Part shown: in pieces, positions 1-64,000 of the stretch
Numbering within the stretch: the stretch's first letter is position 1
Layout: each line of letters begins with the position of its first letter
Source of the DNA: Blepharisma stoltei ATCC 30299
Lineage: Eukaryota; Protista; Ciliophora
Direction: 5' to 3'
Length of the DNA: 64,000 bases
Assembly: GCA_965603825.1 (NCBI GenBank)
Contig: CBFDEM010000011.1
Coordinates: 1 to 64,000, forward strand
Program-made: the position numbers and the translations under genes
The notes under the pieces: generated by a model
Database searches by the model: none
What the model was told of the DNA's origin: nothing
Seen by the model: only the letters and a program-made list of their open reading frames with translations

Positions 1-663
1 CACCCTAACACCCTAACACCCTAACACCCTAACACCCTAACACCCTAACACCCTAACACCCTAACACCCTAACACCCTAACACCCTAACACCCTAACACC
101 CTAACACCCTAACACCCTAACACCCTAACACCCTAACACCCTAACACCCTAACACCCTAACACCCTAACACCCTAACACCCTAACACCCTAACACCCTAA
201 CACCCTAACACCCTAACACCCTAACACCCTAACACCCTAACACCCTAACACCCTAACACCCTAACACCCTAACACCCTAACACCCTAACACCCTAACACC
301 CTAACACCCTAACACCCTAACACCCTAACACCCTAACACCCTAACACCCTAACACCCTAACACCCTAACACCCTAACACCCTAACACCCTAACACCCTAA
401 CACCCTAACACCCTAACACCCTAACACCCTAACACCCTAACACCCTAACACCCTAACACCCTAACACCCTAACACCCTAACACCCTAACACCCTAACACC
501 CTAACACCCTAACACCCTAACACCCTAACACCCTAACACCCTAACACCCTAACACCCTAACACCCTAACACCCTAACACCCTAACACCCTAACACCCTAA
601 CACCCTAACACCCTAACACCCTAACACCCTAACACCCTAACACCCTAACACCCTAACACCCTA
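1..663 (+). repeat. Telomeric repeat array (CCCTAACA)n, about 83 units; chromosome end
   Basis: Perfect 8-mer tandem repeat from base 1, C-rich strand facing inward; this unit is the known heterotrich (Stentor/Blepharisma) telomere. Confidence 0.99.
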
Positions 664-3600
664 TTTTTTCATCAAATATTTTTAAATTAATTTTTGTAAT
701 AAAATCAATTTTTTCTCATAATTCTTCCTGAAGGTTTGCTAATTCTTTTAATTCAGATACATCACTTATGAGTCATAGATATGGTGTGGTTCTTTCGTAA
801 TTTACTCCAATAATATCTCTTAAATGATTGATAAAATCTCTTCTTTCATTCTTGTATTTTATACATATATTTATGCTGTGTTTCTCTGTTTCTTTCGTTT
901 TACATAAATTACACATATCATTTTGATTAATATTTTGATTTTTCTTTGAGTGTCTTAGGGCTGTTAGAGTTTGTGCAGGTCCTGCTGCGTATCTTCATGC
1001 TGCTTTAATTCTCGCTTCACTTACCAAGTTTTTATTTAGATTTCAAAATTGCAGTTGACATTTAGAGTTAAGGTTAATCTCTCTTAAGAATTTGTACGTT
1101 TTTAGTGTAATCTTTTTATCAATTTCTTTTTCATGTATTTTTTGCCAGTATCTTTTAACTTTTAATTTGACGTCTTTCTTTCAGTCTTTGTTAATTCAAT
1201 TTACTTCACTGTCAGAGTACCGATATGGTAAATTTAATTCATACTTGCTCAATAAATTTGCATATAAATCTTGAGTTGGTGTTATTCTGTCCTTTAAATT
1301 TTTAAGAAAATGTAATGAAATTTCAGAATATGAGTTCATTTCATATATCTTTTGTAGAAATATCAATGATTTTTGATCAATATATTGTTCGACTGTAGGA
1401 ATATTTAAATCAAGTAATATAGGCTCTATTGGTGTTTTGCTGTATACGTGGCAACATTCTCTAATAATTTTATTGAACATTCTTTGGATAAAAATAATTG
1501 CAGTTTTACTTCTTTTTCTTGAGCAAATTTCCAATCCATATGTGCATCTCGGAAGAAATATTGCTTTATAGCAGTTAATTAATGTTGTAGTTGGGATATT
1601 TAGCATTTTTCTAATTGCTGGTATAAATGAACTACATGTACTTATTGCTTTATTTTTTAAATAAGCATATTGTGATTGATCTAAACCTGTTGATTTTAAA
1701 TTTCCTTTAAAAACAATTCCTAAGTATTTATATTTATCAACTATTGGAATTTCAGTTCTTTTAAAATGTAGTTTGGGTAATTTTTGGAGGGTATTTTTTC
1801 TGTTTCTATTAATAATTGTCATCAATGCCGTTTTTTCAGGTCCTATATTTAAATCCATACCATTTTCTTCTGTTCATTTTTTAAGATTATTAAGAATTGA
1901 CTGTAGATCCTCACATTTTCCTGTAATAAAAGCTGTATCATCTGCATATTGAAAATTTATTTTTGAGTATAAATTCTCGTTTTTAATTAATTCTAGGCTA
2001 ATATCTTTTGTTACATTTTCAATATCATCGATATAGATATTAAATAATAATGGAGAAATCGCACTTCCTTGTCTAACCCCTTTAGTAATATCGATTTTAA
2101 ATGTTTCATTTCCGTTGATTATTAAGGTAGTCTTTTCTCCTTTAATCATCTGGGAGATTGATTTTCAACTATCATCTGTGACTCTCTTACTTTTTATCTT
2201 TTCCATGAGTTTAGTTCTATCCACAGAATCATATGCTTTCGAAAAATCTATAAAAAGTATATATGAATCACTCTTTTTCCCTTTATTATAATATTTTCGA
2301 TATTCTAAGGTATTTTTCAGTAAGAAACTTTGTGTTATGCATGATTTTCCTTTTCTAAACCCATGTTGTCTATCTGAGATCTTAACGTTGTTTTCAATTT
2401 TTCTTAGTTCAGCCTTGTCAAGAATCTTCATAAAACTGTTCATTAATGTTATAGGTCTGTGATTCTTCAATTCTTTATGATTTCCTTTACCTTTATATAT
2501 AAGAATAGTCTTAGCTTCATTTGCAACATCCGGTATACCATAAATTCTGCAAGTATTTAAAAAATGTGTTATTGCTTCTACCATTATATCTCCTCCTTTT
2601 TTTATTATTTCATTCGTTATATTATCTGGTCCAGGAGCTTTTCTGTTAGGCAAAGATTTAATAATATTCTCAATCTTTTTTGAGTTTCAAAGTTCATCTT
2701 CTAGACAACCTGCTTGTGGAATAAAAGATATCGTACTCCTAAATTGATCTTCAAATTCTTTTGTTCAAGATTGAATCTCAAATGCATTCATTGGTAAGAC
2801 CAGTTTGTTTTTATTCAATAATCTTTTTATTTTGTTTCAAGCTCCATAGGGATCATTTATGCATTGTTTTAATCTATTTTCACTTATTATTTCATATCTA
2901 TCTAGTCTTTTTAACTGATCAATGCATATTTTCTTTACTTTCCGTATTCTTTCAATAAATTCATTATTTTTCTGAGAATAGCAAAATTTGATTCATTCTT
3001 TGAGTTTGTTAATTCTTTTCCTTAAAATTTTCATTTCTGGAGTTTTAAAATGATCAGGCTGTAATTTAGTTTTTAGAATAATTGATTCTTCATCTAAGAT
3101 AGTCTTTATTTCGGTATAGATTTGAGAAGGGTTATTTGTTATGAAAATACCTTTTTCTTTGAATTTAAGGAAGAGTCTGCTTTTAAAGGCTTCATGTTCA
3201 TCTCCTTCTAGTTTATATCATGGAATAATTGTTTTTTGAGTTCCTAATGATATAATTATCGAAATGCGTGATAGGAGTAAAATATGGTTAGTATTTAATT
3301 GAGGGACTTCTATATAAATAATTTCTGATGTTGAGTTTGAGAGAATGTAATCAATAATTGTGTGTGTATTATGACCTCTAAAAGTTGATATTTGCATATC
3401 ATTGAGAATGTATAGATGAGAATCTTTTATAAATTTAGAAAATATCTCTCCTGTTAGATCATCGATTTCAGATAAATATCCTTTTAGATGTGCATTAAAA
3501 TCACCCAATAGTACTATTTGACGTCTATCCTTTTGATTCTTTTGAATAATTTCTTGAACTTCTATGATAAAGTTAATATAGTCATCAATTGATTTCTTAC

Positions 3601-3937
3601 TTTGGTGATTTGCTACTACTGGGGCATAAGCTACTATTATTAAGTAATCTTCAATTAATGTTGCTGTTATTCTATGATTGTTAGTTTCAATTGATGTTAT
3701 TAGATTTGCAAATGTTTCATGTATTAGTAACCCAGTTCCGCCTGATCCTCTGTTGCCAGCAATTGGCCCATTATTTCCAATTCAGATAAATCCTTGAATA
3801 TATAAGGAAGTTTTCAGTCATGTTTCAGCAATTCCAAGAATAGAAATATCATTAGTAATCATTAAATTTCTTAATTCTCTTCTAAACAATTCGTCTTTCC
3901 CTATTCCAGATATATTTAAATAATGCAAAATTTTTCA
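653..3937 (-). CDS. Retrotransposon pol: APE endonuclease + reverse transcriptase + C-terminal CCHC zinc knuckle (about 1,094 codons open; first in-frame ATG at 3862)
   Basis: ORF pieces 3218-3508, 2165-2653, 1874-2149 and 1196-1858 share one frame and are separated only by TGA. Motifs: YLNISG, IAETW, YAP, GDFNAH, IDYI; KAPGPD, RPITL, QHGFR, DFSKAYD, GVRQG..SPLLF, YADD, YLG; C-x2-C-x7-H-x4-C (CNLCKTKETEKHSINIC). Stop TAG at 655-653. Confidence 0.93.
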
Positions 3938-3990
3938 CTATACTTACTATTGGAGGGAGAATTTGAATGCTTGTTACTTAATGGAGAACT
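653..3990 (-). mobile_element. Non-LTR (LINE-like) retrotransposon abutting the telomere; 5' boundary approximate
   Basis: Single APE-RT-CCHC reading frame; 3' end joins the telomere via GATG-AAAAAA-TAGGGTGT; no TSD or telomeric repeat seen at the 5' side. Confidence 0.9.
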
Positions 3991-4068
3991 AAGAAGAACA
4001 GAACATCCTACTGGCATGGATCTTTGAACATCTGTATATTCTCTTGTAATTCTATCCAACCTTGACAT
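3916..4068 (-). CDS. 50-aa upstream ORF overlapping the pol start; N-terminus resembles an E2 ubiquitin-conjugating enzyme
   Basis: MSRLDRITREYTDVQRSMPVGCSVLL...EKFCII*; ATG preceded by AAAA; overlaps the pol frame by 22 nt. Confidence 0.35.
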   Translation of the reverse strand: MSRLDRITREYTDVQRSMPVGCSVLLSSPLSNKHSNSPSNSKYSEKFCII

Positions 4069-5069
4069 TTTTAAAATATAAACCTTCTACATTTTTTCCA
4101 TAAATTCATAAATAGAAGCTAAATCGAGTGTTTATACAAATGTTTGCCAGTTAATTATATTTTAAGTATAGATTATCTTAGAAGATTATCAAAATTAGTC
4201 ATTTACACTTATTTTAATAAAAATTGATATTAAATACATTAAAATGCTATTATTATTAATTAGGCAAGTCATGCTTAGGAGTAGTCATTTAAATAATAAA
4301 ATGATTTTTTCCCCAAATTTTTGATTAAAATATTTTACAATTTCAATATTTTTTATCCATTTCTATTTTAACTTTTAATGTATAAGAAGGAAACTAAGAT
4401 GGTTGCTCCAGCCTTATAAAGCACTTATTGTTCAATAATAGGCCTTGTTATTCGTTTAAATTTGCAGGGAATTGAAAAAGAATAGTGTGGGCCTTTGGAA
4501 TATTATTTTCAGAAGCAGGAATTATGCTATATATTGGCAAAGCACACAGATGATTTCTTTTTAAAAAATCATCGAACTTTATCTTCTGCCCCTAAAAAAA
4601 ATTGTCTCACGAATATTTGGAAAAGGGAGGGCTCCAATATATCAATTTACTTTTTCTATCTACTTATTTATTTTTCTTCAAAAATTTACAATATTTATTG
4701 GCCGCATCACTAAGATCATTTGTCTAAAGCAATACATTTCATTGAGCTTCACCCAATCTTAAATCAGAAATGCAATTTAATAAAATAACGTCAGATATAT
4801 AATGAGTGAATTTTAAGATAGCAAAATAAACAATATCTTGCTAGAATTTTAAAATGGTTTTAATAAAAATAGCTCCTGTGCATTTGATATGCTTACACAT
4901 CGTTATGGCAGTGAATTCAGGGTTCTAATTAAATTGAGACAAATTAAGAAATTTTTTATGACTTTAAGATTTTAAATTATAAATCTGATAGAGTTTTTAT
5001 GCTGATTTAATAAAAGCAAACTTTGTTATCCAATTTTCTTCTAAGCAAATTTATTGATATGCTTTAATA

Positions 5070-5949
5070 ATGAAAAAGCTCTTATTATATTTAGGCGCAG
5101 GAACTCTTGTAGCATTTTCATATGACCCAATTTACTATGCTTATGGACCTATAAAGAGCCTATAGATCTCAAAAAGAATTATGGAAGTTGCAGCTATGCT
5201 CTAATTACAGGTGCAAGTGATGGAATCGGAAAAGCCTTTAGTTGAGCAATTGCAGCACAAGGACTTAACGTAATCCTTGTAGGGAGAAATTCAGAAAAGC
5301 TCAAAACAGTCCAAGCAGAAATCGAGCAAGAATTTAACGTAAAAGTGGTGACCATGACTGCAGATTTAGAAGAAATTCATGAAAATCTTCAAAAATATAG
5401 AGAAATCCAAAGTCAGCTTCAACAATATGACATCTCAATTTTGGTAAATAACGTTGGGCAGCTTGTCAGAAAATCTATCGGAGCTATGAATCCTGAAGAA
5501 ATCAACAGATTAAACGAGTAAACTGTTATCCAATGGCCCATTTCACGAACATTCTTCTAAACCAGTTCGCTCATAGAGGAACTAGGAGTGCAGTTATAAA
5601 TGTTTCCAGTAAGTATCCTTTGTGTGGGGCAACTGTTTATAGTGCTACGAAATGTTATAATTATGGATTTTCAATGGCTATGGCGCATGAGTATAAAGAT
5701 ATTGCAGATGTATTAACATTGTGTCCTGGGAGGGTCAAGACTAATATGAATATTAATGAGAAAATTGGCTTTTTTTGCCCTCTTCCTGATAAAGTAGCTG
5801 AAGGCGCACTTAGGGATTTAGGCACAAGAAAATTATCATATGGGGCTCCAGGTCATGAGCTAATTGGATGAGGTCTTGGGTTTTTGCCAGAGAACTTAAG
5901 AATAGACCTTTCAGGGTTTTTGATTAAAAAAGGTGTTTTTCATCAATAA
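5070..5949 (+). pseudogene. Short-chain dehydrogenase/reductase (17-beta-HSD / very-long-chain 3-ketoacyl-CoA reductase type) with two frameshifts
   Basis: TGASDGIG, LVNNVG, NVSS and YSATK motifs; frame breaks near 5145 and 5518, each consistent with one missing base (may be assembly errors). Confidence 0.75.
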
Positions 5950-6007
5950 TAAATTTCCAAAAAAATTATCTAAAAATGAATTATTATGACTTTTCAAAAA
6001 TAAATTA

Positions 6008-6990
6008 TTAACAATTAGGCTTGATTCTCTTCATTCCTCAATCATCTATAGCTGGCTTCCTCTTTAATTCAACTGATTCGAAATCGACAGCTTCTAGGTC
6101 TATTTCAAACTCATATCGCTGCTCAATCCCATTTATTTTTTTGAAATGCTTGATTTCTTGACTAATTTCAGCTGGGTAGTTTCCACAGTTTTCTGGCAGA
6201 TCTCTACATAGCCGGTCTAAGCTTTGCTATAATTTCATCTGGTCTGACTCCTTGCTGCTTGGAAAGTCTCTTCAAAGTCATAGTAAGCCAGCTTTTACTT
6301 TCCTCAAATGCTTCTTTTTGCTGGCATTTCCTTATTTTCTGCTTTCTTCTTCATTATTTCCTGGCATTGTAATTTCTTCAGTTTTATTTTCAATTTTTAC
6401 ATCATTTTTCATATTTAGCTAGTTTAAACCTTTGATTTCTACAGAAAGTGCTATTTTAATTTGATTTCTCCTTAATTTAAGCACATTAGGTCCGATTTCA
6501 ATATAAGCAAAAGTCCCAGTATATGCAGATGAGACCCTTTTTCTTGGAGATCGCCCTGTAAAAGCATTTTTTTAAAATTTTAGGATTTTGTTTCTGCAGC
6601 AGCCCAAAATGTTCCATCAAGCTATGATTATTCGTTTTTTCTTTTTTTCCCTAGCAGAAAATTTGTAAGCTGTATAAGTGTGTTTATCCCATTTCTCAGT
6701 CTTTCTAGTACTTCAATAATTTTCTTTGCTTCTTCTGTGAAGTCTTTTTCTTCATACCATTATTGGCTTTTATATTTGATGAATAAGTGCTTGGGATTTT
6801 AACTATATTTGCCAAATATTCTTTGTCTAAAAATTCTTTGGAGTAGATATTGAGATTTTCTTTATCATCATACTGAGTTTCGTTTTCTAGAACGCTGATT
6901 TGACTGTTGATTTTGAAGTATGAGCATTCATTTATAAGCTGAGTCTTTCTACAGCGCTAGGATCGGCCTTAAAAATACAAAGCAATAATC
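6008..6990 (-). pseudogene. Decayed coding-like segment, unknown product
   Basis: Protein-like Lys/Glu-rich stretches (EKDFTEEAKKIIEVLERL; EFEIDLEAVDFESVEL) broken by several TAA/TAG and frame changes. Confidence 0.3.
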
Positions 6991-7086
6991 AAAGCCAAAA
7001 CAGCTTTTTTATATTGCAATGCCATATCATTAATTTTAAATTAGAGAGCCTAATAGTGATTTAATAATTATTAGCAATATATTTTA

Positions 7087-8409
7087 ATGCGATCCAGCTA
7101 TTGGCTGCTATTTATTGGGCTTTCTATTCATTTCTTAAGCAATTTCTCAAGAGGCTATTCAGTTTATGACGAAACAATACCAACTTTAAGAGACTGTCCT
7201 GCTTTAGATGCAAACAAACATATTGAGATTATGAGGGCTAGTATTTACTATAAAAGTAGGCAAAAAACAGATATATTCATGAAATTGGTTTTTGATTCTA
7301 ATTATATTTATACACTCCTTACACCCTATATAATCCCTGAAGAAATAAAAAAACTCAAGAACAGCCCAGACGAGATCCGAGTATTTTACCCTTCTGCTAT
7401 ATGACTTGAAGAAAGAAATGTTTTTCTTGCCGTTGTTCAAGTAAATCTTTGAGACACTTATAGTTTCCTCTACTCTACTTTTTTTGATTCAGAATGAAAT
7501 GAAATTCGCGACGAAGATTACATTGGCAATACCAAGGTTCCTGGAATCATGGAAATCGAAAAAATATGGTTGCTGTATTTGTCAGGGCCCGAAGATCCCA
7601 GGATCTTCCGAGGTCCTAAAGGAGAGCTGTATTTTATCTTTAATAAGCTGACAAAAGATTTTAAAAGGACAATAAATATTTATAGCTATTCTACTGGGAC
7701 TTCAAGGCAGCTCGTCTTAGAGGAACATCTATGCAGCCAACATATCCTGGAGAAAGATTGGACCCCTTTAATTGTAGATGATGAGCATATGTATTTCATC
7801 TATAACTATAAAAATTTGCAAATTATTGACTGCACTGAGGAAAACGAAACATGCAAAAAGGTTAAGGGGATATATGATCCTGTTCTCAACTCTATAAGGG
7901 GAGGTTCTCCATACGCAAGGTATGCTGACACAAACTATTTTATCTCCTTTATATACACTAATGTAAGTCAAGACGCTCCTGAAATCAAAATGAAGCCTTA
8001 CAGGCCAGCGTTATCCATAATAGAGTACATTGAAGGAGTCAGGCCAGACTTCAAGCTAATTTATGCAAGTGAGCCCATTGATTTTGGAAATAGAGTGTTT
8101 TTGTCTCCAGTGTCACAATATAAATCTATAAAGCAAACTTTTGATAGCGCTATGTCAAGGATTCTGATGGTTCACTCTATATCAAGATGAAATTACAAAG
8201 AAGATATTGTGGATTTAACTCTCACAGTTAATGAGTCTTTTGCTATCGCTATTAGGGTAAAAGGCATAACTGACCTTGTTCAATTCATAATCAATATGTA
8301 TGAATATGGGAGAATTGAAGAAAAAGAAGACTGTGCGATACTCCTGGCCTTCAATTATCACAGGCAATTATGGCCAAGGCATCTTTTCAACACTATTAAA
8401 TTCAGCTAA
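7087..8409 (+). CDS. Secreted or type II membrane beta-mannosyltransferase (GT91/Bmt)-like or GH130-fold protein, 440 aa
   Basis: Three ORF pieces in one frame joined through TGA; N-terminal hydrophobic segment; GPEDPRIF, EKDWTP and RGGSP motifs. Confidence 0.6.
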
Positions 8410-8684
8410 ATTGGGCAAATGAGGGGGGGATCCTTATATTGCCTTAATCTAAAAATAAATTTTTTATTTAAGATAAAAAGTAGAGATTTTTTAGAATAAA
8501 ATTATTGACTCCCTTTAAATACGAAAAAAAATTTGTTCCAAATAAACGAAAGTGGATTAAAGTTTATTATATTTCTTTTAAAGATATTTGCTTTGAAAAC
8601 TTATATTATGACCCTTGCTATAAATTAATAGAAAAAGCATTAATGTTTTTAAGAAAAGGTTAATTACCCTTAAAGAGACTAGGC

Positions 8685-10086
8685 TTAGACTTGAGTAAAA
8701 TCGAAGTTAATCGTAATTGGGAGATCGCTTTCTTGAACATTAGGAGCATTAACTATGCATTGTTTCAAGCCTGCTGTGCAGCCAGTGATAGTCCATGTAC
8801 TTGCATCGATACTTGAACCTGAGTTTGATGTAGCTGTAAATGAACTTTTCGACAGCCCAGTTTTAAGTGCGTGAGCAAAGTCAATCACGATATTCTGCCC
8901 ATCGAAGCTGACCTCGAATCCAATAGAATCGGCTCTGCAAGTAGTTCCTATTTGAGTTATTGCTTCAGCACAAGCATAGCAGTTGGGACCTGGGTGGCAA
9001 GATGTGCAGGAGTCGATACAAGCTAAGTAAAATCTTACAAAGACAAGATGTTGAAGTGGCGCTATCGTCATTAAGGAAGTATCCAGTCGCACAAAAATCG
9101 CATTTAGTGCTTTTTGTTGAGCATTCAGCACATTTGTTGGCTGTGGCGCAACCTAAGTAGAAATTACAGCGATAATTTTTAAGTTCATATGCAGCGCCAT
9201 CACAATTTTGGCACCAACCTCCAGAATTTCTAGCTGAATCAGGATCACAAGCAGTGCATCCAGTAGCATCACAATTGGTGCAATAATCCTTTGATGATAC
9301 GCATCATTGGCTTCCCATATTATCGTTCTGGCATACACTATCAATGCAAGTTTCAGGAGTGCAAGGCAAAGCTAAATCAGATGTAGTTGAGCCATCATTT
9401 AATGTTATTGTATCAAAGGAAGAATTTATGGTAGCACTTTTTGTAGCTACAACCTGATGAAACTTTCCCTTGATTCCTTTTCCGAATAAAAAGTTCCCAC
9501 CAGGCATAGAATAATTAACTCTTGTGTTGGAGATTTTTTCTATGCCAGGCAACATAACCTCTAAAGTAATGCCTAAGCCATCCATAAAGTGAAACACAAT
9601 AAAGAAATATTTGTCTGTATAGGAATTACTTAAAGGGACAGTGAAGGAAAAGTCATCAGCTGAATTAGTGGTTGTCGCGTCTGAAAAATAGGAAACTTTT
9701 AAGGAACCATTCACAGTTGATGAGACCTTATAATGTGGTCCACTGTCAATTCCGAATTGAAAAACTTTGTCGCTAATAGTTGATTCGAAGTTTACCCAAA
9801 ATCCAAATGCGTATTCTATAGTTGCGATTATGCTGGTTACGTCTGCTGTTAAACTAAAGCCTGCATTATTCAGGCTTATTGAGTTGCAGCTAAGAAATGG
9901 GTTTATTTGAGTGCTATCATCTGAATTTATAGCAGGCTCACCTGAATTTTCTCAATTGTTAATGCTTTGGGTTATAGTATCTTCTGTTAATTTGACAAAA
10001 CGCCAATCACCTAATAGTAAAAATCCTTTGGCAAATGATAAGAGGACGAGGACGACGAGAATATTTAGTGGCTTTGAATAAACCAT
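8685..10086 (-). CDS. Secreted cysteine-rich protein (signal peptide, beta-rich domain, CxxC furin-like repeats); two tiny introns
   Basis: MVYSKPLNILVVLVLLSFAKG signal; frame open through TGA; removing 16-nt intron 9023-9038 restores the CxxC repeat frame. Confidence 0.75.
9023..9038 (-). other. 16-nt spliceosomal intron GTAAGATTTTACTTAG
   Basis: Removal is required to join two frames (CL-S-CIDSC). Confidence 0.85.
9153..9167 (-). other. Probable 15-nt intron GTAATTTCTACTTAG
   Basis: Matches the local consensus; in-frame and stop-free, so not forced. Confidence 0.6.
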
Positions 10087-11833
10087 TTTATTTATAAACC
10101 ATTTTATTTTACTTTTATAAATGTTTATTAAGGAAATTTTAATAGTAAACTTTTTCAAGAAATTCTTTGATCGTTTTTCAAATTTATAAATTGATGACTA
10201 GAATAGAAATGCAGGTTCAGCCTTGCTTTAAAATCCCAATTAAAATATCGGTAATATTGCCTATCTTTGAAACTGCCAAGTTGGCCTATATTTAAAACTA
10301 ATTTTGTGCTTAAATATAGAGGTAAAGGATTTTGGATATTCAAAATCACTGGTGCCTTTTGAACGAATATAACCCTTAATTACAGTCCACGTCAGCCATA
10401 ATTTTACCTAATAAAGAAATAGTTTTTTATGCAAATATTTAATCCTAAGTGATAGTTATAAATTTTAAGCTAATATGCTTTTGATAAGGATAACTTTCTA
10501 TAAGAAAGAAGCTATGAAGACAGGTTTATTTTGTTCACCAGTTATAAATTCTTAGTTTTATAATAACTCAGCCTAATGGCAAAAAAATCAGCTTCTGTCT
10601 ATCCTAATTAAAGAGAAAACTTATTAGATTTAAGAACATCTAATTCTACTAGCTATAGGACATATAAGCTTGCCGCTTTTTAGATTAAAAGATGTTTTAA
10701 TCTTCAGCTTTGAATAGAAGAAATAACCCTAAATTTAATAGTCAAAAGAAATTGGCTTTAAATTCATCTAAAATTAAAAATTTTTATCAACACTTTTCAA
10801 AGCCTTAATCTGACTAAATTGCTGAATTTTTATTACGAGTTCTACCATTATAAAATTAGAATAAGTATATGCAAAATGGTGCAAGAAACGCTTTAATAGT
10901 TAAATGAGGATAAATGATTCGCCAAAAATAAATTCAACTCATAAATTTCGTTTTATGAACCAAACTCAAGTAGAAATCTGCGAGTGAAAGTTAACTTCAA
11001 GATAAGCACTTAGAATATCATATCAAACTCACTTCTAGAATATAATAAAATAACAAAGAAAAGAATTGCCCTAAGAAAGCTGAATTAGCACTTAATTATG
11101 GGCAGATATTTGGGAATGAAGTTGAAGAACTAAAGTCTATAAGCTTGAACTCATCAAAACTAAAGAAAATTAAATGTGATAGGCCTAGGAAAGTTTAATA
11201 ATCTTTCTAATGAACTTATTAAGGCTGGAGTCTTCTTATAATAAATCGCTTCCACCATTTTATCTATGATTAAATATTGAGATAATAAGTTTTTCTAAAA
11301 TACCTTACTAACTCCCCCCTATATATCTTGATCTCTTAATTATTTTCAACAGTGGCTTCGTCTATTGCCCATGCCAATCAAATTTCTTGTTCAAAGAAAT
11401 TGGCGGGTTAATTCAAAGCCTAAAAGGCTCGGTTTTTATTTCTTTGTGAGGAATTTCTTTTTCTTCGTCAGTAACTGTGATTTTTCCTTTGTCATTGCTT
11501 CAGTTTGCTATGTTTAAAATAAGCATGGCTGGTAAGTCTGAGTTTTTGATGCTTTGGGAGATATAGGAGCTGGAATTTTCGTTTTTATGGACCGAACCAT
11601 GCTGAGGAAGTCTTTTTCACACTTTCAAATTTAGAACTGGTATATGGATTAAAAGGTATAAATTTTCGTACTGAAAGGAATTTTTATTCCAATTTTAAAC
11701 TATTAAAAATAGCAATTTACCTATATTTTGGAAATAAGGTAGCTTAAATTTGAATTTTTATTAAATAATTTTTGTTTAAAATCTCTTTACTCTAGTTAAT
11801 AGTTTACATAATGTATTTTTTATCAGTTTAGTC

Positions 11834-12610
11834 ATGAAAAATAGAAGTCCAGCAACTAAAGGGAAAAAGGGTCTATCAATTACAATATCTCCATCTTCTC
11901 AAGGAAGCTCTTCTAATGTTTCTTTGAAAGAGCCTCAGCAAAATAAAAATACTATTCAGAAAAAGACTATAAATCATCAGCGAAGCAAAACTCCAGTCAT
12001 CATAATGCCAAAAGACGAGCTTTCCCCAGCAAAAACGACTGACTCAGTTCCAAGCCCTACAAAGAATGAATTCCTTTTTGAAAGAGCTTTGAGCGAGCTT
12101 TTATCAGAGATAGAGAATCTTCTAGTGCAGCATAAAGAATGGAGACTTTCTAAAATCAGCAAAATCGAATTATTTAAACAAGAATATGAAATTTCAGATG
12201 CTGAATTGAGCAGTTGTACACTTGGGAATAAAATAATTGACATAAGAAAAAAGTTTGATGAATTAAAAGAGGTCATAAAAATAATGCAAGGGGATATTGA
12301 AAGTCTAAGCAATATATCAGCATGAGAGCAAGTTCAGAAGAAAAAAGCAAAAGAAATAAAAGTAGATAATGAGCTTCTTGGAATAATAAGAGAAGCAAAG
12401 TCAAATCTCCAATTGCTTAAGCAAGCTTCAATGGAGAGTGAAGTGAGCATTCCAAACGATAATCTCATGATCAAGAATTTGCAGCTTCAGCTTCAACAAA
12501 GTAAAAGGGATAGGAGAAACTTGGAAATTCAATTAAAATGCCCAGAAAAATTGAATGAAGAAATGATTTCTCAAACAGTTGATCAAATGCTACAAGATGG
12601 GCCATCTTAA
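11834..12610 (+). CDS. Hypothetical coiled-coil protein, 258 aa
   Basis: Two ORF pieces in one frame joined via TGA at 12323; TAA stop. Confidence 0.7.
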
Positions 12611-13019
12611 TATAATTTTACTTGAATATCACCAAATATAGATGCTGGAAATTTCTCACATAAATAATTGGATAATTAAATTAAGTATTAATTCAGTTAA
12701 TTCTTATTCAGTTAGATATATACAGTTAAAAACTTGAAAAAATGCATTAGCTAACTAAAGAGAGCTCACTAGAAATGATGCGAACTCAATTTCAAATAAT
12801 AGTAAGAATTAAGGTGAGAGTTATACTGCGCGAAAATTTATTGATAAGATATATATACGTTATATAATTCTGGCATGAGCTTATCTATATTTTATAAGCA
12901 ATTTACAAAAAAATCCAGCTTTAATTTTTATTAGAGCCTTTCTTGTTGAATAAAATTAAATAAATCTACCCATATTTGTCGAAATATTCTGAGAAACTTT
13001 AAGTTTGTGTGATAATAAA

Positions 13020-14225
13020 ATGAAGGTCATTTGTATTCTTCTTGGCATCCTTTGTGCTGTTTCTGCAGAAGATTACCCCGATGCAAAAAGGAACTTCACA
13101 GAAGTTTGCACAGCCCATGGTTGGAGAGTCGAAACTCACAACGTAACAACCGCAGATAACTATATTTTAACCCTTTTCCGCATCCCAGGGGCCGCAAACC
13201 AGCCACTAAACCCTAATAAAAAAGTCGTTTTCCTTCAGCACGGTCTTTTGGACTGCGCAGATACTTGGATCATGGATCTTCCAGATTCCCCAGGTTTCCA
13301 ATTTGCACAAGCTGGATATGATGTATGGTTTGGCAACTCAAGAGGCAATTACCACAGTCTTGGCCATGTAACTTTGAATGCGTGGAAAGACTTAGCTTAC
13401 TGGAACTTCACCTGGCAGGATATGGCAGATTATGACCTACCAGCTGTAATTCCTTACGTCCTCCAAACTACTGGACAAAAGAAACTCACCTATATTGGCC
13501 ACTCTCAAGGAACCCTTCAAATGTTTGCCCATCTTTCAAGCAACCAAACCTTCATCAACAATATCAACATCTTCATTGCTTTAGCTCCAGTAGGAACAGT
13601 CAGGCATATCAAAATTGACTTCTTCTTCCTCATCAAAAAGTTCCCACTTTTTGATATGATGAACGATCTCGGGATTGGCTGCTTCTTACCATATGATAAT
13701 GCTCCAGGACTAAATTACGATTTCTGTGAGCTTTTCAGTGTTGTTTGTGACTGGGTTGACTATGCTTTGGCTGATATGATTACCGGAAACGATAACGATA
13801 AGATGCTTCCTACCATTTTTGCCCATGAAGCAGGAGGAACCAGCGTCCGCAATATGCAGCACTGGCAGCAAATGACTAATTATGACACCTATAGAGTCCA
13901 AAAATATGACTATGGCGATCATGACAATGAAAAGATATATGGGCAAAAGAAGCCTCCAGTGTACAACTTTGCTAAAATCCCTGGACCAATTGCACTTTTC
14001 TTTGGAAAAGATGATAGACTAGCTGATCCTACTGATGGTGCTTGGCTTAGAGGAGTTATACCTGCAAAATCAATTGTCTACCAGGAAGAGACCTACAACT
14101 TTGGGCATATGACATTCGTTTGGGGAAAGAACATGACTTGGTTTAGCAACGTCATTGCTCTTGCGAATAATTATAGCTCAAATGCTCAAGAGGAAAATTC
14201 GAGCCCTGTTTTACTTTCGTCTTAA
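13020..14225 (+). CDS. Lysosomal/gastric acid lipase family protein
   Basis: Signal peptide; LQHGLL, GYDVWFGNSRGN, YDLPA, GHSQG nucleophile, DxLA, and GHMTFVWG catalytic His. ATG at 13020. Confidence 0.95.
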   Translation: MKVICILLGILCAVSAEDYPDAKRNFTEVCTAHGWRVETHNVTTADNYILTLFRIPGAANQPLNPNKKVVFLQHGLLDCADTWIMDLPDSPGFQFAQAGYDVWFGNSRGNYHSLGHVTLNAWKDLAYWNFTWQDMADYDLPAVIPYVLQTTGQKKLTYIGHSQGTLQMFAHLSSNQTFINNINIFIALAPVGTVRHIKIDFFFLIKKFPLFDMMNDLGIGCFLPYDNAPGLNYDFCELFSVVCDWVDYALADMITGNDNDKMLPTIFAHEAGGTSVRNMQHWQQMTNYDTYRVQKYDYGDHDNEKIYGQKKPPVYNFAKIPGPIALFFGKDDRLADPTDGAWLRGVIPAKSIVYQEETYNFGHMTFVWGKNMTWFSNVIALANNYSSNAQEENSSPVLLSS

Positions 14226-14371
14226 GTAATCTAATCGAGGATTAATTTTATATCATCTCTAAGTAATAATTACAAAACTGTTCGTCGAGACTATTGATCA
14301 AATTTATGTTTCTCATTCTTGTAAGAAAAAAGCCGTTGCCCCATGGGCACAGCAAAGGGAATGATGCCTTA

Positions 14372-15346
14372 TCCAGTAATTGAATGAATTTCAAGATAGC
14401 TGGAGCTATTTTTTGCTTGTTATATAATCCTAAGTATATCCAACAATCCTCCATTTTGGACACATCTTAATTTACGTCATATTTTTAAATTTAAATTTTT
14501 ATCTGACCTTTTTGTTTAAGGGAGTGTATAAATTAATTATTTTCTTATCAGGGGCTCTGCTTGCATTAAGCATAATTGTAAAACTAAAGATAAAATTTTG
14601 TTTAAATTATTAAGTCTTTTTATAAATTTTTGTTATATAGCCTGATAAAATCCTAATATTATTTAGATAGTGAATCGAGTTCTCTAAATTATTTTAAAAT
14701 TGGATTCAAATATTTTAATAAAATTGAAAAATAATTGCCTAACTATTGTCATATGATTTTCAAATAAATCAATCTTGGCAGGCTTTCAACTAAGAGTTCG
14801 TTTATAATATGAAATCATAGAATAATGAGATAAAAGAGCTATTGTCCTAAAGACATAGCAAGTTTGTTCCAGTATGAATAATTTCTAAAGGCAGCTGGAG
14901 CTGCCTTCAGCAGGCTTAGATAATGGACATCTATGATGAACCAGCTATTATATGCATTGTTTGCTAAATTTTATAATTTTTTGGGGCATTTTATTTATGG
15001 GACAAATGACTAATAAAATATATAAAAAGAGCCTTTAGCCTCTTCGGCTTTAGCTATTCCAGTATAACGAATTTTTAAGACAGCTGGAGCTGCCAGTTGG
15101 GGGAGCCATTTGACGCTTATATGCGTCAATTAGCTAAAGCCCCTCTTCTTTAAATTAAAATAATTTCCAGAAGTTTTATTTATGGGACATAATTGTACTA
15201 TACCTTATAAATATAAAGTTTAATTTAATGAATTAAAGAAAATTATAAAAATTAGACGCTTTTAATTATACTTTTAATGGTTTTAAACTGATTGATGTTA
15301 AATAAGAGCTTAAGCTGATTATAGTGTATTTTTTATTTATTGGACA
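14372..15346. promoter_or_regulatory. Dispersed repeated motifs upstream of the first globin
   Basis: TCCAGTA..AATTT..AAG..AGCTGGAGCT at about 14372, 14867 and 15057; TTTTATTTAT(G/T)GGACA at 14989, 15174 and 15331. Confidence 0.35.
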
Positions 15347-15364
15347 TCAGATTTTAAAAATTAA

Positions 15365-15748
15365 ATGTATTATAGATATGGAGACACTGATTTTTGGAGT
15401 GCAGTAGTCAACGATTTTCATGAAAAAATCCGCTCAGACCCACTCTTAAGACGATATTTTTGCAGAAGGTCTCAAGCTGAAGTTCAAATGATAAACTTTG
15501 CAATATTGAAAGCAGGACTTGGGCTTGTTGATTCTGGCTATGAAGATGTTGTAAAGTACGCTCATCAAAGTAGAGGTATCCGTAAAGAGCACTTGGACAG
15601 ATTTTTTATATGTTTGAAATCTGCTTTAGACCAAGCCAATGTCCTACCGGAAGACGCTGAAACTATTATTGCCAACCTGTCCAATTATTCTAGCTTGCTA
15701 ATTGATGAAACAAGTAGTGAAGGAGTTGAGGAAGACGAAGAAAGCTAA
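15365..15748 (+). CDS. Truncated (2/2) hemoglobin, group I-like
   Basis: Y.RYG....AVVNDF...I..D..L..YF; proximal His in KYAH; GI...H; 127 aa. Confidence 0.85.
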   Translation: MYYRYGDTDFWSAVVNDFHEKIRSDPLLRRYFCRRSQAEVQMINFAILKAGLGLVDSGYEDVVKYAHQSRGIRKEHLDRFFICLKSALDQANVLPEDAETIIANLSNYSSLLIDETSSEGVEEDEES

Positions 15749-15845
15749 TCAATCTTAAATGCTTAAAATTCTTACAATTTGTGATGTTTAATTAATTACT
15801 ATAAATTTCAGCATTAGTTTAAGTAGAACTCATTTTACAGGTTAA

Positions 15846-16748
15846 TTATAATTTTTGAAGTATCTTTTGGTTTAATGAAAATTTGTTTCTTATGAGCTTT
15901 CTTCCCGGGAAATTTTTATTTATAAGTGGAGTTGGATGAGCATTTTTATTGCTTCCTTCGAATCGATTCAAATATTGTGCTAAATTTAGGTCCAGAAAGG
16001 TAGGTGTGTTATTGGCATATCTTGGTGTTGCGATCCCACTTGGAATTAACCTATGCGGAGTTGCTAAATTCAATAAATTCGTCTCATAAAAAATAGGCGT
16101 TATTGCAAACGGTGACTGATTAAGCTGAAACTCTATCTCTGATAAGTCCGGGCTGTAATTTTTGCGCTTAATTAATTTATTTTTCCTTTTCGCTTTGAAA
16201 TCTACTTTGCTCTTTCTTCATACTAAGCTCTCTGGAGAGTGCTCATTAGCAGTTTTCTGAGCAAATACATTCTTTGGAGTATTCCATTCAAATGGTTTTG
16301 CACTCATATAGAGTTCATCATCAGATCTAATTGACGGACTAAGAGTATTTCTATATACGCTTCTAATTTCATGACTAGGGCTTGTAAAATTAGTCTTTTT
16401 CATAAAAGATTGTCTTGATGCTAATGATTTATGTGACTTATGAGTGTCTTCCAACTCAATTTCTTTTTTTGCTGTGCCCCTAATTTCGTCAATGTATTTT
16501 TGTGATTCTCTCAAAAATTCCAAAGTATCTTTAGGCCGTGAAGTTTGTGAAATGTGGAGGAAGTAGGAGTTTCCTTTTAAATCTTTTCATCTTTGCGGAA
16601 TGGAAGATGCCCAAACGTAGCTTGAACTTTTGGAAATTTTGTTGTTAAACGCTTTCCTTCTTGGCTTGGATTGAGCGTCCTCGTCTATGCTATCAATTGT
16701 GCTGGGTGCTGAAGAAAAATAGGGAACTGAGACTCGTTTGACTTCCAT
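15846..16748 (-). CDS. Hypothetical basic, low-complexity protein, 300 aa
   Basis: ATG at 16748; frame open through TGA codons to TAA at 15846. Confidence 0.7.
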
Positions 16749-16946
16749 ATTTAATCAATTTTATATATCTTGAAAACACTGGAATCTATTGATAAATTTA
16801 TTAATGCATCTTGTGAAGTAGATTTACTAACTTCTAATGTTGAAAAAAACTATCTGAATAATTTTATAAGTAATAACTAAAATTTCACTTCAAGAGACTT
16901 TTGCACTTGATTAAAGCTTTGGATTTTCATATTAAAATTACTAATT

Positions 16947-17303
16947 ATGCTTTATCGTTACGGAAACAGGGAATTCTGGGACCATGTCGTAAGTTTGTTT
17001 CATGAAAAGCTCAGGGAAGATCGGATTTTAAGATCTTATTTTGAGCGCCGAAGACCAGCAGAAGTGCAAATGATTAATTTTGCAATTTTAAAAGCAGGCT
17101 TAGGATATGCAGATGCTGAATACGAAGAGTTAATAAAATATGCTCATATCGGTAAAAGCATAAGCACAGAAGACATGCATCGGTTTCTCAACTGTTTAAG
17201 GCTGGTTCTCGACGATGTAGGTGTCGCCCCAGAAGACATTGAAATAATAGTTGGACGAATAGAAGGGTATTCGAACCTTATAGTAGAAGAAGACGAGGTA
17301 TAA
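16947..17303 (+). CDS. Truncated (2/2) hemoglobin, paralogue of 15365
   Basis: Shares AEVQMINFAILKAGLG and KYAH with the first copy. Confidence 0.85.
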   Translation: MLYRYGNREFWDHVVSLFHEKLREDRILRSYFERRRPAEVQMINFAILKAGLGYADAEYEELIKYAHIGKSISTEDMHRFLNCLRLVLDDVGVAPEDIEIIVGRIEGYSNLIVEEDEV

Positions 17304-17332
17304 TCTAATTAACCACTAAAAGAGTGTTAGCA

Positions 17333-18643
17333 TTACATGAAGTCGTCATCCCACTCTTCATCAAGCTCTTCTTCTCCTGCATTCAAGTGAGCCATATCCA
17401 CCTGGTATCTCAAAAATGCGCCGAGTCCTCCGAATCCTCTTACAAACTGGGCTCCTTCTTGGCTTCTGTCAGTAATGAATTCCAGCCCAGCCCCAAACTT
17501 CATATAGTTATCCACAATCCACTCAGGCAGTGGACCTTTTTCTAGCGCTTCTAGCTCTTCACCGTTTTCCATAAAATTGCCATGGTCTTCTTCCTGTTCA
17601 GGGGTCAGGTAAAGCGTCTTTTCGACCCCAGTTGTCGGGTTTTTCAGCACATACCTCGTGAAATTCAAGTTTTCGAACAAAAGAATGACCTCAACAGCTC
17701 CCATGATTAAGGACTTCATTGTGTCTTCGACTCCGTAGCAGTATTTCTTGGTGTCTTGTGCGACTTCTTCGAAGAACTTGCTCATAACCTTCTTCTCCCT
17801 GATAAATTTGATGTTGCTTAAGGTGTCTGCTGAGAGCTCAATAGCTTGAGTGAACCCATTTTCTCCTCCATACGCCACATCCACTATTTTCAGCACCTTG
17901 GCAGCCAGTCTCTGGTCAAACAAGTCGCTTTGCACAAGCACGTTTTTGAACTCAGCTGAACCAGCCACAATAAGTCCTGCTACGTTAACTTTATCTGATG
18001 AAATAAATTGCACTACGGCTTGCTCAGCGACCTTTCTGAGGTAGTTGTTCCTGGACTCCATACGAAGCCTGGCAAAACGAAGCGCTGACTGACCTCCTCT
18101 TCTATGCTTTTTTGGAAGATCAACTGAGAACTTGTGTAAGACTTCTCTTGTGTTACCTTGGAGAGTACCAAAAAGGGCTCCATTACCATCAATAATGATA
18201 AAGCCGAACTTGTCGTCCATGACCAAGAGGTCTTTGAGTGGCTGTGTGTGGAATTTATTATCGCAAATATAAAGAGTGGTATTGATGGCTCGGTATGGCT
18301 GGAAGTCAATCGTATACTTTTTCTCGCAGACTCCTTCTTCGTTGATAACTTCGCCACAATACAGAATTAGACCGTTTGCTGGGAGCCTGTTATTATAAAG
18401 TTTGAGACGCTCTTTTGTGGAGGTGAGAGCACTTTGAACGGCCTGTCTGACGATTCTTGATTTGATGTTAGATGACTTTCCATATTCTTCAGTGATCATT
18501 TTGTTGATGATGGGCAACTGCTCTCGAGGAGGGATGATCAGTGAGATCAGGGATGTCCCATTTCCACGGGCTTTGTCCAGATTATCAATCAGTCGCTTTA
18601 TTTTCCACTGCTCGATATTCTGTGTGAGCTCGTCTCCTTCCAT
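17333..18643 (-). CDS. eRF1: Eukaryotic peptide chain release factor 1 (variant-code type)
   Basis: GNGTS, (KSS)NIKS, YICDNKF and GGQ motifs; 436 aa. Confidence 0.99.
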
Positions 18644-19867
18644 TTATTATAGGGCCAATCCTCGAGCCATAACATTGGAACAAAATAGGATAAAAGATAA
18701 TACAAGATTAAAATTTAATTTTTATTGTATATCAATTAAGAACAAAATGGAAACTGATAAAAAAGTAGGTGCAGTTATACAGAAACTGCATTCTTAGAGT
18801 GATTACACTTTTTATCTGGAAATTAACTAATTTCTTTTCTTAATTTAATTCGGTAATTTAAATTATTGTATTGCAAATTATTTTATTTAGAGATTTATTT
18901 AGAATTTATAGCTGAAAATAAATCTATGATAGCTTAAAGCAAAATAACTTAAAAATAAAATTAAAAATTAATCAAACAAAATCTCTAAGCTTACGAGATT
19001 TGCTTTTGAAATAGAAAGATCAATAAATAACTGATTTTACAAATAATGAGATATAAAGATTTACTACTTTAAATCTAATTACTTCAAGAAGTTTTTGATC
19101 AAAAAAGAATTAAATTTGGGAAAAATTTAGATAGGGATTATGATGATAAAGGATATAGTTAAAATAATAGATATCAAGCTTCTTAATGCAAAATCTGGCT
19201 AATTGATTTTTATTATGAAAGAAGATGGCCACAATGCTTTTATTTTAAAATAAAAACGCTAGTGAAAATATCAATCAGAAAACGCAATAAAATAACTAAA
19301 AAATTTAAAAATGCAGTAAAAAGAAACAGAAAATATCACTAGTAAAGAATTTAATAATGAATAAATTATTCAAAAATTTTTATTTATTTGGATCATCATT
19401 CACTTAGAGTAAAAAGTTTATTGAGCTTACTGCACATAATATAAAGCAATTTGAAAATTTGATGATCAAACTGCTATATCATTTATTGAAAGTGATAAGA
19501 AAGCTAAAAAAAGGCTCTAAGCAGACCGAAAAAATGCAGCAAAAATCAGTCAATAAACTGCGAAACTCCCTAATTTCCTATTTTCCACAAACCACCATAT
19601 ATATTATGATCCTCAGACCCTATATATAAAATATTTTCCCCAACACTAAAACATTCTCAAATAGTAAATTTAGCTATATAAAATAATTTACTGCCACTTG
19701 TTTCAGCTTACTTACACTCTAATTAAAAGAATATTAATGGTATAGCTAAATTTTATTTTTGCCGCTTTCTTAAAACTCTGAAAAATAAATTCTAGAATTC
19801 CATTTGTCATTCCGCAAAAAATAACTTTATATCTTCTTAATGATATTTATCGAAACCATAAATTTTA

Positions 19868-20644
19868 ATGAACAAAGACCAAAGTACCTTATACGCGAAA
19901 GAAACTCTAAAGTTTCTTATCGAAAAGGTGAATCTTACGTAGAACTACCCAAACTTGAGTTCTTATTTTTCTTCTCCCCAAACTGGAAAATTCACCCAAA
20001 AGGACCGTGAAACAGTCATAGAGTGGCTGATGGAAATAAACGATCATTTAGGTGGGTCTTCCACCACAATTCAGCATGGTATAAGATATTTTGACTCTTT
20101 CCTATCAGTTAAGCCCGTTTCTCATGTGAGAATTTTGCAACTTGTAGGAATTGTGGCCCTCGGGGTGGCTTTGAAATATGAATTTGGGCGGGAACTCAGC
20201 CCAAGACGAATTTACGACTTGTGCAGTGGGAATTTCCCAATCGAAGCAATCGTGACCACTGAGGTTTACATGCTGAATGCTCTGGGCTGGCAGCTTGATG
20301 TGCCCACAGCCTCAGAAATTTCAAGATGTCTCCTCTCCTGGACTTGCGGGGCTTTTGATTTCTCAACCCTTGCAAAGTACTCAGACTCGTATGCAGCAAT
20401 TTGCTATCTTGATAGCACCTTATTTTATGAGCCGCCGCTTTTAATTGCGATGGCTTCAATTTGCTGTGCGCTTGATAAATTCAAGTATCAGGACTTCAAA
20501 AAAGATTGGCTACAAATGGTGGAACAGGACTATCCTTACGATGTAAAGGCTTTGGACTCGATATTAGAAAGAATACAAATAAAGATTGTTGATATCTCGG
20601 CTAGTAATGAAGATCAAAGCACTAGGTCTGGCTCTCCTCTGTAA
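19868..20644 (+). CDS. Cyclin family protein, 253 aa, one intron
   Basis: Cyclin box RETVIEWLMEI..LQLVG..ALKYE..E..ML..L.W; ATG 19868 joined by a stop-containing 15-nt intron. Confidence 0.9.
19928..19942 (+). other. 15-nt intron GTGAATCTTACGTAG
   Basis: Contains the in-frame TAG. Confidence 0.85.
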
Positions 20645-21047
20645 AGATGGAAATTTTTGTTTAATTATTCGGTAGCCTAATTTTTTAGACCTAAAATTGT
20701 ATTGGGTGGGATCTTTAAGCCTCTTGGGAAAGTTTGCGGTAAAAATGACTTAGAATTTAAAATTCATTTGGCCTCCTTACTATAGGTGGCAATAATTTTA
20801 AGTTGAGATGGCTAGAGATAATTTTCTATGAGTTAAAAAGTCTTTATCTTGAATTCTTAGCCCTGAATAAGTTATTTTACTTCTGCTTGTCATTAATAAA
20901 ATGTGTGATTGCTTTAAAAATTGTTCAGTAAAAAGTATGGCACTAACAGAAAATTATTTTAAGATAATTTAAATACCTAATCTTTTCTATTCTATAAATG
21001 AAATGAATCATGATGTTTTATTCACTTTAGCTCTATAAATAAATGTA

Positions 21048-22541
21048 TTAGCAAAATGCTTTGAATTTAATTTCTGGCTCGTATCCATTATCCAATGAAT
21101 CATTAGCACTCAATATATTAAAAACTATACTTCCGATGATAGCTGTAGCAAGAACTAGGATTAATAAGACAATCAAAACTCACATTCTATTATGCCTTTG
21201 TGCTGGCTTCTGAAATATAAAGACCCCAATAAAAGTTCCTACAAAGGCACATAAAATACTCATTGTCCCGTAGTCATGCAGCACAACCCCTGCAACCAAG
21301 TGCTGGAAAGTCGAGACTGAAAAAGAGAAATAGGCTACACAAGATGATATCACACCGGCACCTTCTGGCCTAATTCCTAGACTAATGAGAGTAGGGTTAA
21401 CTACAATCGCTCCTCCTATTCCAAGATACCCTGCATCAAAGCCTGCGATATAAGTGGCAAAACTCGCTATAAACGCAGTCTTTGGCTTCCATCTGATGTC
21501 CATATCATCAAAATCGTATCCAACCCTCAGCTTTCTCTTGATGATATGGAGCAAAAAGAGGCCGGCAATTAGATTTAGACATAATAGGAAGACCTCAAAA
21601 AGAATCACATAGACCCAATTCCATACCGAACAGACTTCGTAACCAAGAGGGGATTTCAGCTCATTACCTCCCCGGATAATTTGAGCGACATTTGTGATGA
21701 CGTATAATGATAGAATAAATAAGACTTCTCTATAAGGAACTATTTTCCTTTGCTTATTTAAAATGTAGTCAAGGTGCTTTTGGTCTTCGGTATTTGGTTT
21801 GTCTTCAGACTCTTCATTTTCTTTAGCTTCTTCTGATGCTGGGCACACTTGGGCATCCTCTGAAAAATTGCCTTTGAGTGACCCATTCTCTCCGCCAAAG
21901 TTTTCTTCAGAAATTTCGATTGAGTTTGTGTTATTCTTTTTACTTGGAGAACCCTCTTGGTCAGACACCTCTATTGCTGTTCTGGCTGTTTCTCTTCTTC
22001 TCTGTGTTCTCCTTTGTTTATGCAAGGCCATAAATTTTTGAATTGCAGTTCAAAGAGTATAAGTGAGTACCAGCGTTAAACTGGCAATAATCAGCCACTG
22101 GGGAAAGCCTCTGCTGCATATAAACCCAATGGTAGCTCCGAAACACATGGGCTCGACCAAAAGCATGACAACTTCAAAATCAATCAAAGGGCGGTCCTTA
22201 ATTGGATGTCTTTCTGGAATGTTGATAAGGACATGAGCAAATGCCCCACCCATGACAATTGCTTGGTTCAAGCTGATGGATGTGTGGACGTCAAAGTTGA
22301 AAAAAATCATAAACGTTAGCAGATGAACTCCTCCCAAGCCGGCAAACCCAGATGCGTAGGTTAAGGCTCCTACCAGGATAATTAAAATCATTCCTGCAAG
22401 CTCTATACCTTCTACTGGCAAGAAGTCCTTGTGTTTGCATGCACCGTTAACGCAGTTAAATAGGTAGGCACAGTCACCGTTTGTAGAGCACGACTCGGAA
22501 CTGGCTAGGGCAAGGATCATTAGCAATAAAAGTCCTTTCAT
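21048..22541 (-). CDS. Sulfite exporter TauE/SafE family membrane protein, 497 aa
   Basis: HP..DRPLIDF..EP...GA.IG and AG..AG.LGIGG...P motifs; joined through TGA at 22050 and 21180. Confidence 0.85.
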
Positions 22542-23091
22542 ATATGCTGCTCTGATTTAATGCAATGGCGTTAAATATAAGATATCATTGATGTCATTTC
22601 AAGGAATTATCTATAACTAATTTTTAAGTCTATGGTGTTTTCTGTTTTCAGAGACATTTAAATTACTAATAATAGTTATAATTATTTATTTAGTTTTCGA
22701 CCAAAATAAGTTAACTTAAAAAAATGATTTATTACACGACTTTAAAATTGAATAGAGAAATAAAATTATCTTTATATGATTATTTACCTAATTAGGATGA
22801 GTAAAGAAATAAATAAATTGAGTGAGAATTTTTATGATTATAATTATGAAATCTAAGGTGCTAGCTTAGAGATATCACTGTTCTAGGATTGATTTCATTG
22901 AATTTTCAATTATTTTGCCTTAAAAATACAATAATTCAGTCTAAAATTAATTCAAAATGGCTTTTAGCTTAATATTAAAATTAATCATGATTTACCACTT
23001 AAATCTCATGCTATTTCCACACAAAACTTAATTCATTGCTATAATTAAACAGACCCCATTTAATCTAAAAATGTAAATAGAAAAATAGGAA

Positions 23092-26000
23092 ATGTCGAGC
23101 CTACCCTATTTGGATCCAAATGCCCCTTTTACACTTAACTCGGTTCAGACCCTAGACACACTCATCAATTGCATGAAAAGCATCAATCCCCAAGAGCGAG
23201 ACTACGCCGTAAAAGTGCTGAACGACATCAAAGAAAAAGGCAACCTGTGAATCCATGTCGACACAATCATTGGAAATACCTCGAACACAGACACCAAATT
23301 TTTCGCACTTTCTTTGCTAGAGCACGTAATTGTCACTGCATGAAATGCAGTCCCAGAAGACCAGCGAAGTGGCATCAAGAACTTCATCGTAAAGCAGGTC
23401 ATAGATAACTCGAGCTCTGGCGCTTCTCACTTCCTGAACAAACTTAACCTCATTTTGGTACAAATTGTAAAGAGAGAGTGGACAACGACCTGGAGGGACT
23501 TCATCCCAGAGATCTGCAGCGCTTCGAAAAGCAGCCAGGCTTTGTGTGAAAACACAATGAATGTACTGAAGCTGCTTAGTGAGGAAATCTTTGAAAATAC
23601 AAGGACACCGCTGAGCACTGCGAAGAGGAACGAACTGAAGCAAGCCATGAACTTGGAGTTCTCGAAGATTTACGAGCTCTGCAACTGGGTTCTGAGGACT
23701 GCTGCGATGCACCCAGGAGCGGTACAGAATTCACTAATTAAAAGCTGCCTAAGCACTTTGGCTGCATTCTTGGATTGGGTGCCGCCTGTACACATTTTTT
23801 CTGGAGACTTGGTGACCTTCTTGCTTGAAAGCTACTTAGACAACCAGCTTTTCCGAACAGCCACGTTAGAATGTCTAACAGAAGTGGCCGGAGTCACCAT
23901 GGAAATCAACCCAAACGATCCTTCTTTTGCGCTCTACCAAACTGCAGTCATAAACTTGCTCTCACTGTCAATGAATAAGCTCGCCCAATCTTTTCCTCCA
24001 AAAACCACGAGCTTCGCTACGATTTTCATGGAAACAGATCCAAACATGCAACTTCACATGAAGCTCTTCGCACAGAAGCTTTCTCTCTTTCTACTAGCTT
24101 TTGCCCAAAACCACCTAACTTTATGTGAAAGCTCAGCTCTGCAATCTCAAGGGACAGAAACAGAAAGTGTGATCATTATCAGTCTTGATGCCCTGCTTTC
24201 TTATATGGTCTCGCTGACAGAGTTTCCTGACGATGAGGTCTTCAAGATCTGCTGTGAGTTCTGGCATACCGTTTCAAAGCACCTTTATGAACAAAGAGTA
24301 GCAGGCTGGCTTGAAAATAAAATATGAAGCATGGCATATCGAGCAAATTTAAGCAAAGCGAGGATGCTTTTGATTCCAAGGACAGCTAAACCAACAGAAG
24401 TCCTGATATCAGTAGACGAGCAAGGCAATGTCGTGAGGGAAAAGCTACAAGACACTGAAAATATCGCTCTTTATGACTTGATGAGAGAAACCTTGGTCTA
24501 CCTCACACATCTTGACCCTGAAGACACTGAACATATCATCATGCTGAAAATGGCGAAACAGATGGACGGCAGCGAATGGTCCTGGACAAGGATTTCTTCT
24601 CTTGCCTATGCCATTGGGTCTATATCTGGGTCAATGGATGAGGAGCACGAAAAAAGGTTCTTGATCCATGTCATCAAAGACTTGCTAGCACTTTGTGAAG
24701 GCAAGCGTGGAAAGGAAAACAAAGCAATTGTGGCAACCAATATTATGTATGTCGTTATGCAATACCCAAGATTTCTGTCGAATCATTGGAACTTCTTAAA
24801 GACTGTTGTCAAGAAGCTGTTTGAGTTTATGCATGAGCTCCATCCAGGAATCCAGGACATGAGTGTTGACACCTTTTTGCGAATTGCCCAGAACTGCGGC
24901 GCTGATTTTGTTGTTCCTCACGACATCCAAGACCAAAGAGAGCCATTCATTTATGAAGTGATTAGAATCATGTCAGCCACGATTTCAGAACTGCAAAACC
25001 ATCAGAAGCTTGTATACTACCAAGCTATTGGCCACATTCTTTCAAATATCAAGACTTATGAAGAAATGGACTATCACTTGACAGGAGCTCTTGCTTTGGT
25101 CCAAGCCCAATGGACTCAGCTGCTGTCTTTGATTTCTCAAAACTTGGCAGTCATTCAAGATCCCGAAGTCACTCGCTCACTTGCGTTTTGTATCAAAGTC
25201 AACGAGAGTCTTTGTCAATCCCTCGGCCACTTCTATTACATCCAGCTAGGGAAGATCTATAATGACATGATCCAGCTTTACACAACCACAGTCCAATTCT
25301 TGAACTCAGAGGTTGCAGCAAAAGGTCCAATAGTTGTCGGACACACACATATAGTAAGTGCAAGAGCTCTTTGTAAGAGGATCTTGAACTTAATTTCGAC
25401 GTACATAAAAATCTGTCAAACTCCTCAGCTGCTTGTTGAGCACTTTATTCAGCCAGTTTTCGAAATCGTGGTCAGAGACTTTGTAAATTCGCCTATTGAG
25501 CTGAGGGATGCTGAAGTAATTACACTGGTAGCTGATATTATAAATAAGCTAGGCAGGGAAGCTACTGGGTACATGCAGGTAGTGTTAGGTGTATTTTTAG
25601 ACTCAGTGCTAAATATGCTGGTGTCTGACTATACAAATTATCCAGAGCAGAGATCAAGCTTCTTTGAGTTATTGAAAGCTGTCGCTTCTCAATGCTTTGA
25701 ATCACTTTTGCAGCTACCAATAGAAAGGTTTAAAGTTGCAATTGATACCATTCTCTGGGCCTCCAAGCACCAAAGCACACAGCATGCCGAGCTTGGCTTG
25801 GTCACACTCAAGCAAATTTTACAAAGCCTAGAAAGCTCAGGTGTGGTCGCGAACTATTTCTATCAGCATTTCTATGTCTACGTTTTAACCGAAATTTTCG
25901 CAATAATGACTGATGGGCTTCATATAGCTAACTTCAAGCACCATTCTCAAATACTGAGATACCTATTCTACATTGTAGACTCAGGGCTTATCACTGCTCC

Positions 26001-26328
26001 TTTAACTGAAGGAATCGCAGCTGATGCTAATAAGGCATTTGTGATTTCTCATCTGACTCAAATTCTGGCAACAAACTTCACCAATATGAACAGGGTTCAG
26101 ATCGAGACGCTGATTTTGAGCATGTTCAACCGCTGCAATGACCAAGTGAGTTTCAAGAATGTGCTGAGAGACTTTTTGGTAACCACCAAAGAAATTGCTG
26201 TAGATAATGAGTCGTTTTATGCAGAAGAAAGGGAAAAAGAAATTGAAGAGGCGAGGAGGCTGATCCAAGAGAAAAAAGCTCTGGTGCCTGGGTTGCTGCC
26301 ACAATTCACAAATGAAAGAAGTTCTTAA
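23092..26328 (+). CDS. XPO1: Exportin-1 (CRM1), 1078 aa
   Basis: LVYLTHLD, AIGSISG, DLLALCEGKRGKENKA, QYPRFL..HW.FLKTVV.KLFEFMHE; ATG 23092, three in-frame TGA. Confidence 0.97.
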
Positions 26329-26443
26329 ATAACTTTTCAATAATAATTCTTACTACGCCTGACATATTAAAATATGAGAAATCAGATGCCTGGTTTCCGG
26401 AAAACCTTTCTATTGCACTAAATTTGTTGTATAAATATTACAA

Positions 26444-27271
26444 ATGGAAAGACTTTTCCTTATTTTTATCCTCCCTTTCACAACTCAGGCCATTCATCAA
26501 TACATAGTCGGAGGCAAAGTCGAGGATACTGTGCGGAACGAGTGCGAAATTTTTCAGTATAAGGCCAACTACAAGCCTCTTTCAATTGAATTCGAGTCTG
26601 GTTCTCCTCTTTACTATTATATCATTTCCACAATCCCAAGTGAGACTTGTCCAAAAGACTGCGACCCAAGTGATTTATACTGCAATAAATCCAGAGCCAA
26701 GAAATTTAAAGAAATAGTTTCAGTCTGCACAGAATCTGTTTACCTTTACTTTGTTCCAAATATGGACAAAAATGTAGTAAGGCCTGTGAACTACACGATA
26801 AAGACTGACTATTTGCAAAATTCCCCATGTGAAGGGTTTGACAGAACTCCTGCGAATTTCTGCAAGATGCTGCCAGCAGACGAATGCTTGAATAATTGCG
26901 ATAAAGGATGTGGCCTGCTGCATTGCTACTATAAGAAAAATATGAAATGGGAAGAAGCTTTTAATATGTGCTTGCCTGACACAGTTAACTCAGCAGAAAA
27001 AAAGATGAGGTGTGAGGCTTATGATAAAGCAATTCACCATACGTGGGAAGGATGCGGGACTGAGGAATCTGGAAGTGCTTGGCTATTTTGGCTCATTTTC
27101 TTCGTGATTTTAGGAAGTATTGCCCTTTTTTTAGGAGTCACAGTGTTTTATTACAGATATATGCTGAAGAAAACTGGTAGGGCACCATTCACAGTTCCAA
27201 CTTTTTGTCCTCAGCTCTTTTTCCCCAGGCCAAAGTTCGATGAAGGGCAAGCTTTAAGAATAATTCAATAA
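26444..27271 (+). CDS. Cysteine-rich type I membrane protein, unknown function
   Basis: Signal peptide, many Cys, C-terminal TM helix and short tail. Confidence 0.8.
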   Translation: MERLFLIFILPFTTQAIHQYIVGGKVEDTVRNECEIFQYKANYKPLSIEFESGSPLYYYIISTIPSETCPKDCDPSDLYCNKSRAKKFKEIVSVCTESVYLYFVPNMDKNVVRPVNYTIKTDYLQNSPCEGFDRTPANFCKMLPADECLNNCDKGCGLLHCYYKKNMKWEEAFNMCLPDTVNSAEKKMRCEAYDKAIHHTWEGCGTEESGSAWLFWLIFFVILGSIALFLGVTVFYYRYMLKKTGRAPFTVPTFCPQLFFPRPKFDEGQALRIIQ

Positions 27272-27310
27272 TCATTTATATAGCGGTTGAAGAAATTAAT
27301 AAGAATATAA

Positions 27311-28768
27311 ATGTTGGCTTTTATATTTGGAATACTCGCAATTGGCAGTTCAGCGATAAAAGTCTCTGAGGAACCTGAATCTGCAGTTCCTAATGGCTAC
27401 AAACTCTTTACTTTTCCAGCCTTCATCGATAATTGGAGCTACAATGGAGCTTTTTTCAATTTAAGATACTATATCAACACTAACTATTGGAATGCCACCC
27501 TTCCTGGGCCCATTTTCTTCTACTGCGGAGGAAACGGAGCAATTGAAGCTTACATGAGCAACACAGGCTACATTGACTCTCTAGCACAGCAGATGCAGGC
27601 AATAGTGGTTTATGCAGAACATAGGTATTTTGGCTCATCTCTGCCATTTGGCAATATAAGTTTCACACCTGCAGGACATGCCAAGTACTTGTCGCCTCAC
27701 CAAGCCATTGCTGACTTTGCTTATCTGATCACATCTCTTGAAGCTGCTTATGATCAAGCACCAGTCATCGTGTGGGGAGGTGGTTATGGAGGAATGTTGG
27801 CTGCCTGGATGAGACTGACATATTCGAATCTGGTCAGAGGAGCAATTGCTTCGTCAGCGCCTGTGCTTGCTTTTAATGGAACTGTTGATCCTAATGCTTT
27901 CAACGCATTCGTGACAAGTGTATATGCAAGTCAAGTCCCAGAGTGCCCAGCAATTATAGCTGTAGCATTTGATAATCTTAGGTCTCTGTATGGAAATGAA
28001 ACCGCATATGAGCGGCTTACTGAGATATTCCAGCCTTGCAGTCCAATTCAATCTATTCAAGACGTCGTAAATCTTTCAATTTGGCTGCAAAACGCTTTTG
28101 TAGCTCTCTCCATTTTTAACTACCCTTACCCAACTTCTGTTATATACCCAATACCATCAAATCCAGTCGCCCAAGCTTGTGAGATGGTAAAGTATGCAAA
28201 TGCTGACGATTTCTGGGAAACTATAGAGGTTGCAGCAAGTGTTGGGGTGCTTTATTATAATATGACTGGTTTGAATGTATGTGCAAATTTAAACAATTTA
28301 TATGCTAATAGTAATTTCGGGATTGAGAGCGGATGGAGTTATATTACTTGCAGCACGCTAAATATGCCGATGGGAAGCAGTAAGGCAACTTCGATGTTTG
28401 GAGATTTACCTTGGGATCAGGTAGATATAAATAATGCGTGCCTGACTGCTTGGAATACGACGCCAGAAATTAATTATGCAAGCCAATGGTATGGAGCTAG
28501 CAACAATCCAGGCCAGACTTGGCAGTATGCAAGTAATATTGTGTTTAGTAATGGAGGATTGGATCCATGGCAGGTAGGGTCAGTCACAAAAACGTTTGGA
28601 GATGCTACAGTTGCTGCTTTTGTGGTTGACGGCGCAGCATCCATGATGGATCTGATGTCTCCAAACCCAAATGATCCTCCCCAACTTTCGGCAGCAAGAG
28701 CAACTGAAAAAATTGCAATCCAGTACTGGCTTTATGGGCTTGGAAAAATCAATAGTAGTTTAAATTAA
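27311..28768 (+). CDS. Peptidase S28 (PRCP/DPP7)-like protein, predicted inactive
   Basis: PIFFY.G, AEHRYFG.S.PFG, QA.ADFA, ASSAP, NG.LDPW; GGGYGG in place of GGSYGG. Confidence 0.92.
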   Translation: MLAFIFGILAIGSSAIKVSEEPESAVPNGYKLFTFPAFIDNWSYNGAFFNLRYYINTNYWNATLPGPIFFYCGGNGAIEAYMSNTGYIDSLAQQMQAIVVYAEHRYFGSSLPFGNISFTPAGHAKYLSPHQAIADFAYLITSLEAAYDQAPVIVWGGGYGGMLAAWMRLTYSNLVRGAIASSAPVLAFNGTVDPNAFNAFVTSVYASQVPECPAIIAVAFDNLRSLYGNETAYERLTEIFQPCSPIQSIQDVVNLSIWLQNAFVALSIFNYPYPTSVIYPIPSNPVAQACEMVKYANADDFWETIEVAASVGVLYYNMTGLNVCANLNNLYANSNFGIESGWSYITCSTLNMPMGSSKATSMFGDLPWDQVDINNACLTAWNTTPEINYASQWYGASNNPGQTWQYASNIVFSNGGLDPWQVGSVTKTFGDATVAAFVVDGAASMMDLMSPNPNDPPQLSAARATEKIAIQYWLYGLGKINSSLN

Positions 28769-29037
28769 TTGAGGAAAGGTATTGGTGATAAATTTATGAA
28801 ATAAAATTAAAACGATCGAAGCCCGGTATAATTAATAATGTTTTATTCAAAGTTGGTTTCACTCCTCTTGGCTTGTGATCAAGATGCTTTCCTTGCTAAA
28901 TAAGTAGGAGTTCAAGGAAATTTTTAAGAGATATTTTATTATCAAAATAATTTAAATGCTAATCGATATGCTATTAAAATATTAATTCTCAATTTTTCTT
29001 ATATAGCCTAACCACTTAAAAACCCTTTAATAAAAAA

Positions 29038-29970
29038 ATGCAGCCATATAGAAAAAAACCATCCAATATCAATTTTTCTGATGATTTCAATCTCGATAAA
29101 AAAGCTTTGACCCCGAATCCAAGAATCAATCAATTTGACGAGTTTCCTTCAGCTCTTAACTTAAAACCCAATTTAGGATCAGAGTCTTCCAGTAAATTTT
29201 TGGATGTCCCTAACGACTTAGCAGCTCTAAGACGGCAAAGTTTGGATCCCAGCTCTTTCCTATCTTCTCCACTTCTAGAAGGAAAAGCAAAAGATGACGG
29301 AAATACGCTTAAGCTCCCTTCAAATCTAAATATGTCACGCCGTGGCAGCATAGACCCCAGAGCGTTACTAAATCTTGGAGCCTGGAATCGACCAACTGAG
29401 AAAAAATCAGACATCGAGATGATTCTAGAATCTCGCAGTTCCAAGAGAGAAATTAATGCTGAAAAAGCCAAAGATCCAACCCCTGACCAGAGTCCTCAGA
29501 ATCAGAATCCTCCAATTGATTCTCCAGAGCCTGACTATCCCTATAAAAAATCTCTCTCCGCTTTCGGTTGGGGTGGAGTTGGCAAGAGCATAATGAATCA
29601 AACAGCTGATACCAGATTAGGCTACATTTTTGATCAAATGGCTTTCAGTGCCAAAGTAAAAAAATTTCAGCAGCAACAAGAGCTGAAAACAGTCAACGAA
29701 ATTGATGGTCTGGGTCTTAAGAAAAACACTTTTGAGTTAAAGATTCCAGCTGATAACCCTAAAAGGGGATTTGGCAAGCAAGATGAGCATCAAGAAACTT
29801 TCAAGAGGTCAAACTCCTATAAAAACGGCAAGCCCTTCAGGAAGATCCACGTTGACAGTAACGACGTGCTTAGATTTGACAAAGACGAATACAAGAAATA
29901 CACTCAGGGCGAACTATCGGACACTTCCCATTTCGCAAAGAGAATTATGATAATGATTAAGAAGAACTAA
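29038..29970 (+). CDS. Hypothetical disordered protein, 310 aa
   Basis: Long open frame; RRxS.DP repeats. Confidence 0.75.
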   Translation: MQPYRKKPSNINFSDDFNLDKKALTPNPRINQFDEFPSALNLKPNLGSESSSKFLDVPNDLAALRRQSLDPSSFLSSPLLEGKAKDDGNTLKLPSNLNMSRRGSIDPRALLNLGAWNRPTEKKSDIEMILESRSSKREINAEKAKDPTPDQSPQNQNPPIDSPEPDYPYKKSLSAFGWGGVGKSIMNQTADTRLGYIFDQMAFSAKVKKFQQQQELKTVNEIDGLGLKKNTFELKIPADNPKRGFGKQDEHQETFKRSNSYKNGKPFRKIHVDSNDVLRFDKDEYKKYTQGELSDTSHFAKRIMIMIKKN

Positions 29971-30078
29971 ATAACCGCTGTACATATGTTTATAATATTA
30001 GCAGCATAGAAAATAAGCATTCCTTGTGATACTAATAAATTAATTGAATATTTCACCTGGTGAAATATCTCCAGATAA

Positions 30079-31512
30079 ATGTGGAGCTTTATTCTCAACT
30101 TCTTAGTAGCAAGCTCTTTGGGGCTAGAGGTTTCTCCAGAGGAGGCTTCAGCTGTAGGTGCAGTTCCTCCTGGGTATGCGCAATTTACCTTTGCAGCTTA
30201 CATTGACAACTGGGATTACAGTTATTATCAATATCCTCTTAGATACTATATCAATACATATTATTGGAATGCCAACCAACCTGGCCCAATTTTCTTCTTT
30301 TGCGGAGGAAGCGCCCCAATAGAGACTTTCATCAGCACAACTGGCTACATTGACTACTTAGCTCAGCAGATGCAAGCAATTGTTGTATACGCAGAGCACA
30401 GATATTTCGGTGGATCCTTGCCATTTGGCAACAAGACATACGCTCCATATAACATGAAGTACTTATCTCCACACCAAGCTTTGGCAGACTGGGCCTATTT
30501 GATTACGAATCTTAAAGCCATCTATCAAAATGTTCCAGTTATTGCGTGGGGAGGTGGGTATGGAGGAATGCTTTCAGCTTGGATGAGAATGACTTATTCG
30601 AACCTTATTGATGGCGCTATAGCTTCGTCAGCCCCTGTCTTATATTTCAATGGGACTGTAGATCCAAATGCTTTCAATGCTTTTGTTACTAGCCAATATG
30701 CCTCAGTCGCACCTGAATGTCCAGCTTACATTGCATCAGCTTTTGATTATCTTGAATCATTTTACTTGAATACCACTGAATACACTCGTCTCCAAGACAC
30801 TTTTGAGACATGCAACCCAGTTGCAGAGCCAGAAGATGTCGGACTTATTGTGAATTGGCTTCAAAACTCATTCACAGATATGACTTTATATAATTACCCT
30901 TATCCTTCAAACACTATTTTCCCACTCCCAGCAAACCCTCTAACTGTAGCTTGCAGCTATTTCAATGGAGTTGACATTACTAATGTTTGGGAAGTCTTGA
31001 CTGCAGTCAGAAACGCTGCGAATGTCTACTATAACTATACAGGCCTGAATTCTTGCAGCAACACTTATAATCCACTGAGCAACGGGAACTTTGGGAACCA
31101 GCAAGGATGGAGCTATCTGCTCTGCAGCTCATTGAATTTCCCATTCGGAAGCATCAAAACGACCTCTATGTTTGGAGATGAGCCATTTGACCAAGTGGCT
31201 ATCAATAACGACTGCTTTACCCTTTGGGGAAGAACTCCACAAATTAATTACGCAAGCCAATGGTATGGAGCCAGCAATAACCCAGCACAGACTTGGCAGT
31301 ACGCAAGCAATATAGTGTTCAGCAATGGAGGTTTGGACCCTTGGCAGGTCGGGTGTATCACAAAGTCATTTGGCACTTCAGTTGTTGCTTTCGTTGCCAA
31401 AGGTGCTGCTTTTATGATGGACTTAAGACTGCCTAACGCTGCTGACCCATCTGACTTAGCAGCTGCAAGAGCGACTGAAAAGACAGCTATCCAATATTGG
31501 TTGAACGGTTAA
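30079..31512 (+). CDS. Peptidase S28 (PRCP/DPP7)-like protein, paralogue, predicted inactive
   Basis: Colinear with the 27311 gene; same GGGYGG substitution. Confidence 0.92.
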   Translation: MWSFILNFLVASSLGLEVSPEEASAVGAVPPGYAQFTFAAYIDNWDYSYYQYPLRYYINTYYWNANQPGPIFFFCGGSAPIETFISTTGYIDYLAQQMQAIVVYAEHRYFGGSLPFGNKTYAPYNMKYLSPHQALADWAYLITNLKAIYQNVPVIAWGGGYGGMLSAWMRMTYSNLIDGAIASSAPVLYFNGTVDPNAFNAFVTSQYASVAPECPAYIASAFDYLESFYLNTTEYTRLQDTFETCNPVAEPEDVGLIVNWLQNSFTDMTLYNYPYPSNTIFPLPANPLTVACSYFNGVDITNVWEVLTAVRNAANVYYNYTGLNSCSNTYNPLSNGNFGNQQGWSYLLCSSLNFPFGSIKTTSMFGDEPFDQVAINNDCFTLWGRTPQINYASQWYGASNNPAQTWQYASNIVFSNGGLDPWQVGCITKSFGTSVVAFVAKGAAFMMDLRLPNAADPSDLAAARATEKTAIQYWLNG

Positions 31513-31541
31513 CTTAACATCATTTATTAAAACTTGTTATA

Positions 31542-33815
31542 TTAATCTAGTTCCATGTCTTCTGAAGTCTTGACTTCTTCATCTGCTTTGACTTCTTTTT
31601 CATCAGCTGGCTTTGGCTCATCTTTCTTTGGAGGTGCTGGCTTGGGCTTATTCATAATTTGTGCAGTGATTTCTCGGATCTGAATAGTTCTTTTCACAAA
31701 CTCTTCAGTAGAAATTTCAGGGTCTTGATATTTCAAATAGCCTGCAATCTGTGTGAGTGCTGCTTGCAGCCAGTTGGTGATTTCTGCATGTTTCACAAGG
31801 ATCCGTTCTCTTTCCTCCTGAGGGATATGTGAATGGAACTCAGAAGTTGACTGCGCTTGTTCTTTGCTCCACTGCAAGGCTTCTTGGAGGTCAGCTGTTA
31901 GCTGAGGATACGAGCTATACATATTATATCTTCTTATAATAGGCTCTATGCGTTCTTTCAGTTTTTCAAGTCTATCAAGATACAAGTTTTTTGTAGCACT
32001 TGACCCTTCATTGTACACCCAGCTTTCAGTTTCTTCTAAAAATGATAAGATCGGCTGCAACTGGTCTGGGGTCACATAGTCCCTGAGTGAAGAGCTCAAT
32101 TTTGACCTTGCTTCATATACATAAGCCTCCACTTCATTTCTTTTCTCAGAAGTCTCTTGAGCAATCCTATCTTCACCTGCCATCCTTTGCTCCTCACTTA
32201 TATAAGTTTTCAGCTCTTCCGCTTGAAGTCCTTTTAAAAATCTTGTGACTTGGAGCTCAGTCCTTTTGTACTTCTTTTTCTTTGCCTCTTCTTTATTTTC
32301 TTCTGAATTTTCTGCTTTCTTTTCTTCTTCAACGATTTCTTCAATTAATTCTGCCTTTTCCAGATTGATGACCCCATGCCCATTCATTTTGATATAGACT
32401 TTTATATCTTTTTCGCTGCCGCTGGGGCAAAGGATGCCAAATTCAGCTACGTCGCAACCAAGGCCTTCAAGCGGAGGCTGGGAATAAAAGAGGCTCATTT
32501 TGAACGGTTGGTTCTTTTGCAGTTTTAATATTTTAGTTGTAGGGAACACGTTTTTCTCTGGGAAAAGCAGTTGTGGCTCTACTTCGACTTCCATATCAAT
32601 AGAGGTAGTTTTTATACTGATTGGGACTGTGACAATGTCTTGGATCGAGAATTCTTTGACTTTAAAGAGAGGAGAAAGCATCGCAGATTGGACAGCGCAG
32701 CCTCTTGCAATGGCTTCTTCTGGGTTTAAGGTCTTGCTCACTGACTCAACATTGAAGGCTTTAGCAATCGCTCTTTGCACACATGGCATTCTGGTTCCTC
32801 CTCCTAATATTTCCACTGAATGCACATTTGCCACTCCAGCTTTTTCCAAAGCTTGCCTACAGAGATTTTCAATTCTTTGCAAGTATTCTTCAACCAAACT
32901 TTCGAACTCTTCTCTCTTCATGATTCCATTAAGGTCCAAATCCTCAGCAATGTATTCCAAGTTCAGCACAGCTTCAGGCCCTGCTGATAGCATTTTCCTG
33001 AGCTTTTCTACTGCAACAGCTATTTTACACTTTGCCTTCTGATTATTTAAAAGATTGATACCGTGCTTTTTTTCGAACCCATTGGCAAAGAATTCCATGA
33101 TTTTCCAGTCAAAATCTCTCCCACCAAGATTTTTATCAGATATATGTGCAAGGACCTGAAGCTTGTCCTTGGTAAATTGTACAATTGAGACTGTAAACTT
33201 TGAATGCCCCATATCTGTTAGTGCTACAGTTCTTGGTTCTTCTGTGAACTCTGAGCTACGAAATAGCCCGTAGCTGAGTGCTGAAGCGGTGTTGTCATTC
33301 ATAATTTTTGCACAAGTCAAGCCAGATATAGAAACAGCATCGAGTAAAGCCCGCCTTTCAGTTTCTGTAAAGTAGCAAGGGACTGAAATGACTACATCAT
33401 TAGCATTAAGCCCCGCCCTTTGGCACAGAGATTTCATTCCTGAGAGGAGCATAGCGACCACTCTTTCACTTGTAAAAGTCATGTTTTCACCTAAATATCT
33501 CACTTCGTGGGCGATTTTTCCTTCTTCCAAAGTGACTAGTTTATTTGTAAGCCATTTGGATTCATTATGAAGATTTTGACAGGACGAGTTTAACCCTAAA
33601 AAACGGGTAGGAAAGAGGACTGTGTTGCGAAAGTTTGTCATAAGCTTGCTGAGTCCTGACTCCCCAATGAACCTTTGATTATCGCCAAAGCCTACAACTG
33701 CAGGAGTGGAACGATTTGATAAATCGTTTGTGAGGATTTCTACACCGCCACCTTTGACGATGGAGATGACAACGTTGTGACTGCCAAGATCGATTCCAAT
33801 TGCTGCTGCTGACAT
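31542..33815 (-). CDS. Hsp110/Sse1 (HSPA4-like) chaperone
   Basis: IGIDLG, NRSTPAVV.F, ALSYG, LGGRDFD, TLN.EEAIARGC, EKRNEVEAYVY; ends DMELD. Confidence 0.95.
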   Translation of the reverse strand: MSAAAIGIDLGSHNVVISIVKGGGVEILTNDLSNRSTPAVVGFGDNQRFIGESGLSKLMTNFRNTVLFPTRFLGLNSSCQNLHNESKWLTNKLVTLEEGKIAHEVRYLGENMTFTSERVVAMLLSGMKSLCQRAGLNANDVVISVPCYFTETERRALLDAVSISGLTCAKIMNDNTASALSYGLFRSSEFTEEPRTVALTDMGHSKFTVSIVQFTKDKLQVLAHISDKNLGGRDFDWKIMEFFANGFEKKHGINLLNNQKAKCKIAVAVEKLRKMLSAGPEAVLNLEYIAEDLDLNGIMKREEFESLVEEYLQRIENLCRQALEKAGVANVHSVEILGGGTRMPCVQRAIAKAFNVESVSKTLNPEEAIARGCAVQSAMLSPLFKVKEFSIQDIVTVPISIKTTSIDMEVEVEPQLLFPEKNVFPTTKILKLQKNQPFKMSLFYSQPPLEGLGCDVAEFGILCPSGSEKDIKVYIKMNGHGVINLEKAELIEEIVEEEKKAENSEENKEEAKKKKYKRTELQVTRFLKGLQAEELKTYISEEQRMAGEDRIAQETSEKRNEVEAYVYEARSKLSSSLRDYVTPDQLQPILSFLEETESWVYNEGSSATKNLYLDRLEKLKERIEPIIRRYNMYSSYPQLTADLQEALQWSKEQAQSTSEFHSHIPQEERERILVKHAEITNWLQAALTQIAGYLKYQDPEISTEEFVKRTIQIREITAQIMNKPKPAPPKKDEPKPADEKEVKADEEVKTSEDMELD

Positions 33816-34686
33816 TTAATTATATAAGGATTCCTCACTGTCCTATTTGGGAGATATGGAAATTTCTAGATTTTTAAAGGAATGTCTGACATTGCTTAAC
33901 GTAAGTCTTTTAGGAAAAGAATAAGTTAAGAAATATATAGAGAGCAATTTGGAAGATTTAGAGAATTTCAAGGAATATTAGAAAGAATCTCAATTGAGAA
34001 ATTAGGAAGGTATTTCAGGTTGTTAAGGAAGACATAAATCTTTATCATAATAATATTCAGATTTCTTGATTCTTGAGAGGTAAATTCTGTAGCCTCAATT
34101 ACACAGATTTGATATAAGGCTAACCATTAAATAATTTTTATTATCCTAGGTAGTGAAAAATTGGCATTGCATAAATCTTGGTTCTTCTATTAATAATATT
34201 CATATTATGGCTTATGTCGCGATGCAAGCTCTCCTGCACAGCTAAAAAATCCGAGTTTCTAAACTAAGCTACTTTCATACTTCGCAAGATAAGAGAAAGC
34301 TAGTATAAGACTATCTGACCTATGCTAGACTATTACTAATAGCAAGAGAGAAAAACATGATGGCCTAAGCTAAATTTTCATAAGTCAGAAATATTAATTA
34401 GGCTATAAATATCAAAATAAGGAATAGAAAGCACTTTTTTGCTACCGAATCTCGAGAATATTTATTATTATCCAATACTTACATATTAGTTTTATATAAA
34501 TAAAAAAAAACTAATGACGCAATGCGAAACTAAAAGATTTAAATCCAATTATCCCAGTCTTTTTATTTATTTTTTGTCATTTTATTTATTTTAGATCATT
34601 CAGTTATACGATCTATTTACATTATCTTTAAGCTATGAAATAAAGAGAGAATAATAAGATCCTTAGTCAATATCAATTATTTATAA

Positions 34687-36816
34687 ATGGAACGATATAG
34701 GAAACTTTGGTGGACCGAAGAAATTGACCACTTATACAAGCTCCTCTTATACTTTAGTTATATATTTGGATTTATTTCAATCTTTTCCAGAGCAATGATT
34801 TTTTTATGAACTCAGAATGTTGCTGTAAAAGAAACTCTAATTTTCCCATCATTTCACATCGCTATGATAATATTCCTTAAGTTTTCTGAAAGATGAGGCG
34901 CGGTAGGCAAGAATACAGCAGCAATGATATCTACTGAAATTTACAATATAGTTTGTTTAATTTCTAAATTCTTTATGGCAAGTCAAATGGCCACTGTTTT
35001 TCAATCTTTTTCATTCGTCCTGATGACTCATTTACAACTTCCTATGATCAGAAACAAGTATCTGCTGAACTTCATTCTTTTCAAGTATATTTACACCTGA
35101 TTCATACACGATATGATTTTTAACTCAGCAGAGATGACGGTTTTCCAGTTCAATACTATTCTTGCAATTATAGTCCTTATCAATGTCGGGATATATTATA
35201 AGCAGAAACTCGCCTGTGAGAGATCCATTTATTTGCACGAGATCGAAGATTCTAAAGACCGGTTTAAGATCATTTCCCAAGCGTTTTCTGATGGGATTGT
35301 GGTAATCTCATCAAGCTATGAAATCGAGTTCATTAACGATAACATCCTAAAGCTGTTAAATTGCAGTCAAGAAGAAATTTATTCAGAACTGTCAAGTTTT
35401 AAATTCTGCCCTGATAGAAAAGTATCAGAATTTGAAATTTCTGATTTTCTGATTGACCACATTAATTACGCATTTAATCATCTGGATTCTTCAGAAATTA
35501 CTTTAGGAATCACTCGGCTAAATAATGTATATCTTCAATGAAAAGTGAGAAGAATTGTATGAGAAAATCACAACTCTCTATTTTTGACAGTGAGAAATGT
35601 AAACCGAATAATTGAGCTTGAAAAACGAATAGCTGACGATAACATGAAGACTGTTCTGCTAAGATCGGTTTCTCATGAACTGAGAACACCTCTTAACGCA
35701 ATATGCTTTTTTGTTAATGACCTCCTAAATAAGCCACATATAACCAAAGACAGTGACGAGTACAATAACCTCAAAATCGTTTCTATTTCTTCAAAACTCA
35801 TGCTCTCTCTTATTGACGATTTATTGGACTACTCAAAAATGCTGGCTGGGGCTTTTTCTATAAAAAAAATCCATTGCGACTTTCGGCAAATTGTGTCGAA
35901 TGCTTTTGAATTGATCAGCTTGCAGGCTAAAAAGAAAAAAATAAGCTTAATATGCAGGATTGATCCATTAATACCTGAAAGAATTTATACAGATCCTTTG
36001 AGGCTGAGCCAGGTCTTATTGAATCTATTAAGCAACGCGCTAAAATTTACATTGTCCGGGTCAATAGAAATTTGCTGTGTGCTTGGCTGCAAAAACCAGC
36101 TGAAAATTTATGTAGAAGATACTGGTATTGGAATGACTGAAGAGGTGAAGCAAAAACTGTTCACTGAGTTTAGTACTAATAATATCCCTAATATTAACCC
36201 TCAAGGATGTGGGCTGGGACTCTGCATTTCTAATATCTTGTCAAAAGCGCTAGGAAGCGGCCCTATTAAAGTAAAGTCAACCCAAAGCCAAGGCTCCACC
36301 TTTAAATTTTCTATTGACATTTTTGAAGAACATCTGGCATTTTCAAGGTGAGAAAAAATAGCGGAAATTGAGGAAGAAAGCATTAGCCATTTTGACGTGA
36401 TTCCTTATATAACTGCTACACTAAGAGAACCTATTGATGTTTTGATAGTGGACGACAATGAGTTTAATAGAGCTGTTTTAGGATCAATTTTATCACAGCT
36501 TAATATCTCATATCAAGAGTCCTGCGATGGAAAAGAAGCGATCGACAAGATTTTAGCCTACGACCAGACTTCGAAAATGTACAAGGTCGTAATTATGGAC
36601 TGCTGCATGCCTGATATCAATGGTTATGAAGCTACAAAAATTCTTGTAAATTTGTATAAGGATAAGATTCTAAAGAAGCTGCCGATAATAGTTGGATATT
36701 CTGCTTATAGCTCTGACGAAGATCGAAATGCCTGCTTTGAATGCGGCATGGTAGACTGTATGCCAAAGCCTTGTCCCCCTGGCACTTTGGCAAATATAAT
36801 AAAGAAATATTTGTAA
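34687..36816 (+). CDS. Membrane hybrid sensor histidine kinase (TM region, PAS-like, HisKA, HATPase, receiver), 709 aa
   Basis: SHELRTPLN, QVLLNLLSNALKFT, DTGIG, G.GLGL, LIVDDN, IMDCCMP..NG, KP; one frame through TGA codons from ATG 34687. Confidence 0.93.
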
Positions 36817-36859
36817 ACATATTTTATTAATTCTTGATAAATTTTCTTAAGATCAAATA

Positions 36860-37618
36860 ATGGAAAACTCAGAATCAAAAAAGCCCCAAAAGCGCAAGCG
36901 TAGAATCATTCGAAAGCGAAAGGTGTCAATTAAGCCCTCATTCCTAAATTCTAAACTAAAAGAAGAATACTCTTCCAATAATTTCAATAACTTGCTACAA
37001 AGCATGTACTTTTAATGCAGAATAAAATCGCCAAAGCCAAAAGAAGATTGAATGGAAGCTTTTTTCGGTTCCTTTTCTAAAGGCTCCAGGTCTCTTACTC
37101 AAGGAACTCGCAGTCAGAGCAACCTTTCAACAAAAGCAATCGAGAAACCCAGGCCTAAGCTTGAAACTGAGAAAAATGTGCTACCAGACATTTTGCGTTC
37201 TAAATCTTCAATAAGATCTACCTCAAAGCACATCATAGAAAACAACCGACTGACAAGGATAAAATCAGGGAGCTCATCAAGGATCAAAAGAGATATCTCT
37301 CAAAAAATAATCCAAAAAGAGCCTTCTTTATTAGAGCCTGGAGAATTGATTGTCAAAGGAAACTCCAGGCCAAGCACTCCCGTAAACAAGACTTCACAAT
37401 ATTTATTGGCAAATGATAACCCCTACGATTCTTCAATGAATTTGAATACGAGCGATTCAAGAAGAGACTTGAAATCCTCGAAAAGAAACCCTCTGAGTTC
37501 TTCAAACCTGGCTCAGATAAATCTTGCACCTGAACTTCCTGATAGGAATGATAAGAAAATGAGCATGGAAGATGTGTTAAGCTATATATCATATATAAAT
37601 AAAAAGCATTTTAGATAA
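36860..37618 (+). CDS. Hypothetical basic protein with NLS-like stretch; one intron
   Basis: ATG 36860 (MENSESKKPQKRKRRIIRKRK); 15-nt intron removes an in-frame TAA. Confidence 0.75.
37006..37020 (+). other. 15-nt intron GTACTTTTAATGCAG
   Basis: Contains an in-frame TAA. Confidence 0.8.
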
Positions 37619-37632
37619 GTGGATATACTAAA

Positions 37633-38684
37633 ATGGATGAGTTAGTCTACCAAAAACTCCAAGAAAACGAAAGTAAAGCGTAAATAGGGAGAATGAAGCT
37701 ATATGGACCTCATCTAGCTGGCTTGATTAACGCCTCCATCAATTTATGTGTCTACCCTTTCCTTCAGATTTCTACTCAATTGCAATTATCTCCTATTCCA
37801 TCAAGCCACAATTATATTGGGAAGTCTTACGCAGAAAAAGTCTCCTCCTTTATTTGGAACCCTCATCCAGCTAACAGACCTTACAAAGCACCATTATTTA
37901 AAAATGCAAATTCAGCAATCATCTGGAATTCCTTGCAAGGCTACCTAGGATTTTACCGAGGCTTTTTTATGGGGATTTCTCATTTTTACTTTGGCATACT
38001 TGCAAGAACTGCTGGCACATATCTCACTTTTGCTTGCTTTGGAGAAAACTACATCAAGTCTTCACAAGAAAGAATCATTACAGGTAAGCCTTATTTAGTA
38101 TAGAAACTTTATTAAGTTCGATGTGTGAAGCCATAATTCAGCCTATTTTTGTTGCCCAAACACGATTTATCCAGCAAAACCGGCGAGCCAATTTCAGGAC
38201 TTACGATGATTTTTTCCATATGTGGAAGATCTCAGGCTTCAGAAGCATGTACCAAGGCTGGGGAGCAATTTTGCCAAAGCAAGCAATTATAAATGTATGA
38301 GTAAACCATGCACCTATGATTGATGACATGACTGATGAAATTTTAGGCCTAAAGCGGAACAACAAATATAATGTCTTTAGCAAAGAAATTTTACTTGGGC
38401 TTGCCCCGTATTTTATAGCCTACCCATTTTTGACAGCTCAGAGAAGAGTAGCGTGCCAGGAATCACACATAGGCATGCCAGAAAGGAAATACAAAGGAGT
38501 GCTTCACTGCATGTGGAAAGTGGCTACACAAGAAGGAATTGATGTGCTGTTTAGAGGAAGCTTGTTTTATAGCATTGCCATTGCTGCCTGGGTCTTTGCA
38601 ATGCCTACCCTGACTCAAACAGTTTGGCAGAAATATGAAGACTCTGCTAAAGAAGATATTTCTAGGCTCCTTCGTTTAGACTAA
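37633..38684 (+). CDS. Mitochondrial carrier (SLC25)-like protein, about 338 aa, two introns
   Basis: Three degenerate carrier repeats: YPFLQI..QLQ/GFYRG, QPIFVAQTR/MYQG, YPFLTAQRR/YKGVLHC..EGI..LFRG. Confidence 0.8.
37673..37687 (+). other. 15-nt intron GTAAAGCGTAAATAG
   Basis: Contains an in-frame TAA. Confidence 0.8.
38084..38103 (+). other. Inferred 20-nt intron GTAAGCCTTATTTAGTATAG
   Basis: Of the two nearby AG acceptors, only the distal one restores the carrier frame. Confidence 0.55.
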
Positions 38685-38698
38685 TCATCTATTAACTT

Positions 38699-41600
38699 CT
38701 ATAAATCTATTTTCTTAGGTATTTCTTCTACTTCTGGGGGCTTCTCTGGGTTTTCAAAGTTCCTTATGAAATTGTCGTACTCTTCCCATTCAGAAATGAT
38801 CCTTTTCGCTGCGTGGATTTTGGGTTCTTTTGTGAGTGGGTTATTGCAGAGGTCAATAGTCTTTGCTTTGGATTTAGTTTCTTCTGAGCACCAAGTAGCA
38901 CACCAAAGCCATTCGCTAGGCAAAGACTTGATAGGGACCTGATACTGGGCAAAGTTAGGCAAATCTTGGTCTAAGTTAGACAAGGAGTCAGGGTTAGGTG
39001 CCATTGTTTCGTAAAAATACCTTAAAATATCTCCAGCACCCATACTTCTGAACTTAAATAGGTCAATTACATATAAAGCACTTATATGGTAAGGCAGATC
39101 TTTGAGATGGTCTCTCCAATACCCCTGCTTCCAAAATCTGAAGCCTTCAGTGTCAGGGTTAGAGTCACAGAATGGTGTATACCCGTATGGAGCTCCTTCT
39201 AAGTCCATGTCCCACAGCTCTTTTATGTCTGCCCTCACTACTTGATCAGCATCAATATAAATGATTTTTTTGACATTTAATGGAAACATCACATCTAGGA
39301 ACAGTATTTTATAAGCCCATATAATCCTCTGTTTCTCTCTTTGTGCAAAAAGCCAGCTCGGCCACTTGTAGCTGACAAACTCATACTGAAAACCGACTTT
39401 TTTAGAAAACGCTTCTAATGAATTTTTGAAATTTTGTGTGAAAAAGTCCTCAAAAAGCCAAAACTTTACCTTGGAATTTGTGTTTCTCATGACTGAAAGC
39501 ATCATGATTTTCATTAATCTCTCATATAGCTTGCCACTGGCTAACGAAAAAATGTGGATTACGTCTCCTAGATCTTCAATTGACTCAGAGTTCAGGAGGA
39601 CCTCATTTTCATACCCTGGCCTTTTAGAGACACTTAACCTCTGTGTGGTTCCTGATAGGTCTTTGGCTATAATTTCTGGAGAATTCATAATAGTAAATAA
39701 CTCTTCGCTTCTTCCTGGAAATAGGGAAATGTTGTAAATGCCAGGATTTGCTTTGAATTGATAGTAGCCGAGATTTTTCATCACTATTGTATCTGAAATC
39801 ATATGTGTGCTGTTTATCAAGGCAAGCTGTAAGCCACTAGGAGGCTCAGTTTCGTAGCCTTGGACATATTCTGTGCATTGGCCAGTCGCCAAAAGATTTT
39901 TAAGCTCATAACTTACACTTATAGGCTCGTTTAGCATTAAATTGTCGAGGTCATCTGATGAAGTTGTCCTGACGACCCAGGATTCAGGAACGTCAAGTCC
40001 TAGGGTAAAAGTCTTGCCGCTTGTTTCGCCTAGCTTCATGAAATCATCGAAATTCGATTTTATATTGATTTTATGGAATCTATTAATAGGAAGGATTTTT
40101 TTCTTAGGGTCAAGATCTGGGTTTAATGTTGCATTAACTGAGGAGCCTAAGGATAAGAGCCATTTTCCGAGAGATGCAAGAATCTGACCTTTTTCACTTA
40201 ATGGGTTCAGCAGCATATCAACTCTAAAGTTAATTTCACTGTCAGACGCTACAAATTTTGTTATGGAAGGTTTTCGCATATTTTGCGGAATTGGATGAGA
40301 TGAGTATTGGGCAAAATATGGCAAAAATTTTACATGATTCAGCAATATTAAAGAAATATTTTCAATAATATTTGATTGTTCGCTCGGTGGAACTATACTA
40401 GAAATTCCTTCCAAAATTTCATCTACTCCAACTCTAGAAGATTCTGTCTCATGGGCAATCATTATGTCTCTAAAAGACTTTATGAACTTCTTCTGGATAA
40501 TTCTTCCATTGACAATCACAACAGATTTCAAATTTCCTTTGTATCCTCCAAAATCCTTCTTAATTTCATCTTCTTTGTATTCGCATTGAAATTCTCCAAA
40601 ATCAACATTTCCAATTCTCTTTTTTTCCTTCAAATTTTTCAAAAAGCACAATATTTTATACCATTCCTGGCTAATTTCTGAGGACTTAAAAATATATCTA
40701 ATTCTTAGCCCTAAATGAGAAAATCTCTTAAAAATTTCCAATGTATGCATAACTAAATCTTTATCTGTATCTTCTGCAATAACCGTAATAGTCGCCACTT
40801 TAGGCAAATCATTAAGTTCCACTATAAACCCTTTTTCTATGTGTTTAATTAAATCAATTTCTGTAGAAGTTTTATGAGTAATTTCTAAGTTCAGCCTTTC
40901 TACTGGCTTTCCATGCTTCACATTTTCAAAAAATGATTCCAGTGGCGGATCAATCATCCCATACATTATCAGCATTGCAATTTGGCGTTTTTCTTTGAGC
41001 AGCTCAAGCAGGATTTTATTTTCAGATTCTTCTTCTTCCTCTGGATTGATTGAGACATCTAAAACTCTCCCATTCAAAATCCAAGTAGCAGGCCCACAAA
41101 TTCCTGACTCTTCACAGAAGTTATTAGCTCTAGTAACAGTATGGCTTAGCTCTTCATCAAATTCACAATCTGTGCAATAGGCATTAAATGCATTTATCGC
41201 GTCATCTATAGTTGTATCTTTATTCATACTCATCAGAAATTCAAAAATTTCTGTTTCTTTATTTTTCAGCTGTTTAAGCCCTTGTGTAATTACATTTACA
41301 ACAGGGTCATTTCCTATTAAAATAAATCCTATTCTGACAGGCCAATTTTCTAGATACATTTTTAAGGCAAATTGAACGGAGTTTCACGCTGCCTCAGTCC
41401 TGATATCTAGAACTGCAATAATATTAAAAAAATTCCTGGCAACTTCTTCAAGCTCGTTTCCATAAGACATCAAGAACGCTTGGTAATTTTTCGTCCACGA
41501 GGAGTATTTTTTGTCATTTTCTAAGTCATTTATGTAGACTCGTCCTGTTTGAGGTCCTGTTTTTATAAGCCCACCTTGTCCCTTGTATTGATGCAGTTTC

Positions 41601-42649
41601 AAGTTAGAATTTTCAAGGATTTTAAGAGCATTTTTGTGTGGTATCCCTAGAGCTTTAATTTCTTCTAAAGCATGGATTTCTGCTCTTAATGTGCCTATTA
41701 TTGTGTAGAAATCAGGTGATAAATAATGGTTGTTTATTAGCAACATGTTTTCTCCAATAAGCTAATTAGCAAATACCTGTGCATTAGTGTAAGCACTCAT
41801 CATTATTTCGCTTTTTAGCGCTTTTGTATAGTTTGCAGCTGAGAAATCTGCAAGGTGTAATGGAATAGTTTCTAAAATAGCAGCCATTTTATCCCAGTCA
41901 GGCAAAACTGACAGTAGCTTTACTAATGCTTTAAATGGTAAATCTATATGGAAATTACCTTCTAAATTCCAATTTTCGTTGCCATGACTTTCTACCTTAT
42001 TTGCATCTTCAACAGGCTTATACTCCATATTTTTCACAAGCAGTTCTGCGCCATATCCACCTAAATAGTCAACGCTGTCACTTCTGAGGTCAATATGTCT
42101 GAGGATATAAGTTGAGTTATTATCAATACAGAACTGTTTGATTTCTTGGTGAGTTTTTTGGAATTGAGGATCTGTGATATCGACATATGCAGTGACTGAG
42201 TTTAGATTTTCATAAATAGTGTGATCAAAGCTGTATTGTGTCCTTGGCGGAGTACTAAATAAAGCTTGATCGAGTTTGCAAGATGGTGCTGAGTTTATCA
42301 TGTAAAAGACTCTGCAATCTTCTGTTAAGGATTTTCGATCATGAATTTCTAATTTTGAATAGAACTCCATTCTTGCAGAAAACTCTCTGTTGTATAAAGA
42401 AGATAGCAAGACTTTTTTTTCAATGTCACTTCTTGACACTTTCTCGGCCAGTTTTTCAAAATTTAGTTCATTCTCAATCAAAATTTTATCCAAAAATTCC
42501 CAGAAAATACCGATTTCAGCAAAATACTCACTAGGTGATAGTTACCTCATTTCTTGAATCAAGCTTTTTTCGCTTGGGCCTTTCCATTGTGTGGAGAGCT
42601 TGACTTCTACTTGAGCATAGGCTATACACAGCAAAAATGCAATCCACAT
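38699..42649 (-). CDS. UGGT: UDP-glucose:glycoprotein glucosyltransferase, about 1,300 aa, three 15-nt introns
   Basis: LGGYGAEL.VKNMEYK, IFSLASG.LYER, YKILFLDV.FP, DADQ, NLDQDLPN, IDLCNNP; ends KIDL; introns 42531-42545, 41944-41958 and 41762-41776. Confidence 0.96.
41762..41776 (-). other. 15-nt intron GTATTTGCTAATTAG
   Basis: Contains an in-frame TAG; position shared with the paralogue. Confidence 0.9.
41944..41958 (-). other. 15-nt intron GTAATTTCCATATAG
   Basis: Stop-free, but at the same position and phase as the stop-containing intron 47466-47480. Confidence 0.8.
42531..42545 (-). other. 15-nt intron GTAACTATCACCTAG
   Basis: Contains an in-frame TAA; same position as 48023-48037. 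Confidence 0.9.
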
Positions 42650-42930
42650 TTATATTGCGTGTAGCTTTTATAAAGAGAGATAATTTTTTAATTATATAGT
42701 GATGATTATATTGTTAAAGCAAAATATATAAATTAATGCTGTATCAAGTATTATAGTTCAAAAGCGAGATTTAAGTATAATTTAAGGCTATAAATTATAA
42801 GATTTTATATTAAAGTGGCCATATCTCATATTGTTCTTAATAAGAACGCACAGGACTTTTACTGATTTTTTTTATGCTTTCCATTGATAATTATTTCAAT
42901 TTCCTTTATTTTGCACAAAGTATATATTTA

Positions 42931-44193
42931 ATGGGAAACTCAAAGTCCAAAGATTATAGCAAAGACACATTTTTTAATACAACACAACTTAAACTCCTCT
43001 CCGGACACTTTAATTTGCTGTTTACGAAAGGTACCATTGACCATTCCTTAACTCAGAAATTGTTTGAAGTTGCAAACGATCCTGAGATTCACCCATCTAT
43101 TGAAAATTACTTATCAAGCAAGGTAAAAGGCAAAAAAGACTTTGAAGGCTTTTTAAAGGCTTTAGAAATTCTCATTTTCGGGAAAAATAAAACAGGAGGG
43201 ATAAGCTATGACGTTAAAGGGCCAGTCGAGAGGTTTTCAAATTTATTAAACATATCAGAAGACACTCAAAATTTCAATGAAATTTTACTTCAGCACTTAT
43301 TAGCAATAATCCAAGGAGATTTCTCTATAATTGCTTCAGTTAATCCTCACTCCAAGTCCATCCGTGATTTCCAAGCTTATATTCAGGTACAATTCCCAGT
43401 CCTTGCCAACTGCTTCCCTAACTTTTTAATTTCCAGACTCTTAGACAAGCCTCCTTCTCTTCCTCCAACTCTTAATGAAAATACCCATTCTATCAATGAA
43501 GCTTTATCATTTTTATATCTGAGCTGTCCAGCTCTATGTGGAATTGAGCTGCTTAGGCTCTATTTATCAAAAGAAGACGGACTAAGCTTCAATAGACTGG
43601 CAGCTGGACTTAACGGATATCAAGGCCCAATGATTTTGACTATAAAACTGTCTGACTCAATCTTATTAGGAGCTTTTATAGGAGATGGTCTAAGAGATAA
43701 CGCTAAATATTCAGGATCGATGGATACATTTTTATTTACTTTTTATAATGGATACCGCACATTTAGGCCTGAAGAAGGTGAAGGAGGCGGAAATTTCATT
43801 TATTTTAACTCAAGGATTGCAGGGACGACTAAATTTCCGAAAGGGCTTGGGTTTGGAGGAAATGTCCCACAGCCTGCAAGAGTTTGGCTTGATGACGATA
43901 TTGATATGAACTCTTATGCAATTTCTCATTGTAGCACTTATCCACCTGGAGATCTATTTAGTGGGGCTGAGACTGATGGGAAAATGCATATCGTGTCAAT
44001 TGAGGTATGGGGATGTGGAGGGGAAAAGGCAGCACAGGCACAGCAAGAGTATAGAGATAGTGAGGCACAAAGGATACAAAAAAATAGACAAGTAGATAAG
44101 GCACAATTTTTGGATAATCAGTTTGATAAAGATATGCTGCTGGGAGGTACTTTTAAGAATGCAGAGTATAGAGAAAAAGCTGAGGCTGAGTAA
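42931..44193 (+). CDS. TLDc-domain protein with N-myristoylation motif
   Basis: MGNSKSK; LY.S.EDG.SF..L....GY.GP, GLGFGG, IEVWG.GG. Confidence 0.9.
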   Translation: MGNSKSKDYSKDTFFNTTQLKLLSGHFNLLFTKGTIDHSLTQKLFEVANDPEIHPSIENYLSSKVKGKKDFEGFLKALEILIFGKNKTGGISYDVKGPVERFSNLLNISEDTQNFNEILLQHLLAIIQGDFSIIASVNPHSKSIRDFQAYIQVQFPVLANCFPNFLISRLLDKPPSLPPTLNENTHSINEALSFLYLSCPALCGIELLRLYLSKEDGLSFNRLAAGLNGYQGPMILTIKLSDSILLGAFIGDGLRDNAKYSGSMDTFLFTFYNGYRTFRPEEGEGGGNFIYFNSRIAGTTKFPKGLGFGGNVPQPARVWLDDDIDMNSYAISHCSTYPPGDLFSGAETDGKMHIVSIEVWGCGGEKAAQAQQEYRDSEAQRIQKNRQVDKAQFLDNQFDKDMLLGGTFKNAEYREKAEAE

Positions 44194-44247
44194 TAATTAA
44201 GTTTGCTTAAATTTACTAGATGGAGAGTTACTAATTCTATATTTAGC

Positions 44248-47200
44248 TTATAAATCGGTTCTATATGCTGCAATCCCTTTACTTTCTGTAAACTTATCTA
44301 GCTTTTCTACGATTTCATTATATTTTTTCCATAATGGGATCACTCTTTTAGCAATGTCTAGCTTTGGTTCTTTTGTTAATGGGTTATTGCACAAATCAAT
44401 GATTTTCGCTTTATCTTTTTCTTCATGCGCGCACCACGTATCGCATCACAACCATTCACTTGGCAGCTGCGTAATTGGGACTTTATTTTGTATAAAATTT
44501 ACCAAGTCTTGATCTAAATTTTGTAAAGAATTTGAGCTTGATATAAAATACTCATAATAAAATCTTAAAATATCTCCAACTCCTATACTTCTATATTTAC
44601 CTAAATCTGTAATAGAAAGAGCATATATGAAATAAGGCTTTCCTTTCAGCTGTTTCTGCCAATATCCATCTTTTCAAAACCGAAATCCAAAAGTGGCATT
44701 ATTTGACTCGCAGAATGGAACAAAGCCATAAGCGTTTCCTTGAAGATCTGTATTTCATAACTCAGAAATGTCTTCTCGAACGACTTGGTCAGCGTCCATT
44801 GATATTATTTTAGTCACATTTGAAGGAAAAAACAAGTCAAATAAAAGAGCTCGATAAGCAAAAATTCGATTGGATATTGTCTTTTGAGTTGGAAGCCAGC
44901 TTGGTCATTTATATGAAACAAATTCGTATTGGAATTTCATCTTTTCAGACAGAATTTCAATTGAATTTTTGAAGTTAGTGGAAAGAAAATCGCCATAGAG
45001 CCAAAATTTGATTTCTGATTTGGTGTGACTCATGACCGAAAGGATCATTATTTCCATAAATCTTTCATATGTTTTGCCTTCTGCAATAGAAAAAATGTTA
45101 ATGACTTGATTTTCAATTTTTTTTGGATTATTTTCACTATCGGCTGTTTTGTTTTCTAGAGGGATTTTATATAAATTGAATCTCAAAGGCTTTTGCCTGT
45201 AATCTTTTACAATAATTGGCTCCAAATTAGGCAAATTTCATTCATCTTTGCAGCTGCCACTAAGTGAAATATTAAAAATTCCAGGATTCGCATAAAACTG
45301 AAAATAGCCAAGATTCTTCATAATAAATGTGCTTGCAATTTCCTTCTCAGTCTCAAATAATTTTATTCCAATCCCACTCTGCATTTTAACTTCGAAATTG
45401 TTTTGAATTGCTTTCGAGTTTCCTGTAATCAGAATATGCTTTAATGAAAATTTAAGGTTCGGTTCTTTATTTAATTGTAAATCATCCAGATAAATAGGTG
45501 TATTATACTGTAAGACTCACGATTCTGGTATATTTAAAGTTAATGAGACTGATTTATTGATTATTTTGCTCACCAAAAACTCTTGATTCAAGTCTTTTTT
45601 CAAATAATTTATTTGAATCTTATCAGTAGAACGTGAGGTGCTTGAAACAACAAAAGTAGCACCCAAAGATGAGCCAAGATCTATCAGCCAAAAGCACAAA
45701 GATGACAGATGCCTTCCCTTTTCGTTTAAAGGATTGATCAATACATCAATGTTGAAGTAAATATTATTTGTATTTACAACTCTTTTGGTAAAATCCTTGG
45801 AAAAAACAATAGGATGCGAAGCATATGATGCAAAATAGGAAATATGAGACAATTGCCGAAGAAGAATATATGAAGCTTTTTCCATTGCATTATCAAGCTT
45901 ATTTTCTTTTATGGAAGTTTGAAGAAGTTTTTGGACATTGTTCAAACCAGACCTTTCAATTTCTAGATCATATATTTTTTTCAAGTCCAAATACGAACTT
46001 ATTTCATTTTTAGATATCATTTTCCCATTAATTAATACACCTGATATAAGCTCAGGTATTTTTTTCATAAAAGATGCTTTAATATACTCAAGAGAATATT
46101 CACATTGAAATTCTTCAAAATCTGTAACACTCCCAGTATAATTTAATTTTTTATTTTCGTCGTGAATAAACTTTATATAGCACAAAATCTTATATCACTC
46201 ATCATCCATTTCATTAGAGTTAAAAATGTATCTTATTCTGATCTTTAAATAAGAAGCCTCCTTGAATAATTTAAGAGTATGGAATATTAAAGCTTGGTCA
46301 TTTATTCCTGCAAATACTACATAAGTCATTAATTTTGAATTCCCATTAAAATCAAAATTATACCCAAAGCTTGGTATTCCATAATAAATTTCTTCATTTA
46401 GAATCCCATCTAAGAGATTTAAATGGTTTCTCTCAATTGGGAATTCACTTGTTAAATTTTCAAAATAGCTAGTGAGAGGGGATCTCAAGATTCCTTTTAC
46501 TTTAGCATTCATTATATTTCTCTTTTCTTTTCTGAGTTCGCCAATAATGGTTTTATCGAAATGCTTATCAAAATTTATCTCAAGGACTTGCCCATTTAAA
46601 ATTCAATGAACTGGCCCACATAATCTAAAATTATCGCAAATAATGGTAGGAAGTCTCTTCTTGGAATTTATTATTGCTTCAAATTCAGCAGTTTCGCAAT
46701 AGTTTTTGGCTAATGAATGGACTTCTAATGCTGTCATATTGTACTCTAATTTTCCAAAAAAATCAGTAATAGAAGTCTCATTGCTTTCCAAGCATTTGCA
46801 TGCTTGATGCATGACGAAAGCCAAATCAGGATTTCCAAGAAATACAAATCCAAGCCTAACAGGGTAATTCTTTGTATATAAATATATGACCGCTTTTATT
46901 CCCTTTCACCCAATTTCTTTATCTAAATCCACAATAGCTATCAGATTATAAAAATTTTTTGCGACCTTTGCCAAGTCAACATCATAAGTACTCAAAAAAT
47001 CAGACGTTTTTTTCTGCCATTCAGAATATTTTAAGTCTTTTTCTAAATCATTTATGTAGATTCTTCCTATGCTAGAACCAGTTTTCAAATGTTTACTCAC
47101 TGATATATCCGTGTGGACTCTTAAATTGAAATTGCCTAGCATTATCAGTGCTGTACTTTGAGGGATTCCTATCATTTTGAGCTCTTCAATAGCATTATAT

Positions 47201-48141
47201 TCTGCTCTGAGGACTGATAAAACAGTAAATAATTCTGCTGGCACATAATGGTTATTTATCAAGATCACTCCTTCATCTTTAAACTGCTTAAAATTTACCT
47301 TAGCATTCAGCTCTGTTACTGAGAGTGAGTCCTTTTTGAATGATTCTGAAAACTTGGTTGAATTTAGATCTGGTATATTCTCAGGAAAATTTTCTAGTAA
47401 CTTTAAGATTCTTTTTCAATTAGGTAGCATTGATACCAATTTTTTCAGGGCTTTAAATTTGAAATCTGATTAGTATTTACTGTTATCTTTGGCTATTAAT
47501 TGGCTTTCATAGTGATTTTTTAATTGCAGCTCAACTCCATAGCCTCCTAAATGATCAGCTTCGTTTATTCTTGTATCTCTATGCCTTAGAACATAAGTCG
47601 CATTATTTTTGATACAAAAATCTCTGATTTTTAAAGAAATCTCAGAAAAATGGATATCAGAAATATCCAAATAAGCAATGACTGAATTTTTGCCTTTAAA
47701 CATGGTATGATCGAAATGATAGATATCTATTTCTTTAGTGGCAAAGAGGCTTTTATCTAATAAACATGAAGCTGCAGAGTTAATAATATAAAAGTCTCGG
47801 CAATTTTCCTTTAGCGCTGCTCTGTCTTTTTCTTCCAATTTTGAATAAAATTCCATTCTAGCTGAAAATTCTCTATTGCTTAAAGAACAATTTATCAGCT
47901 TTTTCTCAATCTCACTTCTCGATATTTTGCTTATTATAGCATCTATATTGAGCCTATCCCCAACAATTTCTTCAATTTTACCAATGAAATATCAAAATTT
48001 CCCGATTTCTGCGAAGTATTCACTTTATAGTTTTTACCTCATTTCTTGTAATAATGTTCTCTGACTTGGTCCTTTCCAATTTGTTTCAACTTCAATTTTT
48101 GTTTGTGCAAACCCTAAACCAATAATTAAGAAAAATCACAT
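44248..48141 (-). CDS. UGGT: Divergent second UGGT paralogue, about 1,280 aa, three 15-nt introns
   Basis: All fragments share one frame via TGA; DADQ, NLDQDL and IDLCNNP retained; ends RTDL; introns 48023-48037, 47466-47480 and 47284-47298. Confidence 0.9.
47284..47298 (-). other. 15-nt intron GTAAATTTTAAGCAG
   Basis: Position homologous to 41762-41776. Confidence 0.8.
47466..47480 (-). other. 15-nt intron GTAAATACTAATCAG
   Basis: Contains an in-frame TAA. Confidence 0.9.
48023..48037 (-). other. 15-nt intron GTAAAAACTATAAAG
   Basis: Contains in-frame TAA. Confidence 0.9.
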
Positions 48142-48642
48142 AGAAAAATAATTAAAAATGGTTTCGATTTTACCAGCAATGAGATTAATTAATGGCTTTA
48201 AGATTTAAATGTAAAATAAAATGTAGAAAGCCTTTGAAAGTAAGGTGATTCCTTGCTCAATAGTAAAAGAATTTAAATTGAGATCAGGAAAAATACTAGA
48301 TTATTCATTGCAATAGAATAAGAACTGCTAAAAGACTAGAAGAGTTTGGAGGATTATTTTCAGTCAACCCAAAGTACGCAAAAGAGTTGCTATACTGCAT
48401 AGGCCCTTCCATAATGCAGATTCAGGGCTCGATTTTACAAATAAGATAATAGAGGAATATGGAAACAGTATTGTTGCTTATCTTATGTTAGCTGGATCTA
48501 CAGGAGGTTTAGTATTATTGGCCGGCACAAATTATCAGAACTTATCTAAAAGACAATGGACAAATAAATAAAATTCCAAACAAAGATTTAAATTTCATAT
48601 TAATTGTCACACTCAAACTTTAACTCTAAATATTTCATATTA

Positions 48643-49122
48643 ATGGGGTTTATCTCAGCTTTTCTATGCGTGTTTGTCCCATTAGTCTCATTTTCCACCT
48701 ACATCACATTTAGACAAGGCAACAAGCTTCCCCAAATAACCCGCCAAACAGGAAGATCTATAGGTATGGGCTACAACTACTTGCGTATCGTAATCAAGCA
48801 CATGACTCCAAAATCCAACGAAAGCATCGAAGTTATTAGAAAAATGCGACAAGTCGGCCAGCAAGCCTTTGCGTTTAGCAATGAAGTTAAATGGAATTTA
48901 TTGGAAACCAAGCCACTCATAAAAGAAGCTTTTCCCAATCTCACTGAAGATCCTTTTAATAAATTCGGCCTAAGAGGTGAAATTAAAGGCGAAGAAGAGA
49001 AAAAGCCAAATCCAGCAGCATCTACGTCAAATTTAATTGCAGAAACCTTTAACCAGCGCTCTCAGCTAATTAAAAAGAAAAAGCAAAAAGCGCTTGAAGA
49101 AGAAACCTCGAACAGAATTTAA
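48643..49122 (+). CDS. Small membrane protein with TatA/TatB-like helix-hinge-amphipathic helix
   Basis: N-terminal TM followed by GNKLPQITRQTGRSIGMGYNYLR; ATG 48643. Confidence 0.55.
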   Translation: MGFISAFLCVFVPLVSFSTYITFRQGNKLPQITRQTGRSIGMGYNYLRIVIKHMTPKSNESIEVIRKMRQVGQQAFAFSNEVKWNLLETKPLIKEAFPNLTEDPFNKFGLRGEIKGEEEKKPNPAASTSNLIAETFNQRSQLIKKKKQKALEEETSNRI

Positions 49123-49136
49123 TTGTAATGATTTAA

Positions 49137-51101
49137 CTATAATTTTGGCTCAATAAAGTTAGGCTGCACCATTGATTTGAAGTTCTTTAACGCCTTTTCT
49201 GTATTAAAAGTAGATTTTTCAGCCCAGTTTTGTAGAGTCTCTAATCCGTCTTTGTCTCCTGCAAATGCTGAGTTAAGCGCATTATCTGTATACCCAAATG
49301 CATCAGTTAGTCCAATTACCGCATATCTTAGCTCACTCAGCAGGACTTCTATTTTTTCATCTAAAATTTCTTCAGGTTTCCCATTAGTAAAAAACCCGCA
49401 TTCATAATATTCAGCTATTCCTTCTTTAATATAAATAGCTGCATATAGCTCGCATAATTTCAATAGCACTTTTTTGGTTTTTCCTTTTTGGGTCATCGCT
49501 GCATCTTTAAACTGCAAAAACACAAAAAGCACTAAATGGGCCTTAGCCATCTCAATTAGGTCTGATTGAGCTCTTTCGTAGAAAATTTCAATAAATGGGA
49601 ACCCTTCATCCATTTCTCTTGCAAACCTTTCTGAAGTCCTTTTCGCGACGTAGCAAGATCTGACCCTCAAAAATTCTTCAAATGATAGCACATTGGCGAG
49701 GTCTCTTAATGATTTTACTTTGCAGGTATGTTTCATATAAATGTCTATGTAGTTTAAATACTGCAAAGAATCACGCAATTTTTGGCCTGCTTTTAAGCCT
49801 TTTATAGCTTTTAGTAAAAATGAAGCACACTGGAGCATTAAGACTGTATTGTCGCCTTCATACGTGACTGATGGAGAAAAATCGAGATAAATGGTAGGAA
49901 GTCCTGATAGTAATGAATACCCATGCATCCCTAAAGCTTCTCTGCATTTTTCTATATCTTTAAGCGTCTGTGAAGTAAATAATGATTTCAGCCCAGACGC
50001 TATGCTATGCATTTCTTTGACGTAGCTTAGATCTCCTGCTCTGAGCTTTAGCAACATATTAATGTTCATTTGTTTTACCTTATGACTCGTCAAATAAATT
50101 GCATAACAATTCGCGATTGCAGGAATTAAAGAATATTGATACCCTTGATAGTCAATTATTTTCATAGGTTTGCCATCTGAATCTAGATTTTCTGTGTTAT
50201 TAAAACAATACCTTGCAGCTATTATAAGTGCTTTGGCTAGGTGTCTTGAGCAGTCTCTTATAATCCCAACTCTGATCTCCATCATAACAAAAAACCTCAT
50301 ATTTGCAAACGGCGGGGAATAATAAGTCCCATCCCTTCTAATTCTTCCATATTTTGATAGCAAATTTTCCATAGGGACTCTTACAGAGTGAAGCTGCAAA
50401 AATCCATTATCAACTCTTCCCCAGCCTAATTTCGGCCCAATATCGCCTAAAGTGATGCCTTTTAATGGGTGGTGTGACTCCATTGACCTTATTTGGACTA
50501 TAAAAGGATGGACTCCATAATTATTCCCATCACTAATCAGCTTTGCAAAGACCACACAATGGTTCGCTGTCAGTCCTAACGATCCAATCCAAAATTTCGA
50601 CGCTGATACTGTAGGCGAATTTATTATAAACTCTTGTGTCGATTTATCATAAACAGCTGTCGTTTCTATATTCCTCACATCAGACCCATGCCCTATTTCA
50701 GTTTGTGCATAACACCCTATGACTTTATTTTCTTTAATTAATTTCAGCCACTTGTAGCGCTGCTTAGGACTTCCTAATGCTTGAATTGCAAGCCGAAACA
50801 TCGTGAAATGAGTATCAAATGGTGTAGGGCCTATGTGTTTAAACATGTCCCATATGATTTCTTCATGTTTTTCATCATAGACTTTTCACTTGTCCAATAC
50901 AAATTTCACTTTTTGGTAGGCTTTATTTAATGATTGTTTCCTTGAAAGCCAATAAAGGTCAGGCGTGTTCTTGGTGACTGGGTCATTTGCCAGAATATTC
51001 CACCTTTCTATGATTTTTGGTATATTAGGGCCGTATATCAGGTTTGTAAGGTCTTTTACGCTGAAATCAATCCCTTTACGCTCTTGGGCTAAATTTTCCA
51101 T
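49137..51101 (-). CDS. Peroxisomal acyl-CoA oxidase, 654 aa
   Basis: GCYAQTEIGHGS, KFWIG.LG, GDIGPK, DNGFL, CRE.LG.HGY, TYEGDNTVL; ends PKL (PTS1-like); ATG 51101, TGA at 50886. Confidence 0.93.
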
Positions 51102-51109
51102 ATAAAAAT

Positions 51110-51442
51110 ATGACGGAACTTTATTTTGCACTGGGCTGCACGTCAATGTGCGCCTCATTGGTGACTGCAAGCTATGGGTATCATGGAGGTATGAACTATG
51201 AGCAAAAAAAGAAATGGGAGAAGGCTGTGAGATATCAACAATTGGGAAGCATTCCGCTACTCTTTGTAGGGAATAAAAAAAATAAGCACATTCCTGGAGC
51301 ACTTTCAGCAGCTGGGGTGAGCTTGTTTTGTTTACCACTTTATTATTATGCGAAGACTGAAGACTCTAAATTTAACTTTGCAATGCCTTGGGGAGGAGTC
51401 CTTATGATGGCAAGCTGGCTGACTTTAGGATTCTTAGCTTAA
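51110..51442 (+). CDS. TMEM256/DUF423 family small membrane protein
   Basis: YG.H, WEKAVRYQ, G..LF...LY, P.GG.LM...W pattern. Confidence 0.8.
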   Translation: MTELYFALGCTSMCASLVTASYGYHGGMNYEQKKKWEKAVRYQQLGSIPLLFVGNKKNKHIPGALSAAGVSLFCLPLYYYAKTEDSKFNFAMPWGGVLMMASWLTLGFLA

Positions 51443-51544
51443 TCTAGCTAAAATAATCGACTTAATTTATAGAAGACTGTTGGGATTTAAGTGCAGTTAT
51501 TTCTTTATAGGAAAGTCAAAAAATCAGAGTTTAATTAGATTAAA

Positions 51545-52885
51545 ATGGAAACAGGAACATGGATTATTATCTCATTATCTTGACTTTTATTATTAGGCCT
51601 TGCCTACATGTTTGTTCATTATTGGCTTTTACACAACTTCGAAATCCAAAATCCCTTTGTTGAACTGCTTTTCAGCGCCACTTTTGCGGCATCTGGAGCT
51701 CTTTTAGAACTTTTCCTATTGGAGCTGACGTCGATTGAAGTGAATCCTGGGATTTGAAAAATAATTTTTGGCTGTTTTAGTACTTTGATGCTTTATATTG
51801 TCCCAATTTATTTTATTTATTCTTTTGTATTTGCATTCAGACTCAAGTGACTGCTTTGAATTATTTTTGTAGTAATTTATTTATGAGAGTTAAGCTACTA
51901 TTGGTATTTGACTATTGGGACATCAGAAAATTTAGAGTTCCTGCATTATTCTATTATAGAGCAGATTAAGTTGTTAGGGGTTAACGGAGTATTGATAAGT
52001 GCTTGCTTGTCAGGATTCGGAGCAGTGAATTGTGCTTACAATTATTTTAATTTTTTTAATGTGGCATCTACCCAGGCTGATTTAAAAGAGTTTTGCAGAC
52101 TATCCAAGAGAAATATCGTAAACCTTGTGAAAATAAAGCAAAAAAGGTTGTTTTTGCCTTTGGAAAAGAAAAATTTGGGATGAGCCAAATCTCTGGTAGG
52201 CATATTCAATGGATCTTTTAATTCAGATCCAAAAATGGAAGCTTTGGATGCAGAGTTGCAAGCAGCTGAGGCAATTCATCAGCAGTACTTGCAGACAGTG
52301 TCAGAGATAGTCGAAAATAGAGAAAAAGAAAAATTGTCAAAGACTTTTAAAGGGAGAATATATTCATTATTTGCAAAATTCCTTGTTATTTATGGCATTT
52401 ACAAAGTAGTTTTTTCGATATATAATGTTGCTTTACAAAAGAAATATTCAATAGACCCTGTTACCCGAGGCTTACATATTTTTTGCTATATTTTTGGACT
52501 TGATGAGTCATTTTTGAATTTTGTCATTGAACACTCAAGTTTTGCGTTTATTGGGATTTTAATTTTCACAAATATCCGAAGCTTTGCCAATATTTTGGTT
52601 TCCATTGTAAACCAATGTGGGAAACTGCTTTCCTCTGGGCTTTCGTCTGAATCCTTGTTATTAATGCTTAGTGAAGTTATGGGAGCTTATTTCATGGCAA
52701 CCGTTATAATGATGAGAGCTAATTTGCCTGAAAAGAAAAGAGAAGCTATGACTAATGCTTTAAGTGGTGTAGATTTTTTCAGCTTCCATCATTTATTTGA
52801 TGGAGCTTTCGCAATATCATCAGTTATTACAGCCGTGATCTTATATTTGAAATATATTTTTCAAATTAAAAAGAAAACGATGTAG
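51545..52885 (+). CDS. Golgi pH regulator (GPR89/GPHR/GTG) family, 446 aa
   Basis: LFSATFA.S, GV.GVL..A.LSGFGAVN, DPVTRGL, E.MG.YF...I.MR.NLP, FH..FD..F..S; joined by TGA. Confidence 0.9.
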
Positions 52886-52989
52886 TTAGTGTCACAAAAT
52901 AATTAAATAAAACTGTGAAGCAAATAACTAAAATAGGCATAAGAGAAAATAATATTAATTTTATCTATATAATTCTCTAATATTAAAAA

Positions 52990-53964
52990 TTGCTGAGAAA
53001 ACTTCAGATCAGTGAAAACTTGAAAATATTTATTACTCCTATACTTACAGTTTTAAGAATTATATTAGAACCTACACTATTCTATTTGTTTTCTCCACAA
53101 AGGGAGCAACAGTTTCTAAAAGAATATTGAATTTTTTTCCAATGTTTATTATACGCAACTGAGTTTCTCAATCTTTTTGATAGATTCAGCAACAAATTTG
53201 TGAACTTCAGCATAACTGCACAATTTCCATTCCTTTTAAGTATATACATTCTATTCTGGACTATTTTTTATCAAATTCTGAGAATTCTAATTGAAAATGA
53301 AAATGTTTTGGTGCTCAGTGCTACTTTGCCTATATATATACTAATTTGGGCATATTTAAACTTTGTGCTTTCATTCGTAGGCTGCTTTTTGAAGGAACTC
53401 TTCTCAACAGAAACGTTTTCATTTCATGTTTATGCCTTATTATTGTTCGTGCTCATTGTGAAAGAAGTTTTTCTAAAATCATGGTTGTCTCTTTACATAA
53501 TTATTTATTTTTTATTTTGGATTGGCATATGGGCTAGTATTATTACAGGCGCTATCGGCACCGGAGCTCGATTTATTAAAATATTTTATTCACAATTTTC
53601 AAGTACCCATGATTTTATAAAAGCTTCTAAAGAGTTTATCGATAACTGGCTGGCATCTGAAACCAAAAATCTTGCAAAATGTTTCAAATGATTATTTGGA
53701 GATCTTACAAAAGCGATTGGATTGTTCGTTTCGAATGTTAACAAAACAGAATTTTTTTATAGTAATATTTATCTTATAGAACTATATTTAGATATACTTG
53801 CTCTTCCACTTGCTCTTCCACTTGCTCTTCCACTTGCATTGGTTTTGCTTATAAGAAACGGATATTCGGATAGTTCTAGGAGACACTTTTGACTAAATAC
53901 TTTTGCAATAGTATTTATGTCAGAAATGATTTGGCATTGCTTAGCATTAATTTTAGGATCATAA
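52990..53964 (+). pseudogene. Tandem multi-pass membrane family, copy A (no ATG at the homologous start)
   Basis: Colinear with copies B-E; begins TTG two codons after an in-frame TAA; otherwise open with UGA=Trp. Confidence 0.55.
53797..53837 (+). repeat. 12-bp tandem repeat CTTGCTCTTCCA x3.4 (LALP)
   Basis: Direct inspection; absent from the sister copies. Confidence 0.9.
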
Positions 53965-54373
53965 TTAACAATATTAGCATTATAGAAAACTTAGATTTGT
54001 TAATTTTAATTGATATTTTTAGTGCTATTTGTAGTAAATTTCTTAGCAGCTAATCATAAATGATATAATAAATGAATTCCTATAAGTAAAAATAAATTAT
54101 AAGATTTAATTTTAATTTGAATATATAAAAATAATTTTTCCCCTTCATTTAGTTCCAATATGCAAAGAATAAAATAGTGTGAAACAAATATAAATTGGCA
54201 TAAGAGAAATAAATAATAATTTTATGAATATCCCAAAAACTATATCTAACAATTTTGTTATTTAGAAATGATATTCCATACTTCGGTCTAAAAAGATTCT
54301 AAATTGTCTATTGCAGTAAATTTTTTGAATTTAAAAATAGAATTTATTAGTGCCTAATTTTGATAAAATATAA

Positions 54374-55315
54374 ATGAATACACTTGCCAAACTTCAGATC
54401 AGTGAAGACTTGAAAATCGTTATAACTCCCATCATTACAGTTTTAAGAATTATATTAGAGCCTGCACTATTTTATCTGTTTTCTTCACAAATGCAGCAAC
54501 AGTCTCTAATAGAGTATCAATTTATTTTCCAATGTTTATTGTATGCAACTGAATTTCTCAATCTTTTTGATAGATACAGTCTCAAATTCGCGAACTTCAA
54601 TATAACTGGAAAATTTCCATTCCTTTTAAGTATATACATCCTGTTTTGAACTATTTTTTATAAAATTCTAATTGAAAATGTGTTGGTGTTTGATGCCACT
54701 TTGCCAATATACATACTGGTTTGAGCATATACAATCTTTTTACTTTCACTAGCAGGTTACTTTTTAAAAGAACTCTTCAAAACAGAAAAGTTTTCATTTC
54801 ATGTTTATGCTTTATTTGTACTCATCCTCATTATGAAAGAAGTTTATCATAATTCATGACATATACTTAGCACTATTATATATTTATTATTTTTGCTTGG
54901 TGCATACTCTACTGTCATCACAGGTGCTATCGGTACAGGAGCTCAATTTGTAAAAATATTTTATGCACAATTTTCAAGTAATCATGATTTTATAAAAACT
55001 TCAAAATTGTTTATTAATGATTGGTTGGCATCTGACACAAAAGGTCTTGCAGAATGCTATACAAAAACATTTGAAATTATGTTTAAATATAATGCAATTA
55101 TCCAAATAAATCTTGAAAAAGCAGTTTTTTTTAAAAATACTTATCTTATAGAATTTTATTTAGATTTTATTGCTTTTTGATTTGCCTTTCTATTGCCTCT
55201 AAGAGATGGATTTTTGCATAGTAGACGCTATGAATATGTTTTATTAAATGCTTTTTCAATGGTGTTTATGGCAGAGATGATTTATCATTGCTTAGCATTA
55301 ATTATAGGGTTTTAA
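54374..55315 (+). CDS. Tandem multi-pass membrane family, copy B, 313 aa
   Basis: One frame via TGA; 942 nt. Confidence 0.8.
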
Positions 55316-55698
55316 ATTGTAATTTAATATTCAAATTATAGAAAACGATTATTTCCTTTGCTATAGCTGATATAATTGCTGCTATTTGCACTAAATTTAT
55401 TAGTATCTCTTTAGCTAATTATCACTAATTTCTTTGAATCTCATTGATTTTAGCTTTGCCATTTTAATAAGTAAACAAATTCTCATGCAACTAAATTAAT
55501 GATATTTCATGTATAATTTTAGGATTATAATGAATAATTTAACTATATTATATCCCAAAAACTATATCCAACAATTTTACTATTTAAAAATGATATTCCA
55601 TACTTTAGCCTAATAAAAATTCTAAAAATTGTCTATTGCTGTAATATTTTTGAATATTAAATTAGAAATTATTAGTGCCTCATTTTAATAAAATATAA

Positions 55699-56640
55699 AT
55701 GAATACACTTGCCAAACTTCAGATCAGTGAAGACTCGAAAATCGTTATTACTCCCATCATTATAATTTTAAGAATTATATTAGAGCCTACACTATTATAT
55801 CTGCTTTCTTCACAAAGGCAGCAACAGTTTCTAATAGAATATTGAATATTTTTTCAATGTTTATTATACGCAACTGAGTTTCTCAATCTTTTTGATAGAT
55901 ACAGTCACAAATTCGCAAACTTCAATATAACTGGAAAATTTCCATTCCTTCTAAGCATATACATCCTGTTTTGAACTATTTTTTATAAAGTTCTAATTGA
56001 AGATGTTTTGTTGCTTGATGCCGCTCTTCCTATATACATACTGTTTTGAACATATACAACCTTTTTACTTTCATTAGTAGGGTACTTTTTAAAAGAACTC
56101 TTCGAAACAGCAAAGTTTTCATTTCATGCTTATGCTTTATTTGTACTCATGCTCGCTATTAAAGAAGTTTCTCTGTATTCATGGTATATAATTAACGGCT
56201 TTATTTATTTTTTATTTAGGCTTTGCATATTTACTACTATCATCACAGGTGTTATCGGCGCAGGAGCTCAATTTTTAAAAATATTTTATGCACAATTTTC
56301 AAGTACTCATGATTTTATAAAAGCTTCGAAAGTGTTTATTAATGATTGGTTGGCATCTGACACAAAAGGTCTTGCAAAATGCTATACAAAAACATTTGAA
56401 ATGCTTTTTAAAATGAATGGAATTATCCAAATAAAATTTGACAAAGCATTTTTTCTTAAAAATACTTATCTTATAGAATGATATTTAAATTTGGCTATTT
56501 TTTGACTTGCCTTTCTATTGCCTCTAAGAGATGGATTTTCGCATTGTAGACGTAATGAATACATTTGACTAAATGCTTTTGCAATGTTATTTATGGCAGA
56601 GATGATTTATCATTGCTTAGCACTAATTTTAGGATTATAA
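55699..56640 (+). CDS. Tandem multi-pass membrane family, copy C, 313 aa
   Basis: ATG 55699 to TAA 56640; 942 nt. Confidence 0.8.
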
Positions 56641-56774
56641 TTAATAATTTAACTATATTATATCCCAAAAACTATATCTAACAATTTTATTGTTTAGCTT
56701 AATAAAAATTCTAAAAAATTATCTATTTGTAAATTTGTTGAATTTTAAATTAGAAATTATTAGATAAAACATAA

Positions 56775-57716
56775 ATGAATAGGCTTGCCAAACTTCAGAT
56801 CAGTGAAGACTCGAAAATCGTTATTACTCCCATCATTACAATTTTAAGAATTATATTAGAGCCTACACTATTCTATCTGTTTTCTTCACAAAGGCAGCAA
56901 CAGTTTCTAATAGAGTATCAATTTGCTTTCCAATGTTTATTATACGCAACTGAGTTTCTCAATCTTTTTGATCGATACAGTCACAAATTTGCGAACTTCA
57001 ATATAACTGGAAAATTTCCATTCCTTCTAAGCATATACATCCTATTTTGAACTATTTTTTATAAAGCTCTAATTGAAGATGTTTTGTTGCTTGGTGCCAC
57101 TTTGCCTATATACATATTGGTTTTAGCATATGCAGTCTTTTTACTTTCTTTAGTAGGGTTCTTTTTAAAAGAACTCTTCGAAACAGAAAAGTTTTCATTT
57201 CATGTTTATGCTTTATTTGTACTCATCCTCATTATGAAAGAAGTTTATCATAATTCATGGCTTATACTTAGCGCTATTTTTTATTTTTCATTTTGGCTTG
57301 GTACATACGCTACTGTCATCACAGGTGCTATTGGCGCAGGAGCTCAATTTTTAAAAATATTTTATGCACAATTTTCAAGTACTCATGATTTTATAAAAGC
57401 TTCAAAAGTGTTTATTGATGATTGGTTGGCATCTGACACAAAAGGTCTTGCAAAATGTTATATAAAAACATTTGAAATGCTTTTAAAAATGAATGGAGTT
57501 ATTCAAATAAATTTTGACAAGGATATTTTTCTTAAAAATACTTATCTTATAGAATTATATTTAGATTTGGCTGCTTTGTTGCTTCCCTTTATATTGGTTC
57601 TAAGAGATGGATTTTCGGATTGCAGACGTAATCAATACATTGTACTAAATTCTTTTTCAATGGTATTTATGGCAGAGATGATTTATAATTGCTTAGCATT
57701 AATATTAGAGTTTTAA
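56775..57716 (+). CDS. Tandem multi-pass membrane family, copy D, 313 aa
   Basis: One frame via TGA; 942 nt. Confidence 0.8.
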
Positions 57717-58477
57717 ATTATAATTTAATATTCAATTATAGAAAATGATTATTTCCTTTAGTCTAGTTGATATAATTATTGCGATTTGCACCAAATTTCT
57801 TAGCATTGCCATGTGGGCTTACATGCCAAAGTTGATTGTTATAGTAAATAGTTGGGGTTACCGTATCCATAAATTGAAGAATCCTTTTTCCTTGATAATT
57901 TTGGAAAGAGCGCTAGCTCTAGCATTAGTGAAGTGTCTTCTTTGTGCTTCTGGGAGAGTTTAATCGCTTTGCATTCTAATTAAAACTAATCTGGAGAGCT
58001 GCGAAGTATCCTGCAAATAGAGAATAATCACCGTTCTGCCATGCCGGTATTTCGTTTATTAATTTCAGCACCAAAGTCCATTAAAGACATATAAGTGTCC
58101 GTCTTGTAATTGTATAAGTGATGTGTCTTGGCAACGCAGAATCTAAGCCAGTGTGGAGTCTCCTTCCTCCAAAATCTCTAATGGCTTACTTCAAATGGTG
58201 AAAGGATTTTGATGCACCTTTAATAAATTCTCAGCTAAATATCTATGCTAGAAGTCAGATATAGTAATCATGCCTGCTACCCTCGATTATGTAGCTTTTT
58301 ATGATACCTGACTTCTTGCCTTCTTACATTTATTAGGATTGCAGGCATTTTGGATATTTGATCATATAAGAATTAAAGCAGAAAAGCCCATATGACTAAT
58401 GAATTGTGTGATATAAAATTAGAAAGAAATATTTCAAATGTTGAGTAATAGCTTAGTTAGCTTTATCCTCAAACTAT

Positions 58478-58951
58478 TTATTCTTCTGGGGTAATTTCTT
58501 CATCCTCCCCACCTTCTTCAGCTGCAGCTTCTCTTTCGAGGTACTTCTTTTTGAGTCCTTCCCAGTCATGATAAAGTTCATCGTTGTTTACATATTTGAT
58601 TGCGTTCATTTCAATATCCATGTTATAATGCCCAAAGAAAGTCCCAGTATATGGAACTTCAAGCCAAATGAAGTAGAGAAAAGCGCTGGAAACCCAAAAT
58701 CCTGCAAAAATCCAAAAATATCGGTAGTGAGATGGTCTCTGATGCAAAACAGTCATACCGTGGTCTTCGTAATCGTAGGATTCTGAAGCATAGTCAAAAC
58801 CATGGTCAACTTTTTTTTCCATTGAGATTACTTCAACTGGAGGAATGCCGAATGGATACCTAATAAAGTCGGTTTGGAACTCTGGCTTTTCGTGGACTTT
58901 TAATCTTAAGAATGGAGCACGAGCTATTGATCGCAAGCTCTTGGTAAACAT
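58478..58951 (-). CDS. Putative mitochondrial single-pass membrane protein
   Basis: Basic, acid-free presequence (MFTKSLRSIARAPFLRLK), one TM helix, acidic tail. Confidence 0.75.
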   Translation of the reverse strand: MFTKSLRSIARAPFLRLKVHEKPEFQTDFIRYPFGIPPVEVISMEKKVDHGFDYASESYDYEDHGMTVLHQRPSHYRYFWIFAGFWVSSAFLYFIWLEVPYTGTFFGHYNMDIEMNAIKYVNNDELYHDWEGLKKKYLEREAAAEEGGEDEEITPEE

Positions 58952-59813
58952 TTTATTATTGATAAACTATAAAAAAGGCTATTTGCAATCATGATAAGAC
59001 TTGAATCCAGGTATAAAAATATTATTGTTGAAAGTGTGGAAGAATATGGATTGGGGTTAGATATTTCATTACCAATAAGACAAGAAATAATTGATATTTA
59101 AATTTGCATTATATGATTCATTGAAAATATATATTTAATGACAGATTTAATTTCATCGTATTTAAATAGAGAATTCCTTCTAATGTATCTAGATATGTTT
59201 TGATAAATATTTGTATTATATATATTTGCTTGTTTTTTTCTAATTCATTTGGAAGTGAATTCCTATGGAAATACCATCTTTATAGCAAATTCTTTATTTA
59301 TTGAAGTAAGTCTCTCGGGCAAATAATAAAATTTTATTCTTGTAAAAATTTAAATAATTCTCATCCAAAAATATAATGATTCATTAACATTTGAAATAGC
59401 AGCTCTAAAACAAATATTTTTAACCTTCATTAACATTTCTTCCATCAAGGCTAGAATATTTAATAAAAAATAAATCCAGATCAAAAAATTTTATTTATAT
59501 TATTTTATAGGTGCGGCAATTGCTATATTATAAATATAATAGCCTGCATTACAATCAAATGCTCGCTCTCTGCCAAGGTTTTAATTAAGAAGAGCTTAAA
59601 TTTTGCATATGCTGTAAAATTTCTCTAAGCTCTAGTGGTATTCACATTCAATTTCAAAAAAATATTTCTCACAACTTTAAGCATAATGGTAAAAAATAAT
59701 TAAAATAATGCAGCAAAACACTAGCAAATTACTAAAATTTGCATAAGAGAAATAATTATTAATTTGTCTAATGATATAAATTAGAATAAATGAATTTTAA
59801 TAAAAAATTCTAA

Positions 59814-60731
59814 ATGAACATACTTATGATCAGTGAAGATTCGAAAATGATTGTTAGCCCTGTACTTATGATCTTAAGAATTCTACTGGAGCCTACACTT
59901 CTTTACTTATTTTCTTCACAAAATCAGCATCAAATTCCTATAGAGTTTCAATTTACTTTCCGATCTTTATTGTATGCAACTGAATTTCTCAATATTTTTG
60001 ATAGATTTAGCCACAAAGCTGTGAATTTCAATATAACTCAAAAATGCCCACTCCTTCTTAGCATATACATTCTGATTTGGGTTATTTTTTATCAAATCCT
60101 GATTAAAGAAATCTTCATTTGCAACACACTTCTACCTTTTCATTTACTACTTTGACTTTACATAATCTTTTTGCTTTCAATAGTAAGTTACTTTCTAAAA
60201 GCAGTTTTTGAGACCGAAAAATTTTCCTTTCATCTTTATGCTATTCTTTTGCTGATACTCATTATAACTGAAGTTTATTCCATTGCGTGTTGGATTTTTC
60301 ATGGTTTTATTTCACTTATATTTTTATATGGAATTTGAAGTGTAATTATTACAGGCGCTGGAGGTATTGGAGCAAATATTGCAAAAATATTTTTGGCTCA
60401 AGTTTCAAGTGTCCATGATTTTATAAAATTTTCAAAAAATTTTCTTGATGACTGACTGGCTTCTGATATAAAAGGTCTTGCAAAATTATTAGGTCGATCA
60501 TTTCTATTTTTAGCTAAATTTTATTGAACATGTTTGGGATTTTATGACAAATCACTTTTGAAGAATAATCCACCCTTTATAGAATTTGGCTTGGATATGC
60601 TTTCCTTTCCGCTGGGCTACTTATTGCTGGTAAGAAGTGGATTTTCGCACAGTAAATATAACGATTATGTGGGCCTGAATATTTTTGCTATGTTTTTTAT
60701 GTCTGAGATGATTTTTCATGTATTATTATAA
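59814..60731 (+). CDS. Tandem multi-pass membrane family, divergent copy E, 305 aa
   Basis: Retains LRILLEP, LYATEFLN.FDR, FSFH.YA, HDFIK and WLASD.KGLA. Confidence 0.78.
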
Positions 60732-60901
60732 ATTAAGCCTATTTTGGCAGCCCCATCTCAGACTTTTATTTAATTGTATGATAATATACTTGCTGAGCCT
60801 ACAGAATTAATAAATAAGTATATTTTTAAACTTATGTATTAAATTAACTGAAACTTACATCAAATTAAATGATTTGATAAATAAATTCCCATTTTATAAA
60901 A

Positions 60902-61486
60902 ATGATAAAGCTTCTTTTGCTAACTCTCACAACACTCTGCCTCAGCCAAGAAATCTCCTCACTAATTTCTCAGCACACTGAGCTTGAAAAGAAACTCCAT
61001 GAAATCGAGGACATTCTTCACAAAGTTAATGAGCTTACTTCAGAAACCTATCTAAAATCACTTAATATACAAGTAAACAAGCTTAAAGACGACATGCTAA
61101 GAACAGACCAATCCTTAAGTGTTTTAGAAAAAACCACAGAAGAAATGACAAAAGGTCATAAAGAGTTTAATAAAACCTATGCAAATGAAATGATGCTTTC
61201 TTTAGGAAAACTTGAAGAAAGAATTGAAAAAGTTGACAATAGGATTAAAACTCTGGATTTTCAGAAAATCATTGAAAAAATTGAAATTGGGCTGAACGGG
61301 CTTGCAACACAGGACAATCAAGTGAAAAACTCAATCCTTAAGGTAAAAGAGCAGACTGAATATTTAGAAGTGATTTTAGCAAGGGAGTCAAATTTTATAT
61401 GGGTTTACATATTAATGGGATTTATTAGCCTTATTTCAATTTTAAGCTGGTTTTTGATACATAAAGCTGAAGAAAAAGAAATTTAA
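60902..61486 (+). CDS. Signal peptide + coiled-coil + C-terminal TM protein
   Basis: Heptad-rich body, hydrophobic ends. Confidence 0.75.
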   Translation: MIKLLLLTLTTLCLSQEISSLISQHTELEKKLHEIEDILHKVNELTSETYLKSLNIQVNKLKDDMLRTDQSLSVLEKTTEEMTKGHKEFNKTYANEMMLSLGKLEERIEKVDNRIKTLDFQKIIEKIEIGLNGLATQDNQVKNSILKVKEQTEYLEVILARESNFIWVYILMGFISLISILSWFLIHKAEEKEI

Positions 61487-61509
61487 TAAATTATCGTTTG
61501 AATATAAAT

Positions 61510-64000
61510 TTATGAGTTTATATCATGACTCAATAATATATTTTTTGAATTTATTTGACTTCCAGCACTCTCATCATATACTTCATAAGCATGAGAGTGC
61601 TTTTTAATGACCTCTTCTAGCATTACTTGCTTTGTCAATGCAAATTTAAAGAGAGTGTTAATATTAACCCCCTTTGGAGAATAAAGCAAGCTTGGGTATT
61701 TTTTGTGTTGGATAACCCAAGCAATAGCTATAAGAATTATCCACCCACCAAATTGCATTGATATCCAAAAAGAAAAATTATGATAAGTGACTGCATAATA
61801 GATTGATGATAGCATTAAGCTTCATGCTAAACAAAGCAAAGAAATTCTTGTCCATAGGTTGCATCTATGGTAATTATAAGGTTTGTAAAAAATTGTATAA
61901 GCAATAAAAACCAATGTGACAACAAAATAAACTAGGCCCTCTAAAGATTGATTATAGTGCTTTAGAGTCTTATTCAAAGCGACTGAAAATATTTGAAAAA
62001 TACTTTTCGATATCAAGAACTGAGGACTTAAATAAATATTTGCATTGGAGTTAATGCTTTGCCAAATAGGTCTTCACATTATAGATAATGGTAAATAAAT
62101 AAGCAGAGTCAATGATGATAAAATCGCGAAAAAAATGTGCTCATCTTTATAGCAAAATACAGAGCAGTCATGATTCATAAAACTTTCGTCTATCTTATTT
62201 CCAATTCCTTTTTCGCATTGAAAAATTGTTAAAAGAATATGGGTTATAGGTATTAAGCCTATGTTTCCTATTATTGGTGTTATAAATTTCCCAAAAACTC
62301 CTATACTATCTAGTAAATATCAGGCCCCATTGCTAAATATTGCAAAAAATCAATAAAAATCATAGACATGGCTAAATAGTCGTTGGCTTTTACTTCGCAT
62401 CGTTCCGTTATCATAAAAATCTGTGATTTTCAGTAAATTTTAACTAAAATTACAGCCGATAAAAATACAACTATTATTGTGATACCAAATACAAGTCCAT
62501 AATATAAACCAGAGCCAGCATCTGAATCTCTTATTAACCGGAGATTAAATGGGCAATTATCAGGATTCAGTCTTTTCTCGCCTGGAACATTTGTGGTATT
62601 ATCTGGCCAAATGATGTTTCTTGTGAATGAAAATGGCGGATTGCTTCCTATGCTATAAGTGCCTACTGGATAATTTACATAATATCCAAGAGTTTCATTG
62701 TAAATTTCATTCATAATACTTATTATAGCTGTGCTTTTTTCATTAGAATTGCTTGAGATTTGCACAGTCCCTGAACACCCAATAAATTTCACTTTTCTTA
62801 TTCCTTCATTCAATAGTTCTGGATCTTCATAATCGCCTCCAGCATCAATTAAATATTTTATTCCATGAATTCCGAGCATCATAGCATCAAAAGATGGGCA
62901 TGTTCCATAATATAAATAAAACCCATAAAATTTATTACCTAAAGCTATCAGTGATGCCCCATAACTTCCTAGCCATTCTGATTGCCACAACACCAATGAC
63001 CCAAATAAAAGCTCTTTTACCTTTGTTTTTGTGTCAGCAGTAATTGCTTGAGAATTTTCAAAATATCCTGCAATAGGGAGATATAGCAAAAAAATCATAT
63101 CGTTTCTTCTGATCCCTTCATCATATAGCTGCCCAAAAAGGTTGAACATCGGGGTAGGCTCTAGTAAAGGAACCACAATTTTGCATTGGGTGGCAATAGC
63201 ATTTTTCATATAATTTGAATAATTTCCATAAAGCTGTGGACTATATAAAGGATTAAGCATTCTTTTGTCCTCATCATTAACTATTTTTATTCCTAGAGTT
63301 TTAGCGACATTGTAAAAGTTCTTATACATATCCAGCCCAAAAGTTGAATTTTCATAAAAGACTACTGCGCATTTTCAGCTAAAAATACTCATAAGATAAG
63401 CAAGCATATTTGAATGAAATGCAAAACTTTTCATAATCCTAACGAATTCAGGATATGCTGTTTTATTTGTAAATAGTTCGCTAGTGCATTCATCTGAAAT
63501 TAAAGGGATTTTTATCCCCAGGTCTCTAAAATCTTTTATAGTCCCATAACAAACGTTATCATTATAAGATGGCAAAAAAGCAACACCCAAGCTGTCTTTG
63601 TGGCTTAATAAACAGTTATATGAAAATGGACGATAGTAAAAATCAGCACTGCAGTCTGTTGGATACAATTTTAAGCTGAAATTTTCTAAAATGTGTATGT
63701 ATTCGGCGTATTTTAGAGCAAATGAAGAGCCAAGCTTTAGATGACTATTAGAGCCGAGCTTGAGACCATTGAAATTTGAATCCCCTGAGGCAACTGATAT
63801 AATGATTGGTGGTTTTTGAGAACTTGGAGCAATTGTTGTGTTTCCAGGGTATATAATAGTATCAGAAATATTCACTATATTATTTTCTATATATCCTACT
63901 ATTTTTTTTGAGCTTCCTTGTACGTTTACTATTGAAAATAGATTTAAAGGCTGATGATTAATTGTCGACTTTTGAAAAAGAGCTTTTACAGCATAAATTG
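61510..64000 (-). CDS. Venus-flytrap (ANF-receptor-like) ectodomain multi-pass receptor; 5' end beyond window; frameshift near 62315
   Basis: IPLIS......FTNK..YPEFVRI, KF.GCSG.V.I, I.WP....VP motifs followed by TM helices; frame change after QYLAMGPD. Confidence 0.7.

Follow-up and report, generated by a model that had tools for sequence, protein, structure and literature searches.

The window, by which we mean the whole 64,000-nt stretch analysed here, is the left end of a Blepharisma stoltei macronuclear (MAC) contig (C11). It opens with a telomere whose minus strand (1–663) is the G-strand running 5' to 3' towards the contig end, followed by a non-LTR retrotransposon copy on the minus strand and then by a flank that separates the element from the first host ORF (5045 onward; see Table 1 for coordinates). 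No CCCTAACA / TGTTAGGG dimers were found in the window past position 663, and a scan of the window for bacterial promoters and terminators gave nothing better than shuffled sequences.

Table 1. Coordinates of the telomere, the retrotransposon copy and its flank in the window.
Feature	Position	Strand	Basis
Telomere, C-strand repeats CACCCTAA x 82.9 (about 83), 100% matches	1..663	.	Repeat count
TAG stop of the long frame, inside the telomere repeat	653..655	minus	Sequence and translation
Open frame, 1094 codons, UGA=Trp (translation table 4)	3937..656	minus	Translation
Junction TA, assignable to telomere or to element	662..663	.
Non-LTR retrotransposon copy, published family rnd-1_family-276	664..3951	minus	Sequence comparison; PMC9942856 SI
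C-terminal CCHC zinc knuckle, C-X2-C-X7-H-X4-C	863..913	minus	Translation
Reverse transcriptase domain RVT_1	1712..2476	minus	Pfam
APE-type endonuclease domain	3275..3934	minus	Pfam and motifs in translation
First in-frame ATG (codon 27)	3860..3862	minus	Translation
In-frame TAG directly upstream of the open frame	3938..3940	minus	Sequence and translation
5' flank, single-copy, AT-rich	3952..5044	.	Lacks telomere repeats and a second genomic copy

A preliminary description of this DNA had the minus-strand frame, read with UGA as tryptophan, open from 3937 through an APE endonuclease, a reverse transcriptase (RT) with a YADD active site and a CCHC knuckle, continuing for about 70 codons more and crossing into the telomere as ...I-G-C-TAG, with no 3' UTR and only A6 before the repeats. 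The translation, motifs and Pfam matches bear this out: the frame contains 16 TGA codons and one TGG, 69 codons follow the knuckle, A6 alone lies between the element and the telomere repeats, and the copy itself supplies neither a stop nor a UTR nor a tail. The sense strand crosses the junction as ...TTTGATGAAAAAA joined to TAGGGTGTTAGGG, translated F D E K I G C *, where the stop and the three codons before it (I G C) come from junction and telomere bases. The endonuclease carries the motifs N (YLNISG), E (AETW), YAP, GDFN, IDY and TNH, the last of which is SDH in distant relatives, and matches PF14529 (Exo_endo_phos_2, E 2.8e-11) and PF03372 (E 3.8e-5) at 3221–3781 of the minus strand; a phmmer search of the APE piece against the PDB found nothing significant. 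The RVT_1 domain (PF00078) was found on two pieces (E 1.5e-12 and 9.8e-11), the RT match in a six-frame search scored 111.8 bits, YADD lies at 1948–1937 of the minus strand, and the best solved relative of the RT is human LINE-1 ORF2p (E 1e-13). A search of 1.8 billion representatives returned distant relatives only (≤34% identical), and no Logan or ENA record was found for the 47-aa and 220-aa table-11 ORFs of the element.

An APE domain N-terminal to the RT and a Y/FxDD active site identify the element as a LINE, and RepeatClassifier labels its family LINE/RTE-X. It should be noted that the window copy lacks complete coding capacity (start and stop), and also a 3' UTR or tail of the kind used in target-primed reverse transcription. 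Its earlier characterisation as intact therefore cannot stand, as there is a TAG immediately upstream of the frame, no ATG before codon 27 (which falls within the APE domain, past the conserved Asn of the YLNISG motif), and the copy is shorter at both ends than members of a sister family described below.

The family and its MAC residence are already known (Seah et al. 2023, PMC9942856; Singh et al. 2023, PMC9942806). The published rnd-1_family-276 elements bear APE and RVT_1 domains and comprise three copies of >3 kb that are >98% identical and lie on different MAC contigs, with a consensus of 3270 bp (PMC9942856). The window copy belongs with these at >98% identity and ~3.27 kb (664–3935, 3272 nt), and the >3-kb trio corresponds here to the window copy, C51:678999–682203 and C45:169557–172724. 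It differs from L002, the internal copy at C51:678999, at 16 positions in 3205 nt and from a further copy, L003, at 6 in 3149 nt; other copies of family 276, 99.5–99.8% identical, occupy unique loci in the interior of contigs, where the flanking DNA is non-telomeric. Comparison of copies gave ratios of synonymous to non-synonymous changes of 6:10 and 3:3, with no sign of purifying selection, and the open frame thus reflects the youth of the copy and not a demonstrated function. The same studies report that further high-identity copies are located in 'cruft', that these LINE elements are partially excised as IESs (both PMC9942856), and that the family, which is present in the somatic genome, shows negligible expression (PMC9942856, PMC9942806). 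The portions of the two papers available to us make no mention of a telomere-abutting copy, of the missing family stop, or of a second contig end capped at the 5' terminus.

What the window copy lacks can be seen by comparison with rnd-1_family-273, a sister family with eight MAC copies that is ~72% identical to family 276, encodes the same APE–RT–CCHC protein and is collinear with window 665–3935. Similarity fades at ~3935–3951, beyond which family 273 has a ~539-aa ORF1-like N-terminus with a zinc knuckle that is absent from the window copy; in a tblastn comparison of this N-terminal region with window 3801–12000 there were non-collinear matches only (E>2). At the other end family 273 runs on for 46 more C-terminal codons, after which come a TAG of its own, a short UTR and a tail that varies between (TAATCC)n, (AATCC)n and (AATC)n, whereas the window copy has none of these, and we conclude that family 276 is without its native stop here. 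No copy of a family-276-type 3' remainder was found in the MAC assembly, where only family-273 copies match that region. The tails adjoin unique DNA in all eight family-273 copies, at least one of which (in C39) has an 11-bp target-site duplication, and a ~185 bp APE segment that is excised as an IES in family 273 is kept in the window copy.

It had been suggested that the frame takes its stop codon from the telomere. The TAG is indeed inside the repeats, but this is automatic, because a frame entering the G-strand is guaranteed to meet TAG within 8 codons in every phase. The frame of L003 likewise runs out into both of its flanks, and the telomeric stop is a by-product of a frame without a stop of its own, not a matter of design.

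The TA at the junction is ambiguous because L002 also has TA after A6; with the overlap inferred from L002, the sense strand reads ...AAAAAA(TA)GGGTGTTA. At 663/664 the G-strand runs on directly from a 3' end of the chromosome; the overlap is short and the chromosomal side is AT-rich, strongly so in its first 60 nt. Telomere addition sites in Blepharisma have 2–3 bp overlaps and AT-rich chromosomal DNA (PMC9942806 SI), and the 2-bp TA overlap is typical of them. Since the G-strand continues the chromosomal 3' end and the repeats are found on one side only, the junction points to a telomerase healing product and not to insertion into an array, and the match to the published sites also counts in favour of de novo addition.

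We had to weigh this against targeting of the SART type, in which the endonuclease would nick the C-strand (CCCTA^ACA) and prime RT to give A6 and then TAGGGTG. The resemblance of the A-tract and following G-strand to a SART-type junction, pointed out earlier, is genuine as far as geometry goes, as SART1Bm also joins an A-run to G-strand AGG (at TT^AGG; PMC7265360), and the 3' flanks of the window copy and L002 both start with TA. However, telomere repeats are absent 5' of the element, the window copy lacks both a 3' UTR and poly(A), and all other 3' ends examined in families 276 and 273 adjoin non-telomeric unique DNA. L002 ends at the base identical to window 664 but in unique DNA, which means that 664 is the element terminus and not a telomere target; the proposal of a telomere-targeted LINE looked to several copies ending at the same base followed by telomere, and this was found for one of the two complete family-276 3' termini. 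The end of the element that faces the telomere is also inconsistent, being 3' at C11 and 5' at the right end of C51 and the left end of C59. Because each sexual generation builds its MAC telomeres afresh, they could not have been the target of an insertion in the germline. SART-type targeting is largely refuted by these observations and must be considered most improbable.

The telomere-capped LINE is instead probably the outcome of breakage at the element boundary and de novo telomere addition, and looks like ordinary chromosome healing and not like a telomere-seeking element. Window 664–3951 would be a young copy of a known MAC-resident LINE family, incomplete at both ends, with germline DNA continuing beyond its 3' terminus. 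During macronuclear development the distal DNA would be eliminated or broken off at the TA beside the last A-run, telomerase would add GGGTGTTA repeats to the sense strand of the element at its exposed 3' end, and the stopless frame would enter these and meet its first in-frame TAG three codons on. We infer both the developmental nature of the break and the reason for its position at the boundary. The last shared dinucleotide is TA at four of the eight scorable family-276 junctions, compared with a TA frequency of 10%, which fits TA-bounded excision (n = 8 junctions), and we count this fit, together with the published partial IES excision, in favour of boundary breakage. The preliminary description had offered breakage and telomerase healing at the 3' end as its second model; this part agrees with the evidence, but the survival of an 'intact' gene at the tip was overstated.

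The contig ends of the assembly were curated, with repeat-rich 'cruft' trimmed and telomeres supplied from the nearest telomere-bearing read (PMC9942806 SI), so the C11 junction may represent a minority of molecules. It could accordingly be a minor end at which one or a few telomere-bearing HiFi reads cap a trimmed contig, one among ~47,000 scattered alternative sites, with most macronuclear molecules extending beyond 664 through sequence that is rich in repeats or partly eliminated. The trimming of most contig ends, with a telomere taken from the read mapped nearest to the trimmed site (PMC9942806 SI), and the presence of more high-identity family-276 copies in the cruft (PMC9942856) speak for this reading, and 38,686 of the 46,705 alternative telomere addition sites reported are backed by a single read (PMC9942806 and its SI). 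On the other hand, a random site would rarely fall within 0–2 nt of a terminus set independently by L002, the density of intergenic sites is 2.8 per kb summed over 145x coverage (PMC9942806 SI), and a like coincidence recurs at another contig end; we regard a minor or curated end as unlikely.

That second coincidence is at the right end of C51, where the telomere begins at about q3866, within the cluster formed by the 5' termini of the young copies L002–L006 (3865–3874, 3–12 nt upstream of the first ATG). Telomere and element termini therefore coincide at two contig ends, and that opposite termini are capped at C11 and C51 is as expected for healing at element boundaries. LINE loci are found within 5 kb of contig ends in 6 of 36 cases (expected 0.56, P = 1.8e-5), an enrichment that is confounded because the contig ends were curated. 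Two further candidates were rejected. The left end of C36, which appeared from a BLAST row (1–713) to be a second telomere–3'-end junction, is spurious, as that telomere borders on unrelated AT-rich DNA, and what lies ~40 nt away is a fragment, 82% identical, of a related element in inverted orientation; C8:171152, which came up as a third 25-mer hit for the 3' terminus, is an AT-rich coincidence, the similarity going no further.

The internal family-276 copies look atypical in having constant 5' ends, variable 3' truncations (q700, q1721, q2084 and q2292) and no target-site duplications (none at L002–L004 and a doubtful 7-mer only at L006); for the window copy none can exist, one of its ends being capped by a telomere. 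Such a pattern would be in keeping with a retrotransposition intermediate, with family-276 RNA being copied, independently of endonuclease targeting, at double-strand breaks of programmed or accidental origin and the free cDNA or second-strand end capped by telomerase, so that telomeres would come to lie at RNA-defined termini. It reverses the usual 5' truncation and resembles the endonuclease-independent LINE-1 insertions reportedly described by Morrish et al. in 2002 and 2007. The window copy and L002 end at the same base, and at the right end of C51 it is the cDNA strand, with its end at the 5' end of the RNA, that carries the telomerase extension. Against this, an event in the soma would need to reach throughout a macronucleus of high ploidy, and the window copy, which reaches 60–80 nt further 5' than the other family-276 copies, does not derive simply from the same RNA, making this origin quite improbable.

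Boundary breakage with healing has a difficulty of its own, in that the nucleotide-exact coincidence of termini would not be predicted by imprecise elimination of the Paramecium type. There may be a slight chance that chromosome ends in the Blepharisma macronucleus form preferentially at family-276 termini, either because retrotransposition intermediates at programmed breaks would be capped directly by telomerase, or because the element's own boundaries might act as breakage or excision signals. Were this true, a somatically retained retrotransposon would help define somatic chromosome ends. The argument for a telomere-seeking ciliate LINE fails, as does that for a stop deliberately borrowed from the repeats; what is left is a pair of contig ends in a published genome where the telomere begins at the last base of members of one young LINE family. 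The Blepharisma genome paper reports that no breakage motif was found (PMC9942806), and if these ends are dominant they would provide a handle on the choice of breakage sites in Blepharisma and on how retained transposons relate to DNA elimination.

SART1/TRAS1 of Bombyx, HeT-A/TART of Drosophila and GilM/GilT of Giardia are telomere-associated LINEs, and the window likewise has an APE-type LINE adjoining telomere repeats, with an A-run and G-strand resembling the SART1 3' junction. Unlike all of these, the window element lies outside the array, is not site-specific and is inconsistent in orientation, forms no arrays, is without a 3' UTR or poly(A), and exists alongside an active telomerase repeat. 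SART1 and TRAS1 have repeats on both sides and a single insertion site and orientation; here the 5' flank is single-copy and neither site nor orientation is fixed. HeT-A/TART/TAHRE form head-to-tail arrays that replace telomerase repeats, with the 3' end towards the centromere, in contrast to the single copy in the window whose 3' end faces the chromosome end and 663 nt of telomerase-type repeats. Another parallel is Paramecium, where fragmentation and telomere addition are linked to the elimination of germline repeats, de novo telomeres form where transposon-rich germline DNA is eliminated, and telomere addition and internal deletion are alternative outcomes (Le Mouel et al. 2003, reviewed in PMC3408717). 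In that ciliate addition sites scatter across a region and the transposon does not survive, whereas in Blepharisma the element is retained and the telomere is on its terminal base.

The window, G000:C11:1-64000, opens with 82.9 perfect CACCCTAA repeats, and the macronuclear (MAC) genome of Blepharisma stoltei ATCC 30299 is known to have a CCCTAACA telomere and a code in which UGA is Trp (PMC9942806). Under translation table 4 the adjoining minus-strand retrotransposon copy has a stop-free frame (3937 to 656, 1094 codons, with sixteen in-frame TGA to one TGG), stop-free pieces of which match Exo_endo_phos_2 and RVT_1 in Pfam. Translation and Pfam agree with the preliminary description of a UGA=Trp open frame running through APE, RT (YADD) and a CCHC knuckle into a telomeric TAG, and the sense-strand junction, where TTTGATGAAAAAA meets TAGGGTGTTAGGG and F D E K I G C is followed by TAG, bears out its statement that this copy lacks a 3' UTR. 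The further claim that the stop is taken from the telomere stands in so far as this TAG lies in the repeats, but such capture is automatic and trivial, as the 8-nt G-strand unit itself holds TAG and an in-frame stop is reached in eight codons or fewer from each entry phase. The frame of one other long copy (L003) is open into both its flanks and a second (L002) has a CAG to TAG change 22 codons before the end; synonymous to non-synonymous differences between copies (6:10 and 3:3) attribute the open frame of the window element to its youth, with selection not shown. We note that its last APE motif is TNH and that SDH is found in the distant relatives P0044, P0047, P0013 and P0006, an Asp to Asn change at the catalytic site present in both young families discussed below.

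The element is an ordinary and already published one, belonging to rnd-1_family-276 of Seah et al. 2023 (consensus 3270 bp; PMC9942856). A DNA search of the whole genome (41.46 Mb, 64 contigs), followed by BLAST against the fetched loci, found two further long copies (L002 and L003) and the shorter L004–L006, as well as eight copies (L008–L015) of the sister rnd-1_family-273 which are 72% identical to the window element. The IES of 173–182 bp published for the APE domain of family 273 (PMC9942856 and SI) appears in all of these eight as a gap at window positions 3391–3577. A representative search using the window RT returned distant relatives only, and an exact look-up of two of the element's ORF products in Logan/ENA gave no record; RVT_1 and APE genes are all reported to be expressed at negligible levels (PMC9942856, PMC9942806).

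The copy had been described as intact, but comparison with family 273 shows that it is incomplete. An in-frame TAG (3940–3938) lies directly upstream of the frame, no ATG occurs in it before codon 27 (3862–3860), which is downstream of the conserved Asn in the first APE motif, and 6-nt and 1-nt indels relative to family 273 at the 5' edge imply that the first few codons are not ancestral frame. Family 273 has an additional ORF1-like region of ~539 aa with a zinc knuckle, in frame upstream of APE, and nothing comparable was found in the window; beyond the residues equivalent to FDEK it adds 46 codons, its own TAG and ~20 nt of UTR, and no family-276-type 3' remainder was found in the MAC assembly. 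The family-273 tails then vary, being (TAATCC)n, (AATCC)n or (AATC)n in L008–L015 (e.g. L008:4359-4400; G000:C40, C30, C15, C37, C59, C39, C46 and C57), which suggests template slippage when reverse transcription begins, and an 11-bp target-site duplication (TCAAATGCTTT) flanks the C39 copy. The ORF1-like region of the C40 copy, absent from family 276, has a CNTCNEIGH-type knuckle, so that in this copy at least the element is closer to 4.9 kb in length than to the 4.1 kb published. In the C15 copy 68 bp of the 3' coding sequence are missing (positions 187-254 of the query L008:4100-4392); this may reflect a deletion or the excision of one more small segment. The 5' flank of the window element is single-copy, and the first host ORFs past it are short-chain dehydrogenase-like (GRNSEKL...VNNVG motifs in table-4 translation) and are divided over more than one frame, which a tiny intron may explain.

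Coordinates of features in the window and of related loci
Feature	Location	Strand	Detail
YADD (RT)	window 1948-1937	minus	read from translation
C-X2-C-X7-H-X4-C knuckle	window 913-863	minus	read from translation
TAG stop of long frame	window 655-653	minus	table 4 translation
Last APE motif	window 3284-3292	minus	TNH
Host ORFs	window 5045-5946	plus	
L002, long family-276 copy	C51:678999-682203		16 differences in 3205 nt vs window copy
L003, long family-276 copy	C45:169557-172724		6 differences in 3149 nt vs window copy
L005, family 276	G000:C51:863502-868283		element 865002-866783 (window 2084-3866), 99.6% identical; telomere ~866788 to contig end 870806
L020, older LINE subfamily fragment	G000:C36:3008-3347		~40 nt from telomere
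L028, older LINE subfamily fragment	G000:C23:699015-699289		217 nt from telomere
L066, older LINE subfamily fragment	G000:C12:843729-844339		1.8 kb from telomere
L065, family-273 copy	G000:C59:1-3200		
ORF1-like region, C40 family-273 copy	G000:C40:706345-707962		c40 construct 2345-3962
L063/L064, C15 family-273 copy	G000:C15:653503-653712		

What is new is modest: telomeres coincide with family-276 termini at two contig ends. The C11 telomere starts on the terminal base of the window element, a terminus set independently by L002, and at the right end of C51 G-strand repeats lie within 4 nt of the 5' terminus of L005, the first repeat being irregular (GGTTTGTTAGGG) and the assembled tract ~4 kb. 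This second position falls within the cluster formed by the 5' termini of L002, L003, L004 and L006, which span 10 nt (3865–3874), the first ATG lying 3–12 nt downstream of them. Four of eight scorable junctions have TA as the final dinucleotide in common, against a TA frequency of 10.3% in the element (P ~0.006, a rough binomial estimate with n = 8). Target-site duplications are absent from the family-276 copies, and these are truncated on the 3' side (at 700, 1721, 2084 and 2292) and not the 5' side; that telomerase caps an intermediate of endonuclease-independent retrotransposition nevertheless strikes us as decidedly improbable.

The suggestion of a telomere-targeted LINE is not upheld. 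At C11 the element's 3' end is towards the telomere, but at the right end of C51 and the left end of C59 it is the 5' end; L002 ends at the identical base (A6, then TA) and yet unique DNA comes next, as it does after every family-273 tail, and, with no further telomere repeat pairs in the rest of the window, the element does not sit inside a repeat array. Family 276 is not telomere-specific, and SART-like targeting is very improbable indeed.

Of 36 LINE-derived loci, 6 are no more than 5 kb from a contig end where 0.56 were expected (P=1.8e-5), but contig ends are curated: most were trimmed of repeat-rich 'cruft' (1.3 Mb) and capped with the telomere of the telomere-bearing read that mapped closest to the trimmed site (PMC9942806), additional copies of both LINE families sit in the cruft (PMC9942856), and alternative telomere addition sites number ~47,000, most of them supported by a single read (PMC9942806), all of which confounds the enrichment. 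The C11 junction may be a minority form, though we consider it unlikely that a minor or curated addition site is the explanation. On the small 67-kb contig C59 a family-273 copy (L065) begins 307 nt from the left telomere, which is 2.4 kb long, and older related LINE fragments (76–92% identical) lie near three further contig-end telomeres.

The reading that we favour, and which is probably correct, is the breakage and healing also raised in the preliminary description: germline DNA past the element's 3' terminus would be broken off or eliminated during development at the junction TA, and telomerase would then extend the sense strand. The junction matches published addition sites, which have a 2–3 bp overlap and an AT-rich chromosomal side (PMC9942806). 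A break at the element boundary might arise if the element edges undergo TA-bounded excision, an option raised because partial excision of these LINEs has been reported (Seah et al. 2023, PMC9942856), or if parental-MAC homology stops there. The window element contrasts with SART1Bm, which inserts at TT^AGG within arrays three or more repeats long and requires its own 3' UTR and poly(A) (PMC7265360). The favoured breakage and healing parallels Paramecium, where fragmentation and telomere addition likewise go with the elimination of germline repeats (PMC3408717).
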